Source of the DNA: an uncultured Candidatus Saccharibacteria bacterium
GTDB lineage: Bacteria; Patescibacteriota; Minisyncoccia; Phycocordibacterales; JACOZG01
Reading direction: 5' to 3'
Length of the DNA: 46,677 bases
Assembly: GCA_964361825.1 (NCBI GenBank)
Contig: CAYICB010000006.1
Location: 1 to 46,677 of the forward strand
Part shown: positions 1 through 46,677 of the stretch, piece after piece
How the letters are laid out: every line of letters begins with the position of its first letter
Position numbering within the stretch: position 1 is the first letter of the stretch
Program-made: the position numbers and the translations under genes
Notes under the pieces: generated by a model
What the model was told of the DNA's origin: nothing
The model's input: only the letters and a program-made list of their open reading frames with translations
The model's database searches: none

Positions 1-62
1 GTAGCCAAAAGCGACGCGCCGTGGAACAGAAGATTTCTTTTGGGGAATGATAGGATAATCCA

Positions 63-1367
63 ATGACCCAAGGGGAAGGGGGAAAAGTGTGGGATGTGGC
101 GGTGATTGGCGGTGGGCCGGCGGGGATGATGGCGGCGGCGAGGGCGGCGGAGAGGGGGGCTAAGGTGATTTTGCTCGAGAAGAATGCGGGTCTCGGCAAG
201 AAGCTTCTCATTACCGGCGGCGGGCGTTGCAATGTGACCAATGCCGAGTTCGATAATCGCGCCTTGCTCGCGAAGTTTAAGGAGGCGGGCTCGCCTCGAT
301 CCGGCGGCACGGGCGAGTATCTGTTTTCCGCCTTCGCGCAATGGAGTGTGCGGGAGACGCTCGACTTTTTTCATGGTCGCAACATGCTCACTAAAGTGGA
401 GCCGGAACAGCGCGTTTTCCCGGTGTCAGATAAAGCCGAGTCGGTGTGGCAAGTGCTGGTGGATTATCTCGCGCAAGGCAAAGTAGCGGTGTGCACCGGC
501 GCAGAAGTGACGGGCTTCAAAGTTGAAGCTAAGAAAATTGTGGCGGTGAGGCTGAAGGATAAAACAGAAATTAAAGCCAGGTCTTTCATTCTCGCGACTG
601 GCGGCAAATCGCATCCCGAAACTGGTTCAACCGGCGAGGGTTTGGGCTGGCTTGCCGAGCTGGGCCACACCGTGGTGGAGCCGAGCGCGTCCTTGGTGCC
701 GCTTAAGGTGGGCGACGCGTGGGTCAAGCGCTTGCAAGGTGTGAGTTTGCAAAATATCAAAATTAGTTTGTATCAAAATGGCGTGAAGCAGGCGAGCCAG
801 TTGGCGCGCAAGAAAGGCAAAATTCTCTTTACTCACTTCGGCGTGAGCGGCCCAACCATTCTTAACCTTAGCCAAGAGGTCAGCGAACTCTTGAAGTACG
901 GCGAGGTGACGCTCGCGCTGGACCTTCTCCCTTCGCTCGACCAACCGGCCCCTGATCGCGAACTGCAAAAGCTGTTCCACGAGCACGGCAAGAAGAAATT
1001 TAAAAATGTGTTGAGCGAAATTATTCCCCCGGCTATCGCGCCAATCATTGCCGAACTTTCAGCCATTAATTTAGAAACCGATGGCAGTAATATAACGCGC
1101 GATGAGCGTTTGCGGCTCGTTAAATTAGTTAAAAGTTTGCCGATTCATATCACGGGTCTCTTGGGCGAAGATAAGGCCATCGTCACTTCCGGCGGCGTGA
1201 AGCTCGATGAAGTGAATTTCAAAACGATGTGTTCGCGCCTCTACCCCAACCTCTATCTTATCGGCGATGTGCTCAATATCAATCGCCCCAGCGGCGGCTA
1301 CTCGCTCCAACTCTGCTGGACCACCGGATATGTGGCGGGGAATAATGTGGGGGTGACTGGTAAGTAA
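63..1367 (+). CDS. NAD(P)/FAD-dependent oxidoreductase, HI0933/BaiN-like flavoprotein
   Basis: 434-aa ORF. N-terminal dinucleotide-binding VIGGGPAGMMAA followed by LLITGGGRCNVTN, typical of the HI0933/YhiN family. Confidence 0.85.
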   Translation: MTQGEGGKVWDVAVIGGGPAGMMAAARAAERGAKVILLEKNAGLGKKLLITGGGRCNVTNAEFDNRALLAKFKEAGSPRSGGTGEYLFSAFAQWSVRETLDFFHGRNMLTKVEPEQRVFPVSDKAESVWQVLVDYLAQGKVAVCTGAEVTGFKVEAKKIVAVRLKDKTEIKARSFILATGGKSHPETGSTGEGLGWLAELGHTVVEPSASLVPLKVGDAWVKRLQGVSLQNIKISLYQNGVKQASQLARKKGKILFTHFGVSGPTILNLSQEVSELLKYGEVTLALDLLPSLDQPAPDRELQKLFHEHGKKKFKNVLSEIIPPAIAPIIAELSAINLETDGSNITRDERLRLVKLVKSLPIHITGLLGEDKAIVTSGGVKLDEVNFKTMCSRLYPNLYLIGDVLNINRPSGGYSLQLCWTTGYVAGNNVGVTGK

Positions 1368-1425
1368 AAAGGATTTGTGTTATAAAGTTTGGTTGGAGCA
1401 AGGTTCTTTTAGAGGAGATAAAATA

Positions 1426-1782
1426 ATGCCGTCGCTGAAGAAATGGTGGGCATGGTTTCCTTATTTGACTGTTCTTTTTGGTTGGTTTTTTTTCGTGATC
1501 GTGTATTGGGTGTTACTAATTGTTTTGGTCCTTAATGAATTTTTGGTGTTTTCTGGAGAAGACCCAAGTGCCACGCTTAGGCAAGAGAGAGTGTTTTTGC
1601 TTATTGCTTCCCTTGGTTCTCTGGTTCCTATCGTTCATTTTTTCAATCGGGCAAGAGACGAACACGATCGAATTGTTAGCTGTTTGAAAATCAGAAAATG
1701 TTTCTTGTGCGGTTGCCCTACGGTATACGCTGAAGGTGACCTTGAGACCTGTACCAAGTGTGGTTGGAAAATGGGTCTCTAA
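1426..1782 (+). CDS. hypothetical membrane protein with C-terminal zinc-ribbon-like CxxC...CxxC
   Basis: In-frame ATG at 1426 preceded by AGAGGAG (1411-1417). Two hydrophobic helices. C-terminal CFLCGC...CTKCGW. Terminator follows at 1807-1837. Confidence 0.55.
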   Translation: MPSLKKWWAWFPYLTVLFGWFFFVIVYWVLLIVLVLNEFLVFSGEDPSATLRQERVFLLIASLGSLVPIVHFFNRARDEHDRIVSCLKIRKCFLCGCPTVYAEGDLETCTKCGWKMGL

Positions 1783-1872
1783 AAAACGCTTGAAAAAATA
1801 GCGCAAGCCCAGCACTTCGGTGTCTGGGCCTTTTTCTTGTAAAAATTTGGGGGGTGAATATAATGGGGCGAT

Positions 1873-2256
1873 ATGATTAAAGCAAAATATGTAGACGGAT
1901 TTGTGCTCGTGGTGCCGGAGAAGGATTTGGTAGCGTATAAGAAAATGGCCGCGATGGGTGGGAAGATGTGGAAGAAAGCCGGCGCGCTGGATTATATGGA
2001 ATGTGTTGGCGATGACATGCACCCCAAGATGGGCCAGGAGAAAATTCCAAATTTTCCCGATTTGGTGAACTTGAAGAAGGGCGAGCTGGTGGTTTTTTCT
2101 TATATTACTTACAAATCGCGGAAGCATCGCGATCAGGTGAATGCCAAAGTGATGAAGGAGATGGAGAAGGCTTACGACAAGCACAAGGATCAACCAATGC
2201 CCTTCGACATGAAGCGTATGAATTACGGCGGTTTTACCGTTTTGGTGGGGATGTAA
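1873..2256 (+). CDS. DUF1428 family protein (YbaA-like)
   Basis: YVDGFVLVVP...VVFSYITYKSRKHRD...MPFDMKRMNYGGF is collinear with what I recall of E. coli YbaA/DUF1428. Confidence 0.85.
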   Translation: MIKAKYVDGFVLVVPEKDLVAYKKMAAMGGKMWKKAGALDYMECVGDDMHPKMGQEKIPNFPDLVNLKKGELVVFSYITYKSRKHRDQVNAKVMKEMEKAYDKHKDQPMPFDMKRMNYGGFTVLVGM

Positions 2257-2356
2257 GGCGCTAAAGTTTTGGACACTTTTGACTAAAAGGTTAATTAGGC
2301 GTATGGTGTAGGAAGGTGGCACTTTGTTTTTTTGTAATTTTTTGGAGGATTAAACC

Positions 2357-2971
2357 GTGGGTTGGCGCAAGGAGGCGAGGCGAGTGGCGGCTTTAATGAT
2401 GGTGGTGATATCTGGTTGTAGTCTCAATCGGGTGAGTGTGGGCAGTGGAGCGCGACAGGTCGCAGGAAGGTATGGCAATGTTACAGATGGTTTTGTTTTA
2501 CCTCTTTACGGGGTCACGCTCGGTGGTGAAGTTGATTTGGCGGAAGAAAAAATCGAAGTCTACACGGAAGTAAGCGGCTTCGAGCTTCGACCCAACAAGA
2601 AAGTGATCGAGGGGGTCGAAATTGATGGTAGTTTTTGGTCTCTGGGGGCGGGTATTCATTATTATCCTTGGGACTTTGCATTTTGCCCAAAACTGGTCGG
2701 GTTCCAACTTGGGGGCGAAGTCTTTCATGGCGAATACCAGTTTAAGAGCTTCGACCCATGGATCGGTTTTATGCCTATTGAAGACGGCGACTCCTTTTGG
2801 GGTGCCGGACTCAAGCTCGGCTTGGTGGGTGAGCCCGAGTTTGGCCAGACTGGCTGGCGACTTGGCTGGCACGCGGTGTACAACTTCACCGTGGCCGAAA
2901 AGAGTTTAGCCGAAGTTGATCTCGATGGTTGGCAGGCGGGATTCTCACTCCAAATCCCGCTTGGGAGATAG
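2357..2971 (+). CDS. putative lipoprotein with beta-strand-rich (small barrel-like) body
   Basis: GTG start after GGAGGA. Lipobox-like VISGC. Repeated alternating aromatic/Gly segments (WSLGAGIHYY, FQLGGEVFHGEY, FWGAGLKLGLVG, WRLGWHAVYNF, WQAGFSLQI). Strong terminator follows. Confidence 0.6.
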   Translation: MGWRKEARRVAALMMVVISGCSLNRVSVGSGARQVAGRYGNVTDGFVLPLYGVTLGGEVDLAEEKIEVYTEVSGFELRPNKKVIEGVEIDGSFWSLGAGIHYYPWDFAFCPKLVGFQLGGEVFHGEYQFKSFDPWIGFMPIEDGDSFWGAGLKLGLVGEPEFGQTGWRLGWHAVYNFTVAEKSLAEVDLDGWQAGFSLQIPLGR

Positions 2972-2993
2972 TGTGTGATGTGCGGCGAGTAAA

Positions 2994-3032
2994 GCCGCCG
3001 CCGCCAATATTTGGCGGCGGCGGCTCTTTTTT
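2994..3032 (+). terminator. rho-independent terminator
   Basis: GCCGCCGCCGCC-AATATTT-GGCGGCGGCGGC followed by TCTTTTTT. Confidence 0.9.
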
Positions 3033-3052
3033 GTTATATTTAACGCCAACAA

Positions 3053-4657
3053 ATGATCTTGAAAGAAGAATTGGCCAAATTGGTAGATGGAGAATTAAGT
3101 GATAGTTCTCAAGAACTCCTGCGTTGTTCTACCGATGCGAGCGTGTTTGAGGTTAAGCCAGAATTGGTGGTTTATCCGCGCCATGCGGGTGATCTTAAGG
3201 CTTTGGTTAAGTTTGTGGCTAATGCCAAAATTGATCATCCGGCGCTTTCGCTTACGGCGCGCGCCGCTGGCACTTGTATGTCGGGCGGCGCGCTCAATCA
3301 ATCTATTATTTTAGATTTTACCAAACATTTTAATCACCTTGGCGCCGTTGAGCAAGAGCGAATTACCCTAGAACCCGGAGTTTATTATCGCGATTTGGAG
3401 AAAGTTACTTTGTCGGCCGGTCTTATTTTGCCTTCTTACACGGCGTCTAAAGAAATTTGCGCCGTGGGTGGGATGGTGGCCAATAATGCCGCCGGCGAAA
3501 AAACTTTAGCCTATGGGAGCACCGAGCGCTTTGTGGAGAGCCTCTCGGTAATTTTGGCTGATGGTGAGGAGTATCAATTTGGCAAATTAACTTCGGCTGA
3601 ACTCCAGCAAAAGTTAGCCCAAAATAATTATGAGGGCGAGATTTATCGTCAGGTCAAAAATTTGCTCGAAGAAAATCGGGCTCTTATCGCCCAAGCTAAA
3701 CCCAAAGTTTCCAAAAACTCGGCTGGTTATCTTATTTGGCATGTGCAACCAGAACCGCGTGGCCCCTTTGACCTCGCCCAGTTGATGGTGGGGGCGCAGG
3801 GGACTTTGGGCCTAATTTCTAAAATCACTTTGCGCTTGATGCCGGTTTTACCCGTGCGGCAATTGCTCGTCATTACGCTTGAGGATTTAGAAATTTTACC
3901 AGAAGTGGTGCGCTTGGTTTTGGCGGCTCGGCCGGAGAGTTTTGAGTGCTACGATCACTACACTTTTGCTTTGGCGGCTAAGTATTTGCCCGCCGCGGCT
4001 CAAGCCGTAATTACGCAGAACGAAACCAAGCTCACCTTGCTGGCCGAGTTTGCGGGTAATGATGAGGCGAGTGTGGCCGCGCCGCTTGAGGCCACGCGCG
4101 TGGCCTTGGCCGCGCTCAAACTCTCGCTTGATTTGCCGGCGAGCAATCAAGCTTTAAACTATTGGCAAATTAGGCGTTCCAGCTTTGCTTTACTCCGCGA
4201 GCATAATGAGGCCGGGCATCGCGTGGCGCCATTTATTGATGATGTGATTGTGTCGCCGGAACATTTGGCCAAATTTTTACCGCAATTTAATGAGATTTTG
4301 CAAAAGCACCACATGATTTACACCATCGCTGGCCACATCGGTAATGGCAATTTTCACCTCATCCCTTTGGTCAATCTTGAGAGCGAGCTTGGTCGCACCG
4401 ATTTGCTTAAAGTGGCGGAAGAAGTGTTCCAACTCACTTTCTCTTTTGGCGGTTCGATGGCGGGAGAACACAATGATGGGATTATTCGGACGCCATTTTT
4501 GGCCGCGATGTATGGCGAGGAGACGGTTCAGCTTTTTGCTAAAATCAAGCAGATTTTTGATCCGCAAAACATTTTTAATCCCGGCAAAAAAGTGGGCGGC
4601 ACGCTCGAATATGCTTTAGCTCACTTGTCGCACAGCAATACTTCACCCCACTTTTGA
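3053..4657 (+). CDS. FAD-binding oxidoreductase (GlcD / D-lactate dehydrogenase-like FAD-linked oxidase)
   Basis: 534 aa. FAD_binding_4-like N-terminal half (PRHAGDLKALVKF...ARAAGTCMSGGA...AVGGMVANNAAG). C-terminal FAD-oxidase_C-like segment (GGSMAGEHNDGIIR...IFDPQNIFNPGK). Confidence 0.85.
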   Translation: MILKEELAKLVDGELSDSSQELLRCSTDASVFEVKPELVVYPRHAGDLKALVKFVANAKIDHPALSLTARAAGTCMSGGALNQSIILDFTKHFNHLGAVEQERITLEPGVYYRDLEKVTLSAGLILPSYTASKEICAVGGMVANNAAGEKTLAYGSTERFVESLSVILADGEEYQFGKLTSAELQQKLAQNNYEGEIYRQVKNLLEENRALIAQAKPKVSKNSAGYLIWHVQPEPRGPFDLAQLMVGAQGTLGLISKITLRLMPVLPVRQLLVITLEDLEILPEVVRLVLAARPESFECYDHYTFALAAKYLPAAAQAVITQNETKLTLLAEFAGNDEASVAAPLEATRVALAALKLSLDLPASNQALNYWQIRRSSFALLREHNEAGHRVAPFIDDVIVSPEHLAKFLPQFNEILQKHHMIYTIAGHIGNGNFHLIPLVNLESELGRTDLLKVAEEVFQLTFSFGGSMAGEHNDGIIRTPFLAAMYGEETVQLFAKIKQIFDPQNIFNPGKKVGGTLEYALAHLSHSNTSPHF

Positions 4658-5719
4658 GTTTTTTTCAGTCACTTCGTGCAGAGCCACAATAAATAAGCTT
4701 TCGCTCCAGCCGAGCGGGGTATTATCATTGTGTTTGGTGGAGTGAGAAAGGTAGAGTTCGGGCACTACGCCATCTTTGGTTACGGTTTGCTTTGCTTGAT
4801 CTAAGAAGTGAGCCGCTTTTTCTTGATTACCTAACTTGTCATAAATAATCGCGAGCCAACTTAGGCCAAAGGTCCACTCGGCTTCCTCGCTCCAACCATC
4901 AGGATTTTTATTATAATAACGATCACCTTTATAACGAATCACGCCACGCTCTTTGAGTAAATGATATTCGACATTGTCTAAAATAATTTTGGTTTCTTCC
5001 GCATTTGTTACCTTATAAGGCCAAATTAGAGAAAGCAGAGCGAGGTCCACAAATTTGCGTTCTGACTCGCGGGGGAGGAGGCGGTGCAGGGTTTCCTCGC
5101 CTTTTTTAAGGAGTTCGGCCGGCACCTCAATGCCATCAAGTCCACCAATCATTTTGAGCCCAGCGAGACAAGCACCCACCGAAGAGGCGTGGATTTCTTG
5201 ATCTTCTTCCCACACTCCCGAGTCGGCATCATGCCAATACTCAAGGGTGGAGAGATACCAGACCAGTTTTTGGATGACGCGGCGATCATCGTCATCAAGT
5301 TTAAGTAAGCCGGGCGATCTGGCTTCTAGCTCGCCAATTTTGAAGAGAATACAACCAATCGAATCATTTTGTTTATTACCCCACTCTTCCCAATATTCTT
5401 CGAAGGTCTCGGGATGATAACGCGGATGGATATATTCATGGGTATGCGCTGGCTTTTTCGAAATGGCATAATCAATTTTCCACTCATGTTTTTTGAAAAT
5501 ATCGAGAATGGCGCGATAGGTGTGGCGCACGGTTTCGAAGTCGCCAATGATTTCGAAAGCGAGGCATTCGTAGAAATTGTCGCGCAACCAGGCTTTATTA
5601 TAACCGGTGGCCACATCCTTCTTCGAGGCGGCAAAGAGCCCAGAACGATATTGAAGCTCTTTTAGAATCGCTAAATGTTGGGCAATTAATTTATCGTAAA
5701 CGGGGTGATTGGTGGGCAT
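4643..5719 (-). CDS. glycoside hydrolase family 15-related (glucoamylase-like) protein
   Basis: 358 aa. AWLRDNFYECLAFE, SVGACLAGL and EAEWTFGLSWLAIIY resemble the (alpha/alpha)6 GH15 catalytic domain. The 3' end overlaps the convergent oxidase gene by 15 nt. Confidence 0.78.
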   Translation of the reverse strand: MPTNHPVYDKLIAQHLAILKELQYRSGLFAASKKDVATGYNKAWLRDNFYECLAFEIIGDFETVRHTYRAILDIFKKHEWKIDYAISKKPAHTHEYIHPRYHPETFEEYWEEWGNKQNDSIGCILFKIGELEARSPGLLKLDDDDRRVIQKLVWYLSTLEYWHDADSGVWEEDQEIHASSVGACLAGLKMIGGLDGIEVPAELLKKGEETLHRLLPRESERKFVDLALLSLIWPYKVTNAEETKIILDNVEYHLLKERGVIRYKGDRYYNKNPDGWSEEAEWTFGLSWLAIIYDKLGNQEKAAHFLDQAKQTVTKDGVVPELYLSHSTKHNDNTPLGWSESLFIVALHEVTEKNSKVG

Positions 5720-5756
5720 AGATGAATTATATCAAGAATTATGATAGTTTAGAGAG

Positions 5757-6641
5757 ATGAAGGCAACATGGCTTAGCCTAACTATTCTTGTCGTCCTTTT
5801 TGGTGGGACGGTGGTTTATGGTTGGCAGAAGTATGAAACCCAAGATCGGGCCTTACTCGCCTTACAAAGTGAATTGGCAAGCACCACTGCCGCCTTCCAA
5901 ACTCGAGTTGATGAACTTAAGACCGGGCTCGACAAGGTAACGGCCGAGCGCGATGAGTTGGTGAGCAATCTCACGAGCGAGCAACAGCGCGCACATGAAC
6001 TTGAACAGCGTAATGAGGACCTTGATGACAAGGTGGATGAATTTGAGAAGCTCGCTAAGCTCGACCCAGAACTTTTGCAAAAGTATTCCAAAGTATTTTT
6101 CTTAAATGAGCATTATACACCGGCGCAGGTCAAAGAGATTCCGGCCGAGTGGTTGGCCACGGCCGCCAAGCCCCAGCAAATTCAGACTAAAGTGTGGCGC
6201 CGACTCGAAGACATGCTTGAAGAAGCACATGATGATGGGGTAGAACTGCGTATCGTTTCGGCTTACCGCGACTTTGCCGAGCAAACAGCGCTTAAGGCGC
6301 AATACAAAGTGGTTTATGGCTCGGGCGCTAATCAATTCTCGGCTGATCAGGGTTACTCCGAGCATCAACTTGGTACCACAGTAGACCTCAATACACCACA
6401 GATGGCAGGTGGTTTAGATGGCTTCCAAAACACGCCAGCCTATGCGTGGTTGCAAGAGAATGCCTATCGCTATGGCTTTGTGCTCTCCTATCCGCCGGGC
6501 AATACCTACTATCAATTTGAACCGTGGCATTGGCGCTTTGTCGGCCGTGACCTCGCCCGTGATCTTCATCGTGATGGCAAAAACTTCTACGACCTCGACC
6601 AGCGCGATATCGACAAATACCTCATCGAGTTTTTTGATTAA
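5757..6641 (+). CDS. M15B (VanY-type) D-alanyl-D-alanine carboxypeptidase with N-terminal TM anchor and coiled coil
   Basis: SAYRDFAEQ, SEHQLGTTVDL and EPWHWRFVG zinc-ligand motifs. N-terminal hydrophobic helix plus heptad-rich region. Confidence 0.85.
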   Translation: MKATWLSLTILVVLFGGTVVYGWQKYETQDRALLALQSELASTTAAFQTRVDELKTGLDKVTAERDELVSNLTSEQQRAHELEQRNEDLDDKVDEFEKLAKLDPELLQKYSKVFFLNEHYTPAQVKEIPAEWLATAAKPQQIQTKVWRRLEDMLEEAHDDGVELRIVSAYRDFAEQTALKAQYKVVYGSGANQFSADQGYSEHQLGTTVDLNTPQMAGGLDGFQNTPAYAWLQENAYRYGFVLSYPPGNTYYQFEPWHWRFVGRDLARDLHRDGKNFYDLDQRDIDKYLIEFFD

Positions 6642-6674
6642 ATTGAACTTACCTTAAAAAAACCGCTTCGTTCC

Positions 6675-6704
6675 AGCCTCCGGCAAGGGGTCCCCTTGAC
6701 ATTG
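6675..6704. repeat. 30-bp repeat AGCCTCCGGCAAGGGGTCCCCTTGACATTG (copy 1), palindromic core CAAGGGG-N-CCCCTTG
   Basis: 29/30 identical to 9469-9498. The only difference is the central base of the palindrome. Confidence 0.9.
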
Positions 6705-6712
6705 AGTGGTTC

Positions 6713-6734
6713 CCGGCAAGGTTTAACCTTCCGG
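6713..6734. repeat. imperfect palindrome CCGGCAAGGTTTAACCTTCCGG, same CCGGCAAGG head as the other elements
   Basis: Read directly. Lies 8 nt downstream of repeat copy 1. Confidence 0.6.
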
Positions 6735-6737
6735 TTA

Positions 6738-6767
6738 TTGCCACTCTGACTGGGGCGGTAGTATACT
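6738..6767 (+). promoter_or_regulatory. sigma70-like promoter TTGCCA-N18-TATACT, 8 nt before ATG 6776
   Basis: Hexamers read directly. No Shine-Dalgarno between the -10 and the ATG. Confidence 0.5.
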
Positions 6768-6775
6768 AGACAATA

Positions 6776-6967
6776 ATGAAAGCGAAAACTAAGCCAATTC
6801 ATTCTGACGACGACATGAAACGCTATATTGGCGTCGTGGCTGAACATTTTGACGAGAAAATCGAAGTATTTAAGGAAGCTTTTCAAACGGTTAATCAAAA
6901 ATTGGATTCTCACACCGAGATGGTTGGGAAAATCATGGTTCAACTCGAAGAAATTCGCGGATCTTGA
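6776..6967 (+). CDS. small coiled-coil protein, distant member of a 3-copy family in this window
   Basis: 63 aa. YIGVVAEHFDEKIEVFKEAFQTVNQKLD parallels HLMA(V/I)IE(E/D)F.D...V.NE.NQ of the ORFs at 34760 and 40229. Confidence 0.5.
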   Translation: MKAKTKPIHSDDDMKRYIGVVAEHFDEKIEVFKEAFQTVNQKLDSHTEMVGKIMVQLEEIRGS

Positions 6968-7061
6968 AACGCGTTTGGCTCGGGCTTAATCTGTTGGTGA
7001 GGTGGGCTTATCCACCCCCGCCCTCGCCTTACCGGCGCACTTTTGAATATACTTAACCTTA

Positions 7062-9467
7062 ATGAAACCCGTCCTCACCTTTGGTACCGCTCTCCTTGGT
7101 GTGGCTTTTCTTCTTACGCTCCATCAAGCTCTACCGCAAACTGATCTCACGGCCGCCGTTAAACCTCCCACGATCAACAGCAATAAGATTAGTACTCCAG
7201 ATAATCAACCGCTCTTTCCTAGCAATCAACCCTCGCTCACCCCCGATGCTAATCCCTGTCTCAATAACACTCCACCTAATCCCGTCATCACCGCTCCCAC
7301 CACCGCTAATCTTAATGAAACCATCTCCTTCTCGGCCATCAACTCCACCGACAATGGCCAAATCACCAATTACAGCTGGAACTTCGGTGACAACTCTACC
7401 GCCACTGGCCTCACCACCACTCACTCATATACCACCGCCGGCACCTATGTGCTCACCCTCACTCTGACCGATAACTGCAATGCGACCAGTCAAGCCACGG
7501 TACCCATCACCATCTCGGCTCCACCGGCTTGTATCAATCCTAATCCCAATAATCCCAATCAACCTGTCGCTAATGGTGGTCCAGATCGCACTGGCTCCCT
7601 TAACCAACCCCTCACCTTCGATGGCTCCCTTTCTTGTGATCCCCTTGGTCAAGCTTTGGAATACTGGTGGAATGCTGGCACTAACCCACCCCAATCTACT
7701 GGTTGGCAAGCTAGCCCTACTACTAACTTCATTTACCCCAGCATTGGTGAATATCTAACCAGACTCTGGGTGCGAAGAGCCGGTGACCAATCCTCAATGT
7801 CTGTAGCCGACAATGTGACTGTTAATATCGACGAAGAGCAAATGAACTGCACCGGCAACGACGCTCCCATCGCCAATGCGGGCACTGCTCCCACCTTAGA
7901 CATTAACCAAACCCATACCTTCATCGCCACCGGCTCCAGTGATCCCGAAGGTGATCCCTTAACCTATCATTGGAACTTTGGCGATGGCAGTACCGCCACC
8001 GGCTTCTCTGCTCCCCATGCCTATGCTGAGCAAGGAACCTATACCGTCACCTTAACCGTCACTGACCCCTGTGGAGGAGGCGCCACAGACTCCTTAAGCG
8101 TCAATGTCATCAATCAAAGCCTTGCTGACTTACTCATTCCTCGCATTCAAGTCCTTAAACTAACTCATGTTGATCTCAACACCACTCCACCCACCGAAAC
8201 TTGGGTTCCAATTGATCTCGAACCAACAGAAGTCGACGGTGACCCAGTAGAAGAGATTGAACTCGGCTTAAGAGTTAAATTTGACGCTTCTGCTTCAGAC
8301 TATGCCACCGCCTTCCTCTGGAACTTTGGTGAAGATTATGGCAGTGGAGCCCAAACCATCCACGCCTTCAATGAACCCGGCGAACACCATGTCACCCTCA
8401 CGATTTACAATCAAGGATTGTGTGGGCCTTGTGGCCAAAGTGTGGGGGTGACGGTGCACTACGCCGAGGGGATGAAATTGCTTTCTTATTCAACTCCGCA
8501 ACTTCAGCCGGTTCGACCAATGACCTATGCAATCGGCGGGAATCGACTTTGGAGCGTCGCGGGTCTTGGTTTCCTAGGAACGGTCGATTTGACTGATCTA
8601 AGCAACCTAGGAGCATTTCAGGTGGTCTTACCGGAGAATTCGATTGGTGATTCCATCGACATGTCGGCTAGCGAACAGTGGGTAGCAGTTTGCAGGGGGC
8701 AATACTCGAACGGAACGAGTAGCGTGCAGTTGTATCCGGCCGACCCGCAAGCGTTTTTTCTGGTGGCGGAAATCACCGGCGGCATGTTATTGAACGGCGA
8801 CGCACCGTTTTCGGTCGAAGTTCGCGGTGACAGGCTATTTGTCGCCGGATCGCTCACGGGCAATGTCTATGTTTTCACAATCGCCAGTCCAAACGGAACC
8901 GTTCAACTGGAACAGGTTCTCAGTATTGGCGGCGGCCGGCGAAGACTTGCGCTATCGCAATCAGGCAAACTCGTCGCGACCAGTCCGACCGGGCAAGTTC
9001 ACATTTTTGATTTGGACGAGAACGGATCCGTCATAAACGGGTATCAGCCGATTCAGTTGGAAGTTGAAACCACGCTAATACTAGATCACAATATCTTCGG
9101 TAATACGCTTGCGATTAGGACTGGAGTGGATACGACGGCTGTGGTCAATGTTGACCAACTGGTCGCAGGTGTCATTGACTTCGCTTACATCCCCTATCAC
9201 TCGGATGACAGTCATTATACATACGCCATGTACTATTCGGATACACGGCGCATTCAGTTTGGGATTAACGGGGGTTTAGAGCATCGCAAGTACTCGCTGC
9301 TAAGTGACGACGGTGAGCCGTATTTGATGGAAAACCCCGTTTTTCCTGTTTTTGACCCGGGCAGACCACTACTTTTTCTTTCAAGTGATTCAGGGACGGA
9401 GTTAGAGGTCATTATCGTTCCAGACGGATCGCTTGGATTCGCCGCTGTCGATCCGGGGATACGATAG
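7062..9467 (+). CDS. secreted PKD-domain repeat protein with C-terminal beta-rich domain
   Basis: Signal peptide. At least three PKD-like repeats (NYSWNFGDNSTATG..HSYTTAGTYVLTLTLTDNCN; TYHWNFGDGSTATG..HAYAEQGTYTVTLTVTDPCG; FLWNFGEDYGSGAQTIHAFNEPGEHHVTLTIYN). Confidence 0.85.
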   Translation: MKPVLTFGTALLGVAFLLTLHQALPQTDLTAAVKPPTINSNKISTPDNQPLFPSNQPSLTPDANPCLNNTPPNPVITAPTTANLNETISFSAINSTDNGQITNYSWNFGDNSTATGLTTTHSYTTAGTYVLTLTLTDNCNATSQATVPITISAPPACINPNPNNPNQPVANGGPDRTGSLNQPLTFDGSLSCDPLGQALEYWWNAGTNPPQSTGWQASPTTNFIYPSIGEYLTRLWVRRAGDQSSMSVADNVTVNIDEEQMNCTGNDAPIANAGTAPTLDINQTHTFIATGSSDPEGDPLTYHWNFGDGSTATGFSAPHAYAEQGTYTVTLTVTDPCGGGATDSLSVNVINQSLADLLIPRIQVLKLTHVDLNTTPPTETWVPIDLEPTEVDGDPVEEIELGLRVKFDASASDYATAFLWNFGEDYGSGAQTIHAFNEPGEHHVTLTIYNQGLCGPCGQSVGVTVHYAEGMKLLSYSTPQLQPVRPMTYAIGGNRLWSVAGLGFLGTVDLTDLSNLGAFQVVLPENSIGDSIDMSASEQWVAVCRGQYSNGTSSVQLYPADPQAFFLVAEITGGMLLNGDAPFSVEVRGDRLFVAGSLTGNVYVFTIASPNGTVQLEQVLSIGGGRRRLALSQSGKLVATSPTGQVHIFDLDENGSVINGYQPIQLEVETTLILDHNIFGNTLAIRTGVDTTAVVNVDQLVAGVIDFAYIPYHSDDSHYTYAMYYSDTRRIQFGINGGLEHRKYSLLSDDGEPYLMENPVFPVFDPGRPLLFLSSDSGTELEVIIVPDGSLGFAAVDPGIR

Positions 9468-9468
9468 T

Positions 9469-9498
9469 AGCCTCCGGCAAGGGGACCCCTTGACATTG
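9469..9498. repeat. 30-bp repeat AGCCTCCGGCAAGGGGACCCCTTGACATTG (copy 2)
   Basis: Begins 2 nt after the PKD-gene stop. Lies between convergent genes. Confidence 0.9.
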
Positions 9499-9508
9499 GT
9501 AAGCTGTT

Positions 9509-9868
9509 TTACTTTTCCGTCTCCAGTTCTAAGCACACCGAGTTTAGGCAATAGCGTTTGCTGGTTTTGGTTGGACCATCTGGGAACACGTGGCCGAGGT
9601 GAGAATGGCAGTTGGCGCAACGGACTTCGGTGCGCGTCATTCCATGTGAAGAATCTTCAATAAACTCAACAGCGTCCGGCAAAGCTTGATCGAAGCTGGG
9701 CCAGCCAGTGCCAGAGTCAAACTTGGCATCAGAGGCAAACAGGGGATTCTCGCAAGCGGCGCACTTGTAAGTACCCGCGCGCTTTTCGTGCAACAGCGTG
9801 CCAGAGAACGGGGCCTCGGTTCCTCCTTGGCGCATCACGCGTTCTTGTTCCAGGGTCAACTTTTTCAT
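9509..9868 (-). CDS. msrB: peptide-methionine (R)-S-oxide reductase
   Basis: 119 aa from MKKLTLEQ. Two CxxC pairs (CAACENP, CANCHSHLGHVF) and catalytic RYCLNS. The longer ORF-track version runs into uppP and is not supported. Confidence 0.9.
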   Translation of the reverse strand: MKKLTLEQERVMRQGGTEAPFSGTLLHEKRAGTYKCAACENPLFASDAKFDSGTGWPSFDQALPDAVEFIEDSSHGMTRTEVRCANCHSHLGHVFPDGPTKTSKRYCLNSVCLELETEK

Positions 9869-9875
9869 TAAATTG

Positions 9876-9883
9876 ATTATACT
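9876..9883. promoter_or_regulatory. overlapping divergent -10 boxes (TATACT for uppP, TATAAT for msrB) in a 22-bp intergenic gap
   Basis: GATTATACTT: + strand TATACT at 9878-9883, 7 nt before ATG 9891. The - strand TATAAT (complement of 9876-9881) is 7 nt before ATG 9868. No SD on either side. Confidence 0.55.
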
Positions 9884-9890
9884 TAATAAA

Positions 9891-10649
9891 ATGACTTTTT
9901 TCCAAGCGGTAATTTTGGGGTTTATTGAGGGTTTAACCGAGTTTTTGCCGGTGTCTTCTACGGCGCACTTAATTTTAGCTACCAAATGGCTCGGCATAGC
10001 GGAAACCGATTTTGTCAAAAGTTTTGTGGTGGTGATCCAGTTTGGTGCCATTCTTGCGGTAATTTGGTTATATCGGAAGCGCTTATGGCAAGAGCCCGCG
10101 TTGTGGCGCCGGGCTTTAACCGCCTTTTTGCCCACGGCGATTATTGGCTTTTTACTTTACAAATTAATCAAAGGTTTTTTGTTTGAGAGCGAGCTGGTAA
10201 TTTTGCTCGCGCTCACTTTGGGCGGTTTAATTTTAATTGTGTTTGAACGCTGGCATCGGGCGGGGGAGCAAAACACCATTTCTGCCAAACAGTCGCTAAT
10301 CATTGGTGGCGCCCAAGCCCTCGCCGTTATTCCCGGAGTGTCGCGCGCCGCGGCCACGATTGTGGGCGGGCTCGCCCTCGGCCTCTCGCGGCGCGCCATC
10401 GTCGAATTTTCTTTTATTTTGGCCATTCCCACGATGCTGGCCGCCACTAGCTACGATTTGTGGCAAAGCGGCGCTAATTTTGCTCCCGACGATTGGTTTT
10501 TGCTTTTGGTGGGTTTAATCACCGCTTTTATTTCGGCACTGATTGGGATTAAGTTTTTCTTGCGCCTCATTGAGCGCTGGTCTTTTGTGGCCTTTGGTCT
10601 TTATCGGATTTTATTTGCTGGCTTGGTTTATCTTTGGCTCGCGCTTTAG
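9891..10649 (+). CDS. uppP: undecaprenyl-diphosphate phosphatase
   Basis: MTFFQAVILGFIEGLTEFLPVSSTAHL and PGVSRAAATI are BacA/UppP signatures. Confidence 0.9.
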   Translation: MTFFQAVILGFIEGLTEFLPVSSTAHLILATKWLGIAETDFVKSFVVVIQFGAILAVIWLYRKRLWQEPALWRRALTAFLPTAIIGFLLYKLIKGFLFESELVILLALTLGGLILIVFERWHRAGEQNTISAKQSLIIGGAQALAVIPGVSRAAATIVGGLALGLSRRAIVEFSFILAIPTMLAATSYDLWQSGANFAPDDWFLLLVGLITAFISALIGIKFFLRLIERWSFVAFGLYRILFAGLVYLWLAL

Positions 10650-11213
10650 ATGTTTTAGGGCGGGGAGGAAGGAGGTCAAAATAATTACCGCAATAATCCA
10701 GTGGAGATATTTTTCGGCTTCGGGAATTTGCGCGCCCAGAGTATAACCAAGCACGGTTAAGCCTACGGTCCATAAAAAGCCGCCAACTAAATTGTAGATA
10801 ATAAAGTTGCGATAGGGCATAGAGCCCACGCCGGCCACAATGGGTACAAAAGTGCGAATAATTGGGATAAAGCGAGCTAAAACAATGGCATTATTGCCGT
10901 GAGTCAGAAAAAATTTATTGGCCTTGGTTATGTGTGTTGGCTTGAAGAAGCGCGATTCTGGACGGTTAAAAATTTTTGGTCCCACCTTTTTACCAAAAGC
11001 ATAACCGGTACTATCGCCAAGCACTGCCGCGACAAAGAGTAGTGGCGCGAGAAGCCAGATATTAAGTAATCCTTGGGCAGCAATGAAGCCGGCCGTGAAG
11101 AGGAGGCTGTCGCCCGGTAAGAAGAAGCCAAAAAATAGTCCCGATTCGGCAAAGATAATCGCGAAAAGCCCCAAGTAACCACCAGTCTCAATTAGGTTGA
11201 CTAGGTCGAACAT
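10611..11213 (-). CDS. DedA family (VTT/SNARE-associated) membrane protein
   Basis: 200 aa. ESGLFFGFFLPGDSLLFTAGF and ARFIPIIRTFVPIVAG are DedA hallmarks. The 3' end overlaps uppP by 39 nt. Confidence 0.85.
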   Translation of the reverse strand: MFDLVNLIETGGYLGLFAIIFAESGLFFGFFLPGDSLLFTAGFIAAQGLLNIWLLAPLLFVAAVLGDSTGYAFGKKVGPKIFNRPESRFFKPTHITKANKFFLTHGNNAIVLARFIPIIRTFVPIVAGVGSMPYRNFIIYNLVGGFLWTVGLTVLGYTLGAQIPEAEKYLHWIIAVIILTSFLPALKHLKREPKINQASK

Positions 11214-11248
11214 GACGCCTAGTATAACGAATGGAGCGTATCTTGCTA

Positions 11249-11277
11249 TTGACAGACATTCTTAAATATGCTACGAT
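11249..11277 (+). promoter_or_regulatory. promoter TTGACA-N17-TACGAT with TGc extension
   Basis: Read directly upstream of the 11305 ORF. Confidence 0.6.
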
Positions 11278-11304
11278 AGCAGCGTTCGAGTTTATTAGCA
11301 AAAA

Positions 11305-11841
11305 ATGTTGAAAATTATGAATAAAATGATTGCTTTGGCTCTAGTAATGGCTAATTTGCTGACTACTTCGGTAGTTTTTGCTGATTCGTCTTTGAGCCCC
11401 GCTCCGGTGAATAATCTTTCTATTACGCCGAGCGATAATGCTCCTCGTGGAGAGGCGCCTAGAGTTGAGGATGGAGGTAACCACGACATTATTTTACCGG
11501 TAATCTCTCCGGAGTTGATTCCGGATGAACCGCAAGGCCCAGCTTCGCCGATTGGTGAAGAGCCTTCAAGTAATGTTTATCCTCCTAAGCCGCCCAAGGA
11601 TAATGGTAATGGTGGGACAGATAATCCGCCTACGACCGATAATCCTGATAACAATACCGGCGGCGGAGGTGGGGGCGGTGGTGGTAAAAAGGTCAAAAAG
11701 CCTTTGACTATTGCCGACATGTCTCCAGAACTTCGTAACCAGTTATTGAACTTACTGCGGGCCATTTTGGCTTTGCAGGCCGCTCAATATCCCTTCGTTT
11801 CTGGCTACACGGCTCCCGTGATCCCAGAGATTAAAGGTTAA
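11305..11841 (+). CDS. secreted Pro/Gly-rich hypothetical protein
   Basis: Signal peptide (MIALALVMANLLTTSVVFA), proline-rich middle, G8 run, helical C-terminus. Three in-frame ATGs at 11305/11317/11326. Confidence 0.6.
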   Translation: MLKIMNKMIALALVMANLLTTSVVFADSSLSPAPVNNLSITPSDNAPRGEAPRVEDGGNHDIILPVISPELIPDEPQGPASPIGEEPSSNVYPPKPPKDNGNGGTDNPPTTDNPDNNTGGGGGGGGGKKVKKPLTIADMSPELRNQLLNLLRAILALQAAQYPFVSGYTAPVIPEIKG

Positions 11842-11863
11842 GAGTTCTTCTCAATCAGAGATC

Positions 11864-11891
11864 AAAAAACTCCCTAATTGGGGAGTTTTTT
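11864..11891. terminator. bidirectional rho-independent terminator
   Basis: AAAAAACTCCC-TAATT-GGGGAGTTTTTT between convergent genes. Confidence 0.85.
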
Positions 11892-11909
11892 GATGATTAG
11901 CAGGTGAGA

Positions 11910-12128
11910 TTATTGACCCATGCCCATCCCGCCACTGCCCTTATCGCAAGCCTTGCAGGTCTTCTTGTGGGTAACAAGTTCGTAAATAGCCGAGAGACCA
12001 ACCAAGATGTAAACAACCTTCATGATTGAGGCAGAAATCCAGTTACCGAGTCCCCAGTTGAAGGCTTCTAGTAACCAGTTCAAACCCCCAATAATCAAAA
12101 GAATAAACGCGATCTTGTGCAATTTCAT
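11910..12128 (-). CDS. DUF378 family small membrane protein
   Basis: 72 aa from MKLHKIAFILLIIGGLNWLL (GGLNW motif). Start moved to the internal ATG that matches family length. Confidence 0.8.
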   Translation of the reverse strand: MKLHKIAFILLIIGGLNWLLEAFNWGLGNWISASIMKVVYILVGLSAIYELVTHKKTCKACDKGSGGMGMGQ

Positions 12129-12227
12129 TAATTTTTTTATTTTAATTAATAATCCACAAACCAACCCCCACATTCTACCACACCCCCCAAACCGAGGTGG
12201 TGGATAACATGGGTATTTTGGGGTAGA

Positions 12228-13157
12228 ATGATATTACTCAAAATGAACTGGTTTTTGCTAGCTCTGTCTGCCCCGATCTTGTGGAGTATTGTCAATCATG
12301 TCGACAAGTATCTCTTGTCGAAGTTTTTTCGTTCCGGTGGGGTTGGAGCACTGATGCTTTATTCTTCCGTTGTGGCCATTGTGGTGTTGCCGGTATTTTA
12401 TTTTTTTTCTCCTGACCTTTTTTTGATTTCGGATTTTGCTAAAGGGATTTTAATTTTAGCTGGTTTCATTAATGCTTTGTTTATTTTGTTTTACCTTTTT
12501 GCCATTAATGAAGATGATGCTTCGGTCGTGATGCCATTTTTCTTGACGATTCCGATTTTTGGATATTTGCAGTCTTGGATCTTAATTGGGGAAACCTTAA
12601 CTCTTCGACAAATAGTCGCCTCCCTCATCATTCTTTTTGGGTCCTTAATTCTTTCTTTCAAAATAACTTCGTCTGGTTACCGTTTTCGTGGACGCATGAT
12701 TTTTTTTGTTCTTATTTCCTCGTTCTTTTTTGCTTTATACGAGACCCTGTTTAAGTTTGCTGCGGTAGAGGTTAATTTTTGGACGGCTGTTTTTTGGGAA
12801 CATCTCGGTTTGTTTTTGGTTGGCTTTTTCTTGTTTGTTTTTATTGAGAGATATCGTCGAGAATTTTTGGGAATGATTAAGGAAAATTCTACAGCTATTT
12901 TTTCTCTTAACCTAACAAGTGAAATAACGACCATTGTTGGTAACATTGCGACTGCTGGGGCGCTAGTCCTTGCGCCGGTGGCTTTAGTTCAGACTGTCTC
13001 TTCACTCCAACCACTGTTTGTTTTTATCTTTGGAGCGCTAATTACTCTCTACTTACCAAAGATTGGACAGGAAGACCTATCTCGAGCTACCATTATACAG
13101 AAGGTTTTGGCGCTCGCGATTATTTTAGTCGGAACTTATTTGCTCTTTAATGCTTAA
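12228..13157 (+). CDS. EamA/DMT family transporter
   Basis: About 10 TM helices in two EamA-like halves. ATG 12243 (MNWFLLALSAP) is the likelier start because TAGAAT (12224-12229) overlaps ATG 12228. Confidence 0.8.
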   Translation: MILLKMNWFLLALSAPILWSIVNHVDKYLLSKFFRSGGVGALMLYSSVVAIVVLPVFYFFSPDLFLISDFAKGILILAGFINALFILFYLFAINEDDASVVMPFFLTIPIFGYLQSWILIGETLTLRQIVASLIILFGSLILSFKITSSGYRFRGRMIFFVLISSFFFALYETLFKFAAVEVNFWTAVFWEHLGLFLVGFFLFVFIERYRREFLGMIKENSTAIFSLNLTSEITTIVGNIATAGALVLAPVALVQTVSSLQPLFVFIFGALITLYLPKIGQEDLSRATIIQKVLALAIILVGTYLLFNA

Positions 13158-13175
13158 GATTAGTCATTTTGTTGT

Positions 13176-13517
13176 ATGAATTTTCAATCAAATTCACGAC
13201 CATTTTTTTTGTTAATATTGGTATCTTTTGTTTTGGTTTTAATTTTGTCTTGGCATAAATACTTTATCAACAAAGATTATTTGCTTTACGCGCAAGTTAC
13301 TTGCGATGAAACCGAAGTTGGGTCTTGTTTTTTTAACGAAGAAAACGATTATCGATATAAGATAATTTACTATTTAGCGAAAGCGGCCCCCCGGTGTGAG
13401 CCAGAGCGGGGTGGGTGCCAAGAACTTTCTTGCCCAGCCGCGTCTCCACATTGCCAAACAATTTTTTGTACTGAGGAAACGCTTAAAAAATTAAACCTTT
13501 CCGATCAGTGCCGTTAA
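13176..13517 (+). CDS. hypothetical membrane-anchored Cys-rich protein
   Basis: 113 aa. One N-terminal TM helix and 8 Cys in the ectodomain. No family recognised. Confidence 0.5.
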   Translation: MNFQSNSRPFFLLILVSFVLVLILSWHKYFINKDYLLYAQVTCDETEVGSCFFNEENDYRYKIIYYLAKAAPRCEPERGGCQELSCPAASPHCQTIFCTEETLKKLNLSDQCR

Positions 13518-13529
13518 TTCTTTCTCCTT

Positions 13530-14327
13530 ATGACAACCGATGGCGAAATTCAGAAAGACATCCTCTCCGTTTATACCCCTTTCTCCATCGCCATCTCTGA
13601 GCTCTCTCGTCGGCAAAAAGACGAGAATTTGAAACTACAAGTTCTAGATTTTTGGGGTAAGGATTATTTACCAAAACTAAACGGTGGTCCACCTCGGGCC
13701 GTATTTAATCGGCCGGTTGTTACTCCCACCTTAGAATTTCGTTATTTTTTAGATTTAGCTCGGTTGGCCAACTTGCGGCCACTCTTGCTTGAATATCCCG
13801 GTAAATTTGTGGCCAAATCTGTTGATAAATATGCTCTGGGTCGACTATTTTTTTTGGGCGAAGAGGGAAAAAATCACGGCCGGCCCTTGCCCACCTTAAC
13901 GATCGTAAACTTCAACGAAGTGGAGGGACAACCCTTGTCTGAGGTAAAAACCACTACTGGTTTAAAGCTAGCCGATTTTCATCACCAGCTTTTGAATTGG
14001 TTTTATCCCGAAAATGATTATCGGCCGACCAATTTTAGCCACTGGTTTGACTCAACCAAAGAGAAAACAAAATATTATTATCTTTATTTTTTCTCCCTTT
14101 TTATTCGTAACGGTATTTTATTTGAAAACTATTTGCAAGGAGATGAAGAGGAACACAAATTTTTTCTCGAAAAAGTGTACCCAAGTTTCCGGGAGCTTAA
14201 AAGAATTTTTGGTGTCCAGCCCTTGATTTGTCCGTTACTGCCGCTTGATGTGGAGCGACAGGTGTCTTGGTCCACTTATCCAGTTGAGATGAAAAAAATG
14301 ATAGAAACTCGTTATCGTTTGCGCTAG
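13530..14327 (+). CDS. hypothetical protein (no recognisable domain)
   Basis: 265-aa ORF with tight spacing to neighbours and coding-like composition. No motif I can name. Confidence 0.55.
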   Translation: MTTDGEIQKDILSVYTPFSIAISELSRRQKDENLKLQVLDFWGKDYLPKLNGGPPRAVFNRPVVTPTLEFRYFLDLARLANLRPLLLEYPGKFVAKSVDKYALGRLFFLGEEGKNHGRPLPTLTIVNFNEVEGQPLSEVKTTTGLKLADFHHQLLNWFYPENDYRPTNFSHWFDSTKEKTKYYYLYFFSLFIRNGILFENYLQGDEEEHKFFLEKVYPSFRELKRIFGVQPLICPLLPLDVERQVSWSTYPVEMKKMIETRYRLR

Positions 14328-14338
14328 AATAATAAGAC

Positions 14339-16015
14339 ATGGAATATAATCTTTTGGAGAATCTTCGGTATTGTGGGGAGTTTGTGCAAGGGTTGTCGAC
14401 TTTGCTCTATTATTCTCACTTAGCACCAGCGGCAATAGCCCTAATTGTGGCCTTTTTTGTTTATTTTAAGAAAAGCGATACCCTTTCTTCTTGGTTTTTA
14501 ACTGCCATTGCTACCTGTTTTTTTGTTTGGTCGGTTTTGGATTTGTCTATTTGGCTTAATTATTGGCGCGGCAGTTGGCTGATGTTCGCATGGTCATCGT
14601 TAGAACTTTTTAGTGTTTTGCTTTTTGTTTTAGGTTTTTATTTTGTTTATGTATTTTTGGAGAAGCGTGACTTGTCTCTGCGTCAGCAAGTGTTGCTTTT
14701 TGCGCCCATTTTGCCATTGATTATTTTTGCGGCGACGAGGTTTAATCTTCTTTCTTATGATTTACAAGAGTGTGTGGCCGTAGAAAATTTGCCCTATTTA
14801 AATTATATCCGAGGAGTGAAAATATTTTTTGCCGCTTTGACCCTTGTTTACCTTGGCTATAAATATTTTTTGACCAAAGTTTGGGGAACGAGGAAGCAAA
14901 TTCTAATTTTAGGAATTGGAATAATTAGTTTTCTTTATGCCTTTTTTGTTTCAGGTTTTATCTCAGAAAGGACTGGCAACTTTATTTTTGAAATTTGGGG
15001 TCTCTTTGCGATGGTGATATTTATCGCCGCTCTGGGTTACTTGATTGTTCGTTTTGCTGTGTTCAATATTCGTTTAATTGCTGCTCAAGCTCTGGTGTTT
15101 GCGCTGGTGATGCTGATCGGAGCGCAGTTTTTCTTTATTCGTAACCGGACCAATGTTTTTCTTAATGCTGCCACCTTCGTGTTTTCTTTGGGTTTTGGCT
15201 ATCTCTTGGTAAGAAATGTAAAGAAGGAACTTAAACAGCGGGAGAAAATCGAGCATTTGGCGGGGGAACTTAGCACCTCAAACGACAAGTTGTGGGTGGC
15301 GAATGAGAAATTGAAGGAGCTTGATCGGCAGAAAACAGAATTTGTGTCGATTGCGAGTCATCAATTGCGTAGCCCGCTGACTTCGGTGAAGGGTTATGCC
15401 TCCATGCTTCTCGAAGGTTCTTTTGGTCCAATTTCCGATAAGGCGGTGGAGGCGGTGAGTCGGATCTTCCAATCCAGTCAAAAGCTGGTTTTGGTGATTG
15501 AGGACTTTTTAAACATTAGCCGGATCGAACTCGGCACCATGAAGTATGAAATAGCCGAGATTGATCTTAAGGCGCTCGCCGAAAACTTGGTCAAAGAAAT
15601 TGCGCCTACGGTGGAGCGAAATAAGTTAAAAATTACTTTTGAAAGCGATCCATCGGCGAGCGGTGAGGAGTTTAAGGCGCAGGTCGATTCTGGTAAAATT
15701 AGCCAAGTTATCTCTAATCTCATTGATAATGGGATGAAGTATACGCACGCTGGTTCGATTGCGGTAAAGCTGGCCAAAGTGGCGGGCAAAATTCGTTTTT
15801 CCGTGACCGATACGGGGATTGGGATTGCACCAGAAACGATGCCCAAACTCTTCGAAAAGTTTTCGCGCGCTGATGATGCGGGGAAGGTGAATATAAAAGG
15901 CACCGGCCTCGGTCTCTATGTGGCTAAGCAGATTGTAGAGGCACATAAGGGCAAAATTTGGGCCGAGAGCGAGGGGGTGGGCAAGGGGAGTACCTTCATT
16001 GTAGAATTCGCCTGA
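14339..16015 (+). CDS. sensor histidine kinase with polytopic N-terminal membrane domain
   Basis: About 7-8 TM helices, coiled coil, HisKA H-box FVSIASHQLRSPLTSVKGY, HATPase_c N/G boxes (NLIDNGMKYT, DTGIGI, GTGLGLYV). Confidence 0.9.
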   Translation: MEYNLLENLRYCGEFVQGLSTLLYYSHLAPAAIALIVAFFVYFKKSDTLSSWFLTAIATCFFVWSVLDLSIWLNYWRGSWLMFAWSSLELFSVLLFVLGFYFVYVFLEKRDLSLRQQVLLFAPILPLIIFAATRFNLLSYDLQECVAVENLPYLNYIRGVKIFFAALTLVYLGYKYFLTKVWGTRKQILILGIGIISFLYAFFVSGFISERTGNFIFEIWGLFAMVIFIAALGYLIVRFAVFNIRLIAAQALVFALVMLIGAQFFFIRNRTNVFLNAATFVFSLGFGYLLVRNVKKELKQREKIEHLAGELSTSNDKLWVANEKLKELDRQKTEFVSIASHQLRSPLTSVKGYASMLLEGSFGPISDKAVEAVSRIFQSSQKLVLVIEDFLNISRIELGTMKYEIAEIDLKALAENLVKEIAPTVERNKLKITFESDPSASGEEFKAQVDSGKISQVISNLIDNGMKYTHAGSIAVKLAKVAGKIRFSVTDTGIGIAPETMPKLFEKFSRADDAGKVNIKGTGLGLYVAKQIVEAHKGKIWAESEGVGKGSTFIVEFA

Positions 16016-16030
16016 TTTTTGGCACAAATA

Positions 16031-16062
16031 AGCCCCGTCCGATCTCCGTCGGGCGGGGCTTT
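16031..16062. terminator. bidirectional terminator hairpin
   Basis: AGCCCCGTCCGA-TCTCCG-TCGGGCGGGGCT between convergent genes. Confidence 0.7.
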
Positions 16063-16090
16063 AACTTATTTGATCCATGGTACTCCTTTT

Positions 16091-16672
16091 TCATAAGACG
16101 AGCGATCTGTAACCACAGCTTCCTGTGTGCCCGTTTGTTGCAGTGCAAGTTTTCATGTCGTCACACTGCTCCGTGGTACATACGCCATTGTTGTTGTCTT
16201 CCCCGCTAATTCCGCACTTACAGCGGGGGATAATGGGTGGGGCGGGTAAGAACTCGATATATAGTGGACGAAGATCTTCGCCCCCCACCGGTTCCCAGAC
16301 TTGGTAGTCATAGGTTTCGACATTTTTTCCGTTGGGATCAGAGATCTCAACGACAAAGATGTTCCCTGCCAGCACCATTTTGCCCCCAACTTCTTCTTCG
16401 TCAAGTATTGCACTGAAAAGAAGTTGGCCAAATTCATCCCACTCGAAGTGGCTGACTTTCAGGTCGAGATCCCCGCGAGGTAGGACATATCTGACGAATT
16501 TCCCGACTTCTTCCGAGGTCTCGATGACATCATAAGATGTCAGGATGTGGGCCACAGACAAACCTTCTTTGTCCACCGTGTCCATCCTGACCTTTTCATC
16601 GTTAACGACGAAGGTCTTGGTGCTGGGTGCACTGGCGACAATGGTCGCGAGTACGAAGATGATGTTGAGCAT
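16091..16672 (-). CDS. secreted hypothetical protein with Cys-rich C-terminal tail
   Basis: Signal peptide MLNIIFVLATIVASA. C-terminal RCKCG...CTTEQCDDMKTCTATNGHTGSCG. The start ATG shares one nt with the upstream TAA (TAATG). Confidence 0.6.
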   Translation of the reverse strand: MLNIIFVLATIVASAPSTKTFVVNDEKVRMDTVDKEGLSVAHILTSYDVIETSEEVGKFVRYVLPRGDLDLKVSHFEWDEFGQLLFSAILDEEEVGGKMVLAGNIFVVEISDPNGKNVETYDYQVWEPVGGEDLRPLYIEFLPAPPIIPRCKCGISGEDNNNGVCTTEQCDDMKTCTATNGHTGSCGYRSLVL

Positions 16673-17238
16673 TACTCACTCTCCTTCTTAAAGAGGTTTT
16701 CTTCTGGGGTTTTCTCCATCGTTATGAACCGAAAATATCTTACTCGTGGTCGCATCGGGTCTGTCCAAATCACCGTGTCGTATTTGATTGGTGGCGGGAC
16801 AACACTTTTCCAGTCTTCGGTTACCCAGGACCGCCAATAAGAGCCAAACAAACAACCAGGCAATTCTTTTTGACACTTAATGTCCCAACCACCAACTTTA
16901 TTGAAAAGTTTGCGTGGAACCCTTGAAGTTTTTTCCTCCTTTCCTACGTGATTCTTTTCCCATACCACCACCTCGTCGTTTTCCTCGTGACTTCGGAGTT
17001 CGTAAATCAAGTGCTGATTAAACGAAACCCTGAGGTTTACTAGATTCGATGTTCCGTTGATCACCTCGCAGAATACTTCCCCCTCATTTTCGTCCTTGAC
17101 CCTTACTTGATACTTGAGCCAGCCATCCTTGATGAAGGCCGCCGACTGATCTTTGACACAGTCCTTGTTTGAGCATAGCGGTGGTGGGTTGAATGATGAT
17201 CCAACCAGCCAAAAGAGAAGCAAAACTATTTTTAGCAA
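16672..17238 (-). CDS. secreted hypothetical protein
   Basis: TTG start 5 nt after AGGAGG. Signal peptide LKIVLLLFWLVGSS. Promoter-like TTGTCT-N17-TATATT on the minus strand near 17300-17330. Confidence 0.6.
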   Translation of the reverse strand: MLKIVLLLFWLVGSSFNPPPLCSNKDCVKDQSAAFIKDGWLKYQVRVKDENEGEVFCEVINGTSNLVNLRVSFNQHLIYELRSHEENDEVVVWEKNHVGKEEKTSRVPRKLFNKVGGWDIKCQKELPGCLFGSYWRSWVTEDWKSVVPPPIKYDTVIWTDPMRPRVRYFRFITMEKTPEENLFKKESE

Positions 17239-17333
17239 GACTTAATCCTCCTAAAAAAGTGTGAGATATCCATGGATCTTGTCAAAGACCCATTTACGCC
17301 GATTGAATATAACTCTTTTGGCAAAAAAAGACA

Positions 17334-17376
17334 AGAAAAAACCCCGCCTAAAGCGCTGTGCGCAATAAGGCGGGGC
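17334..17376 (-). terminator. rho-independent terminator of the PEP-CTERM gene
   Basis: Minus strand CCCCGCCT...AGGCGGGG followed by TTTTTT. Confidence 0.8.
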
Positions 17377-17410
17377 AGGGGGTGCTTCTTTCCCCGTGTT
17401 CAGGAGATTG

Positions 17411-18106
17411 TTAGGCAATCCGGTGCTTGCGGCGCCAGATTGCTGCTATACCACCGAGCGCCATAAGCGCAAGGCTGGTGGGTTCGGGCACGGCAACCCA
17501 TGTGTCGGCCGTGATGATGCCAGTGAACACCATTGAAGAACTCCAATCGGTCCACCAGTCCGGTTCTGGACCCGCATCTGTCCACGGCGTCTCGTTGAAG
17601 TTCATGGATGTGCTGGTGAAAACGCCTCCGGTTACTCGACCATCTCCGCTCCCACCACCCGACCAAATGTCGTCGAACTCGTTGTAGTTAAACCAACTGG
17701 AAGTGTTCCAATGGAGATCCAACGCCGGCGAGAATTGGTACAATTGGCTTTCGCCAGTTTCGTAATTATACCAAGTCACATGGGACACCGTTAAGTGTCC
17801 ACTGTTTCCTCCGCCGCCGCCTCCACCAGAGCCACCACTTGGTAGCTCATCGTCCGTTAGGATATTTCCCAACATATTGACGCGGAGTTCGAAGTACGCG
17901 TCACTGGTCGCAGGATCGCCGTTTAACCACAAATCTGTGGTCGAACCGACCGTGGTAACTTTCACATTTTGACCGTAAAAGTTGGCCCAGGCATTGCCGC
18001 TCGTGCCCGTGTCGTTGTTGAACGACGAGCCGGTATAGATTCCTCCACCAAACACTGGCACCGCAAGAACCATCATCGCCCACGCCAAAACCAAACACTT
18101 TTTCAT
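17411..18106 (-). CDS. PEP-CTERM sorting-domain secreted protein
   Basis: ATG 18106 preceded by AGGAGAG. Signal peptide MKKCLVLAWAMMVLAVPVFG. C-terminus VPEPTSLALMALGGIAAIWRRKHRIA is VPEP + TM + basic tail. Confidence 0.75.
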   Translation of the reverse strand: MKKCLVLAWAMMVLAVPVFGGGIYTGSSFNNDTGTSGNAWANFYGQNVKVTTVGSTTDLWLNGDPATSDAYFELRVNMLGNILTDDELPSGGSGGGGGGGNSGHLTVSHVTWYNYETGESQLYQFSPALDLHWNTSSWFNYNEFDDIWSGGGSGDGRVTGGVFTSTSMNFNETPWTDAGPEPDWWTDWSSSMVFTGIITADTWVAVPEPTSLALMALGGIAAIWRRKHRIA

Positions 18107-18203
18107 CACTAACTCTCCTGTTTTTTCGAAGAACTTCCACCTTGAGGCTGGGGCCACGCGGCCACCAGTCCATCCTCGGTAACCCTATCAGCTTGGGCAA
18201 TAT

Positions 18204-18232
18204 TTGTCAAGTCTTGGGCAATTTGCTATGAT
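18204..18232 (+). promoter_or_regulatory. trpS promoter TTGTCA-N17-TATGAT (TGc extended); its -35 overlaps a minus-strand TTGACA
   Basis: TTGTCAAGTC read directly. On the minus strand TTGACA-N17-TAGGGT faces the PEP-CTERM gene. Confidence 0.6.
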
Positions 18233-18245
18233 TTGGGGGTCAAAA

Positions 18246-19220
18246 ATGAATCAAGAACAGAAAATTTTACTTTCCGGCATTCAGCCCACGGGCGCGCCGC
18301 ATCTTGGCAATTATTTCGGCGCCATGCGGCAATTTGTTGAACTTCAGAACGAGTATCAGGCGCATATTATGATCGCCGATCTCCACGCGCTCACCACGGT
18401 GAAGGAGGCGAGTAAGTTGCGAGAAAATATTCTCAATCTCGCGATTGATTATTTGGCGATTGGTCTGGATCCAGAGAAGGTGGTGCTTTTTCGTCAATCG
18501 CAAGTGCCCGCGCACACCGAGCTCGCTTGGATTTTTAATTGTCTCGTCACGATGCCTTACCTCGAGCGCGCGCATGCTTATAAAGATGCCGAGCAGAAGG
18601 CCAAGGAGGTGAATGTGGGTCTTTTCGATTATCCGATTTTAATGGCGGCGGATATTCTTCTTTATGGTTCCGATGTGGTGCCGGTGGGGCAGGACCAGAA
18701 GCAACATGTGGAGATTGCGCGGGATGTAGCGGAAAAATTTAATCGAGTTTACAGCGAAGCTTTTAAACTGCCAGAAGCCCTTATTTTGCCCAATGTTGGC
18801 GTGGTGCCCGGTCTTGATGGTCGCAAGATGAGCAAGAGTTATGGCAACACTATTCCACTTTTTGCCGAGCCGGAGGAAATGAAAAAGCTCGTGATGAGTA
18901 TTAAGACTGACTCGAAGGGGGTGGAAGAAGCGAAGGATCCAGAAACTTGTAATGTATTTGCTTTGCACAAACTTTTTAGCGAAAACGATTTACCCGAACT
19001 CACCAAGCGGTATAAAGAAGGGGGGATTGGGTATGCGGAAGCGAAAGAGATTTTGTTTAACAATATGAATAATTATCTTGCGCCGTTACGGGAGAAACGA
19101 GCCGAAATTGCCAAGAACCCCGAGCATGTTCAAGAGATTTTGAAAGCCGGTGCCGAGAAAGCGCGCGCGGTCGCGAGCGAAAAGATGCAAAAAGTCCGAG
19201 AATTGGTAGGATTAAATTAA
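18246..19220 (+). CDS. trpS: tryptophan--tRNA ligase
   Basis: GIQPTGAPHLGNY (HIGH) and KMSKS at RKMSKSYGN. Start at MNQEQK. Confidence 0.92.
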   Translation: MNQEQKILLSGIQPTGAPHLGNYFGAMRQFVELQNEYQAHIMIADLHALTTVKEASKLRENILNLAIDYLAIGLDPEKVVLFRQSQVPAHTELAWIFNCLVTMPYLERAHAYKDAEQKAKEVNVGLFDYPILMAADILLYGSDVVPVGQDQKQHVEIARDVAEKFNRVYSEAFKLPEALILPNVGVVPGLDGRKMSKSYGNTIPLFAEPEEMKKLVMSIKTDSKGVEEAKDPETCNVFALHKLFSENDLPELTKRYKEGGIGYAEAKEILFNNMNNYLAPLREKRAEIAKNPEHVQEILKAGAEKARAVASEKMQKVRELVGLN

Positions 19221-20611
19221 TGCAGAGAATTTATACTAAAGACTTGGCGGCGCAGGTGGGTGAGGAAGTGACGCTTGCCGGTTGGGTGGATGTGCGGCGG
19301 GATCAGGGAAAGATGGTTTTTCTTGATTTGCGCGACATGACCGGCAAGGTGCAAATGGTCGCACTTCCTAGTCACGCCGAAGCCCTAGCGAAGGCGGACC
19401 GATTACGAACAGAATGGGTGATTGAAGTGCGCGGCAAGGTTAATAAGCGCCCGGAGAAAAATGTGAAGGCCGGTGTGATGAATGGTGATTTGGAAATAGA
19501 ACTTTTGGAAATTAAAATCTTGAATGAAGCCACTACGCCCGCGCTCGATATCTCCACCGACGGGCGCGAAGTGGGCGAGGAAACGCGGCTGAAATATCGT
19601 TACCTCGATCTGCGTCGGCCCCGATTGCAAAACAATCTTCGCTCGCGTCACGCGATTGTTAAACTGATTCGCGATCACCTTTCGGCGCAGAATTTTACGG
19701 AAGTCGAGACGCCGATTCTCACCAAGAGTACGCCCGAAGGCGCGCGCGATTATGTGGTGCCGTCGCGCCTCTACCAAGGAAAATTTTATGCTTTGCCGCA
19801 ATCGCCTCAGCAATATAAGCAACTTCTTATGGCTGCTGGCTTAGAGAAGTATTTCCAGATTGCCCGTTGCTTCCGCGATGAAGACACGCGAGGGGATAGG
19901 CAGCCCGAGTTTACCCAGCTCGACCTCGAGATGAGCTTTGTGATGCGCGAAGAGGTGATGGCGCTCAATGAAGAATTATTGATTAAAATTGTGGAGACTT
20001 TGTTTCCGGAGAAGAAAATTCAAACCAAACCTTTCCCGCGTTTGACCTATAAAGAAGCGATGGAAAAATACGGCACCGATCGACCAGATTTGCGAGAAGA
20101 TAAAGGAAATAAAGATTTGCTCGCTTTTTGTTGGGTCATAGATTTTCCGTTCTTCGAAAAAGCCGAAGACGGATCTTGGACCTTCACGCACAATCCTTTT
20201 TCCGCGCCACAGCCGGAGTATAAAGCGTGGCTCGAGAATAAAGAAAAAATTGGCGAGATTCTTACTAGTCAATACGATGTGGCGCTTAATGGCTTCGAGA
20301 TTGGCGGGGGGAGTATCCGGAACCACGAGCCAGAAGCGTTGCGGAAAGTGTTTGAAATTTTGGGTTACGAGTCAGAAAGAATCGAGAAAAATTTTGGTCA
20401 TATGCTCGCGGCGCTCGCTTCTGGTTGCCCGCCGCATGGTGGGATTGCTTGGGGCTTAGATCGGCTAGTAACCTTACTTTTGGGCGAACCGAATATCCGC
20501 GAAGTCATTGCCTTTCCCAAGACCGGCGAAGGCCGCGACCTCATGATGGACGCCCCGAGCGAGATTGAAGAGAAGCAACTCAAAGAACTCGGTTTAAATA
20601 TTAAAAAATAA
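19220..20611 (+). CDS. aspS: aspartate--tRNA ligase, bacterial-type core lacking the GAD insertion domain
   Basis: OB-fold N-terminus, QSPQQYKQLLM and FRDEDTRGDRQPEFTQLDLEMSF motifs, GGGSIR motif 3. TAATG overlap with trpS. 463 aa. Confidence 0.92.
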   Translation: MQRIYTKDLAAQVGEEVTLAGWVDVRRDQGKMVFLDLRDMTGKVQMVALPSHAEALAKADRLRTEWVIEVRGKVNKRPEKNVKAGVMNGDLEIELLEIKILNEATTPALDISTDGREVGEETRLKYRYLDLRRPRLQNNLRSRHAIVKLIRDHLSAQNFTEVETPILTKSTPEGARDYVVPSRLYQGKFYALPQSPQQYKQLLMAAGLEKYFQIARCFRDEDTRGDRQPEFTQLDLEMSFVMREEVMALNEELLIKIVETLFPEKKIQTKPFPRLTYKEAMEKYGTDRPDLREDKGNKDLLAFCWVIDFPFFEKAEDGSWTFTHNPFSAPQPEYKAWLENKEKIGEILTSQYDVALNGFEIGGGSIRNHEPEALRKVFEILGYESERIEKNFGHMLAALASGCPPHGGIAWGLDRLVTLLLGEPNIREVIAFPKTGEGRDLMMDAPSEIEEKQLKELGLNIKK

Positions 20612-20641
20612 AAACCGCTCGCGATGAAGCGAGACGGTTTG
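20612..20641. terminator. bidirectional terminator (stronger on the minus strand)
   Basis: AACCGCTCGC-GATGAA-GCGAGACGGTT with A/T tracts on both sides. Confidence 0.75.
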
Positions 20642-20669
20642 TGGTGGTGGGGTTGGGGTAAGTGATCAG

Positions 20670-20888
20670 TCAACTTAGACCGGCTGGATCGGATCCAAAC
20701 GAGACGGCAAACCAAGGAATGAAGGCCAGTATGGCCACAAGGATTACCCACTCGATGCAGGTCCAACCCCATCGTTCGTTTTTTGCGGGGCGGGTTGTTC
20801 GAACCACGACCACCCCTAGAGCCCAGATGACCCCCAAAAGAGCGAACCCAAAACCAAGAATTAGTAGGATTAATAAGATAAATTCCAT
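20670..20888 (-). CDS. small two-TM membrane protein (cassette 1)
   Basis: 72 aa. GAGGAG 8 nt before the ATG. Own promoter (20959-20988) and terminator. Confidence 0.6.
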   Translation of the reverse strand: MEFILLILLILGFGFALLGVIWALGVVVVRTTRPAKNERWGWTCIEWVILVAILAFIPWFAVSFGSDPAGLS

Positions 20889-20958
20889 GTTTACAACTCC
20901 TCAACCCAAGTTTTGAGCCACGCGCTCGCTACTTAGAATTGGTAACTTTTCTGCCACC

Positions 20959-20988
20959 AGCCTAGCACGAATGTGGCTATATTGTCAA
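20959..20988 (-). promoter_or_regulatory. minus-strand promoter TTGACA-N18-TGcTAGGCT (module copy A)
   Basis: Same architecture and partly identical sequence as 22001-22030 and 22454-22483. Confidence 0.65.
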
Positions 20989-21020
20989 GTCTCGCGGAGG
21001 GGTGAAAAAACGGTATAGTT
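20982..21020. repeat. 39-bp conserved block TTGTCAAGTCTCGCGGAGGGGTRAAAAAACGGTATAGTT (copy A)
   Basis: 38/39 identical to 22477-22515. Confidence 0.9.
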
Positions 21021-21047
21021 GGCAAAGGTTAAAAAGTAAGGTAGTAT
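21019..21047 (+). promoter_or_regulatory. promoter TTGGCA-N17-TAGTAT, 7 nt before ATG 21055
   Basis: Read directly. No SD. Confidence 0.5.
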
Positions 21048-21054
21048 TATTTTT

Positions 21055-21252
21055 ATGAAAAAAGGTGAAAAAGTTATCTCGGCTCCTGATTTGTCATTGC
21101 TCAATGAGCAACACGCAAATAAGTGGGTGGCTTTCTCGAGCGATTACAAAAAGATTGTCGCGGTGGGCGACAATCTCGCTGATGTGTCTGGCGATTCTCG
21201 AGTGGTGATGAAAGTTTTACCAAAACTTGGTTACGCACCAGTGGTAATTTAA
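21055..21252 (+). CDS. DUF5678-like small protein
   Basis: 65 aa. NKWVAFSSDYKKIVAVGDNLADV resembles the DUF5678 pattern (..KWVAI..g.vva.g.sl.ev) as I recall it. Confidence 0.55.
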   Translation: MKKGEKVISAPDLSLLNEQHANKWVAFSSDYKKIVAVGDNLADVSGDSRVVMKVLPKLGYAPVVI

Positions 21253-21256
21253 GCTG

Positions 21257-21466
21257 ATGAAGTTTCAGTATCAAGCGGCTTTAGGGGTTTCTGATACGCG
21301 TGGGCACATGGTTAAACGGCCGGTGCTAGAAGTTGAACTGATGGGGGTTAATGGGAAGAAAATCACCACCTTAGGAATTCTTGATTCTGGAGCTGACACC
21401 ACCACAATAAATCTTCAGTATGCCCACGCTTTGGGGATTAGGGTTGATGATAGTGACCAAAATTAA
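21257..21466 (+). CDS. retropepsin-like (clan AA) aspartic protease, N-terminal fragment
   Basis: LGILDSGADTTTINLQYAHALGI contains the D-S/T-G-A active-site motif. The ORF stops at TAA 21464-21466. Confidence 0.65.
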   Translation: MKFQYQAALGVSDTRGHMVKRPVLEVELMGVNGKKITTLGILDSGADTTTINLQYAHALGIRVDDSDQN

Positions 21467-21467
21467 T

Positions 21468-21596
21468 TTACCAGTTTGGTTTGTGGATAGCGAAAATGTT
21501 GATTTACTAATTGGCCAAGAGGTTTTTTTCGATCAACACAAAATTCGCTTCGAGAAAGATCACGATACGTTTGAGATTACAGAGGTGAGAAAGTAA
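21468..21596 (+). pseudogene. C-terminal remainder of the aspartic protease in the +1 frame
   Basis: LPVWFVDSENVDLLIGQEVFFDQHKIRFEKDHDTFEI matches the usual C-terminal ..d.LLG.d.l....i.fd..... segment of these proteases. No start codon of its own. Confidence 0.5.
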
Positions 21597-21647
21597 AAAA
21601 CAATAAACCCGCCTCACGACAGGTTTATTGTGCCTGTCAGGGCGGGT
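21595..21647 (-). terminator. terminator module copy A (minus strand), ends 1 nt after the cassette-2 stop
   Basis: ACCCGCC...GGCGGGT stem with inner GACAGG/CCTGTC. Minus strand followed by TTATTGTTTTTT. 21596-21621 is identical to 22162-22187. Confidence 0.8.
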
Positions 21648-21648
21648 A

Positions 21649-21933
21649 CTATAGGGTTGCAGAGACCACCAAGACAAACAAGATGGTGGAATTTAAAGCG
21701 AGGGAAACAATAATAATCCGAACAAAACCTTTTTGGCTCATTGTGTTGGCTGCGCCTAGGAGTGCCCCAAAAATAAAAGACACACCGAGACTTGAGCATA
21801 CCAGTGATCTCTGTACCCCGACCTTCTCAACTTCCTTGAGAAGTCCAAAGTGAACTAGTGTCAACACAATTCCTGTGATTAAAAAGATTGCCAGGGGGGC
21901 GGCATACACGATTAGTTTCTGTCTGGATAACAT
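21649..21933 (-). CDS. small three-TM membrane protein (cassette 2)
   Basis: 94 aa from MLSRQK. AAGGAG 6 nt before the ATG. The ORF-track ATG at 22017 lies upstream of the predicted -10 (22001-22006). Confidence 0.55.
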   Translation of the reverse strand: MLSRQKLIVYAAPLAIFLITGIVLTLVHFGLLKEVEKVGVQRSLVCSSLGVSFIFGALLGAANTMSQKGFVRIIIVSLALNSTILFVLVVSATL

Positions 21934-22000
21934 TTCAAACTCCTTATCTCGAGACTTTGTTTGGGTAGCGGTCTTCCGACGAGAAGGCCTTTCCGCGCAC

Positions 22001-22030
22001 AGCTTAGCATATTGCACACTATCTTGTCAA
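22001..22030 (-). promoter_or_regulatory. minus-strand promoter TTGACA-N18-TGcTAAGCT (module copy C)
   Basis: Read directly. Shares ATCTTGTCAAGTCTCGCGG with copy B. Confidence 0.6.
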
Positions 22031-22053
22031 GTCTCGCGGGCATTTTTCTTAAT

Positions 22054-22074
22054 GTGTGACATTCGGTGTCAAAC
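22054..22074. promoter_or_regulatory. 21-nt motif GTGTGACATTCGGTGTCAAAC (ACATYNRATGT family, degenerate copy)
   Basis: 16/21 match to 40166-40186. Overlapping palindrome AATGT-GTG-ACATT at 22051-22063. Confidence 0.4.
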
Positions 22075-22161
22075 AAAACCAACTCTATAGACAGAAGGAC
22101 CTCAAACCACAAGTGTAATACAATCCTAACGGTCGTGGGAAATGTGTTACGCCTTAATTTT

Positions 22162-22220
22162 AAAAACAATAAACCCGCCTCACGACACGACGGGCCTATT
22201 TCCGGTCGCTGCGGGCGGGT
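22162..22220 (-). terminator. terminator module copy B (minus strand), stem overlaps the cassette-3 stop codon
   Basis: ACCCGCC (22173-22179) pairs with GGCGGGT (22214-22220). Same 26-nt tail AAAAACAATAAACCCGCCTCACGACA as copy A. Confidence 0.75.
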
Positions 22221-22390
22221 CAGGTTGTCATTGCCCAGTAAAGGGCCGCGCCGCAAATTGTTCGTAACATTTTGCAGGCGAATACCCCGAACTGGCTGAC
22301 ACCTTCTTTGTATTCAATCCTCGCGATCTTTTCAGCGAAGACCATTATGGCTGCGTTCAGTAGAATTACTACAACAACCTTTGCGCTCAT
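22220..22390 (-). CDS. small membrane-associated protein (cassette 3)
   Basis: 56 aa from MSAKVVVVILLNAAIMVFA. GGGAGA 5 nt before the ATG. Promoter at 22454-22483. Confidence 0.45.
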   Translation of the reverse strand: MSAKVVVVILLNAAIMVFAEKIARIEYKEGVSQFGVFACKMLRTICGAALYWAMTT

Positions 22391-22453
22391 ACTTTCTCCC
22401 TTTCTGAAAATTGTTGAGTTGATCAAATGCGGCCAACCTGAAGTTCCGCCACC

Positions 22454-22483
22454 AGTCTAGCATTTATATTCTTATCTTGTCAA
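22454..22483 (-). promoter_or_regulatory. minus-strand promoter TTGACA-N18-TGcTAGACT (module copy B)
   Basis: Read directly. Confidence 0.65.
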
Positions 22484-22515
22484 GTCTCGCGGAGGGGTAA
22501 AAAAACGGTATAGTT
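22477..22515. repeat. 39-bp conserved block (copy B)
   Basis: 38/39 identical to 20982-21020. Its TATAGT lies 12 nt before the scpA ATG. Confidence 0.9.
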
Positions 22516-22526
22516 TGGGGGTAAAA

Positions 22527-23252
22527 ATGGAAAATGATTTTAAGGTTAAAGTGGGGGAATATGAGGGGCCGCTTCCGCTCATTTTGGATTTGATCGAAAA
22601 GCGCAAACTGCATGTGAGCGAAGTGGCGCTCGCGCAGGTGACGGATGATTATGTGGAATATCTTAAGCGATTTGATTCAACCATGTCGGCCATGGCCGAT
22701 TTTATTTTGGTGGCGGCGACCTTGATGCTGATTAAATCAGTGGCCCTGTTGCCCACCCTGCAACTTAATGAAGAAGAGAAGGCGAGTGTGGAGGAGCTCG
22801 AGCGCCGGCTCAAAATGTATCAAATTATTCGCGACGCTGTTCCCAGATTAAATGAAGCTTGGGGAGCGCAAACTATTTTCTTTAGGCAAGAAGCGAAGAA
22901 TGTTGAACCAGTTTTCACTGTGACCCCAGAAATTAGTTTGAGTAATTTGGCGCAAGCGATTAAGAGCTTGCTCCAAGCTTTGCCGGTGCCAGAGAAGCTC
23001 GCGCAGGTGGTGGTGAAGAAAGTGATTAGTTTGGAAGAAGTAATTACCGATCTTGCCTCGCGCGCCGAGCGGGCGCTTAACCTTAGCTTCCGCGATTTTG
23101 TGAAAGATAAAAAAGAGAAGGTTAATGTGATCGTGAGCTTCCTCGGGATGCTTGAGCTCGTGCGTCGGGGTTTGCTTGAGGTGCGGCAAGAGGCGCATTT
23201 CCGTGATATCCGCATGGAGTCGACACAAGCGGGGGTTCCCAGATATGATTAA
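22527..23252 (+). CDS. scpA: segregation and condensation protein A
   Basis: EYEGPLPLILDLIEKRKLHVSEVALAQVTDDY matches the ScpA N-terminus. Followed by scpB. Confidence 0.88.
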   Translation: MENDFKVKVGEYEGPLPLILDLIEKRKLHVSEVALAQVTDDYVEYLKRFDSTMSAMADFILVAATLMLIKSVALLPTLQLNEEEKASVEELERRLKMYQIIRDAVPRLNEAWGAQTIFFRQEAKNVEPVFTVTPEISLSNLAQAIKSLLQALPVPEKLAQVVVKKVISLEEVITDLASRAERALNLSFRDFVKDKKEKVNVIVSFLGMLELVRRGLLEVRQEAHFRDIRMESTQAGVPRYD

Positions 23253-23255
23253 CTT

Positions 23256-23792
23256 ATGAATCTCGAAGCGCAAATTGAGGCAATTCTTTTTTGGAAAGCG
23301 GAGCCCGTGAGTGTGAAAACGCTCGCGCAGATTCTGGGTAAAAACGAAGTAGAAATTGGCGAAGCGTTAAATAATTTAGAAACAGCGTTGGTTGGTCGAG
23401 GCTTGAGATTGGTGCGCAAAGACGATGAGGTGATGCTGGGCACCGCGCCAGAGGTGGGGGAGCTGATCGAGAAGTTAACTCGAGAGGAACTCTCACGCGA
23501 TATTGGCAAGGCCGGGCTTGAGACTCTTGCGGTGATCATTTACCAAGGCCCCGTGTCGCGCGCGCAAATTGATTATGTGCGCGGCGTGAACTCGAGCTTT
23601 ATTGTGCGCCATCTCCTCGTGCGCGGCTTAGTGGAGAAAGTGCCGAATCCGGAAGATGCGCGTAGTTTCCTTTATCGTCCCACCTTTGATTTGCTTAGTC
23701 ATTTGGGGATTAGTAAGCTCGAAGAGGCACCGGATTATGAGGTGGTTAAACAAAAACTTAATGAATTCATCTCTCACCCTAATAAAAATTAA
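23256..23792 (+). CDS. scpB: segregation and condensation protein B
   Basis: IEAILFWKAEPVSVKTLAQIL and ETLAVIIYQGPVSRAQIDYVRGV are tandem winged-helix ScpB motifs. Confidence 0.88.
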   Translation: MNLEAQIEAILFWKAEPVSVKTLAQILGKNEVEIGEALNNLETALVGRGLRLVRKDDEVMLGTAPEVGELIEKLTREELSRDIGKAGLETLAVIIYQGPVSRAQIDYVRGVNSSFIVRHLLVRGLVEKVPNPEDARSFLYRPTFDLLSHLGISKLEEAPDYEVVKQKLNEFISHPNKN

Positions 23793-23799
23793 GGCATTA

Positions 23800-24630
23800 A
23801 TGGTTGGAGGCCTTTTGCTCTTGGTGGTTTTTTTGGTGATTACCGAACGAGAAAATTTAGAACCAGTTTTAACTCCGGTGCCCATTCCTCAAACACAGTT
23901 TGTTGTTCCCAAAAACATTTTGGCGCGCGCGGTGCTGGTTTATGATCTCACCACCCAGCAAACTCTTTTTGCTAAGCAAGCCGACCGACCCCTGCCCACC
24001 GCCTCACTGTCTAAGGTGATGACGGCCTTGCTCGCTACCGAGAATTTAAATGCCACCAGCACCGTGGCTTTGAGCGAAGATTTTTTCTCGCTAACTAAAT
24101 TAATTAATCTCACTTTACTAGCTTCAATTAATGATGGGGCCGAGGCGCTAGCCATGGCGGTGGAGCAGCAAACTGGCAAAAACTTTGTCGAAACCATGAA
24201 TCGCCGCGCGCGGGAGCTCGGCCTCGAGCAAACCTTTTTCTTGGATGCGTCGGGGCTCGACTGGTCTACCAACCTTGCTGGTGGTTACAGCTCGGCGCGT
24301 GATTTGGCGACCCTTTTTTCTTATATTGTCGAGCAGGAACCGGCTTTGCTGGAGGCGACCAAAGAGACTGGGTTAATTATTAAGTCTGGTACGGGGCAAC
24401 TTTATTTTCCGGCCAATACCAATAAGGCCGCTTCAGCCATTCCCGACTTATTAGCATCGAAAACTGGTTCCACCGATTTGGCTGGTGGCAATTTAGTAAC
24501 CGTCTTCGATCGCGGTCTCAATCAGCCCGTAATTATTGTGGTGCTCGGCTCTACTCTTGACGGCCGTTTTGCTGATACCACCACCTTGGCACAAGCCACA
24601 TTAGAATACTTCGCGAAAAACGCCTTTTGA
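23800..24630 (+). CDS. D-alanyl-D-alanine carboxypeptidase (S11, PBP5-like)
   Basis: SxxK (SLSKVM), SxN (SINDGA), KTG (KTGST). N-terminal anchor. Alternative start ATG 23761 would overlap scpB. Confidence 0.85.
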   Translation: MVGGLLLLVVFLVITERENLEPVLTPVPIPQTQFVVPKNILARAVLVYDLTTQQTLFAKQADRPLPTASLSKVMTALLATENLNATSTVALSEDFFSLTKLINLTLLASINDGAEALAMAVEQQTGKNFVETMNRRARELGLEQTFFLDASGLDWSTNLAGGYSSARDLATLFSYIVEQEPALLEATKETGLIIKSGTGQLYFPANTNKAASAIPDLLASKTGSTDLAGGNLVTVFDRGLNQPVIIVVLGSTLDGRFADTTTLAQATLEYFAKNAF

Positions 24631-24645
24631 GCTATACTACGCCCG

Positions 24646-25701
24646 ATGATTACCGATGTAATCAAGGTTTTTGCGCCGAGTATTTTTGCCTTTATCGTGG
24701 GAATTTTGATTACGCCGTTTTGGGCGGGTTTTTTGTATCGTCACGAGATGTGGAAGAAGAAGGCTGGCAAGGTGGCCCCCGATGGTCGAGCCACGCCCCT
24801 TTTCAACGAACTGCATAAGCACAAAGAGGTGGGCACGCCACGGATGGGCGGAGTGATTGTGTGGGGGAGTGTTCTGCTAACAATTTTGGCCATTTGGTTG
24901 GTGTCGATTTTTTTCCCCTCGGAGCTTACCTCTAAACTTAATTTTTTGAGCCGGAATCAAACTTGGTTGCCGCTTTTTACCTTGGTGGCGGCCTCGCTGG
25001 TAGGTTTAGTTGATGATTGGTTTGAGGTAAGTGGCCGCGGGCAATATATTTCTGGTGGCTTGTCGTTCAAAAAAAGGTTATTTATCGTCTTGATTATTGC
25101 GGCCATCGGCGCTTGGTGGTTCTACTTCAAACTTGAGTTGTCCGAGATTGCGATCCCGCTTGATGGCCTTATCAATATTGGTTGGTGGGTGATCCCGCTT
25201 TTTATCATCACGATGGTTGGACTTTTTGCCTCGGGAGTAATTGATGGGATTGATGGTTTAGCTGGCGGGGTCATGGCCATCATTTTTGCCGCTTATGCGG
25301 GGATTGCTTTTTTCCAAAACCAAATTGATTTGGCGGCTTTTTGCGCGGTGGTGACGGGCGGAATCTTGGCTTTTTTGTGGTTCAATGTGCCGCCGGCGCG
25401 CTTTTATATGTCGGAAACGGGAATGCTCGGTTTAACCACGGCGCTTACGGTGGTGGCTTTTCTTACGGATACTGTTTTGATTTTGCCGATCATCGCTTTT
25501 CCTTTGCTGGCCACGGCGGCCTCGGATGTGATTCAGTTGTTGTCTAAAAAATTTCGGCACGGGAAAAAAGTTTTTCTCATTGCCCCACTTCACCACCACT
25601 TTGAGGCTTTGGGTTGGCCGGCGTACAAGGTCACCATGCGTTATTGGATTATTAGTATTATCATGGCGCTCATTGGTATGGTGATCGCCCTGCTTACTTA
25701 A
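24646..25701 (+). CDS. mraY: phospho-N-acetylmuramoyl-pentapeptide-transferase
   Basis: Polytopic. VGLVDDW, GIDGLAGG and APLHHHFE motifs. TATACT sits 7 nt before the ATG. Confidence 0.93.
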   Translation: MITDVIKVFAPSIFAFIVGILITPFWAGFLYRHEMWKKKAGKVAPDGRATPLFNELHKHKEVGTPRMGGVIVWGSVLLTILAIWLVSIFFPSELTSKLNFLSRNQTWLPLFTLVAASLVGLVDDWFEVSGRGQYISGGLSFKKRLFIVLIIAAIGAWWFYFKLELSEIAIPLDGLINIGWWVIPLFIITMVGLFASGVIDGIDGLAGGVMAIIFAAYAGIAFFQNQIDLAAFCAVVTGGILAFLWFNVPPARFYMSETGMLGLTTALTVVAFLTDTVLILPIIAFPLLATAASDVIQLLSKKFRHGKKVFLIAPLHHHFEALGWPAYKVTMRYWIISIIMALIGMVIALLT

Positions 25702-25702
25702 G

Positions 25703-26788
25703 GTGCGACGGCGAGCCAACAAGTGGTTTCTGATTTTTATTCTCGCGCTTGCCGCCGCTGGCTTTTTTGTGTTTTCGTCGGCGGCGCTCGGCCTCCACTC
25801 TCGCGATGGCGCCAGCTTTATTTTGGTGGTGGGTAAACAGCTGCTGGTTTTGGCTTTAGGCTTGGCGGGGATGTTGCTCGCGGCGCGGATTCCTTATCGT
25901 TTTTGGCGACAATACTCTTTGCCAATCTTTTTATTAACCCTAGTTTTAACCGCGGCGGTATTTGTGCCGGCCTTGGGGTTTAAGTTTGGTGGCGCGGTGC
26001 GTTGGTTGCATCTTGGTCCCATTTCGCTTCAGCCTTCAGAATTTCTTAAGTTTGGTTTAATTTTATATTTGGCGGCTTGGCTTGCCAAGAATCGCCGCGA
26101 GGTAGAAACTTGGCAGACTGGTTTATTGCCCTTTTTAATTATTACCGGCTTGGCGGGTGGTTTGATTTTGGCGCAACCAGACCTTGGCACCTTTTTAATT
26201 ATTTTTTCTGCCGCTTTCATGATGTTTTTTGTGGCTGGCGCGCGTTGGAGTCACATTGCCTTCATCGTTTTAGCCTCGCTTATTTTGGTCGCTAGTATGG
26301 CCTATTTTAAGCCTTATGTTCGAGAGCGATTATTAACCCTGTGGGATCCTTCGCGAGATATGCAAGGTTCGGCTTATCAGATTAACCAATCTCTGATTGC
26401 CTTGGGTTCAGGCGGCTTGTTTGGCCGCGGCTTTGGCCAAAGTGTGCAAAAATTCCAATTTTTGCCCGAGCCTATTGGTGACTCCATTTTTTCGGTAGCG
26501 GGAGAAGAGTTTGGTTTTGTGGGTACCAGCACCTTGGTATTGTTGTATATTATCTTTTCGATTTGGGGTTTTCGTTTATCGGCGCGCGTCACTGATACCT
26601 TTGGGCGTTTTTTGGGCATCGGTTTGGTGTCGCTCATTACCGTGGGCGCTTTTTTCAATATCGCTTCCATGGTGGGGTTGGCGCCGGTGGTGGGTGTTCC
26701 GCTTTCGCTTTTCTCTCACGGCGGCACGGCCTTGCTTGTGACTTTGTTTGAAATTGGTATTCTTCTCAATATTTCAAAATACGCGTAA
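25703..26788 (+). CDS. ftsW: SEDS family peptidoglycan polymerase FtsW/RodA
   Basis: GTG start 1 nt after the mraY stop. LQPSEFLKF, PDLGT and SHGGTA motifs. Sits between mraY and murG. Confidence 0.85.
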   Translation: MRRRANKWFLIFILALAAAGFFVFSSAALGLHSRDGASFILVVGKQLLVLALGLAGMLLAARIPYRFWRQYSLPIFLLTLVLTAAVFVPALGFKFGGAVRWLHLGPISLQPSEFLKFGLILYLAAWLAKNRREVETWQTGLLPFLIITGLAGGLILAQPDLGTFLIIFSAAFMMFFVAGARWSHIAFIVLASLILVASMAYFKPYVRERLLTLWDPSRDMQGSAYQINQSLIALGSGGLFGRGFGQSVQKFQFLPEPIGDSIFSVAGEEFGFVGTSTLVLLYIIFSIWGFRLSARVTDTFGRFLGIGLVSLITVGAFFNIASMVGLAPVVGVPLSLFSHGGTALLVTLFEIGILLNISKYA

Positions 26789-26812
26789 AACTGCTATACT
26801 GCGCCACATCTT

Positions 26813-27943
26813 ATGAAAATTGTCTTAACTGGTGGCGGGAGTGGGGGACACTTTAATCCGTTGATTGCGGTAGCGGAGGAAATTAATTTGCTGGTGCAGG
26901 AGCGGAAGTTGGTACCACCGCAACTCTATTATTTTGCTGACAAGCCTTACGATGAGCAGGCCTTGTTTGAAAATCAAATAAAATTTATCAAAATTTCGGC
27001 TGGTAAGTGGCGGCGCTATTTTTCTTTGCAAAACTTTTTTGATCTCTGGCGTACCGCCCGAGGAATGTGGACCGCTCTGTGGAAGCTCTACACCCTTTAC
27101 CCCGATGTAATTTTTAGCAAAGGCGGCTATGTGAGCTTTCCGGTGCTTTGGGCCGCGAGAATTCTGCGGATTCCGGTGGCAATTCATGAGTCTGATTCTC
27201 ATCCCGGGCGCGTGGCCCTTTGGTCAGGTAAGTTTGCCGCCCGCGTGGCCCTCTCTTTCCCCGAAGCCACGCCACATTTCTCGGTCGAGAAAACAGCGGT
27301 CACGGGTAATCCGATTCGGGCTTCGCTTAAGAAGCCAATTACCACTGGCGCCCGAGAATATTTACAAATCGATCCAGAAGCACCAATTATTTTTATTACC
27401 GGTGGTTCGCAGGGCGCGGTAACCCTAAACGAAGCGGTGCTCAAAATTTTGCCAGATTTGGTCTCGCGTTACGCTATTATTCATCAGGCGGGAGCCGAGA
27501 ATTTAGCCGAAGTTAAGAGCCGCAGTGGTTTGATTTTAGAAAACAATCCTCAAGCTGGCCGTTATCAGGCCTATGATTATTTGAACGAAGTGGCGCTGAA
27601 GATGGTGGCGGGCGCGGCCACTCTGGCGGTGTCGCGAGCCGGGGCGGGAATGATTTTTGAACTAGCCAATTGGCAGTTGCCAGCCATCCTTATTCCTATT
27701 CCTGAAGCCATTAGTCATGATCAGCGAAGTAATGCTTTTACCTATGCTCGTTCAGGTGGCGCCGTGGTAATTGAACAAGAAAATTTGACCCCCTCGGTTT
27801 TACTGGCCGAAATTGATCGATTGGTTGGCGACGCTCATTTACGCGAAGAGATGAAACGCGGGGCCAAAAGTTTTGCTCGGCCGGAGGCGGGTCGCCTAAT
27901 TGCCGAAGCCTTGATTGGTCTCGCTTTAGAACATGAAGAATAA
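26813..27943 (+). CDS. murG: UDP-N-acetylglucosamine--N-acetylmuramyl-(pentapeptide) pyrophosphoryl-undecaprenol GlcNAc transferase
   Basis: TGGGSGGHFNPLIAV and ITGGSQGA...SRAGAGMIFE are GT28 motifs. Confidence 0.92.
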   Translation: MKIVLTGGGSGGHFNPLIAVAEEINLLVQERKLVPPQLYYFADKPYDEQALFENQIKFIKISAGKWRRYFSLQNFFDLWRTARGMWTALWKLYTLYPDVIFSKGGYVSFPVLWAARILRIPVAIHESDSHPGRVALWSGKFAARVALSFPEATPHFSVEKTAVTGNPIRASLKKPITTGAREYLQIDPEAPIIFITGGSQGAVTLNEAVLKILPDLVSRYAIIHQAGAENLAEVKSRSGLILENNPQAGRYQAYDYLNEVALKMVAGAATLAVSRAGAGMIFELANWQLPAILIPIPEAISHDQRSNAFTYARSGGAVVIEQENLTPSVLLAEIDRLVGDAHLREEMKRGAKSFARPEAGRLIAEALIGLALEHEE

Positions 27944-29135
27944 AGTCGTTACCAGATTTGCGCCGAGTCCAACCGGCAATTTGCATATTGGGAGCGCCCG
28001 AACAGCCTTGTTTGACTATTTATTTGCGCGACAAATGGGCGGCAAATTTATTTTGCGTCTTGAGGATACTGACCGGGCGCGATCAACCAAAGAATTTGAG
28101 CAAAAGATTCTTGATGGCTTGGCTTGGCTTGGTCTCAATTATGACGAATTTTATCGACAGTCGGAACGAGGAGAAATTTATGCCAAAGAAATTAATAATT
28201 TATTGTCCCAAAACAAAGCTTATTGGTCAGAAGAAAAACGCGAAGATGGTAATTTGTCTAAAGTAATTCGCTTTCGTAATGCTGGTGGCACTATTACTTT
28301 TACTGATTTATTGCGGGGAGAAATTATCACCACCGTGAACGATTTAGGCGATATGGTGATTGCCAAAGCGCCAGAAGCGCCACTTTATCATTTTGCCGTG
28401 GTGGTAGACGATTGGTTGTCTGGAGTGACTCATGTGATCCGGGGTGATGATCATATTGCTAATACTCCACGACAGATTTTGATTCAAGAGGCGCTTGGGG
28501 CGCCGCGGCCGGTGTATTGTCACTTGCCCCTCATTTTAGCCACTGATCGCTCTAAATTATCTAAGCGTCATGGGGCGGTGGCCCTCACCGATTATCGCGA
28601 TCAGGGTTATTTACCAGAAGCAATTATTAATTTTTTAGCGTTACTTGGTTGGCATCCAGAAAATGATCAAGAGCTTTTTGGTTTAGAAGAATTGGTGAAA
28701 GGGTTCCAACTCGAACGAGTGCAAAAAGGTGGGGCGGTGTTTGATCAAAAAAAATTAGATTGGTTTAATCGTCACTATGTTCAAATTTTGCCACCCGAGA
28801 AGCAACGGGAGTATTGGGAGCGAGCTTTGGTGCGAGATGGAGAGTTTAATTACTTTGCCGGTCAACCGACTTATGCCAAGGAGCTTTTGAAAAATCAAAT
28901 TCATTTTGCTAAGTTGCAAGAATTGCTTGGCGTTCTGCCAGAAGATAATTTTTCGACCGAAAAAATTAAAGTCACGATTTGGGATTATGCCACCGAAGTG
29001 GGGAGGGGGGAGGTGCTCTGGCCGATGCGCGTGGCCCTCTCGGGTCGCGATAAATCGCCCGATCCTTTTACTTTGGCTGCCACTTTGGGTAAAGAGGAAA
29101 CCCTCAAACGCTTGGCTTATGCGGCGAAGCTTTAG
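27933..29135 (+). CDS. gltX: glutamate--tRNA ligase (short form, 400 aa)
   Basis: RFAPSPTGNLHIGSART (HIGH) and KLSKRH (KMSKS). Overlaps murG by 11 nt. Confidence 0.92.
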   Translation: MKNKVVTRFAPSPTGNLHIGSARTALFDYLFARQMGGKFILRLEDTDRARSTKEFEQKILDGLAWLGLNYDEFYRQSERGEIYAKEINNLLSQNKAYWSEEKREDGNLSKVIRFRNAGGTITFTDLLRGEIITTVNDLGDMVIAKAPEAPLYHFAVVVDDWLSGVTHVIRGDDHIANTPRQILIQEALGAPRPVYCHLPLILATDRSKLSKRHGAVALTDYRDQGYLPEAIINFLALLGWHPENDQELFGLEELVKGFQLERVQKGGAVFDQKKLDWFNRHYVQILPPEKQREYWERALVRDGEFNYFAGQPTYAKELLKNQIHFAKLQELLGVLPEDNFSTEKIKVTIWDYATEVGRGEVLWPMRVALSGRDKSPDPFTLAATLGKEETLKRLAYAAKL

Positions 29136-29526
29136 GGTTTTATTAATTGGGGTGTTGTTCCTTGTGGCTCCTCGACTTTGCTCGGGACAGGGAGCTACGG
29201 TGGTGGAGCTAGAAGCCAAAATCTCGGCCCACAATGAGGAAATTGAGCGACTGGAGAGTGAAATTAAGCAGTATCAATCGGTGATTAAAACCACCACCGA
29301 AGAAAAAGATTCTTTACAGAAGGCGGTTAAATTGGTGGATACGAACCGACAGAAAATTTCTACTGATATTAAGGTGACGGAGAAAAAAATTTCTACCACT
29401 AATCTTAAATTGGAAGAGTTGGAACTGGATATTGGGAGCAAAGAAGCCGAAATTAAACGCCGCCACCCCGCGCAACGAGAACCGGCGCGGCACCAGCTCC
29501 AAAAAAAAAAACAGAGTTGGTTATAA
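29119..29526 (+). CDS. N-terminal signal peptide + coiled-coil part of an EnvC-like M23 peptidase, ending at in-frame TAA
   Basis: MRRSFRVLLIGVLFLVAPRLCSG signal, then heptad-rich region. Same reading frame as 29548-30384. Confidence 0.6.
   Translation: MRRSFRVLLIGVLFLVAPRLCSGQGATVVELEAKISAHNEEIERLESEIKQYQSVIKTTTEEKDSLQKAVKLVDTNRQKISTDIKVTEKKISTTNLKLEELELDIGSKEAEIKRRHPAQREPARHQLQKKKQSWL
29501..29511. repeat. A11 homopolymer inside the split M23 gene
   Basis: Read directly. A T5 run at 29528-29532 flanks the TAA on the other side. Confidence 0.95.
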
Positions 29527-29547
29527 GTTTTTCATTCTAGTCCCACT

Positions 29548-30384
29548 TTGGCCAGTTTTTGGCAAAGACAAGTTTCTTTGCTCCAATATGGCGATCGGGT
29601 TGAAGAAAATCGTCAGGAATTAAAGGGGCTTAAGGTGGCACTAGAACACAATGAGCTCAAAGTTTCGGCCGAACGAGAAAAATTGGCATCGCTCAAAGAA
29701 AAATTGGCCGACGAAAAGACTTTGGCCGATAAAGAAAAAGCTAATAAAGATAAATTACTAAAAGAAACCAATAACAAGGAGTCTAATTACAAAAAACTTT
29801 TAGCCGATTCGGTGGCCAAAAAACAAGCCTTCGAAAAAGAGCTTTTCTTGTTTGAGTCGCAACTTAAGATTGCTATTGACCCCAGTTTGTTGCCCACTCT
29901 CGGTACCAAGCCCCTTGCTTGGCCCGTGACCGATGTGTATATCACTCAATCTTTTGGAGTGACGGCTGATTCTAAAAGGCTTTATAAATCTGGCAGTCAC
30001 AATGGGATAGATTTTCGCGCGCCGGTGGGGACGCCGATTAGGGCGGCGGCATCTGGGGTGGTGCAGGGGGTGGGCGATACCGATACGGTGTGTTCTCGCG
30101 CCTCGTATGGTAAATGGGTTTTGCTCAAGCACGATAATGGCCTCTCGACGCTCTACGCGCACTTATCACTAATTAAGGTAGCACCAAATCAGCCGGTAAA
30201 AGTTGGCGATCTCATTGCTTACTCCGGTAATACCGGTTACGCCACCGGACCGCATTTGCACTTTACGGTTTATGCTAGCCAAGGGGTGCAAATCGCTTCG
30301 CGTCAGAGTACGGTCTGCGCCGGCACTTACACCATCCCTATCGCCGACCCCAAGGCCTACCTCAACCCAATGGATTATTTGTAA
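29548..30384 (+). CDS. M23 family metallopeptidase (coiled coil + LytM catalytic domain)
   Basis: HNGIDFRAPVGTPIRAAASG...YAHLS...GYATGPHLHFTVY are HxxxD / HxH LytM motifs. The track start is TTG. Confidence 0.85.
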   Translation: MASFWQRQVSLLQYGDRVEENRQELKGLKVALEHNELKVSAEREKLASLKEKLADEKTLADKEKANKDKLLKETNNKESNYKKLLADSVAKKQAFEKELFLFESQLKIAIDPSLLPTLGTKPLAWPVTDVYITQSFGVTADSKRLYKSGSHNGIDFRAPVGTPIRAAASGVVQGVGDTDTVCSRASYGKWVLLKHDNGLSTLYAHLSLIKVAPNQPVKVGDLIAYSGNTGYATGPHLHFTVYASQGVQIASRQSTVCAGTYTIPIADPKAYLNPMDYL

Positions 30385-30405
30385 ACCTTAGTTATACTTT
30401 AAGTT

Positions 30406-30540
30406 ATGAATCAACGGGGATTTTTTAAGTTAATCATTATTATCGTTATCGGGCTGGCTTTACTTTATTATTTTAAAGTCGATGTGCGCGGGTGGGGGGA
30501 TTACCTGATCGAATTGTATGGAAAAATCCGCGGAAATTAG
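30406..30540 (+). CDS. possible 44-aa single-TM micro-protein
   Basis: MNQRGFFKLIIIIVIGLALLYYF.... TATACT 7 nt before the ATG. Overlaps the next gene by 23 nt. Below the ORF-track length cutoff. Confidence 0.35.
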   Translation: MNQRGFFKLIIIIVIGLALLYYFKVDVRGWGDYLIELYGKIRGN

Positions 30541-31510
30541 GGCGGCCGTAGAGAAGGCGAACAAGATTCTTCTTCATCTCCATCCGGGTCCCGACCTCGA
30601 TAGTATGGGCAGCGCCCTCGGGATGTACTGGGCGCTTAAAGAGTGGGGTAAAGAGCCGACGGTGATTCGTGGTGATTCGGAATTACCCGACTTCGCGCCC
30701 CTTTTTCCCGGTCATGAGCAAATTCTCGCCAAAAACTTCTTTGAAGTTAATTTAGCTGATTACGATTTGATGATTATTGTCGATTCTCCGGTGGATCGGA
30801 TTAGCGCCTTGGGAGAAGTTAAGTTTCCGGACAATTTTCCCACAATTCTGATTGATCATCATGCAACCACTAAACCAATTTGTCAAATAAATTTAATTAA
30901 ACCCGATTATCCGGCCACCGCCCAGCTTATTTTTGATTTGTTTACTGACTGGGGAATTAAGATTGACCGCAATATGGCTACCTGCTTGTTTTTGGGGGTG
31001 TATGGCGACACGGGCGGTTTCCGTTACGCTGGGACCACCACGCAAACTTTTATGATGGTGGCCAAATTGGTGGAAATTATTCCTGATTTTTCCAAAATTA
31101 TTTTTACTCTCGATAATAAGCGCCTGCCACAAACCCTGTTTTATGAAGCCTTGGCCCTCAACAGTATTGAAGTGATGTTTGAGAAAGTGGCGGTTTCGGC
31201 GGTTAGTTATCAGGAGTTGAGCGCCAAAGGGATCAAATCAGAGCATCTCGGTCCAGTCAGCATGAGCAACAAACTCAAATCTGTTATTGGTTGGGATATT
31301 GGTGTTGAGTTGAGTGAAGAAGAGCCCGGTCAGGTCCATGTCTCGTTACGGACGCGTGACCCAGAGAAGTACGATGTTTCTAAATTAGCGCTGGCGCTTG
31401 GCGGCGGCGGACACAAAGCGGCGGCTGGTGCCCGCCTAGTAGGGGAGTTGGGTGAGGCTAAGGCCAAACTTCGAGAAGTCTTACCAAGGGTTTATCCTGA
31501 TTTGGCGTAA
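30518..31510 (+). CDS. DHH/DHHA1 family phosphoesterase (NrnA-like)
   Basis: HPGPDLDSMGS, LIDHHAT and GGGGHKAAAG motifs. Confidence 0.85.
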   Translation: MEKSAEIRAAVEKANKILLHLHPGPDLDSMGSALGMYWALKEWGKEPTVIRGDSELPDFAPLFPGHEQILAKNFFEVNLADYDLMIIVDSPVDRISALGEVKFPDNFPTILIDHHATTKPICQINLIKPDYPATAQLIFDLFTDWGIKIDRNMATCLFLGVYGDTGGFRYAGTTTQTFMMVAKLVEIIPDFSKIIFTLDNKRLPQTLFYEALALNSIEVMFEKVAVSAVSYQELSAKGIKSEHLGPVSMSNKLKSVIGWDIGVELSEEEPGQVHVSLRTRDPEKYDVSKLALALGGGGHKAAAGARLVGELGEAKAKLREVLPRVYPDLA

Positions 31511-31664
31511 AAGACTTTTTACTGGGTCAAATTGACTTATTTTTACCAACTGTGGATAACTTTTTATGGGTCTAGACAAGATTTGTCAAGTATGATAGAG
31601 TATTGACGTAGTATCGTTATCTGTAGTGCTGTGGCGTCCGAATATGGCTTAAAAACGATACTTT

Positions 31665-32210
31665 TTGCTTTTTTACCTTATTCTTACAATCTCAAAAATA
31701 GGTCTAGCAAGCCTCATATTCGCCGGTCAGTTGGCAGGCCAACTCCCGGCCACACCCGAGACCCCTTCAATCATGGCTGACAGCCAAAGCGCTGCGGTTA
31801 TTATGTCTGTGGCAGAAATTGAGCTCCCAACCGCAGAAAGTCTAGTTCAGGTGGTTAGTGACAAGGTGGCCAAGTACCAGCGGGAGGCGCTAGAAGCGCT
31901 TATTAGTGATTTGTCGATTAAGTATGAGACTGATGTCGACTTGGCCCTCGCGATTGCTCAATGTGAGAGTCATACGACTCATTATAATGACCAAGGTAAG
32001 ATTTTGCGTGGCCGGATTGACCGTGACGACCTTGGTGTCTTTCAAATTAACGAGCGCTTCCACGGCAAGAAAAGCAAGGAGCTTGGTTTTGATATTTATG
32101 ACCCAGAGGGTAATGTGGCCTACGCTTTATGGATGCTTAAGAACACCGGCTCCCATCCATGGAAGGCCAGCCGTTCTTGTTGGACTAAACACTTGGCGCT
32201 CGCTAAGTAG
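31665..32210 (+). CDS. membrane-anchored lysozyme-like transglycosylase domain protein
   Basis: IAQCESHTTHY...LGVFQINERFHG...NVAYALWM resembles an SLT/lysozyme-like fold with a catalytic Glu. TTG start is uncertain. Confidence 0.65.
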   Translation: MLFYLILTISKIGLASLIFAGQLAGQLPATPETPSIMADSQSAAVIMSVAEIELPTAESLVQVVSDKVAKYQREALEALISDLSIKYETDVDLALAIAQCESHTTHYNDQGKILRGRIDRDDLGVFQINERFHGKKSKELGFDIYDPEGNVAYALWMLKNTGSHPWKASRSCWTKHLALAK

Positions 32211-32287
32211 TGGTTGTTACTTAGTATCAATGTCGCAAAAGTATTATTGTGCGACCTCCACTTCGCTGAAGCTTCGCGGAGCTGGAC

Positions 32288-32698
32288 TTACTCTAAACCC
32301 GGGCAATTGGCGGCTGGGGTGTATCCCCTCGCCCGGGCTTCTTCGGCCGAAGCGAAGCTGATTAAGTTTTCGGGTTTAATGCGACTTACCCCGCCACACC
32401 ACGGTAAATAGTATTTTTTCCCATTTCGTGAGGCCACGATCTTGCCGTCATTATTTAATGGTTTTAGAGGCGTCAAAGGTTCGACCTTTGGATCCTGGGT
32501 CTTTAAGGTCGAACCTTGGGTTGCGGCGGTTAGGCCGGGACTAGTGATTGTGAGTGGCGATTCCCCCACCTCATTTTTCGTTGAGAGGCGACCGAGGCCG
32601 ATACCCAAGGTAAAAACGAGGATAGTGATGAAAATAACGGCCAAGTGCTGTCCACGGCCTCCTGTCTTGAACTTTTCTCGCCAGTCTGCTAAGCTCAT
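32288..32698 (-). CDS. membrane-anchored protein with C-terminal Ada-like metal-binding (sunset) domain
   Basis: KYYLPWCGGVSRIKPENLISFASAEEARARGYTPAANC fits the Y-H/L-x-P-x-C...F.s..eA...GY.pC..C pattern. N-terminal TM helix. Confidence 0.65.
   Translation of the reverse strand: MSLADWREKFKTGGRGQHLAVIFITILVFTLGIGLGRLSTKNEVGESPLTITSPGLTAATQGSTLKTQDPKVEPLTPLKPLNNDGKIVASRNGKKYYLPWCGGVSRIKPENLISFASAEEARARGYTPAANCPGLE
32474..32520. repeat. inverted pair of AAGG...CCTT palindromes inside the coding sequence
   Basis: CAAAGGTTCGACCTTTG (32474-32490) and AAGGTCGAACCTT (32505-32517) are reverse complements of each other. Confidence 0.7.
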
Positions 32699-32705
32699 GC
32701 GGTAA

Positions 32706-32713
32706 ATTATAAC
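32706..32713. promoter_or_regulatory. overlapping divergent -10 boxes in a 20-bp intergenic gap
   Basis: Minus-strand TATAAT (complement of 32706-32711) is 7 nt before ATG 32698. Plus-strand TATAAC (32708-32713) is 5 nt before the rpmA ATG 32719. Confidence 0.5.
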
Positions 32714-32718
32714 GAATT

Positions 32719-32991
32719 ATGGCACATCGGAAAGCCGGCGGAACAGCGAGGAATTTAAGAGATTCAAACCCCAAGTATCTTGGGGTTAAGAAGTTTGCCG
32801 GTGAGCAGGTAGTGTCTGGTAATATTTTGGTTCGCCAACGCGGCACCGTCATTCTTCCCGGTCGCGGAGTTGCTATGGGTAAGGACCACACCTTGTTTGC
32901 CAATAAAAAGGGTGTGGTTTCCTTTTCTGCCAAGCGTCGCCTCGGTTACGACGGCCGCACCAAAACGCATAAAGTCGTAAGCGTTAACTAA
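32719..32991 (+). CDS. rpmA: 50S ribosomal protein L27
   Basis: [31 protein letters not shown]...[10 protein letters not shown]. Confidence 0.95.
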
Positions 32992-32992
32992 A

Positions 32993-33427
32993 TTAAGTCG
33001 CAATAATTTTTACGGCCAATTCTCCCCCATCATGAAGGGGGATTTTTGTTTCGCCGGTTAATTTGATGGGCTTGTCGAGGAGAAGATCACTATCATCAAG
33101 AATTATCTTGTGATCACGCGCGAGGGTTTTTAAAACAATTTCTTTTTTAATTCCCTCAAATAAGTGCCCCTTATCGCTCGCTTTGGCTTTAATAATTAAA
33201 ACGATATTTTTTAGTTTTTCTCTCACCAACTTTTTTAATTCTTGATTTTTAGCGTTCTCTGCAGTATTTAGTTTGAGACGTTTTTCGTATTCGGTTTTAG
33301 TTTGGGTGGTGGCTTCTATGGCCAAACCGCGTTTTAACAAGAAATTGCGGCCAAAGCCCTCTTTTACCTGTTTCAGATCGTTTTTTCGGCCAATTTTGGG
33401 GACATCTTGTAAGAGAATTACTTCCAT
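32993..33427 (-). CDS. rplI: 50S ribosomal protein L9
   Basis: MEVILLQDVPKIGRKNDLKQVKEGFGRNFLLKRGLA. Confidence 0.93.
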   Translation of the reverse strand: MEVILLQDVPKIGRKNDLKQVKEGFGRNFLLKRGLAIEATTQTKTEYEKRLKLNTAENAKNQELKKLVREKLKNIVLIIKAKASDKGHLFEGIKKEIVLKTLARDHKIILDDSDLLLDKPIKLTGETKIPLHDGGELAVKIIAT

Positions 33428-33437
33428 TTCTCTTGTT

Positions 33438-34676
33438 TTACTTCATTTGAAGCAAAACTTCAACCGCTTTGGCTTGTTGAGCATCCTTCTCGCCCCGCTT
33501 ATCACCTTCGGCTGGTTCTACCACAATCTCTGGTTCTAAGCCGCCACTCGATAAAGAATGACCTTTGGGGGTGAGCCAGCGGGCAATGGTAATTTTGATC
33601 GACGAGTCTTCCGTTACTGGCACCAACTCTTGCACTGATCCTTTGCCAAAAGTTTTTTTGCCAACCATGGTGGCTTTACCGTGTTCGGCTAAAGCTCCGG
33701 CCAAAATTTCTGAAGCGGAAGCACTGCCGCCGTCTACTAAAATCACCATTCTTGGATCATTTTTGAAAGCTTTATAACCTTTACTTTTGTAGACCCTAGT
33801 TTCGGAATCTAGTCCGTGGTCTTCGGTCACTACCACCTCCCCTTCTGGCAAAAACCAGCTGGCAATATCGACGGCTGATTCTAAGTAACCACCCGGATTA
33901 CCCCGCAAGTCGAGCAATAATCGTTGTTTTTTGCTTTCGGCAAACTCCTTCAACGCTTTGCGGAAGAGGCCAGAGGCGGTGGCGCCAAAGTTATACAGGC
34001 GAATGACGAAAACATCTTCGGTTAGAGCTTCGGTTTTGATGGTGGGGACCTGAATGGTGTCGCGAATTAGTTTAAATTCTAGCGTTTTTCCGGCGCCGTT
34101 TCTCCCCATGGTGAGGGTCACGGCGGTGCCAATTTCACCTCGGATTAAACTAATCGCGCGCTCAAGGGGCAGGTCTTTGGTTGGAGTGTCATTGATTTTT
34201 AGGATTCGATCTTTGGGGAGAACCCCGGCTTTCTGGGCTGGCGAGTCTTCTAGTGGGGCAATTACGGTGGGCACGCCGTCAACCAAATCAACCTCAATCC
34301 CCACACCGCCAAAATTGCCCCGGATTTCTTCTTCAAACATCTTTTTCTCCGCTGGGGGGAAGAAGACCGAGTAGGGGTCGCCCAGTGATTCTACTAAGCC
34401 ACCAATTGCGCCGTAGACCATTTTGTCACTCCCCACCTTTTCGGTGGTGGTGCCGGTGGTGACCACATATTTCTCGTCAATCACATTCCACGCTTTCCAA
34501 AATGGCTCGAAATCAACCTCCGTGCGTTCGGGCGGTGTTTCTTTATTGGTAACATTAACGATTTTTTCTACGGCGGGACGATTTTCATAACCCAAATAAA
34601 CCCCAGCCACAAAGCCGGTGCCTACCAATATTGCGGCGCCGAGAAGGAAAAAGGATAATCTCAGAAATTTTTTCAT
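33438..34676 (-). CDS. S41 family carboxyl-terminal processing protease
   Basis: Start at MKKFLRLSFFLLGAAI. PDZ segment (SPAQKAGVLPKDRILKIND). LDLRGNPGGYL, GGSASASEI and GKKTFGKGSVQ catalytic motifs. Confidence 0.88.
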   Translation of the reverse strand: MKKFLRLSFFLLGAAILVGTGFVAGVYLGYENRPAVEKIVNVTNKETPPERTEVDFEPFWKAWNVIDEKYVVTTGTTTEKVGSDKMVYGAIGGLVESLGDPYSVFFPPAEKKMFEEEIRGNFGGVGIEVDLVDGVPTVIAPLEDSPAQKAGVLPKDRILKINDTPTKDLPLERAISLIRGEIGTAVTLTMGRNGAGKTLEFKLIRDTIQVPTIKTEALTEDVFVIRLYNFGATASGLFRKALKEFAESKKQRLLLDLRGNPGGYLESAVDIASWFLPEGEVVVTEDHGLDSETRVYKSKGYKAFKNDPRMVILVDGGSASASEILAGALAEHGKATMVGKKTFGKGSVQELVPVTEDSSIKITIARWLTPKGHSLSSGGLEPEIVVEPAEGDKRGEKDAQQAKAVEVLLQMK

Positions 34677-34688
34677 CGAATGTGTTGA

Positions 34689-34749
34689 ATTATCGCAAAC
34701 CCTCAAACTACGGTCAAACATTTGACCCCGAAAGGTGGCTTGGTATGAT
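34689..34749. promoter_or_regulatory. divergent promoters whose -35 boxes form the palindrome GGTCAAA-CA-TTTGACC
   Basis: Minus: TTGACC-N17-GATAAT, 12 nt before ATG 34676. Plus: TTGACC-N16-TATGAT, 10 nt before ATG 34760. Confidence 0.6.
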
Positions 34750-34759
34750 TATTAGCAAT

Positions 34760-34969
34760 ATGGTGCCCAAGATAACCAAAAAACTTGATTCTAAGAACCC
34801 CGACCACCTAATGGCCGTGATTGAGGAGTTTAGAGACGAGATCCGAGTGGTGAACGAGATTAATCAGAAAGTGGATAAATTATCTTTAGATCTCAAAGAA
34901 TTTAAGCAAGAGACCGAAGTCAATTTTAAAGCCATTCATCATTATTTATTCCATGCTCCGGAAATTTAA
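34760..34969 (+). CDS. small coiled-coil protein, family member 2
   Basis: 69 aa from MVPKITKK. DHLMAVIEEFRDEIRVVNEINQKVD is close to 40229's NHLMAIIEDFHDKVQVMNEVNQTMG. Overlaps corA by 17 nt. Confidence 0.55.
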   Translation: MVPKITKKLDSKNPDHLMAVIEEFRDEIRVVNEINQKVDKLSLDLKEFKQETEVNFKAIHHYLFHAPEI

Positions 34970-35888
34970 ATATCAGGATATTACCTGGATTGATCTTGAG
35001 GCTCCCACCAAGGAGGAGATTGAGGTTTTGGCTAAAGACTTTAACCTCCACGCCTTGGTGGCCGGTGAATTGCGCTCCCCTTCAGCGCGCTCTAAGGTGG
35101 ATGTGTACCAAGATTATTTTTACCTCATTCTCCATTTTCCCCTTTGCCAAATTTGCCGTGTGCCCGGGGTGGCGGATCAGCAAGATTATGGCACGCAAGA
35201 GGTTGATTTTGTGATTGGGCACAACTTCCTGATCACCACTCATTATGAGGCCATCGATCCTCTTCATGAGTTATCGAAGATTTTCGAACTCGAAGCCACT
35301 TGGGAACGGTCGAAGAATGGTAAAATCCATCCGGGAATTATCTTTTTCAAAATTTTGAAGGAACTTTATCGCTCGCTCGAAACAGGGCTAGATTATATCA
35401 ATGACCGCCTGAAGAAAGCCGAAGGGCGTATTTTTTCTGGTGAAGAAAAGCCGATGGTTAAGGTACTCTCCGAGATTAATCGCGATTTGCTCGATTGTCG
35501 CTGGGCGCTTAAATCACATCGCGAGGTGCTTGGCTCACTGGAGCTCTCGGGCGAAGAGTTTTTTGGCGAAAAGTTCCGTTACTACCTTAGATCGATTCTC
35601 GGCCAATATGAGAAAATTTGGCAGATGATTGAAAGCAATCGCGAGACCTTCCAAGACTTACGCGAGACCAATGAGTCGCTTCTTTCCATTAAGACTAATG
35701 AGACAATGAAGACCTTGACTGTGGTGGCCTTCATCTTCTTCCCGCTCACTTTGATTGGTCAAATTTTCGGGATGAATACTCACCTGCCTTTTGTGGGCGG
35801 GCCGTACGATTTCTATATTGTCGTTGTGATTATGATTGCGGTGCTGGCCGTGATGTGGCAGATTGCGAAAAATAAGCGGTGGCTCTAA
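34953..35888 (+). CDS. corA: magnesium/cobalt transporter CorA
   Basis: Two C-terminal TM helices with IFGMNT (GMN motif). Confidence 0.9.
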   Translation: MLRKFKYQDITWIDLEAPTKEEIEVLAKDFNLHALVAGELRSPSARSKVDVYQDYFYLILHFPLCQICRVPGVADQQDYGTQEVDFVIGHNFLITTHYEAIDPLHELSKIFELEATWERSKNGKIHPGIIFFKILKELYRSLETGLDYINDRLKKAEGRIFSGEEKPMVKVLSEINRDLLDCRWALKSHREVLGSLELSGEEFFGEKFRYYLRSILGQYEKIWQMIESNRETFQDLRETNESLLSIKTNETMKTLTVVAFIFFPLTLIGQIFGMNTHLPFVGGPYDFYIVVVIMIAVLAVMWQIAKNKRWL

Positions 35889-37273
35889 AACTCTACAATA
35901 CTCTCTCGCGGGCAGAAGAGGTCTTTATGCCCCGGCAAGGTCTCTCCTTAAATGAACCCCAAGGAGAGTCCTTGCCGGTCACCGTTTACGCTTGCGGCCC
36001 GACTGTCTACGCACCCGTTCACCTTGGTAATTGGCGAACTTTTATTTTAGCCGATTGGCTCACGCGTACCCTTACCTACTTGGGTTATGAAGTTAAGCTG
36101 GTGATGAACATCACCGACGTGGATGATAAAACGATCAGTGGGGCTAGTGGGGCTAGGGTCCCACTAGCCGAGTTCACCAAAAAATATGAACAGCTTTTTA
36201 TCGCTGATCGCGAAGCGTTAAACATTCTCCCGCCGGCCGCCTCGCCTCATGCGACCGAATTTGTGCCCGCGATGATCGAGCTTATTGAGATTTTGATGGC
36301 CAAAGGTTTGGCTTATCGAGCAGAAGATGGAGTTTATTTTTTGATTAATAAGAGCGAGAATTATGGAAAATTGGCCGGAAATTTTGACCCCGAAGGTGAT
36401 TTTGTTTTGTGGAAGTTTTGGAAAGAAGAAGATGGTGATGTTGCTTGGGACTCCCCTTTTGGGCGAGGCCGACCCGGCTGGCACTTAGAGTGCTCGGCGA
36501 TGATTAAAGAAACTTTGGGCGAAACGATTGATATTCATCTCGGCGGCTCGGATCTTATTTTTCCTCATCACACCAATGAAATTGCGCAGTCGGAAGGCGC
36601 AAATGGCGCACCGTTGGCCAAATTCTGGCTCCACGGTGGTTTTCTCAACATTGCTGAAGAGAAGATGAGTAAGTCACTTGGTAATATTTTTACTTTGGCC
36701 GATTTGAAGGCAAGGGTCGCCCTTGACTCAAGGGCGACCCTTGCCCCGCTTTCTTATCGGTACTTTTTATTAAGCACCCATTATCGCAAAATCGCCAACT
36801 TCACTTGGGAAGCGCTCGAAGGCGCCCAGACGGCGTATCAGAAATTGTTAAATACCGTAGCCGACTGGCAAGGACTCTCCTTAAATGAACCCCAAGGAGA
36901 GTCCTTGCCGGTGGCTGATGAAACACCACGAGGGTTCCCCTCGTGGGACGAGCGCTTTAGGAATTGTTTAGAAGCTGATCTTAATTTCCCCCAAGCGCTC
37001 GCGCTGGTGTGGGAACTCGTCAAAGATGAAGGAATTGCGCCGGGCGAAAAGCTCGCGACCTTACTCAAATGGGACGAAGTGCTCGGCCTTAACCTCGCCG
37101 CCGCGACAAAAACCGAACCAATTCCCGAAAATGTCCAAAAACTAATCGCCGAACGCGAACTCGCTCGCCAATCCGCCAACTTCCCCCGCGCCGACGAACT
37201 TCGTGATAAAATTGCTAAGCTGGGCTTCATGGTTGAAGACAAAACTGATGGACCAAGGGTGAGGAAAGCTTAG
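35879..37273 (+). CDS. cysS: cysteine--tRNA ligase carrying three in-frame palindromic insertions
   Basis: GTG start overlapping the corA stop. CGPTVYAPVHLGNWRT (HIGH-like), KMSKSLGN, RYFLLSTHYRK. Confidence 0.92.
   Translation: MALKLYNTLSRAEEVFMPRQGLSLNEPQGESLPVTVYACGPTVYAPVHLGNWRTFILADWLTRTLTYLGYEVKLVMNITDVDDKTISGASGARVPLAEFTKKYEQLFIADREALNILPPAASPHATEFVPAMIELIEILMAKGLAYRAEDGVYFLINKSENYGKLAGNFDPEGDFVLWKFWKEEDGDVAWDSPFGRGRPGWHLECSAMIKETLGETIDIHLGGSDLIFPHHTNEIAQSEGANGAPLAKFWLHGGFLNIAEEKMSKSLGNIFTLADLKARVALDSRATLAPLSYRYFLLSTHYRKIANFTWEALEGAQTAYQKLLNTVADWQGLSLNEPQGESLPVADETPRGFPSWDERFRNCLEADLNFPQALALVWELVKDEGIAPGEKLATLLKWDEVLGLNLAAATKTEPIPENVQKLIAERELARQSANFPRADELRDKIAKLGFMVEDKTDGPRVRKA
35934..35979. 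repeat. 46-nt hairpin element, copy 1 (in frame, encodes QGLSLNEPQGESLPV)
   Basis: GGCAAGGTCTCTCCTT-AAATGAACCCC-AAGGAGAGTCCTTGCCGGT. 45/46 identical to 36867-36912. Confidence 0.9.
36709..36745. repeat. perfect 18+1+18 palindrome (in frame, encodes ARVALDSRATLAP)
   Basis: GGCAAGGGTCGCCCTTGA-C-TCAAGGGCGACCCTTGCC. Confidence 0.9.
36867..36912. repeat. 46-nt hairpin element, copy 2 (same codon phase)
   Basis: GGCAAGGACTCTCCTT-AAATGAACCCC-AAGGAGAGTCCTTGCCGGT with perfect 16-bp arms. Confidence 0.9.
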
Positions 37274-37300
37274 GCCTACGGCACAAAGTTACTTTAGAAT

Positions 37301-37492
37301 CTAACTATCCAGATCAATATTTGGAGCTTTTCCCTTGTCGACTAAAAGAAGTTCCCATTTAGCAGTATGTTCATCCCAAATATACACATTGTTGTCATCA
37401 CCCAACCCTAAAACATTATCGGTGCTATCGGTGATTATGTTTTTTATTTTCATGTTTTTCTTTAATTTATTATTTTCCCTATAACCAATCAA
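37301..37492 (-). CDS. hypothetical small protein (weak call)
   Basis: 63-aa ORF, TTG start 11 nt after a minus-strand TTGCCA-N17-TATAAT. Alternative ATG at 37453. No family recognised. Confidence 0.3.
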   Translation of the reverse strand: MIGYRENNKLKKNMKIKNIITDSTDNVLGLGDDNNVYIWDEHTAKWELLLVDKGKAPNIDLDS

Positions 37493-37568
37493 TTTTTGTG
37501 GTGATTATATCTTTTTTGTACCAACTTGGCAACTTTAATTTTATCCACTTTTAATCCCCTGTTGGGGC

Positions 37569-37599
37569 TTGAACTGATTTTTGGTGGGCGTGGTAAAAT
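37569..37599 (+). promoter_or_regulatory. dnaB promoter TTGAAC-N19-TGgTAAAAT, 6 nt before the ATG
   Basis: Read directly. No SD. Confidence 0.55.
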
Positions 37600-37605
37600 C
37601 CGAGC

Positions 37606-38967
37606 ATGATTGAGCTGAAAGAAGCCCCATTTCTCACTGGCGTGCGCTTGCCGCCGCAGAATCTCGAGGCCGAGAGAGCCTTGCTGGGCTCGATTCTCAT
37701 CCGCCCCGGCGCGATGCAAGATGTTCTTGATATCATTAAGGCGACGGACTTCTATGTGGATCGCCACAAGCTCATTTATGAGGCCATGCTCCGCCTCGCT
37801 ACCGATAGTAACCCGATTGATATGGTGTCGGTGACGGCCGAGCTCAAGGCCAAGAAGGCGCTCGAGCGCGCTGGTGGTTCGAGTTACTTGGCCGAGCTTG
37901 CGAGCGTGGTCCCTTCGGCCGCGAATCTCAAGTATTATGCCGAGCTGGTGCGCAAGAAGTCGGCCTTGCGTAACTTAATCGCCGCCGCGGATCATATTGG
38001 CAGTCTGGGTTACGAGGAACATGAAGAAATTGATTCGATCTTCGACCGTGCCGAGAAAGCGATTTTTAATCTCGTTGATTTCTCGAAAAAGAGTTTTATT
38101 AGTCTGAAAGAGGGTTTGGCCGAAGCCTGGGAGCGCTTCGAGAATTTGCATAAAAATAAAGATGGTTTGCGTGGCGTGCCGACAGGTTTTAAGGATCTGG
38201 ACAATCATCTCTCGGGTTTGCAAAAGTCTGATCTCGTGATCTTGGCCGCGCGGCCCTCAATGGGTAAGACCTCGCTCGCGCTAGATATTGCGCGCCATGT
38301 GGCTTGCCGCGAGAATATTCCCGTCGGCATCTTCTCGCTCGAAATGAGCTCGCAACAGCTGGTGGATCGCCTTATTGCTGCCGAGAGTAAGGTGGACTCG
38401 TGGAAGCTCCGCACGGGGCGGCTCTCGGCGGATGAAGAATTTGCGAGGATTCGCGACACCCTCGACTCGCTCTCTAAGGCGCCGCTTTTTATCGACGATG
38501 ATTCGTCAAATAATATTCTCAAAATGAAGTCGGTAGCGCGACGCTTAAAGAGTGAGAACGGTTTGGGTCTGATTATTGTGGACTACTTGCAACTGATGGT
38601 GCCGCGCAAGGATTCTGATTCTTTGGTCCAACAAGTGACGGAAATTTCGCGCTCCTTAAAGGGTCTCGCGCGCGAGCTCGAAGTGCCGGTGCTCGCGCTC
38701 TCCCAGCTCAATCGCAGTGTGGAGCAACGCGGCGGTCGGCCTCGCCTCTCGGATTTGCGCGACTCTGGTTCCATCGAGCAAGACGCCGATGTGGTGATGT
38801 TTATTCATCGCGAAGATAAATATAATGAAGAGAGCGATCGCAAAAATATTGCGGAGATTCTCATCGAGAAGCATCGCAATGGCCCCACGGGCAAAGTGGA
38901 GCTCTTCTTCGACGAGAAGCGGGTGTCCTTCACCAATCTCGAGAAGCAAGACTTTGGCGGATTCTAA
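37606..38967 (+). CDS. dnaB: replicative DNA helicase
   Basis: PPQNLEAERALLGSIL N-terminus, Walker A ARPSMGKTS, IIVDYLQLM, SQLNR and DSGSIEQDAD. Confidence 0.95.
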   Translation: MIELKEAPFLTGVRLPPQNLEAERALLGSILIRPGAMQDVLDIIKATDFYVDRHKLIYEAMLRLATDSNPIDMVSVTAELKAKKALERAGGSSYLAELASVVPSAANLKYYAELVRKKSALRNLIAAADHIGSLGYEEHEEIDSIFDRAEKAIFNLVDFSKKSFISLKEGLAEAWERFENLHKNKDGLRGVPTGFKDLDNHLSGLQKSDLVILAARPSMGKTSLALDIARHVACRENIPVGIFSLEMSSQQLVDRLIAAESKVDSWKLRTGRLSADEEFARIRDTLDSLSKAPLFIDDDSSNNILKMKSVARRLKSENGLGLIIVDYLQLMVPRKDSDSLVQQVTEISRSLKGLARELEVPVLALSQLNRSVEQRGGRPRLSDLRDSGSIEQDADVVMFIHREDKYNEESDRKNIAEILIEKHRNGPTGKVELFFDEKRVSFTNLEKQDFGGF

Positions 38968-38987
38968 AAATTTGGTAGATTGTTAGG

Positions 38988-39608
38988 GTGAATCAACTGA
39001 TTGATCGCCTAGTAGAGAGCTTTCGTCAATTCCCGGGCATTGGACCGCGGCAGGCGCGGCGGTTTGTCTATTTTCTCCTCGGCGAGGGTGATGGCTATAT
39101 CACTCGCCTCTCAAGCGAGCTCTTGGCGCTGAAAGATAAGATTAATAGATGTACTGATTGTGGTAGGTTTTTTGCCCTTAATGGCGGCAAGACCGAGCAA
39201 TGTACTATTTGTAGCGATACCAATAGAAACCGCGAGCTCTTGATGGTGGTCGAGAAAGATATTGATCTCGAAGCGGTGCGTAAGGCCGGGATTTACGACG
39301 GCCACTTCTTTGTGCTTGGTGGCAATATTCCAATTCTCGAAAAAAATCCGGAAGAAAAAGTGAGAATAAAAGAATTAAAAACTCGCCTCGCAAAAGGTGA
39401 AATAAAAGAACTCATTCTCGCTCTTAGCGCTACCACCGAAGGCGATTACACCGCCGAGTATCTCAAAAAAGCGTTACTACCTCCACCCACTGGCGGCGCC
39501 TCCCCCGCTCTCAAAATTTCTACCCTCGGCCGCGGTCTCTCCACCGGCACCGAACTCGAATATTCTGACACCGATACGCTCAAAAGCGCACTGAAGAATC
39601 GAGGCTAG
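38988..39608 (+). CDS. recR: recombination protein RecR
   Basis: FPGIGPRQARRF HhH, C4 zinc finger CTDCG...CTICSD, Toprim region. GTG start 6 nt after TGgTAGATT. Confidence 0.9.
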   Translation: MNQLIDRLVESFRQFPGIGPRQARRFVYFLLGEGDGYITRLSSELLALKDKINRCTDCGRFFALNGGKTEQCTICSDTNRNRELLMVVEKDIDLEAVRKAGIYDGHFFVLGGNIPILEKNPEEKVRIKELKTRLAKGEIKELILALSATTEGDYTAEYLKKALLPPPTGGASPALKISTLGRGLSTGTELEYSDTDTLKSALKNRG

Positions 39609-39696
39609 TGTTTTGACACGAAACGAAATTTACGATAGTTATAGTTTGATGTAGTTAGGTCTTTGATGAACTTGATCCTTACAAAGGAGGTGCTTT

Positions 39697-40107
39697 GTGT
39701 CACTGTTTGCTGATCAGTTGAGAGCTCTTGTTGATGCCACGGGATTGTTTAATCGGAAGGAGTGGGCCGAAGTTCTTTCTGTAGACGAGATGGACATTGA
39801 ATCGTGGTTAAACGACAAATCAATTCCGAAAGACGAAACCCTGCGAATGATGCTCGGTATTTTGCGTGAAAGCGACGGTGTTCCAGAAAAAGTTCTTAGC
39901 AACTTCGATGTTTTTTGTTTTTGTCCAGCGGCCGAGGTTAGTTCCCATTCGAAAGAACTTGGCCGAAGCGTTGGGGATTACTTGGTAGAGCCATTGTTTC
40001 GTGGTTTCAAACGGCGTTACAATCAACTGCCCCCCAATCTGAAAGAAGCGGTGTTGAGAAGGGCGTGTGATTACATTGGGCAACTTAAGGCCGATAATAA
40101 GACCTGA
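39697..40107 (+). CDS. hypothetical protein with N-terminal HTH-like (XRE-type) segment
   Basis: GTG start 6 nt after AAGGAGG. LRALVDATGLFNRKEWAEVLSVDEMDIESWLNDKSIP resembles an XRE HTH. Promoter TTGACA-N17-TAGTTA at 39613-39641. Confidence 0.5.
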   Translation: MSLFADQLRALVDATGLFNRKEWAEVLSVDEMDIESWLNDKSIPKDETLRMMLGILRESDGVPEKVLSNFDVFCFCPAAEVSSHSKELGRSVGDYLVEPLFRGFKRRYNQLPPNLKEAVLRRACDYIGQLKADNKT

Positions 40108-40165
40108 TGTTGTGAAGAGTCAATAAGGCCCGGCGCGCAGGGATGCGTAGTCGGGCTTTTATTTT

Positions 40166-40186
40166 GTTGAACATCCGATGTCAAAC
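40166..40186. promoter_or_regulatory. 21-nt motif GTTGAACATCCGATGTCAAAC with palindrome ACATC-C-GATGT
   Basis: Directly upstream of the -35 at 40190. 17/21 identical to 42625-42645. Confidence 0.5.
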
Positions 40187-40189
40187 AAT

Positions 40190-40217
40190 TTGACCACCAA
40201 GTGGGGGCTGGTATGAT
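40190..40217 (+). promoter_or_regulatory. promoter TTGACC-N16-TATGAT, 11 nt before ATG 40229
   Basis: Same hexamers and spacing as 34722-34749. The -35 is embedded in GTCAAA-CAA-TTTGAC. Confidence 0.6.
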
Positions 40218-40228
40218 TATGGGTAAAT

Positions 40229-40597
40229 ATGGCGACCAGCAAACCTAAGAAAACAGATTTTAGTAAAGCGGACCCCAATCATCTCATGGCGATTATTGAG
40301 GATTTTCACGATAAGGTGCAGGTGATGAATGAAGTAAATCAGACCATGGGTAAGGTGGTTGCTAGGTTAGACTCTTTGGAGGATAAGACTGAAAAGATAA
40401 TTGAAGAGCAGAAAATAACCAACGCTAGATTGGGTAATGTGGAAGACAGGATAGATAAGTTAGAAACCAGTTTTGACGACTTGTCGCATGAAATGAAAAG
40501 CAACTTTGAAACCGTCTTTCTTTTTCTCTCAAAAGCTGACCCGGCAGAACTTCAAGAGCGCGTGGTGAAAATTGAGAAGAAGCTGGAGATGCGTTAG
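40229..40597 (+). CDS. small coiled-coil protein, family member 3 (expanded)
   Basis: 122 aa, heptad-rich. N-terminus KPKKTDFSKADPNHLMAIIEDFHDKVQVMNEVNQ and SNFETVFLFL parallel the 34760 ORF. Confidence 0.6.
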   Translation: MATSKPKKTDFSKADPNHLMAIIEDFHDKVQVMNEVNQTMGKVVARLDSLEDKTEKIIEEQKITNARLGNVEDRIDKLETSFDDLSHEMKSNFETVFLFLSKADPAELQERVVKIEKKLEMR

Positions 40598-40607
40598 ATC
40601 TTACGGT

Positions 40608-40928
40608 TTACCCCTTAATCCCCGTGATTTTGACCTCGGTGTAGGGTTGGCGGTGGCCGGCCTTTTTGCGGTGGCGAACTTTGGCCTTGTAGTGGATGAC
40701 GGTGATCTTGTCGTGACGATCATCCTTGACGATCTCGGCGGTTACGGTGGCACCAGCGACGGTCGGGTTGCCCACTTTTACCTCACCAGCATCGCTCATG
40801 AGTAAGACCTCGTTGAAGGTCGTCAAATTCCCCCGTCGGCTCTCATTGGGCAAGGTTTCTACTTGGAGCTTGTCGCCCTCCTTCACGAGATATTGCTTCC
40901 CGCCCGTCTTAATTACCGCCATTTTCAT
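40608..40928 (-). CDS. rplU: 50S ribosomal protein L21
   Basis: MAVIKTGGKQYLVKEGDKL...HRKKAGHRQPYT. Confidence 0.93.
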   Translation of the reverse strand: MKMAVIKTGGKQYLVKEGDKLQVETLPNESRRGNLTTFNEVLLMSDAGEVKVGNPTVAGATVTAEIVKDDRHDKITVIHYKAKVRHRKKAGHRQPYTEVKITGIKG

Positions 40929-40935
40929 GGCCGTA

Positions 40936-40977
40936 ATCCTAGCCTAAATTGGTCATAAATGCAAGTTCTGCTACAAT
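40936..40977. promoter_or_regulatory. interleaved divergent promoters of rplU and the dehydrogenase gene
   Basis: Plus: TTGGTC(40949)-N17-TGcTACAAT(40972), 6 nt before ATG 40984. Minus: TTGCAT (complement of 40959-40964)-N17-TAGGAT (complement of 40936-40941), 7 nt before ATG 40928. Confidence 0.6.
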
Positions 40978-40983
40978 CCCCGC

Positions 40984-42063
40984 ATGACTGGAAACAAAAT
41001 TGGGCCGCGGTATGTAGTACAGGTTTATAATAAAGAATTTGATGCTTGGGGCTTCTTGGTGATCGATAATACCAAGCGCGGGCCGGGTAAGGGTGGGATT
41101 AGGATGACCCCGACCGTGACGGTAGAAGAAGTGGGAAGATTGGCCAGAGCGATGACCCTAAAGAACGCTCTCGCCGACATTGCCTTCGGTGGCGCTAAGG
41201 CTGGGATTGCTTTCGATCCGCGGAGTGCAAATAAGGCGGCCAAGAAAAAATTGGTGGAGTGGTTTGCCAAGGAACTCAAACCATTTTTACCAAAATATTA
41301 TATTGCCGGCCCGGATGTGAATATGGGCGAAGAAGAAATGGCCTGGTTTGTGGGCGCAGTGAAGGACAAGAAGGCCGCGACGGGTAAGCCGAAAAGGCTT
41401 AAGGGTCTGCCGCATGAGCTTGGTTCGACCGGCTTCGGTGTGGTAGAGGCCGTGAAGCTCGCGCTGAAATTTAAAAAAATTGATTTGAAAGATGCGACCA
41501 TCGCCATCGAAGGCTTCGGCAATGTGGGAACCTTCGCGATGCAATTTCTCACCGAACTGGGGGCAAAAGTGGTAGCAGTTTCGGACTCGAAAGGGACAAT
41601 TTATGATCCGGTGGGACTTGATTATGCCGAGCTGATGAAGGTGAAAAAGAAGACGGGAACAGTAACTCAATACCCAATAACTAAAAAACTAAATAACCAA
41701 GAAATATTTAGTCTGCCAGTAGATGTCCTTATTCCAGCCGCCTTGCCCGATGTGATTCACGCTGGCAATGCCGATAAAGTAAAAGCAAAGATCATTGTAG
41801 AAGGTGCCAACATTTCAATTACCAGTGAGGCTGAAGAAAAATTACATGCGCGCGGCGTGCTCATTATCCCCGGCATTCTCGCTAATGCTGGTGGCGTGAT
41901 TTCCTCCTTCGCCGAGCATAAAGGTTACAGCGCCGAGAAAATGTTTAAACTGGTGCGCGAAAAAATAAGTAAAAGCGTCTCCATTGCCCTCACGCGTCAT
42001 GCCAAAACCGGCAAACCCCTCCTCGAAATCGCAGCCCAAATGGCTTGGGAGAAGTTGGGTTAA
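40984..42063 (+). CDS. Glu/Leu/Phe/Val dehydrogenase family protein (short glutamate dehydrogenase-like)
   Basis: GPGKGGIRM catalytic Lys motif, GFGNVG Rossmann, EGANI. Confidence 0.88.
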   Translation: MTGNKIGPRYVVQVYNKEFDAWGFLVIDNTKRGPGKGGIRMTPTVTVEEVGRLARAMTLKNALADIAFGGAKAGIAFDPRSANKAAKKKLVEWFAKELKPFLPKYYIAGPDVNMGEEEMAWFVGAVKDKKAATGKPKRLKGLPHELGSTGFGVVEAVKLALKFKKIDLKDATIAIEGFGNVGTFAMQFLTELGAKVVAVSDSKGTIYDPVGLDYAELMKVKKKTGTVTQYPITKKLNNQEIFSLPVDVLIPAALPDVIHAGNADKVKAKIIVEGANISITSEAEEKLHARGVLIIPGILANAGGVISSFAEHKGYSAEKMFKLVREKISKSVSIALTRHAKTGKPLLEIAAQMAWEKLG

Positions 42064-42088
42064 AAATGGCCTAAAATAAGGCCATTTT
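42063..42088 (+). terminator. terminator hairpin
   Basis: AAAATGGCC-TAAAATAA-GGCCATTTT. Confidence 0.75.
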
Positions 42089-42105
42089 ACCCCACACCAA
42101 AACAC

Positions 42106-42134
42106 TTGACTTTTATATTTATCCATGCTAATCT
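42106..42134 (+). promoter_or_regulatory. promoter TTGACT-N17-TGcTAATCT, followed by a structured leader of about 100 nt
   Basis: Read directly. The leader contains ATTAGGAC-GCGTT-GTCCTAAT and GGC-GAAA-GCC hairpins. Confidence 0.6.
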
Positions 42135-42237
42135 ATTGGCGGATTGATCATTAGGACGCGTTGTCCTAATCGATGAAGGCGAAAGCCAGAAACGGGTGAT
42201 CGTTGAAACAAAACGTTCCCCGAAAAGGAGATGGCCA

Positions 42238-42531
42238 ATGACAGATTATTCTAACCTTGATGGGTGTGTGCTGATTACTCTCCGGCCTGGAGAGGAGAAA
42301 AGTAAGGCTTACAGAGAATGGGAAAAGTTCGGTAAACCTAACACTGTCGTGATTGACGTCAGTCAGGTTGACACGATGATGGCCATTGCTGTCGTCGTAG
42401 GATTTGTTCAGACTGCATCCAAGATCGAAGAACCACGCACTGTGCGCGTTATCAACCCAACGACGCAGACAGAGCTTGAGTTCGGGGGGCACGTTGGCCG
42501 CCCAAGAGAACCGTTCCGGATGCACTTCTGA
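42238..42531 (+). CDS. hypothetical protein (orphan)
   Basis: 97 aa from MTDYSNLDG. AAGGAG 7 nt before the ATG. Terminator at 42583-42610. Confidence 0.5.
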   Translation: MTDYSNLDGCVLITLRPGEEKSKAYREWEKFGKPNTVVIDVSQVDTMMAIAVVVGFVQTASKIEEPRTVRVINPTTQTELEFGGHVGRPREPFRMHF

Positions 42532-42582
42532 TAGGTTCTTTGGGAAAGTTCTAGGTCGTCGATGGCAAGACGTAAAATTACT

Positions 42583-42610
42583 AGAGACCTCGATTCGGGG
42601 TCTCTTTTTT
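42583..42610 (+). terminator. rho-independent terminator
   Basis: AGAGACC-TCGATTCGG-GGTCTCT followed by TTTTT. Confidence 0.85.
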
Positions 42611-42615
42611 GTTGG

Positions 42616-42645
42616 ACATTGAATGTTCAACATCGGATGTCGCAC
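42616..42645. promoter_or_regulatory. tandem palindromes ACATT-G-AATGT and ACATC-G-GATGT
   Basis: 42616-42626 and 42630-42640. GTTCAACATCGGATGTCGCAC matches the 40166 motif. Confidence 0.5.
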
Positions 42646-42747
42646 ACCTAGACTAATTCCCCTCTTGTGGTAATCTAACTTTGGATTTGAACGCGGCTGG
42701 CAGTGGGCTCGCCGTATAAATTTGGTAAAGGAATTAGGAGAACGAGC

Positions 42748-42945
42748 ATGTCTTTTGGCGTGGGGTTTGACGATGAAGACATCTGTCCTGCTGACATCTA
42801 TTTTCCTGTTTGTTGTTGTGATTCGCCCGATGGCCAGGCTAATGATATGTGCAAAAGGTGTCAGGGCGTGATTCCGTGGACTCAAGTTAAACCGTTTTCA
42901 ACCGACGACATGCCGGTGGGGCAAGACATGTGTCAGGCTGGTTGA
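42748..42945 (+). CDS. hypothetical Cys-rich 65-aa protein
   Basis: AGGAGA 7 nt before the ATG. 8 Cys including a CCC run (ICPADIYFPVCCCDSPDGQANDMCKRCQ). Terminator at 42967-42995. Confidence 0.45.
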   Translation: MSFGVGFDDEDICPADIYFPVCCCDSPDGQANDMCKRCQGVIPWTQVKPFSTDDMPVGQDMCQAG

Positions 42946-42966
42946 GGGATTGTGGGTATTTATTTC

Positions 42967-42995
42967 GGGGGCGTTGCTTGTAACGCTCCCGTTTT
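42967..42995. terminator. terminator hairpin between convergent genes
   Basis: GGGGGCGTT-GCTTGT-AACGCTCCC followed by GTTTT. Confidence 0.7.
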
Positions 42996-43015
42996 CTATC
43001 GCGTCAAACGCGACT

Positions 43016-44089
43016 TTATTCCTCCAAACTCGGTTTGTCGATTGTTAAGGTTTCGATGCCGTTATTGGTGCCGGCGATGCGGAGAACATCTTTGTCCACC
43101 TTTTTTAATTCTTTGTAAGCCGTATTGTAATGATTGACGGTGGTGCCTAGGGCATTGCCGAGTTTATTCATATATTGATCATAAGCGCCCAAGTGTTTGC
43201 CAAGCTCTTCTACCCGCGCGCGAATTTCTTTGGCGGATTCCTCAATTTGTAAGGCCTTCAAACCCTGAAGCACCGTTTGTAAATAAGCGAGGAAGGAAGT
43301 TGGCGAGACGATAATCACGCGATACTTCCCTGCCGCGCGCTGAATCAAGTTTTCTGTATCCTCGGTAATGGCGCCAATCTTATTAACCAAAAGATCATAG
43401 TAAATTGCCTCATGCGGGATAAACATGAAGGCGAAGTCCATTGTCCCCTCTTCGGGTCGAATGTATTTGGCAGTTTCAACAATGCGATTTTTGAGATCAC
43501 CAATAAACACTTTCTCGAGGCGTTCGCGCTCGCTCGGATCGCTCGCTTCCGTGAGGCGATTGTAATTCTCGAGCGAGAATTTAGAGTCAATTGGCACGAT
43601 TTTATCTTTCACAAACACGGCGGCGTCCACAATATTGCCATCGCGGAAGGGATACTGCATCTGATAACTGCCGGTTGGGAGCACATTCTTGAGCAAAGTT
43701 TCTAAGAAATATTCGCCCAATATTCCTCGTTGTTTCGGGTTCTTGAGCACATCTTGGAGCGATTTAAGCTGATCGGTGAAGCCAATCACTTGCTTATTGG
43801 TCTCGTCGAGCTTGGTGAGCCGCTCGGTAACATCGCGAATAATCCGATTTGATTCGCTCGCCTGCGTTTGGAGCGATTGATGAAGTTTGGTGCTGGAGTC
43901 GGAGAGTTTGGCCTCGATGAGGCGCGCCAACTCGGCATTGTTGCGCGAGAGTTCGTGAAGCTGGTTTTGGAGTAAAGTAAGAGCGCCATTATTTTCTGGA
44001 GCTTCTGGCTTTTTTTTCCGCAAAGCAAAAAACAAGACCGCAATTACGACTCCGCCCAGAACCCCGCCAATTAACCACAATAAGGTCAT
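43016..44089 (-). CDS. rmuC: DNA recombination protein RmuC
   Basis: N-terminal TM, long coiled coil, C-terminal RmuC nuclease-like region (VDAAVF...IVPIDSKF...FMFIPHEAIY). ATGA overlap with the ATPase stop. Confidence 0.88.
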   Translation of the reverse strand: MTLLWLIGGVLGGVVIAVLFFALRKKKPEAPENNGALTLLQNQLHELSRNNAELARLIEAKLSDSSTKLHQSLQTQASESNRIIRDVTERLTKLDETNKQVIGFTDQLKSLQDVLKNPKQRGILGEYFLETLLKNVLPTGSYQMQYPFRDGNIVDAAVFVKDKIVPIDSKFSLENYNRLTEASDPSERERLEKVFIGDLKNRIVETAKYIRPEEGTMDFAFMFIPHEAIYYDLLVNKIGAITEDTENLIQRAAGKYRVIIVSPTSFLAYLQTVLQGLKALQIEESAKEIRARVEELGKHLGAYDQYMNKLGNALGTTVNHYNTAYKELKKVDKDVLRIAGTNNGIETLTIDKPSLEE

Positions 44090-46677
44090 GCTTTTGTGGC
44101 CAATATCTTACTCTCCGTTTGGCGGAAAAGCCAGAATTTGGCGCCCTCGATGAGACTCAAATTTACCAAAGCAAAGAGCAGGCCGAGGCCAAGTTGCCCC
44201 CAAGTGACCGGTTCGAGGTGGAGGAGGTGGCGCAGGGGGTCGAGGGTTAGAGCGAGAAAAAGGGCTAAGAGGCTAGCGAGAAAAGCGGCAAAAAGTTGTT
44301 TATTGGAGAAAAGATTGATTTGCCAAAGAGGCGTGCGAAAGTTTTTGAGTGAGAAAACGAGGAAGAGAGAATCAAGCGAGAGAACGATAAACATCAGTGT
44401 TTGCACGCTTAAGCCTAAGGGTTCGCGAACCAAGGTGTAGAAGCCGATGAGGAGCAAACCCGAGATGGCGGTGGCCACAATAATAAAATAGAGCAAGGGT
44501 CCAGTAATAATTTTGCGCATCTCGGCCGAGCGCGGATCGCGAGCAATGACGCCGCGCTCGGCCGGCTCAAAGGCAAAAGCGAGGGCCATGAAGCCCTGTT
44601 CGATAAAATTGGTCCAGAGAATTTGCGTGGGTAAAATTGGTAACCCCAAACCCAAAATGAGCGCGGTGCCAACCAAAATTATTTCGCTCAAACTGGTAGA
44701 AAAAAGATAAGCCGTAGCCTTTTTTAAATTGTCTAAAATGCGCCTCCCCTCCTCAATGGCGGCGGTGATGACGCCAAAACTATTGTCGATCAAGACCAAG
44801 TCAGAAGACTCTTTGGCCAGATCCGTGCCCGAACCAAGGGCAATGCCAATATCGGCGTGACGCAGAGCGGGTGCATCGTTTACGCCATCGCCAGTCATGG
44901 CCACAATTTCGCCCTGTTTTTGCAATAAACGGAGAAGACGGAGCTTGTCTTCGGGCAAAAGTCGGGCAAAAACTCGATGCTTCTCTAAGAGTCCCATTAC
45001 TGCCTCGTCATTAAGTTTGGCTAATTCATCGCCGGTAACGGCTTTACCTCGAAGCTGAATTCCCAGATCGCTCGCCACCTTGCTCGCGGTGGCGGCATTA
45101 TCGCCCGTGGCCATAATAATTCTTAAGCCGGCGGCTTGCGCGCCAGCAATGGCCTCGGCCACATCATCGCGCACCGGATCAATTAGCGTGACCAAACCAG
45201 CAAACACTAGCTGTTGGAGTAATTTATTTGCTTCTAAACCCAAGTGGTCTTCCTCGGCTTCGCGATAAGCTACGGCTACCACCCGCGCGCCTTCACCCGC
45301 GGCGCGCGCAAATTCTTGCTCAAAATAATTGCGGTCGGCGGCGCGCAAAAGCACTTTTCTGCCCGCCTTCAGATAATGAGTGGCTCCGGTGAGCAAAGTT
45401 TCTGGCGCGCCAATCAAACTAAGCATTTTTTTATCAACCTGACCCTTTTTGAGCCCTTTGGCCTCATAAAGCACGGCGGCAAATCTTTGTTTGGAGTCGA
45501 AGGGTAAATAAGCCAAGCGTTCGCCACCAGCTTGAGCACTAGTGCGTGGCGGCGCCTCGTGGCCGTGTTCTAGAGCATGGGCCAAAATGGCGCGATCAAT
45601 CGGGCGACCAGAGAGCGCTGGCGGATAAGTTTCGCTCCCATTATTTTCCACAAAAGCGTCGGTGGCGCGCAGAGCGTGAGAAATGAGCGTTTTTTGATCC
45701 TTCGGCTCAATGAGACGAGTAATCAATTCCCCCACTTGCATCTCGGCGCGGGTAAGCGTGCCAGTTTTATCGGTTAAGATGACGGTGGTATTGCCCAAAG
45801 TTTCGGCGGCGACCAAATTTTTTACTAAACCACCGCGGCGGAGAATTAACTCTAAACCAATGGCTAAAATAATGGTGACGGCGACGGGTAAACCAGCCGG
45901 TAGCGCAGCCACGGCCATAGAAATTGAAAGAATTAAAGTTTCGCCGAAGCTCAAACCGCGCATGAGGGCCACCACCCCGAGCACAATAATTAAACCAATG
46001 ATCACCAAACTAATAATTTTAGACAAACGCTTAATCTCTTTTTGAAACGGCGTTTCTTGATTGAAGGGGCTCTCTAGGCTCTCGGCAATTTTGCCCAGTT
46101 CGGTGTGGGGGCCGGTCTCGGTAACGAGCGCCAGCGCCGTGCCAGACACAATAGTGGTGCCCATCCAGAGGAGATTGCGCGCCTCGGTGAGCCGAACTTC
46201 ACGATTAAGTTTTTCGGCCGATTTGGGCACCGAGAGCCATTCTCCGGTAAGATTGGCTTCGTTGAGCCATAAATTGGTGGCTTCGATAATCCGCGCGTCG
46301 GCTGGCACCTGATCGCCGGCGGTTAAAGAAATTAGATCCCCCGGCACCAAGAGTGCGGCGCGGAGTACTTGTTTGCGCCCATCGCGAATGACCGTGGCGA
46401 AATTTTCTTTAGCCTCGGAAATTTTTTTGAAGGCTTGGCCGGCACGGCGCTCTTGGCGCGCGCCGAGAGTGATATTGGCACTGGCGACTAAAAAAATTAC
46501 CAAACTGTCGGCCAGTTCTCCCAAAATTAAAGCCAGGGCGCTCGCACCAAGCAAGAGTAGGGTTAAAGGATTTTTGAATTCGCGATAAATAAGCTCCAGA
46601 AAAGTGGCATGATGATGCCGTACAAAAGCGTTTTCGCCATGCTCGGTGAGGCGTCGCTCGGCCTCGGCCGGACCGAG
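44086..46677 (-). CDS. cation-transporting P-type ATPase (type II, Ca/Mg-like), 5' end outside the window
   Basis: DKTGTLT, TGDNAATA, MTGDGVNDAPAL and PAGLP motifs. The frame stays open to 46677 (LGPAEAERRLTEHGENAF... is typical N-terminal sequence). Confidence 0.92.
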   Translation of the reverse strand, partial: LGPAEAERRLTEHGENAFVRHHHATFLELIYREFKNPLTLLLLGASALALILGELADSLVIFLVASANITLGARQERRAGQAFKKISEAKENFATVIRDGRKQVLRAALLVPGDLISLTAGDQVPADARIIEATNLWLNEANLTGEWLSVPKSAEKLNREVRLTEARNLLWMGTTIVSGTALALVTETGPHTELGKIAESLESPFNQETPFQKEIKRLSKIISLVIIGLIIVLGVVALMRGLSFGETLILSISMAVAALPAGLPVAVTIILAIGLELILRRGGLVKNLVAAETLGNTTVILTDKTGTLTRAEMQVGELITRLIEPKDQKTLISHALRATDAFVENNGSETYPPALSGRPIDRAILAHALEHGHEAPPRTSAQAGGERLAYLPFDSKQRFAAVLYEAKGLKKGQVDKKMLSLIGAPETLLTGATHYLKAGRKVLLRAADRNYFEQEFARAAGEGARVVAVAYREAEEDHLGLEANKLLQQLVFAGLVTLIDPVRDDVAEAIAGAQAAGLRIIMATGDNAATASKVASDLGIQLRGKAVTGDELAKLNDEAVMGLLEKHRVFARLLPEDKLRLLRLLQKQGEIVAMTGDGVNDAPALRHADIGIALGSGTDLAKESSDLVLIDNSFGVITAAIEEGRRILDNLKKATAYLFSTSLSEIILVGTALILGLGLPILPTQILWTNFIEQGFMALAFAFEPAERGVIARDPRSAEMRKIITGPLLYFIIVATAISGLLLIGFYTLVREPLGLSVQTLMFIVLSLDSLFLVFSLKNFRTPLWQINLFSNKQLFAAFLASLLALFLALTLDPLRHLLHLEPVTWGQLGLGLLFALVNLSLIEGAKFWLFRQTESKILATKA

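Follow-up and report, generated by a model that had tools for sequence, protein, structure and literature searches.

Look-alike expression modules around three predicted small membrane-protein genes: a probable lineage-specific islet between aspS and scpA in a groundwater patescibacterium

Why should three neighbouring genes, whose predicted products are unrelated small membrane proteins, be preceded by what looks like one promoter and, in two cases, followed by what looks like one terminator? The question is raised by a strain-variable insert of 1.9 kb between two housekeeping genes, aspS and scpA, in an uncultured CPR/Patescibacteria genome from Hainich groundwater that is related to Vogelbacteria and Paceibacteria. 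The window, as the term is used here, is the whole 46.7-kb stretch of this genome that was analysed. A first-pass annotation had read the three tiny genes as a modular cassette of promoter, SD and terminator, duplicated or recombined around different hydrophobic ORFs. Are the common sequences the mark of such a cassette system, of a mobile unit, or of a family of toxins? Or, are they promoters of the kind used throughout this clade, together with sequence that was duplicated on the spot? We favour the last of these. With a probability of roughly 0.6, the locus is a small lineage-specific accessory islet of three monocistronic small-membrane-protein genes, the look-alike modules of which come from clade consensus and local duplication.

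Each small ORF is predicted to form a unit of its own, with a promoter and an SD-bearing leader of ~60–70 nt before it and an intrinsic terminator behind it. The features are as follows.

20670..20888, minus strand: c1, small membrane protein of 72 aa, a two-helix hairpin as predicted from hydropathy; SD GAGGAG
20889..20958, minus strand: leader of c1, conserved in L003, L020 and L013; carries the SD GAGGAG as well as a small stem-loop
20959..20988, minus strand: Pc1, promoter of c1, TTGACA-N15-TGC-TAGGCT
20600..20640, minus strand: T1, intrinsic terminator of c1, a hairpin at 20612-20640 with a U-run; -15.7 kcal/mol, z -4.8, also found by the terminator scan
21649..21933, minus strand: c2, orphan ORF of 94 aa with three predicted helices; SD AAGGAG
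22001..22039, minus strand: Pc2, promoter of c2, TTGACA-N15-TGC-TAAGCT with the common upstream core CCGCGAGAC
21596..21648, minus strand: T2, intrinsic terminator of c2, the common 26-nt tail (21596-21621) forming the 3' arm and U-tract; -24.1 kcal/mol, z -4.0
22220..22390, minus strand: c3, orphan ORF of 56 aa with a strongly hydrophobic N-terminal helix; SD GGGAG; exact sequence at this locus only
22454..22483, minus strand: Pc3, promoter of c3, TTGACA-N15-TGC-TAGACT
22162..22221, minus strand: T3, intrinsic terminator of c3, with the common 26-nt tail at 22162-22187; -27.2 kcal/mol, z -3.1
20949..21020, no strand assigned: left copy of a 72-nt direct repeat, holding Pc1 and a copy of the 39-bp scpA-upstream block
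22444..22515, no strand assigned: right copy of the 72-nt repeat, its 39-bp part being the native scpA upstream region
21055..21252, plus strand: first of the genes in the inserted segment, of the DUF5678 family, 65 aa (Pfam PF18929, E 3.8e-5, which passes the curated cutoff)
21257..21596, plus strand: retropepsin-like aspartic protease gene (Pfam Asp_protease_2), broken, with an 82-bp deletion at 21459/21460
22113..22152, no strand assigned: imperfect palindrome in the spacer between Pc2 and T3; the plus strand folds as a hairpin

The repeats that had first drawn attention to the locus were all recovered at their positions and exceed chance, and the three SDs are good ones. On the minus strand, TTGACA-N15-TGCTARRCT has its sole matches in the window, at up to 2 mismatches, at 20959-20988, 22001-22030 and 22454-22483; shuffled sequence would be expected to give 0.25, and three were reached in 0 of 100 shuffles. 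The 21-nt promoter core is present in three copies against a chance expectation of ~0, and ATCTTGTCAAGTCTCGCGG occurs three times, one copy having 1 mismatch (0.01 expected from shuffles). The 72-nt direct repeat has two copies in the window with 85% identity, within which the 39-bp part is identical at 38 of 39 positions (20982-21020 and 22477-22515). The two copies of the 26-nt tail are 100% identical, with 0 expected from shuffles. A search for further copies of these modules had been proposed; they were found within 20949-22515 and nowhere else in the 46.7-kb window. A pattern for the 35-nt promoter module, confirmed to be valid, had 0 matches in 185,579 representative genomes. Of the cassette proposal, the duplication or recombination of modules around unrelated hydrophobic ORFs is supported; of a genome-wide cassette system these searches show no sign. 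A dispersed MITE- or REP-like repeat was likewise rejected, since there are no scattered copies in the window and no terminal inverted repeats were found around the units.

The three promoters match a sigma-70-type promoter with an extended -10: the -35 is TTGACA, the spacing is 17–18 nt, and TGn precedes a -10 of TAnnnT. The first-pass annotation saw in them one and the same design. The three sites do match one another, but the form TTGACA-N14/15-TG(C)-TAnnnT is also present at unrelated genes in the window (11249 and 18204/18210) and at other Patescibacteria loci, and the extended -10 TG is found in 6/6 such sites in the window. Judged by these sequences, the design TTGACA-N15-TGC-TAnnnT is the general promoter consensus of the clade, which accounts for much of the resemblance. 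One case outside the islet is a pair of promoters that is predicted to serve trpS on the plus strand and a 248-aa gene on the minus strand.

18182..18232, no strand assigned: distant fourth relative of the promoter core (AGACTTGACA), back-to-back promoters with the palindromic -35 TTGTCAA common to both

The same back-to-back arrangement is present in L012 at 3989/3995 and 7654/7660. Bidirectional bacterial promoters, with divergent transcription from symmetric promoter elements, were reportedly described by Warman et al. in 2021. The resemblance is that a single compact region serves divergent genes and that a palindromic element is read on both strands. However, the symmetric element is here the -35 (TTGTCAA/TTGACAA) and not the -10, and in the copies at c1 and c3 the partner on the plus strand has no -10 at the standard 16–18-nt spacing, only TATAGT 26 nt downstream of TTGTCA. 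A literature search for Patescibacteria promoters or transcription start sites returned nothing relevant. From the sites compared, a promoter consensus can be drawn up for use in this uncultured clade: TTGACA-N14/15-TGc-TAnnnT, in many cases paired back-to-back across a palindromic -35.

If the promoters follow a clade consensus, what of the 39-bp block? It had been taken for a possible regulator site shared by the plus-strand genes. In the right repeat copy the block is the native region upstream of scpA, where TATAGT, the SD GGGGGT and the start codon at 22527 follow one another, and a homologue of about 80% identity lies in front of scpA in the sister species L012, where none of the small genes is present. 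Because L012 has the block at scpA without the small genes, the copy before the DUF5678 gene is a duplicate and is not evidence of a shared regulator. That gene also has a promoter-like site of its own, TTGGCA-17-TAGTAT at 21019-21047, identified by a promoter scan.

The two 72-nt copies have not diverged evenly. Eight of the 15 positions of the promoter spacer are mismatched, vs 3 of 57 elsewhere (Fisher p = 6.5e-5), and the Pc1 orthologues in L003 and L020, like the c1-like promoter in L013, retain the hexamers and differ in the spacer. The folds of T1–T3 are equalled by at most 1 in 200 shuffles. Their hairpins, each followed by a U-run, begin no more than about 30 nt from the stop codon, and for c2 and c3 at the stop codon itself. 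T2 and T3 have both stem base arms in common as well as the tail, while T1 is unrelated to either. With copy differences concentrated in the promoter spacer and good folds for all three terminators, the modules look functional, and we infer that these promoters and terminators are in actual use. T1 lies against the aspS stop codon and so probably also ends aspS.

The order trpS-aspS-scpA-scpB is kept in the relatives, while the aspS-scpA gap ranges from 50 nt to a full gene.

L007: gap of 50 nt
L009: gap with a 210-aa gene inside
L012 (sister species, 88% ScpA): gap of 200 nt
L015: gap of 166 nt
L017: gap with an amidohydrolase gene inside
L014: RhuM/Fic-Doc gene abutting scpA

Because the content of the gap varies in this way, the 1.9 kb present here are best read as a lineage-specific islet. 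In L013 (81% ScpA) a c1-like promoter, leader and start codon lie immediately upstream of scpA. The palindrome at 22113-22152 is homologous to L013 118-164, between that c1-like promoter and scpA.

Of the three genes, c1 can be compared with a divergent allele. Its allele in L003 is of equal length and aligns with no gaps at 40% amino acid identity; pS is 0.77, which is saturated, and pN is 0.39. This conservation, seen at the sequence level, indicates that c1 is truly coding and is represented by two ancient alleles. Conserved regulatory DNA sets sharp limits to the replacement, whose breakpoints lie at the SD and at the aspS stop, and promoter and leader differ by only ~12% between the window and L003. 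In the leader there is a small conserved hairpin upstream of the SD, two pairs of which are preserved in L013 through compensatory changes; by itself, the fold does not reach significance (z -0.9). A HMMER scan of 1.84 billion representatives recovered c1 itself, the L003 allele and one spurious repeat protein (P0004), and a word-based homologue search recovered the query alone.

Might c1, c2 and c3 nevertheless be paralogues? One ancestral cassette of terminator, ORF, leader and promoter could have been tandemly duplicated, the ORFs then diverging beyond recognition while the regulatory ends remained conserved. The c1 alleles demonstrate that an ORF here can be saturated with change beside a promoter and leader that are not, the layout and orientation of all three units are identical, and T2 and T3 have arms and tail in common. 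Against this, the peptides are of unequal length (72, 94 and 56 aa), are not alike in their number of helices and have no common motif, their best mutual E values being 1.7–4.4 in a four-sequence database, as the first-pass annotation had judged by eye. In addition, T1 is not related to the other terminators, the leaders have only about 12 nt in common, and a plus-strand two-gene unit stands between unit 1 and unit 2. We consider a tandem origin unlikely. A difficulty for the islet reading that we favour is the 26/26 terminator tail beside saturated promoter spacers, with which one old duplication followed by selection is hard to reconcile; it calls for gene conversion or for recombination in separate events.

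The comparison of strains gives the inner part of the islet a history of its own. Over 21055-22515, the stretch that begins at the DUF5678 gene and closes with the right repeat copy, the window and L003 differ by 5 substitutions in 1461 nt (0.3%), whereas scpA/scpB differ by 27 in 1277 nt (2%; p = 1.7e-5), trpS/aspS by 6–8%, with aspS at 8%, and the left repeat copy (Pc1 and block, 20959-21020) by 11%. As the tract is nearly identical between strains while its flanks differ by 2–8%, its history is younger. The aspartic protease gene that is broken here is intact, with 140 aa, in L003 and L005.

These differences could be taken to mean that 21021-22515 is a mobile unit, which entered by a Campbell-type single crossover from a circular copy that carried the promoter block and now spreads by homologous recombination at conserved handles. 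The 72-bp direct repeats do bracket the insert, the low-divergence tract stops with the right repeat copy, leaving flanks and left repeat more divergent, and c1 has been exchanged at sharp breakpoints. Yet the called Pfam genes of strain contig L001 (~7 kb on the scpA side and 6 kb on the aspS side), and those of the L012 contig, include no integrase or recombinase. Likewise, the unit is seen at no other site; exact-protein look-ups of c1, c2, c3 and the DUF5678 protein returned this locus only. Ordinary homologous recombination or a local sweep would also yield a low-divergence tract of 1.5 kb. We regard a mobile unit, too, as unlikely. An integron array resembles the islet in that short, unrelated ORFs follow one another in a single orientation with a recurring sequence at the cassette ends. 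It was rejected because there is no integrase nearby, the units have promoters, and the 3' element has the fold of a terminator. The cassettes of integrons normally lack promoters, unlike every unit here, and the recurring 3' element is, judged from its fold, a terminator hairpin with U-run rather than attC. The islet also has only three units at one chromosomal spot. Further parallels are strain-variable islets at intergenic hot spots that are conserved, and the gene-specific recombination tracts or sweeps of natural populations, in which housekeeping flanks are conserved, gap content is species-specific, the islet genealogy is younger, and a neighbouring gene, here c1, has deeply divergent alleles. 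This islet is very small (1.9 kb) by comparison, has no mobility genes, and its insert stands between copies of the promoter region resident there.

The order of events that we infer for a lineage-specific islet built by local duplication is the following. As extra DNA, namely the DUF5678 and aspartic-protease genes, c2 and c3, was inserted, the back-to-back promoter region native to the scpA–c1 interval would have been copied locally, leaving the 72-bp direct repeat around the insert, and one terminator would have been copied in like manner. Selection for expression may then have kept the -35, TGC, -10, upstream block, terminator base and U-tract, while the ORFs, like the promoter spacers and the tips of the hairpins, underwent drift or replacement. 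In each resulting unit, a near-consensus sigma-70-type promoter with extended -10 would precede an unstructured leader carrying an SD, and a strong intrinsic terminator would close the unit.

The products of c2 and c3 are harder to judge than that of c1. c2 is identical across all strain contigs, a word-based search recovered only c2 itself, and a PDB sequence search had no match. Because c2 had no homologue in that search, c3 turned up only here in an exact-sequence look-up, and neither is polymorphic, the coding status of c2 and c3 rests on SD, open frame and hydrophobic helices. Codon-usage scores for c1–c3 are about 0.0–0.07 per codon vs 0.30 ± 0.11 for pieces of known genes, a comparison to be read with the shortness and hydrophobicity of these ORFs in mind. 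One or both of c2 and c3 could therefore be untranslated, the units being short non-coding RNAs or relics. The near-zero scores and the want of homologues and family matches agree with this, and so does L012, in which the ~130 nt driven by the equivalent minus-strand promoter contain no more than a non-hydrophobic frame of 20 codons. On the other side, the SDs are correctly spaced, the frames are open exactly from SD to terminator (1% by chance for c2, 7% for c3), the hydrophobic helices are of membrane-spanning length, and the frames have no significant RNA structure and no Rfam match. Translation of c2 and c3 is thus the probable state, and non-coding units are quite improbable.

Profile searches of the three peptides, suggested at the outset, gave no credible family in Pfam, PHROGs, PADLOC or NCBIfam. 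AF2 single-sequence models depict c1 as a helical hairpin (pLDDT 76) and c2 as three helices (pLDDT 69), and Foldseek matched nothing in the PDB to the peptide models below E = 3. A literature search on DUF5678 returned nothing relevant.

Are the peptides toxins? Type I toxins are usually under about 60 aa with one transmembrane helix, and tandem ldr, ibs/sib and zor/orz loci encode small hydrophobic peptides in repeated units with duplicated regulatory DNA. The islet resembles ldrABCD/rdl, ibs/sib and zorO/orzO of E. coli in its neighbouring small hydrophobic ORFs and duplicated promoter and terminator sequence, and c3 has 56 aa with one strongly hydrophobic helix. If the ORFs were type I toxin-like or otherwise toxic membrane peptides, each would be controlled by a small RNA in antisense or divergent position, and antisense read-through could come from the convergent plus-strand transcription of aspS and of the DUF5678 operon. 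But the repeats in those loci are paralogues and the islet ORFs are mutually unrelated, and c1 and c2 (72 and 94 aa, with 2–3 helices) exceed typical toxin size. Sequence scans found no antisense or divergent sRNA gene, no promoter-like site on the plus strand next to c1, c2 or c3 or across from them, and no inverted repeat connecting a leader to the nearby region (20400-22800). The leaders are unstructured (z -0.87, +0.28 and +2.09), and their SDs are exposed rather than hidden in a long structured leader. Whole-window Rfam (gathering thresholds) and tRNA/tmRNA scans found nothing. A c1 gene beside scpA also reaches another species (L013). With an antisense promoter, a complementary RNA and a structured leader all sought and not found, the type I toxin reading, one of the likenesses proposed in the first-pass annotation, is unsupported, and we consider a toxic role very unlikely. 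A riboswitch or leader RNA was rejected as well, since the leaders lack a significant fold and have no Rfam match.

Most likely, the peptides are accessory cell-envelope membrane proteins that are constitutively made, and probably they are not toxins of toxin-antitoxin pairs. In having one to three helices and in being monocistronic with a promoter and terminator of their own, they resemble the small membrane proteins of E. coli (<100 aa, YkgR-type). No sequence relation was found, the best match being NCBIfam YkgR at E 0.032, far below cutoff.

The locus is a case of small-scale genome evolution and not a new type of system. It offers a sequence-level view of a very small CPR genome that appears to acquire and express small accessory membrane proteins through renewed use of its own promoters and terminators at an intergenic spot that varies. 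A bolder proposal, which we put forward as speculation and think improbable, is that CPR promoter and terminator modules act as recombination handles by which ready-to-express small-ORF cassettes are swapped or added between strains without an integrase. If true, the divergent c1 alleles and the near-identical, repeat-bracketed islet would be two snapshots of the process. With its two ancient alleles, c1 is a candidate for strain-level surface or envelope variation. The L020 variant contig has a nonsense codon in c1, which indicates that the gene is dispensable at least sometimes.

Across the clade the gene order trpS-aspS-scpA-scpB-dacA-mraY is kept and the gap between aspS and scpA is variable. 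This gap is 50 nt in one relative (L007), 166 nt in another (L015), and 200 nt with no membrane ORF in the sister species (L012, ScpA 88% identical); it holds a 210-aa gene in L009 and an amidohydrolase gene in L017. In L014 (ScpA 86% identical) a RhuM and Fic/Doc-family gene (3-704) abuts scpA, its last base immediately preceding the start codon, and so adds a further type of accessory gene to this hot spot. In another Hainich species (L010) three apparently paralogous minus-strand genes (204-237 aa) lie upstream of scpA (2490-4945), at least two of them preceded by TTGACA-N14-TGC-TAAnnT promoters very like Pc2, the predicted promoter of c2. This synteny marks the aspS-scpA region of the window as an islet specific to its lineage, in a gap whose content varies. 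By exact-protein look-ups the locus is found on contigs of the Hainich groundwater 0.1-um metagenomes Hain_H43 and Hain_H51, and the ScpA relatives are annotated as Candidatus Vogelbacteria, Paceibacterota or Patescibacteria. The window has no Rfam families and no tRNAs.

The islet region (20400-22800) was read on both strands and searched for repeats. Every repeat, ORF, Shine-Dalgarno sequence (SD) and promoter site listed in the first-pass annotation was found again.

Elements of the islet in the window
20670-20888 (-): c1, ORF of 72 aa
20949-21020 and 22444-22515: left and right copies of a 72-nt direct repeat, 85% identical, including a 39-bp block identical at 38/39 positions
20959-20988 (-): Pc1, predicted promoter of c1
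21649-21933 (-): c2, ORF of 94 aa
21596-21621 and 22162-22187: 26-nt tail, 100% identical
22001-22030 (-): Pc2
22113-22152: imperfect palindrome of about 40 nt
22220-22390 (-): c3, ORF of 56 aa
22454-22483 (-): Pc3, predicted promoter of c3

The three promoter sites were matched by the pattern TTGACA-N15-TGCTARRCT, for which the window has no fourth site at two or fewer mismatches (0.25 expected), and the core ATCTTGTCAAGTCTCGCGG has three copies in the window against 0.01 expected. The modules at the locus can be written as the patterns TAGCA-N14-TTGTCAAGTCTCGCGG, TTGTCAAGTCTCGCGG-N16-TATAGT and AAAAACAATAAACCCGCCTCACGACA. Folding gave hairpins of -15.7, -24.1 and -27.2 kcal/mol downstream of c1, c2 and c3 (T1, T2 and T3), each followed by a U-run, and all three are predicted to be good intrinsic terminators. 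T2 and T3 have the stem base and U-tract in common and differ in their hairpin tips, which still pair; T1 is unrelated to either. The modules are restricted to this locus in the 46.7-kb window, and a scan of representative genomes with a validated pattern for the 35-nt promoter module was negative.

Do the three promoters have a special design, or do they follow the usage of the clade? The form TTG(A/T)CA-N16-19-TAnnnT occurs at six sites in the window, with TG at the extended -10 position in all six: Pc1-Pc3, a plus-strand site at 11249, and the back-to-back pair at 18204 (+; trpS promoter) and 18210 (-). This form also precedes unrelated genes in L010, L012 and L013 (ScpA 81%), where even the ATAG following the -35 recurs. 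The form of these predicted promoters is not special to c1-c3 and corresponds to a clade consensus. Of the first interpretation, duplication of modules around unrelated small ORFs is supported, and a special design shared by their promoters is not.

Back-to-back predicted promoters on one palindromic -35 are recurrent in the clade. They are present at 18182-18232 in the window and at 3967-4017 and 7632-7682 in L012, where the palindromic heptamer TTGTCAA/TTGACAA (window 18204/18210; L012 3989/3995 and 7654/7660) is read as TTGTCA or as TTGACA depending on the strand, and each of the two promoters has a separate -10 at a spacing of 17 nt. At trpS and scpA a -10 box lies directly against the SD (window 18227-18251 and 22509-22529; L012 about 4012-4033 and 9984-10003) in the stretch TAT(G/A)(A/G)T-TTGGGGGT-(C/A)AAAA-ATG, in which trpS and scpA agree at 19/21 nt. 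With TATRRT as the -10, transcription would begin within the SD or immediately after it and leave a leader of only about 5-8 nt; the mRNAs of trpS and scpA would then be almost leaderless, unless a different promoter is in use.

The 39-bp block, TTGTCAAGTCTCGCGGAGGGGTRAAAAAACGGTATAGTT, has a counterpart, TTGTCAACCCTCGAATAGGTGGTGAAAAAAAGTTATAGTT, at the same place before scpA in L012. The block is the native scpA upstream region, and the copy at 20982-21020, now ahead of the DUF5678 gene, is its duplicate and no evidence for the shared regulator site suggested at first. Similarity of the modules beyond the clade consensus is local paralogy. The duplicated scpA-side block may provide UP-like, T-rich upstream sequence for the minus-strand promoters. 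Each unit would produce its own short mRNA from a promoter that is strong and constitutive. Between the 72-nt copies, 8 of the 11 mismatches fall inside the 15-nt spacer between the -35 and the TGC (Fisher p = 6.5e-5), and among strains (window, L003 and L020) the spacer of the c1 promoter varies while the hexamers are fixed. Promoters that work and are under selection should vary in this way, perhaps with some contribution from gene conversion.

Comparison of the window with the variant contig L003, feature by feature, revealed a mosaic.

Divergence between the window and L003
trpS and aspS: 6-8%
T1 and c1 ORF: 41-50%
20889-21054 (c1 leader, Pc1 with left block copy, short intergenic stretch): about 12%
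21055-22515 (DUF5678 through right block copy): 5 substitutions in 1461 nt and one 82-bp indel
scpA and scpB: about 2%

The inner segment, 21055-22515, shows significantly less divergence than scpA/scpB (p = 1.7e-5); the right repeat copy is its last element, and the left copy is just outside it. On the simplest reading the insert would have arisen once, through recombination involving the promoter block, and homologous recombination between strains would since have exchanged it or spread it in a sweep. L013 has a match to the palindrome of 22113-22152 at 118-164, between a c1-like promoter and scpA, which suggests that Pc2 and its spacer also come from the ancestral promoter region; there would then have been more than one insertion or duplication step. 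Elsewhere the intergenic DNA of the two species does not align. The palindrome is kept in both, its inner stem differing in sequence with pairing retained, and may act as an operator, as an RNA hairpin or as a weak terminator for the plus strand.

The L003 allele of c1 has the same length, no gaps and 40% amino-acid identity to that of the window. Synonymous sites are saturated (pS 0.77, pN 0.39), against dS values of 0.28 for aspS and 0.09 for scpA among the neighbours. Such coding conservation argues firmly that c1 is a gene. The SD and the aspS stop codon delimit the divergent segment; the adjoining promoter and leader differ by only about 12%. The two sequences are an old pair of alleles or the result of allelic replacement, not the product of a fast local mutation burst. 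A full HMMER scan of 1.84 billion representatives matched only these two alleles. L013 carries clear homologues of the c1 promoter, leader and ME... start codon directly upstream of scpA, and its contig stops after them; the c1-scpA pairing therefore seems older than the rest of the islet. Two ancient alleles hint at strain-level variation in something exposed or targeted. A third variant contig from another study (L020, ERZ27275549) has the L003-type allele (438-557, minus strand) with a TGG-to-TGA nonsense mutation at codon 40, which indicates that c1 can be lost; its DUF5678 protein is identical to that of the window.

Each of c1-c3 has an SD at proper spacing, and the three have no similarity to one another or to anything else in the window. 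Family profile searches gave no match for the peptides and a homologue search none for c2. The c2 and c3 sequences are identical across all contigs carrying them; their frames are open exactly from SD to terminator (chance 1% and 7%), encode predicted helices of membrane-spanning length and score highest of the three reading frames on their own strand, with a weak absolute codon-usage score. On these features c2 and c3 are candidate coding sequences; both may be translated into membrane peptides, and we take the c1-c3 peptides to be accessory envelope proteins. Nothing was found to support the type I toxin reading that had been suggested, and such a system at c1-c3 is very improbable. A promoter scan found no plus-strand promoter-like site opposite or beside the three genes, the repeat search of 20400-22800 found no inverted repeat pairing a leader with a nearby region, Rfam offers no candidate in the window, and the leaders (about 60-70 nt) are open, their predicted structure not being significant. 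L012 carries, at 9800-9956 on the minus strand, a unit with a predicted promoter opposite scpA (TTGACA-16-TAGTTT, TGA present); downstream of the promoter come about 130 nt and a U-run hairpin, which terminates aspS as well. The sole frame has 20 codons and is not hydrophobic, and the unit may be a small RNA or a remnant of a lost small gene.

The DUF5678 gene and a downstream clan-AA aspartic protease gene look like a self-contained two-gene module (window 21055-21596; L003 2277-2901). In the window an 82-bp deletion at 21459/21460 disrupts the retropepsin-like protease gene (21257-21596), and the two sides of the junction share microhomology of only about 2 nt. The same break is present in the near-identical H43 contigs L001 and L002, and the gene is intact, encoding 140 aa, in L003 (2277-2699, well H51) and L005 (652-1074). 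In PADLOC the intact protease has weak hits to the B components of two phage-defence candidates, PDC-M08 and PDC-M52 (E 1e-4 to 6e-4), and the DUF5678 protein has none. Over 14.8 kb there are only 4 differences between L001 and the window, and the aspS of L001 (8854-10245) is called as two genes of 222 and 236 aa, either through a real disruptive mutation or through an assembly error in this low-coverage (5x) contig.

Follow-up and report, generated by a model that had tools for sequence, protein, structure and literature searches.

The cysteine--tRNA ligase gene (cysS) of an uncultured Candidatus Saccharibacteria bacterium carries three genuine palindromic inserts, which keep the reading frame, are specific to the lineage and lie in loops of the protein. 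They belong to a family of mini-hairpin elements that is widespread in Patescibacteria, resides mostly within genes and is defined by its DNA. The architecture of the family is REP/REPIN-like, with a small unit found either alone or in inverted doublets. These are probably REPIN-like non-autonomous elements of Patescibacteria that a RAYT-like enzyme mobilises and that the host proteins accommodate as disordered surface loops. The family is apparently undescribed, as an earlier note on this DNA had supposed: the literature searched held no account of palindromic, REP, RAYT or RPE elements from Patescibacteria, CPR or Parcubacteria. Intragenic REPs are, however, known from other phyla (PMC3733652), so that the phenomenon is new for such genomes, not in kind. 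The DNA analysed here, referred to as the window, is a stretch of 46,677 nt; its source organism is an ultra-small bacterium from groundwater.

Palindromic Inserts in the cysS Gene

The cysS gene (35879–37273, forward strand) encodes a protein of 464 aa and starts with a GTG that overlaps the stop codon of corA. Its product matches the CysRS profile (Pfam tRNA-synt_1e, E = 8e-94, plus CysS_C) as well as CysRS entries in the PDB, with E-values down to 7e-79. The start set by gene callers, ATG 35927, lies just 5' of the first insert and loses 16 conserved residues.

The earlier note had given coordinates and sequences for three elements in this gene, and all of them were recovered as described. 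E1 (~35932–35979) is an inverted doublet, CCGGCAAGGTCTCTCCTT - AAATGAACCCC - AAGGAGAGTCCTTGCCGG, whose peptide RQGLSLNEPQGESLPV is located between strand 1 and the CGPTVY/HIGH segment. E2 (36709–36745) consists of two units head to head, GGCAAGGGTCGCCCTTGA-C-TCAAGGGCGACCCTTGCC, forming a perfect 18+1+18 palindrome with arms that are 100% complementary, as claimed; the corresponding peptide ARVALDSRATLA directly follows KMSKS. E3 (~36864–36912), again an inverted doublet, is situated in the helical linker preceding the anticodon-binding domain. Recomputation likewise gave the identity of 45/46 between E1 and E3 (98% over 46 nt) and their equal codon phase. Both form hairpins with arms of 18–19 nt and a loop of 11 nt. 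Folding of E1, E2 and E3 as single-stranded DNA yielded −18.5, −23.3 and −20.3 kcal/mol, respectively, with z-scores of −6.6 to −8.6. Within the window, the pattern GGCAAGG-N(3-33)-CCTTGCC matched at the sites of E1, E2 and E3 only, and none of 100 shuffled sequences contained a match.

The open reading frame continues through all three elements, with the translations QGLSLNEPQGESLPV (twice) and ARVALDSRATLAP. The earlier note had placed extra residues at loop positions, and this was borne out by a codon alignment with the closest CysRS ortholog (75% amino acid identity), which lacks all three inserts: E1, E2 and E3 add 12, 7 and 10 codons, corresponding to net gains of 36, 21 and 30 nt against the syntenic ortholog. 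The same gaps recurred in alignments with 13, and then 45, other Patescibacteria CysRS and with the PDB CysRS sequences, and no element-like peptide was found among the 120 best CysRS homologs. The protein keeps every residue that is invariant in the 45 homologs, including CGPTVY, KMSKS and the Zn-ligand positions. Its AlphaFold model has a mean pLDDT of 91.6; the only low-confidence blocks (residues 21–30, 281–290 and 331–350) are the three inserts, all of which are modelled as coil (pLDDT ~50 for E1, ~70 for E2 and 48–68 for E3). We infer that the inserts are translated and harmless.

The same protein and all six half-elements are present in two independently assembled contigs (L004 and L005) from replicate Hainich H43 samples, which settles the concern about an assembly artefact. 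Contigs of the organism come from the 0.1 µm fraction of well H43, with a coverage of ~4–6x and a GC content of ~47.8%. As for other types of hairpin, the sequences that follow E1, E2 and E3 (GGTCACCG, CCGCTTTC and GGTGGCTG) contain no T-run expected of an intrinsic terminator, and the sites lie within an ORF; covariance models of Rfam 15 gave nothing at gathering thresholds across the whole window. Separately, cysS contains a 12+4+12 palindrome with a 9-nt tandem duplication at 36142–36169, where the length of the gene is unchanged.

Further Copies in the Window

A fourth doublet, E4, was missed by the earlier note, which had been right about the three in cysS. It is located at 32474–32519 (CAAAGGTTCGACCTT - 16-nt loop - AAGGTCGAACCTTGG), has worn termini, and is in frame within an ORF on the reverse strand (32288–32698) encoding a small membrane protein, where it occupies a variable linker; the ortholog in L001 has no unit at this position. 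Three of the four doublets in the window thus fall within one 1.4-kb gene (p ~0.004 by our own calculation for random placement). The earlier note had remarked on three hits in one gene; several copies per gene turned out to be common in the clade.

The intergenic copies that the earlier note had placed at 6679–6734 and 9473–9495 do share the unit, yet they represent single units, GGCAAGGGG[T/A]CCCCTTGACAT, instead of full hairpin elements, and are embedded in a 30-nt direct repeat at the 3' ends of genes. The first copy of the repeat, AGCCTCCGGCAAGGGGTCCCCTTGACATTG, begins 34 nt 3' of a VanY-like gene and is followed by a second unit, GGCAAGGTTTAACCTT, at 6715–6730 (6675–6730 in total). The second copy (9469–9498; 97% identical) begins 2 nt past the stop codon of a gene for a PKD-domain protein. 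The extended consensus CCTCCGGCAAGG-N5-CCTTGACAT is common to the single units (at 6682, 6715 and 9476) and to one that lies upstream of a RAYT-like gene in L024, and the left half of E2 is identical to the single units at 6682 and 9476 in 16/19 positions. A composite transposon bounded by the two repeats was considered and rejected, as the enclosed 801-aa gene encodes a PKD-domain surface protein and no recombinase. Over the whole window, AAGG-N5-CCTT was found 12 times (0.7 expected) and GGCAAGGNNNNNCCTT, with up to one mismatch, 14 times (1.3 in shuffled sequences). The syntenic 21 kb of a sister species contain no unit.

Distribution and Structure of the Element Family

The basic unit is the mini-hairpin G[G/T]CAAGG-N5-CCTTG[A/C]C. 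Single units are mostly found at gene ends, and doublets, to which E1–E4 belong, comprise 37–48 nt and fold into hairpins of 16–20 bp. When 185,579 species genomes were scanned for the pattern, 41 loci emerged (~1 expected by our estimate), at least 36 of which are in Patescibacteria. These yielded 38 Patescibacteria copies, 29 of them in frame within Pfam-confirmed housekeeping genes and ~7 intergenic or at gene ends. The host genes include those for LigA, NusA, FtsK, EF-G, TopA, RecJ, GyrB, UvrB, TGT and GatA; we observed an excess of genome-maintenance functions among them. Across 386 kb of loci, AAGG-N5-CCTT occurred 186 times (5.9 expected), and a scan of metagenome contigs revealed further copies in Hainich contigs. 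Multiple copies per gene were also seen elsewhere, i.e., four in one aminotransferase gene of L014 and two each in NusA, TGT and TsaD.

N5, which the search pattern had left free, is fully complementary in 29/38 copies, with 17 different N5 sequences. All three reading frames of the elements are used (GKxxPS..EGxxLP, ARxxL..RxxLA and QGxxL..QGxxLP), and the conserved object is therefore the DNA and not the peptide. Presence/absence polymorphism exists as well: in two FtsK orthologs with 89% identity, an insertion of 16 codons (48 nt) is present in L034 and absent in L011, and it nearly matches another copy resident in the same L034 gene, which parallels E1 and E3. The proposal that a mobile or recombinogenic palindromic family, similar to Rickettsia palindromic elements and tolerant of in-frame insertion, is at work here is thus supported, and all tests that were run agree with it.

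Neither a target-site duplication nor a target motif was consistent in the flanks of more than 40 copies; at some copies, the palindrome just extends outward. The rule that an element plus a 2-bp duplication amounts to whole codons fails in general, with element lengths in all three classes modulo 3. Phages were rejected as vectors because no IMG/VR viral contig matched the general pattern. A role as DNA uptake signal, which the excess of genome-maintenance host genes had suggested, was also set aside, given that copies within a genome lack one common motif.

All intragenic copies checked (29 from the scan, four from the window and six from distinct Hainich contigs) leave the frame open and add whole codons. 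Removal of the segments from the mRNA or bypass by the ribosome would not demand either property. Hairpin-associated translational bypass does occur in phage T4 and some yeast mitochondria, and strong hairpins can cause assembly errors, but nothing specific speaks for such an explanation here, and an artefact is contradicted by the identical sequence in two independent assemblies and by copies in many unrelated MAGs. We give this group of explanations next to no weight.

The palindromes could also have arisen in place, by replication template switching that turns a short local sequence into an inverted duplication. This would account for net gains (36, 21 and 30 nt) that are smaller than the palindromes themselves (47, 37 and 49 nt), for the loose resemblance of the ortholog sequence at sites 2 and 3 to one arm, for the palindrome at 36142–36169 without length change, and for arms that remain complementary as N5 changes. 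However, E1 and E3 are identical in 45/46 positions although the orthologous sites are unrelated in sequence; dozens of unrelated genes and genomes have the same termini, and even entire sub-families, in common, and Y1 transposase genes are flanked by the unit (see below). Identical copies at unrelated sites largely refute an origin in place, which we consider very improbable.

A RAYT-like Y1 Transposase as Candidate Enzyme

In five related genomes (L013, L024, L058, L061 and L063), a Y1_Tnp gene is flanked by units of the G[G/T]CAAGG type. The gene of L013 (139–858) lies between GGCAAGG doublets at 72–110 and 831–873; the other four have G[GT]CAAGG-N5-CCTTGACAT units upstream of the gene, and L058 and L063 also at its 3' end. 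In L014 and L030, the flanks of the Y1 gene are other palindromes. The units 5' of Y1 genes overlap promoter-like hexamers and could therefore be partly regulatory. Many Y1-carrying contigs are 1–2 kb long, which may reflect assembly breaks at such repeats.

The Y1 protein scores 49.4 bits against Pfam Y1_Tnp (gathering cut-off 23), and its sole NCBIfam match is the REP-associated tyrosine transposase (REP_Tyr_transpos; E = 1e-13), with 51 bits where the curated cut-off is 80. Both the HUH motif (HFH) and the tyrosine in YIHLNPV are present. A PDB search by sequence only gave no significant match. The fold search of the PDB with the AlphaFold model (pLDDT 89) ranked 4ER8 first (E = 2.4e-5), a complex of the E. 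coli RAYT with a REP hairpin; IS608 and ISDra2 came after it. There are more than 6,000 homolog clusters of the Y1 protein; the named ones among the best 120 listed all belong to Patescibacteria or to a plain 'bacterium'. The gene is syntenic with ligA-gatC-gatA, adjoining it in L058, L061 and L063 and ~1.3 kb away in L024. Split gatA genes beside this locus were considered as damage by the elements and dismissed, as the breaks are scaffold gaps (runs of N).

By tblastn and Pfam, neither the 46.7-kb window nor the contigs of the same samples (L004, L005 and L047–L051; ~60 kb) contained a Y1 gene; these sequences represent a small part of the genome. The closest homolog, P0241, was traced to another sample and another species. 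It is related genomes that link the elements to the enzyme; the window's own genome presumably encodes such an enzyme too. The flanking of a RAYT-like Y1 gene by the unit provides a concrete candidate for the mobilising enzyme, and we infer that it mobilises the elements.

The type of this transposase also bears on conventional MITEs, i.e., deletion derivatives of DDE-type insertion sequences that move by cut-and-paste with target-site duplication. The arms are terminal inverted repeats by definition, and in-frame insertion is possible for MITEs (PMC10969869). Yet the sole associated transposase is of the Y1/HUH type, and no insertion sequence with these termini was found in ~0.5 Mb of loci. 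Moreover, the elements measure 37–48 nt instead of the 70–300 bp typical of MITEs (PMC3733652), lack an internal non-palindromic core as well as a consistent target-site duplication, and coexist as doublets with single units. An origin as MITEs is thus highly unlikely.

Conservation of a Hairpin at the LigA Site

A perfect hairpin is present in 11 species at one LigA site, located a short distance 5' of the ELKIDG adenylation motif; for five of these species, the choice had been made by protein similarity alone, without regard to the DNA pattern. Among species with 55–89% amino acid identity, the hairpin has been retained through stepwise compensatory changes: the N5 pairs (ACTGT/ACAGT, GCGAC/GTCGC, GCTAC/GTAGC, CCTAC/GTAGG, CCTGC/GCAGG and TTGAA/TTCAA) are linked across species by single compensatory double changes. 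All N5 cells are paired (35/35), all five N5 pairs change on both sides, and the covariation score was reached by 0/500 shuffles. Decayed, remnant and empty states of the site were also seen in the closest homologs. Some copies are thus old. Persistence with compensation is not predicted by a purely selfish, decaying insert, and 'just junk' may be an incomplete account. Conservation of third codon positions in the arms (10/10, 11/11 and 8/8; background ~0.5 at identical amino acids) was discounted, because the loci had been chosen for the exact pattern and the test was thereby biased; the LigA survey, selected by protein similarity, took its place.

An alternative explanation regards the hairpins as selected cis-acting nucleic-acid signals, instead of or besides selfish DNA. 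DNA cruciforms or mRNA hairpins would be bound by a host protein, possibly a domesticated RAYT, with possible roles in the control of supercoiling or replication, in recombination, or in mRNA stability, and they would lie inside genes because no other place is available. The perfect LigA hairpin in 11 species, the compensatory N5 changes, and the third-codon conservation, though biased by the pattern-selected loci, fit this explanation, as does the synteny of Y1-ligA-gatC-gatA in four genomes, which is expected of a vertically inherited, domesticated RAYT. On the other hand, the cysS copies cannot be required, because they are limited to one lineage and the syntenic region of the sister species is without units. 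The closest LigA homologs include decayed, remnant and empty sites, the positions of the elements vary by gene and by genome, and selection is not needed to keep the arms complementary, since quasi-palindromes can undergo template-switch correction or be replaced by sequence from other copies. No feature that would point to a particular function turned up, neither a U-run nor an Rfam match. Altogether, selection for a signal appears rather unlikely.

In a more specific form, the hairpins and the syntenic, single-copy-looking RAYT-like gene would constitute a vertically inherited, partly domesticated partnership in Patescibacteria, with the intragenic hairpins as selected DNA or RNA structures. 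We regard this as doubtful. If it were true, the compensatory changes in LigA would be a sign of function beyond templated repair, and the inserted peptides a cost of placing nucleic-acid signals within genes. In genomes with almost no non-coding DNA, the hairpins might act, e.g., in recombination, in mRNA turnover, or in the control of supercoiling or replication.

Discussion

Mobile REPIN-like elements remain the preferred explanation. Most likely, a RAYT-like HUH/Y1 tyrosine transposase moves the elements as single-stranded hairpin DNA. Insertions would land in genes because these genomes have almost no intergenic space, and the surviving copies would be those that add whole codons, introduce no stop in the host frame, and lie in surface loops, where they would be translated as disordered peptides. 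E1 and E3 look like the result of recent copying within one gene.

If confirmed, these findings would extend the world of REP/REPIN-RAYT systems to the Candidate Phyla Radiation and show the fate of such elements in genomes with almost no intergenic space, i.e., in-frame, loop-forming insertions inside essential genes. They provide a concrete explanation of how some of the numerous lineage-specific indels in proteins of Patescibacteria could arise. As the hairpins also occur in phylogenetic marker genes (aaRS, EF-G, GyrB, NusA and LigA), they can disturb alignments. With a unit of ~20 nt, a protein of ~230 aa and thousands of homologs, the family represents a compact natural system for HUH/Y1 enzymes, and the conserved LigA site makes the question of selfish versus domesticated elements testable at one position.

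Among the closest known systems is REP/REPIN-RAYT, including intragenic REPs (Bertels & Rainey 2011, PMC3116915, PMC3337134; Di Nocera et al. 2013, PMC3733652). Common to both are a short palindromic unit, with singlets at gene ends and inverted doublets forming a larger hairpin, several sequence sub-families per genome, and a Y1/HUH gene that is flanked by units in a synteny conserved across species. RAYT-associated REP super-families are defined by a GTAG or CGTC tag (PMC3733652), whereas no inspected copy of the Patescibacteria unit has such a tag, the termini being G[G/T]CAAGG...CCTTG[A/C]C(AT[AT]). The unit is also very small, with a stem of 4–8 bp round a variable core of 5 nt, and the doublet spacer comprises 1–16 nt, not tens of nt. 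About three quarters of the Patescibacteria copies are intragenic, whereas REPs are predominantly extragenic; the host phylum is a different one, namely Patescibacteria, and the Y1 protein is below the NCBIfam cut-off for RAYT. Intragenic REP dimers of 20–30 aa are known from repair genes, DNA ligase and tRNA synthetases in other phyla (PMC3733652; PMC10969869). The dimers described here, with ~13–16 aa in repair and replication genes, ligase and aaRS, resemble those of Opitutus, Thauera and Rickettsia.

The Rickettsia palindromic elements (RPE; Ogata et al. 2000, 2002, reviewed in PMC10969869), of which RPE-4 and RPE-6 are REP-like (PMC3733652; PMC10969869), are similar in that a reduced genome has palindromic repeats in frame in many housekeeping genes that are unrelated to one another; placement in surface loops makes the repeats compatible with the protein fold, and some genes contain more than one copy. 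RPE were initially described with a length of ~150 bp and with one reading frame that specifies a peptide typical of the family (PMC10969869), whereas the Patescibacteria elements have 37–48 nt and use three frames. The latter also belong to a different host lineage and have an identified candidate for the mobilising enzyme; this comparison covers length, frame use and placement. The IS200/IS605 transposases (TnpA of IS608 and ISDra2) share the HUH/Y1 fold, occupying ranks 2–14 in the fold search, recognise DNA hairpins and leave no target-site duplication. Unlike these insertion sequences, the Patescibacteria repeats do not contain the Y1 gene, being tiny, symmetric and without coding content, and a TnpB partner was not observed. 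A last group of comparable elements comprises the mobile hairpins of mitochondria, like yeast GC clusters and double-hairpin elements, which are small, GC-rich, and spread in a compact genome, also within coding sequence. Although these are organellar, without an associated HUH enzyme, and in some cases bypassed in translation instead of being translated, they resemble the Patescibacteria elements as small hairpins that spread through a compact genome, coding sequence included.

Palindromic Inserts in cysS

The product of cysS (35879..37273, forward strand; 464-aa ORF) comprises a class I CysRS catalytic domain (Pfam E=8e-94) and a CysS C-terminal domain, and solved CysRS structures match it down to E=7e-79. 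Three palindromic elements, E1 (35934-35979), E2 (36709-36745), and E3 (36867-36912), lie in its reading frame. They are as the earlier note, a reading of the sequence alone, had described them: E1 and E3 are identical at 45 of 46 positions and share the same codon phase, and E2 is a perfect 18+1+18 palindrome. The pattern GGCAAGG-N(3-33)-CCTTGCC matched the window exactly three times, with starts at 35934, 36709, and 36867, and was absent from all 100 shuffles. Folding as single-stranded DNA gave −18.5, −23.3, and −20.3 kcal/mol for E1, E2, and E3, respectively (z-scores of −6.6 to −8.6). An assembly artefact was ruled out as their origin, as the identical protein is encoded on two contigs from independent assemblies of replicate samples (Hainich groundwater well H43), each of which carries six out of six half-elements.

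P0002, the closest ortholog (75% identity), shares the corA-cysS-dnaB-recR synteny and lacks 12, 7, and 10 codons exactly at the E1, E2, and E3 sites. The same three gaps were found in further Patescibacteria CysRS (sets of 13 and then 45), and among the 120 best homologs from a collection of 5.8 billion proteins, only the window's own CysRS contains peptides that such elements can encode. All residues invariant across the 45 homologs are kept. In the AlphaFold model (mean pLDDT 91.6), the only low-confidence blocks (residues 21-30, 281-290, and 331-350) are the three inserts, all of them coil. They are located where the earlier note had placed them: before the CGPTVY/HIGH segment, after KMSKS, and in the linker preceding the anticodon-binding domain. 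By alignment and predicted structure, the palindromes are lineage-specific insertions in loops, and we infer that they are translated and harmless.

Regarding the gene start, the conserved N-terminus ALKLYNTLSR places it at GTG 35879, so that cysS overlaps the end of corA (stop at 35888). For the public protein, gene callers chose ATG 35927, just upstream of E1, with a loss of 16 conserved residues. A further palindrome in cysS (36142-36169; 12+4+12, GGCTAGTGGGGC tagg GTCCCACTAGCC) overlaps a 9-nt tandem duplication (AGTGGGGCT x2); cysS and its ortholog have the same length there, and it may be a chance or template-switch event.

Unit Structure and Further Copies in the Window

Each arm of the cysS elements reads GGCAAGG-N5-CCTT and, as AAGG is complementary to CCTT, forms a mini-hairpin by itself; two inverted units form a doublet. 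The window contains 12 AAGG-N5-CCTT units versus 0.7 expected, and the sister species has none in its syntenic 21 kb. The intergenic copies at 6679-6734 and 9473-9495, previously listed alongside the cysS elements, do belong to the family as units, but they are single units within a 30-nt direct repeat (AGCCTCCGGCAAGGGG[T/A]CCCCTTGACATTG) rather than full elements. The two repeat copies closely follow a VanY-like gene and a PKD-domain protein gene, respectively; one further single unit is located at 6715. A fourth inverted doublet, E4 (32474-32519; AAGGTTCGACCTT ... AAGGTCGAACCTT), which the earlier note does not list, has worn GGC/GCC termini. It follows the reading frame of ORF 32288..32698 on the reverse strand, whose product is a small membrane protein rich in Cys at its C-terminus. 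One 1.4-kb gene thus holds three of the four doublets (p ~0.004 for random placement, by our own estimate), which, together with the near-identity of E1 and E3, points to copying within the gene. Element ends given here are approximate.

In a region of small ORFs bounded by a class II aaRS gene and scpA, the window also holds a cluster of unrelated repeats (20949-22515). A 72-nt repeat occurs at 20949 and 22444 (85% identity), one 26-mer is found unchanged at both 21596 and 22162, and CTATnTTGTCAAGTCTCGCGG is present three times. ORF 21257..21466 encodes a retropepsin-like LDSGADTT motif. The 248-aa protein encoded at 17411-18157 (reverse strand) has a PEP-CTERM sorting motif at its C-terminus (Pfam E=3e-7), which seemed unexpected in a Patescibacteria contig.

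A Family Spread across Patescibacteria

One genome for each of 185,579 species was scanned with the pattern GGCAAGG-N5-CCTT-N(0-15)-AAGG-N5-CCTTGCC, revealing 41 loci versus ~1 expected by chance (our own estimate, from 22 fixed bases). At least 36 belong to Patescibacteria (Paceibacterota, Vogelbacteria, Kaiserbacteria, Parcubacteria, and MAGs labelled Saccharibacteria). The pattern did not constrain the ten N5 positions; they were fully complementary in 29 of 38 copies, with 17 different N5 sequences. Of the 38 copies, 29 are in frame within Pfam-confirmed genes, and ~7 are intergenic or at gene ends. The host genes encode LigA (six species, same site), NusA (two sites), FtsK, EF-G, TopA, RecJ, GatA, GyrB, UvrB, TGT, Dus, PilD, a class V aminotransferase, and a PrgI-like protein. 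All three reading frames of the family DNA are used (GKxxPS..EGxxLP, ARxxL..RxxLA, and QGxxL..QGxxLP), so the conserved object is the nucleic acid and not a peptide.

A metagenome-contig scan with the E1/E3 sub-family yielded five Hainich contigs resembling the window in GC content and coverage, with elements inside genes for a class I aaRS, TGT (two elements), and TsaD (two elements). Several elements per gene are common; the load is extreme in MAG H43-bin105_1, where one 499-aa aminotransferase ORF (L014 335-1831) contains four hairpin elements, and a 2.4-kb contig of the same MAG (L046) contains another four. A palindrome scan further revealed sister families with the same X-N5-X' architecture, intragenic in L011, L020, L022, L030, L034, L037, and L039 (e.g., L011 4094-4130 and L030 6454-6492). 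Their stems differ (e.g., AACACYCGRTGTT, GGAAGTCGGACTTCC, and GGAGGTTTAACCTCC), and the recurrent loop AAAGAnGCCCC or its complement is conserved across stem families.

Evidence for Mobility and for Persistence

The FtsK gene of L034 contains a 16-codon (48-nt) insertion that is absent in the 89%-identical L011 ortholog. The insertion shares its arms with another copy present in this gene, and their loops differ by one base, mirroring the E1/E3 pair in cysS. Along with the excess of loci and the in-frame copies, this presence/absence pattern supports the earlier proposal of a mobile or recombinogenic palindromic family tolerated in frame within ORFs; the observation behind it is confirmed, and its interpretation is supported and sharpened.

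Some other copies are old. Of the 20 LigA homologs nearest in sequence (≥61% identity), 13 have a clear element-coded segment at the site just before ELKIDG, three have remnants, and four have nothing. In the DNA of six of these homologs, five hairpins are perfect; their N5 pairs differ, with single compensatory double changes linking them. The sixth hairpin (L056) is shorter and was excluded from the pair count. That count covered eight sequences, seven of them distinct, after AAAA had been substituted for the loops to align the arms. All N5 cells were paired (35/35), each of the five N5 pairs varied on both of its sides, and the covariation score was reached by none of 500 shuffles and collapsed in slid controls. 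Between L044 and L008, the loop at this site is flipped. The compensated hairpins indicate that some copies outlast speciation without losing the hairpin. Their maintenance could be due to selection, to templated correction of quasi-palindromes, or to replacement from other copies.

A Candidate RAYT-Like Enzyme

Among LigA genes picked by protein similarity alone, those of two species have a gene for a Pfam Y1_Tnp protein as their immediate upstream neighbour. By tblastn, Y1 homologs were also identified in L013, L014, L024, and L030, loci fetched only for containing the palindrome. In L013, the Y1 gene lies between two GGCAAGGCTCAACCTT doublets. Units of the form G[G/T]CAAGG-N5-CCTTGACAT precede it in L024, L058, L061, and L063, and also follow it in L058 and L063; one L024 unit (CCTCCGGCAAGG-N5-CCTTGACATAG) and the 30-nt repeat of the window share one extended consensus. 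Other palindromes flank the Y1 gene in L014 and L030. The L014 gene (1943-2542) adjoins the element-rich aminotransferase ORF, and its flanking palindrome is a different one (AACCCTGCAAGT). The Y1 gene is located ~1.3 kb upstream of ligA in L024 (5770-6456), and directly upstream of ligA-gatC-gatA in L058 (5334-6020), L061 (5073-5750), and L063 (4001-4705); three further homologs, whose longest contig equals that of a LigA homolog in length, may have the same linkage. This conserved gene order suggests vertical inheritance rather than hopping as an IS.

The Y1 protein carries the HUH motif as HFH, contains a Tyr within YIHLNPV, and exceeds the Pfam Y1_Tnp threshold. Its sole NCBIfam match is the REP-associated tyrosine transposase (RAYT) model (E=1e-13, below the curated cut-off). 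The best PDB fold match of its AlphaFold model (pLDDT 89) is 4ER8, the E. coli RAYT with a REP hairpin, followed by the IS608 and ISDra2 transposases. Homolog clusters number >6,000, and the named ones among the best 120 are Patescibacteria or simply 'bacterium'. By motifs and modelled fold, it resembles a RAYT. In E. coli work, RAYTs cut REP DNA and rejoin it in vitro. We infer that this candidate enzyme mobilises the elements; the window and the few contigs from the same samples contain no Y1 gene.

Comparison with Known Systems

The Y1 gene flanked by units represents the REPtron arrangement known from REP/RAYT systems (PMC3116915, PMC3337134, PMC3733652). Intragenic REPs reported from Opitutus, Thauera, and Rickettsia take the form of dimers that encode 20-30 aa. 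Some genes carry two of them, and the hosts are genes for repair proteins, for tRNA synthetases, and for a DNA ligase (PMC3733652; PMC10969869). Within the literature searched, we found no link of REP, RAYT, or RPE-like elements to Patescibacteria. The elements described here work like these intragenic REPs and the Rickettsia palindromic elements (RPE), and the RPE analogy drawn in the earlier note is supported by their in-frame occurrence in many genes. They are not RPE as first described, from which they differ in size, and they lack a single-frame peptide. As they carry no GTAG or CGTC tag, they fall outside the GTAG/CGTC REP super-families. Finally, their distribution is inverted, with about three quarters of the copies being intragenic.
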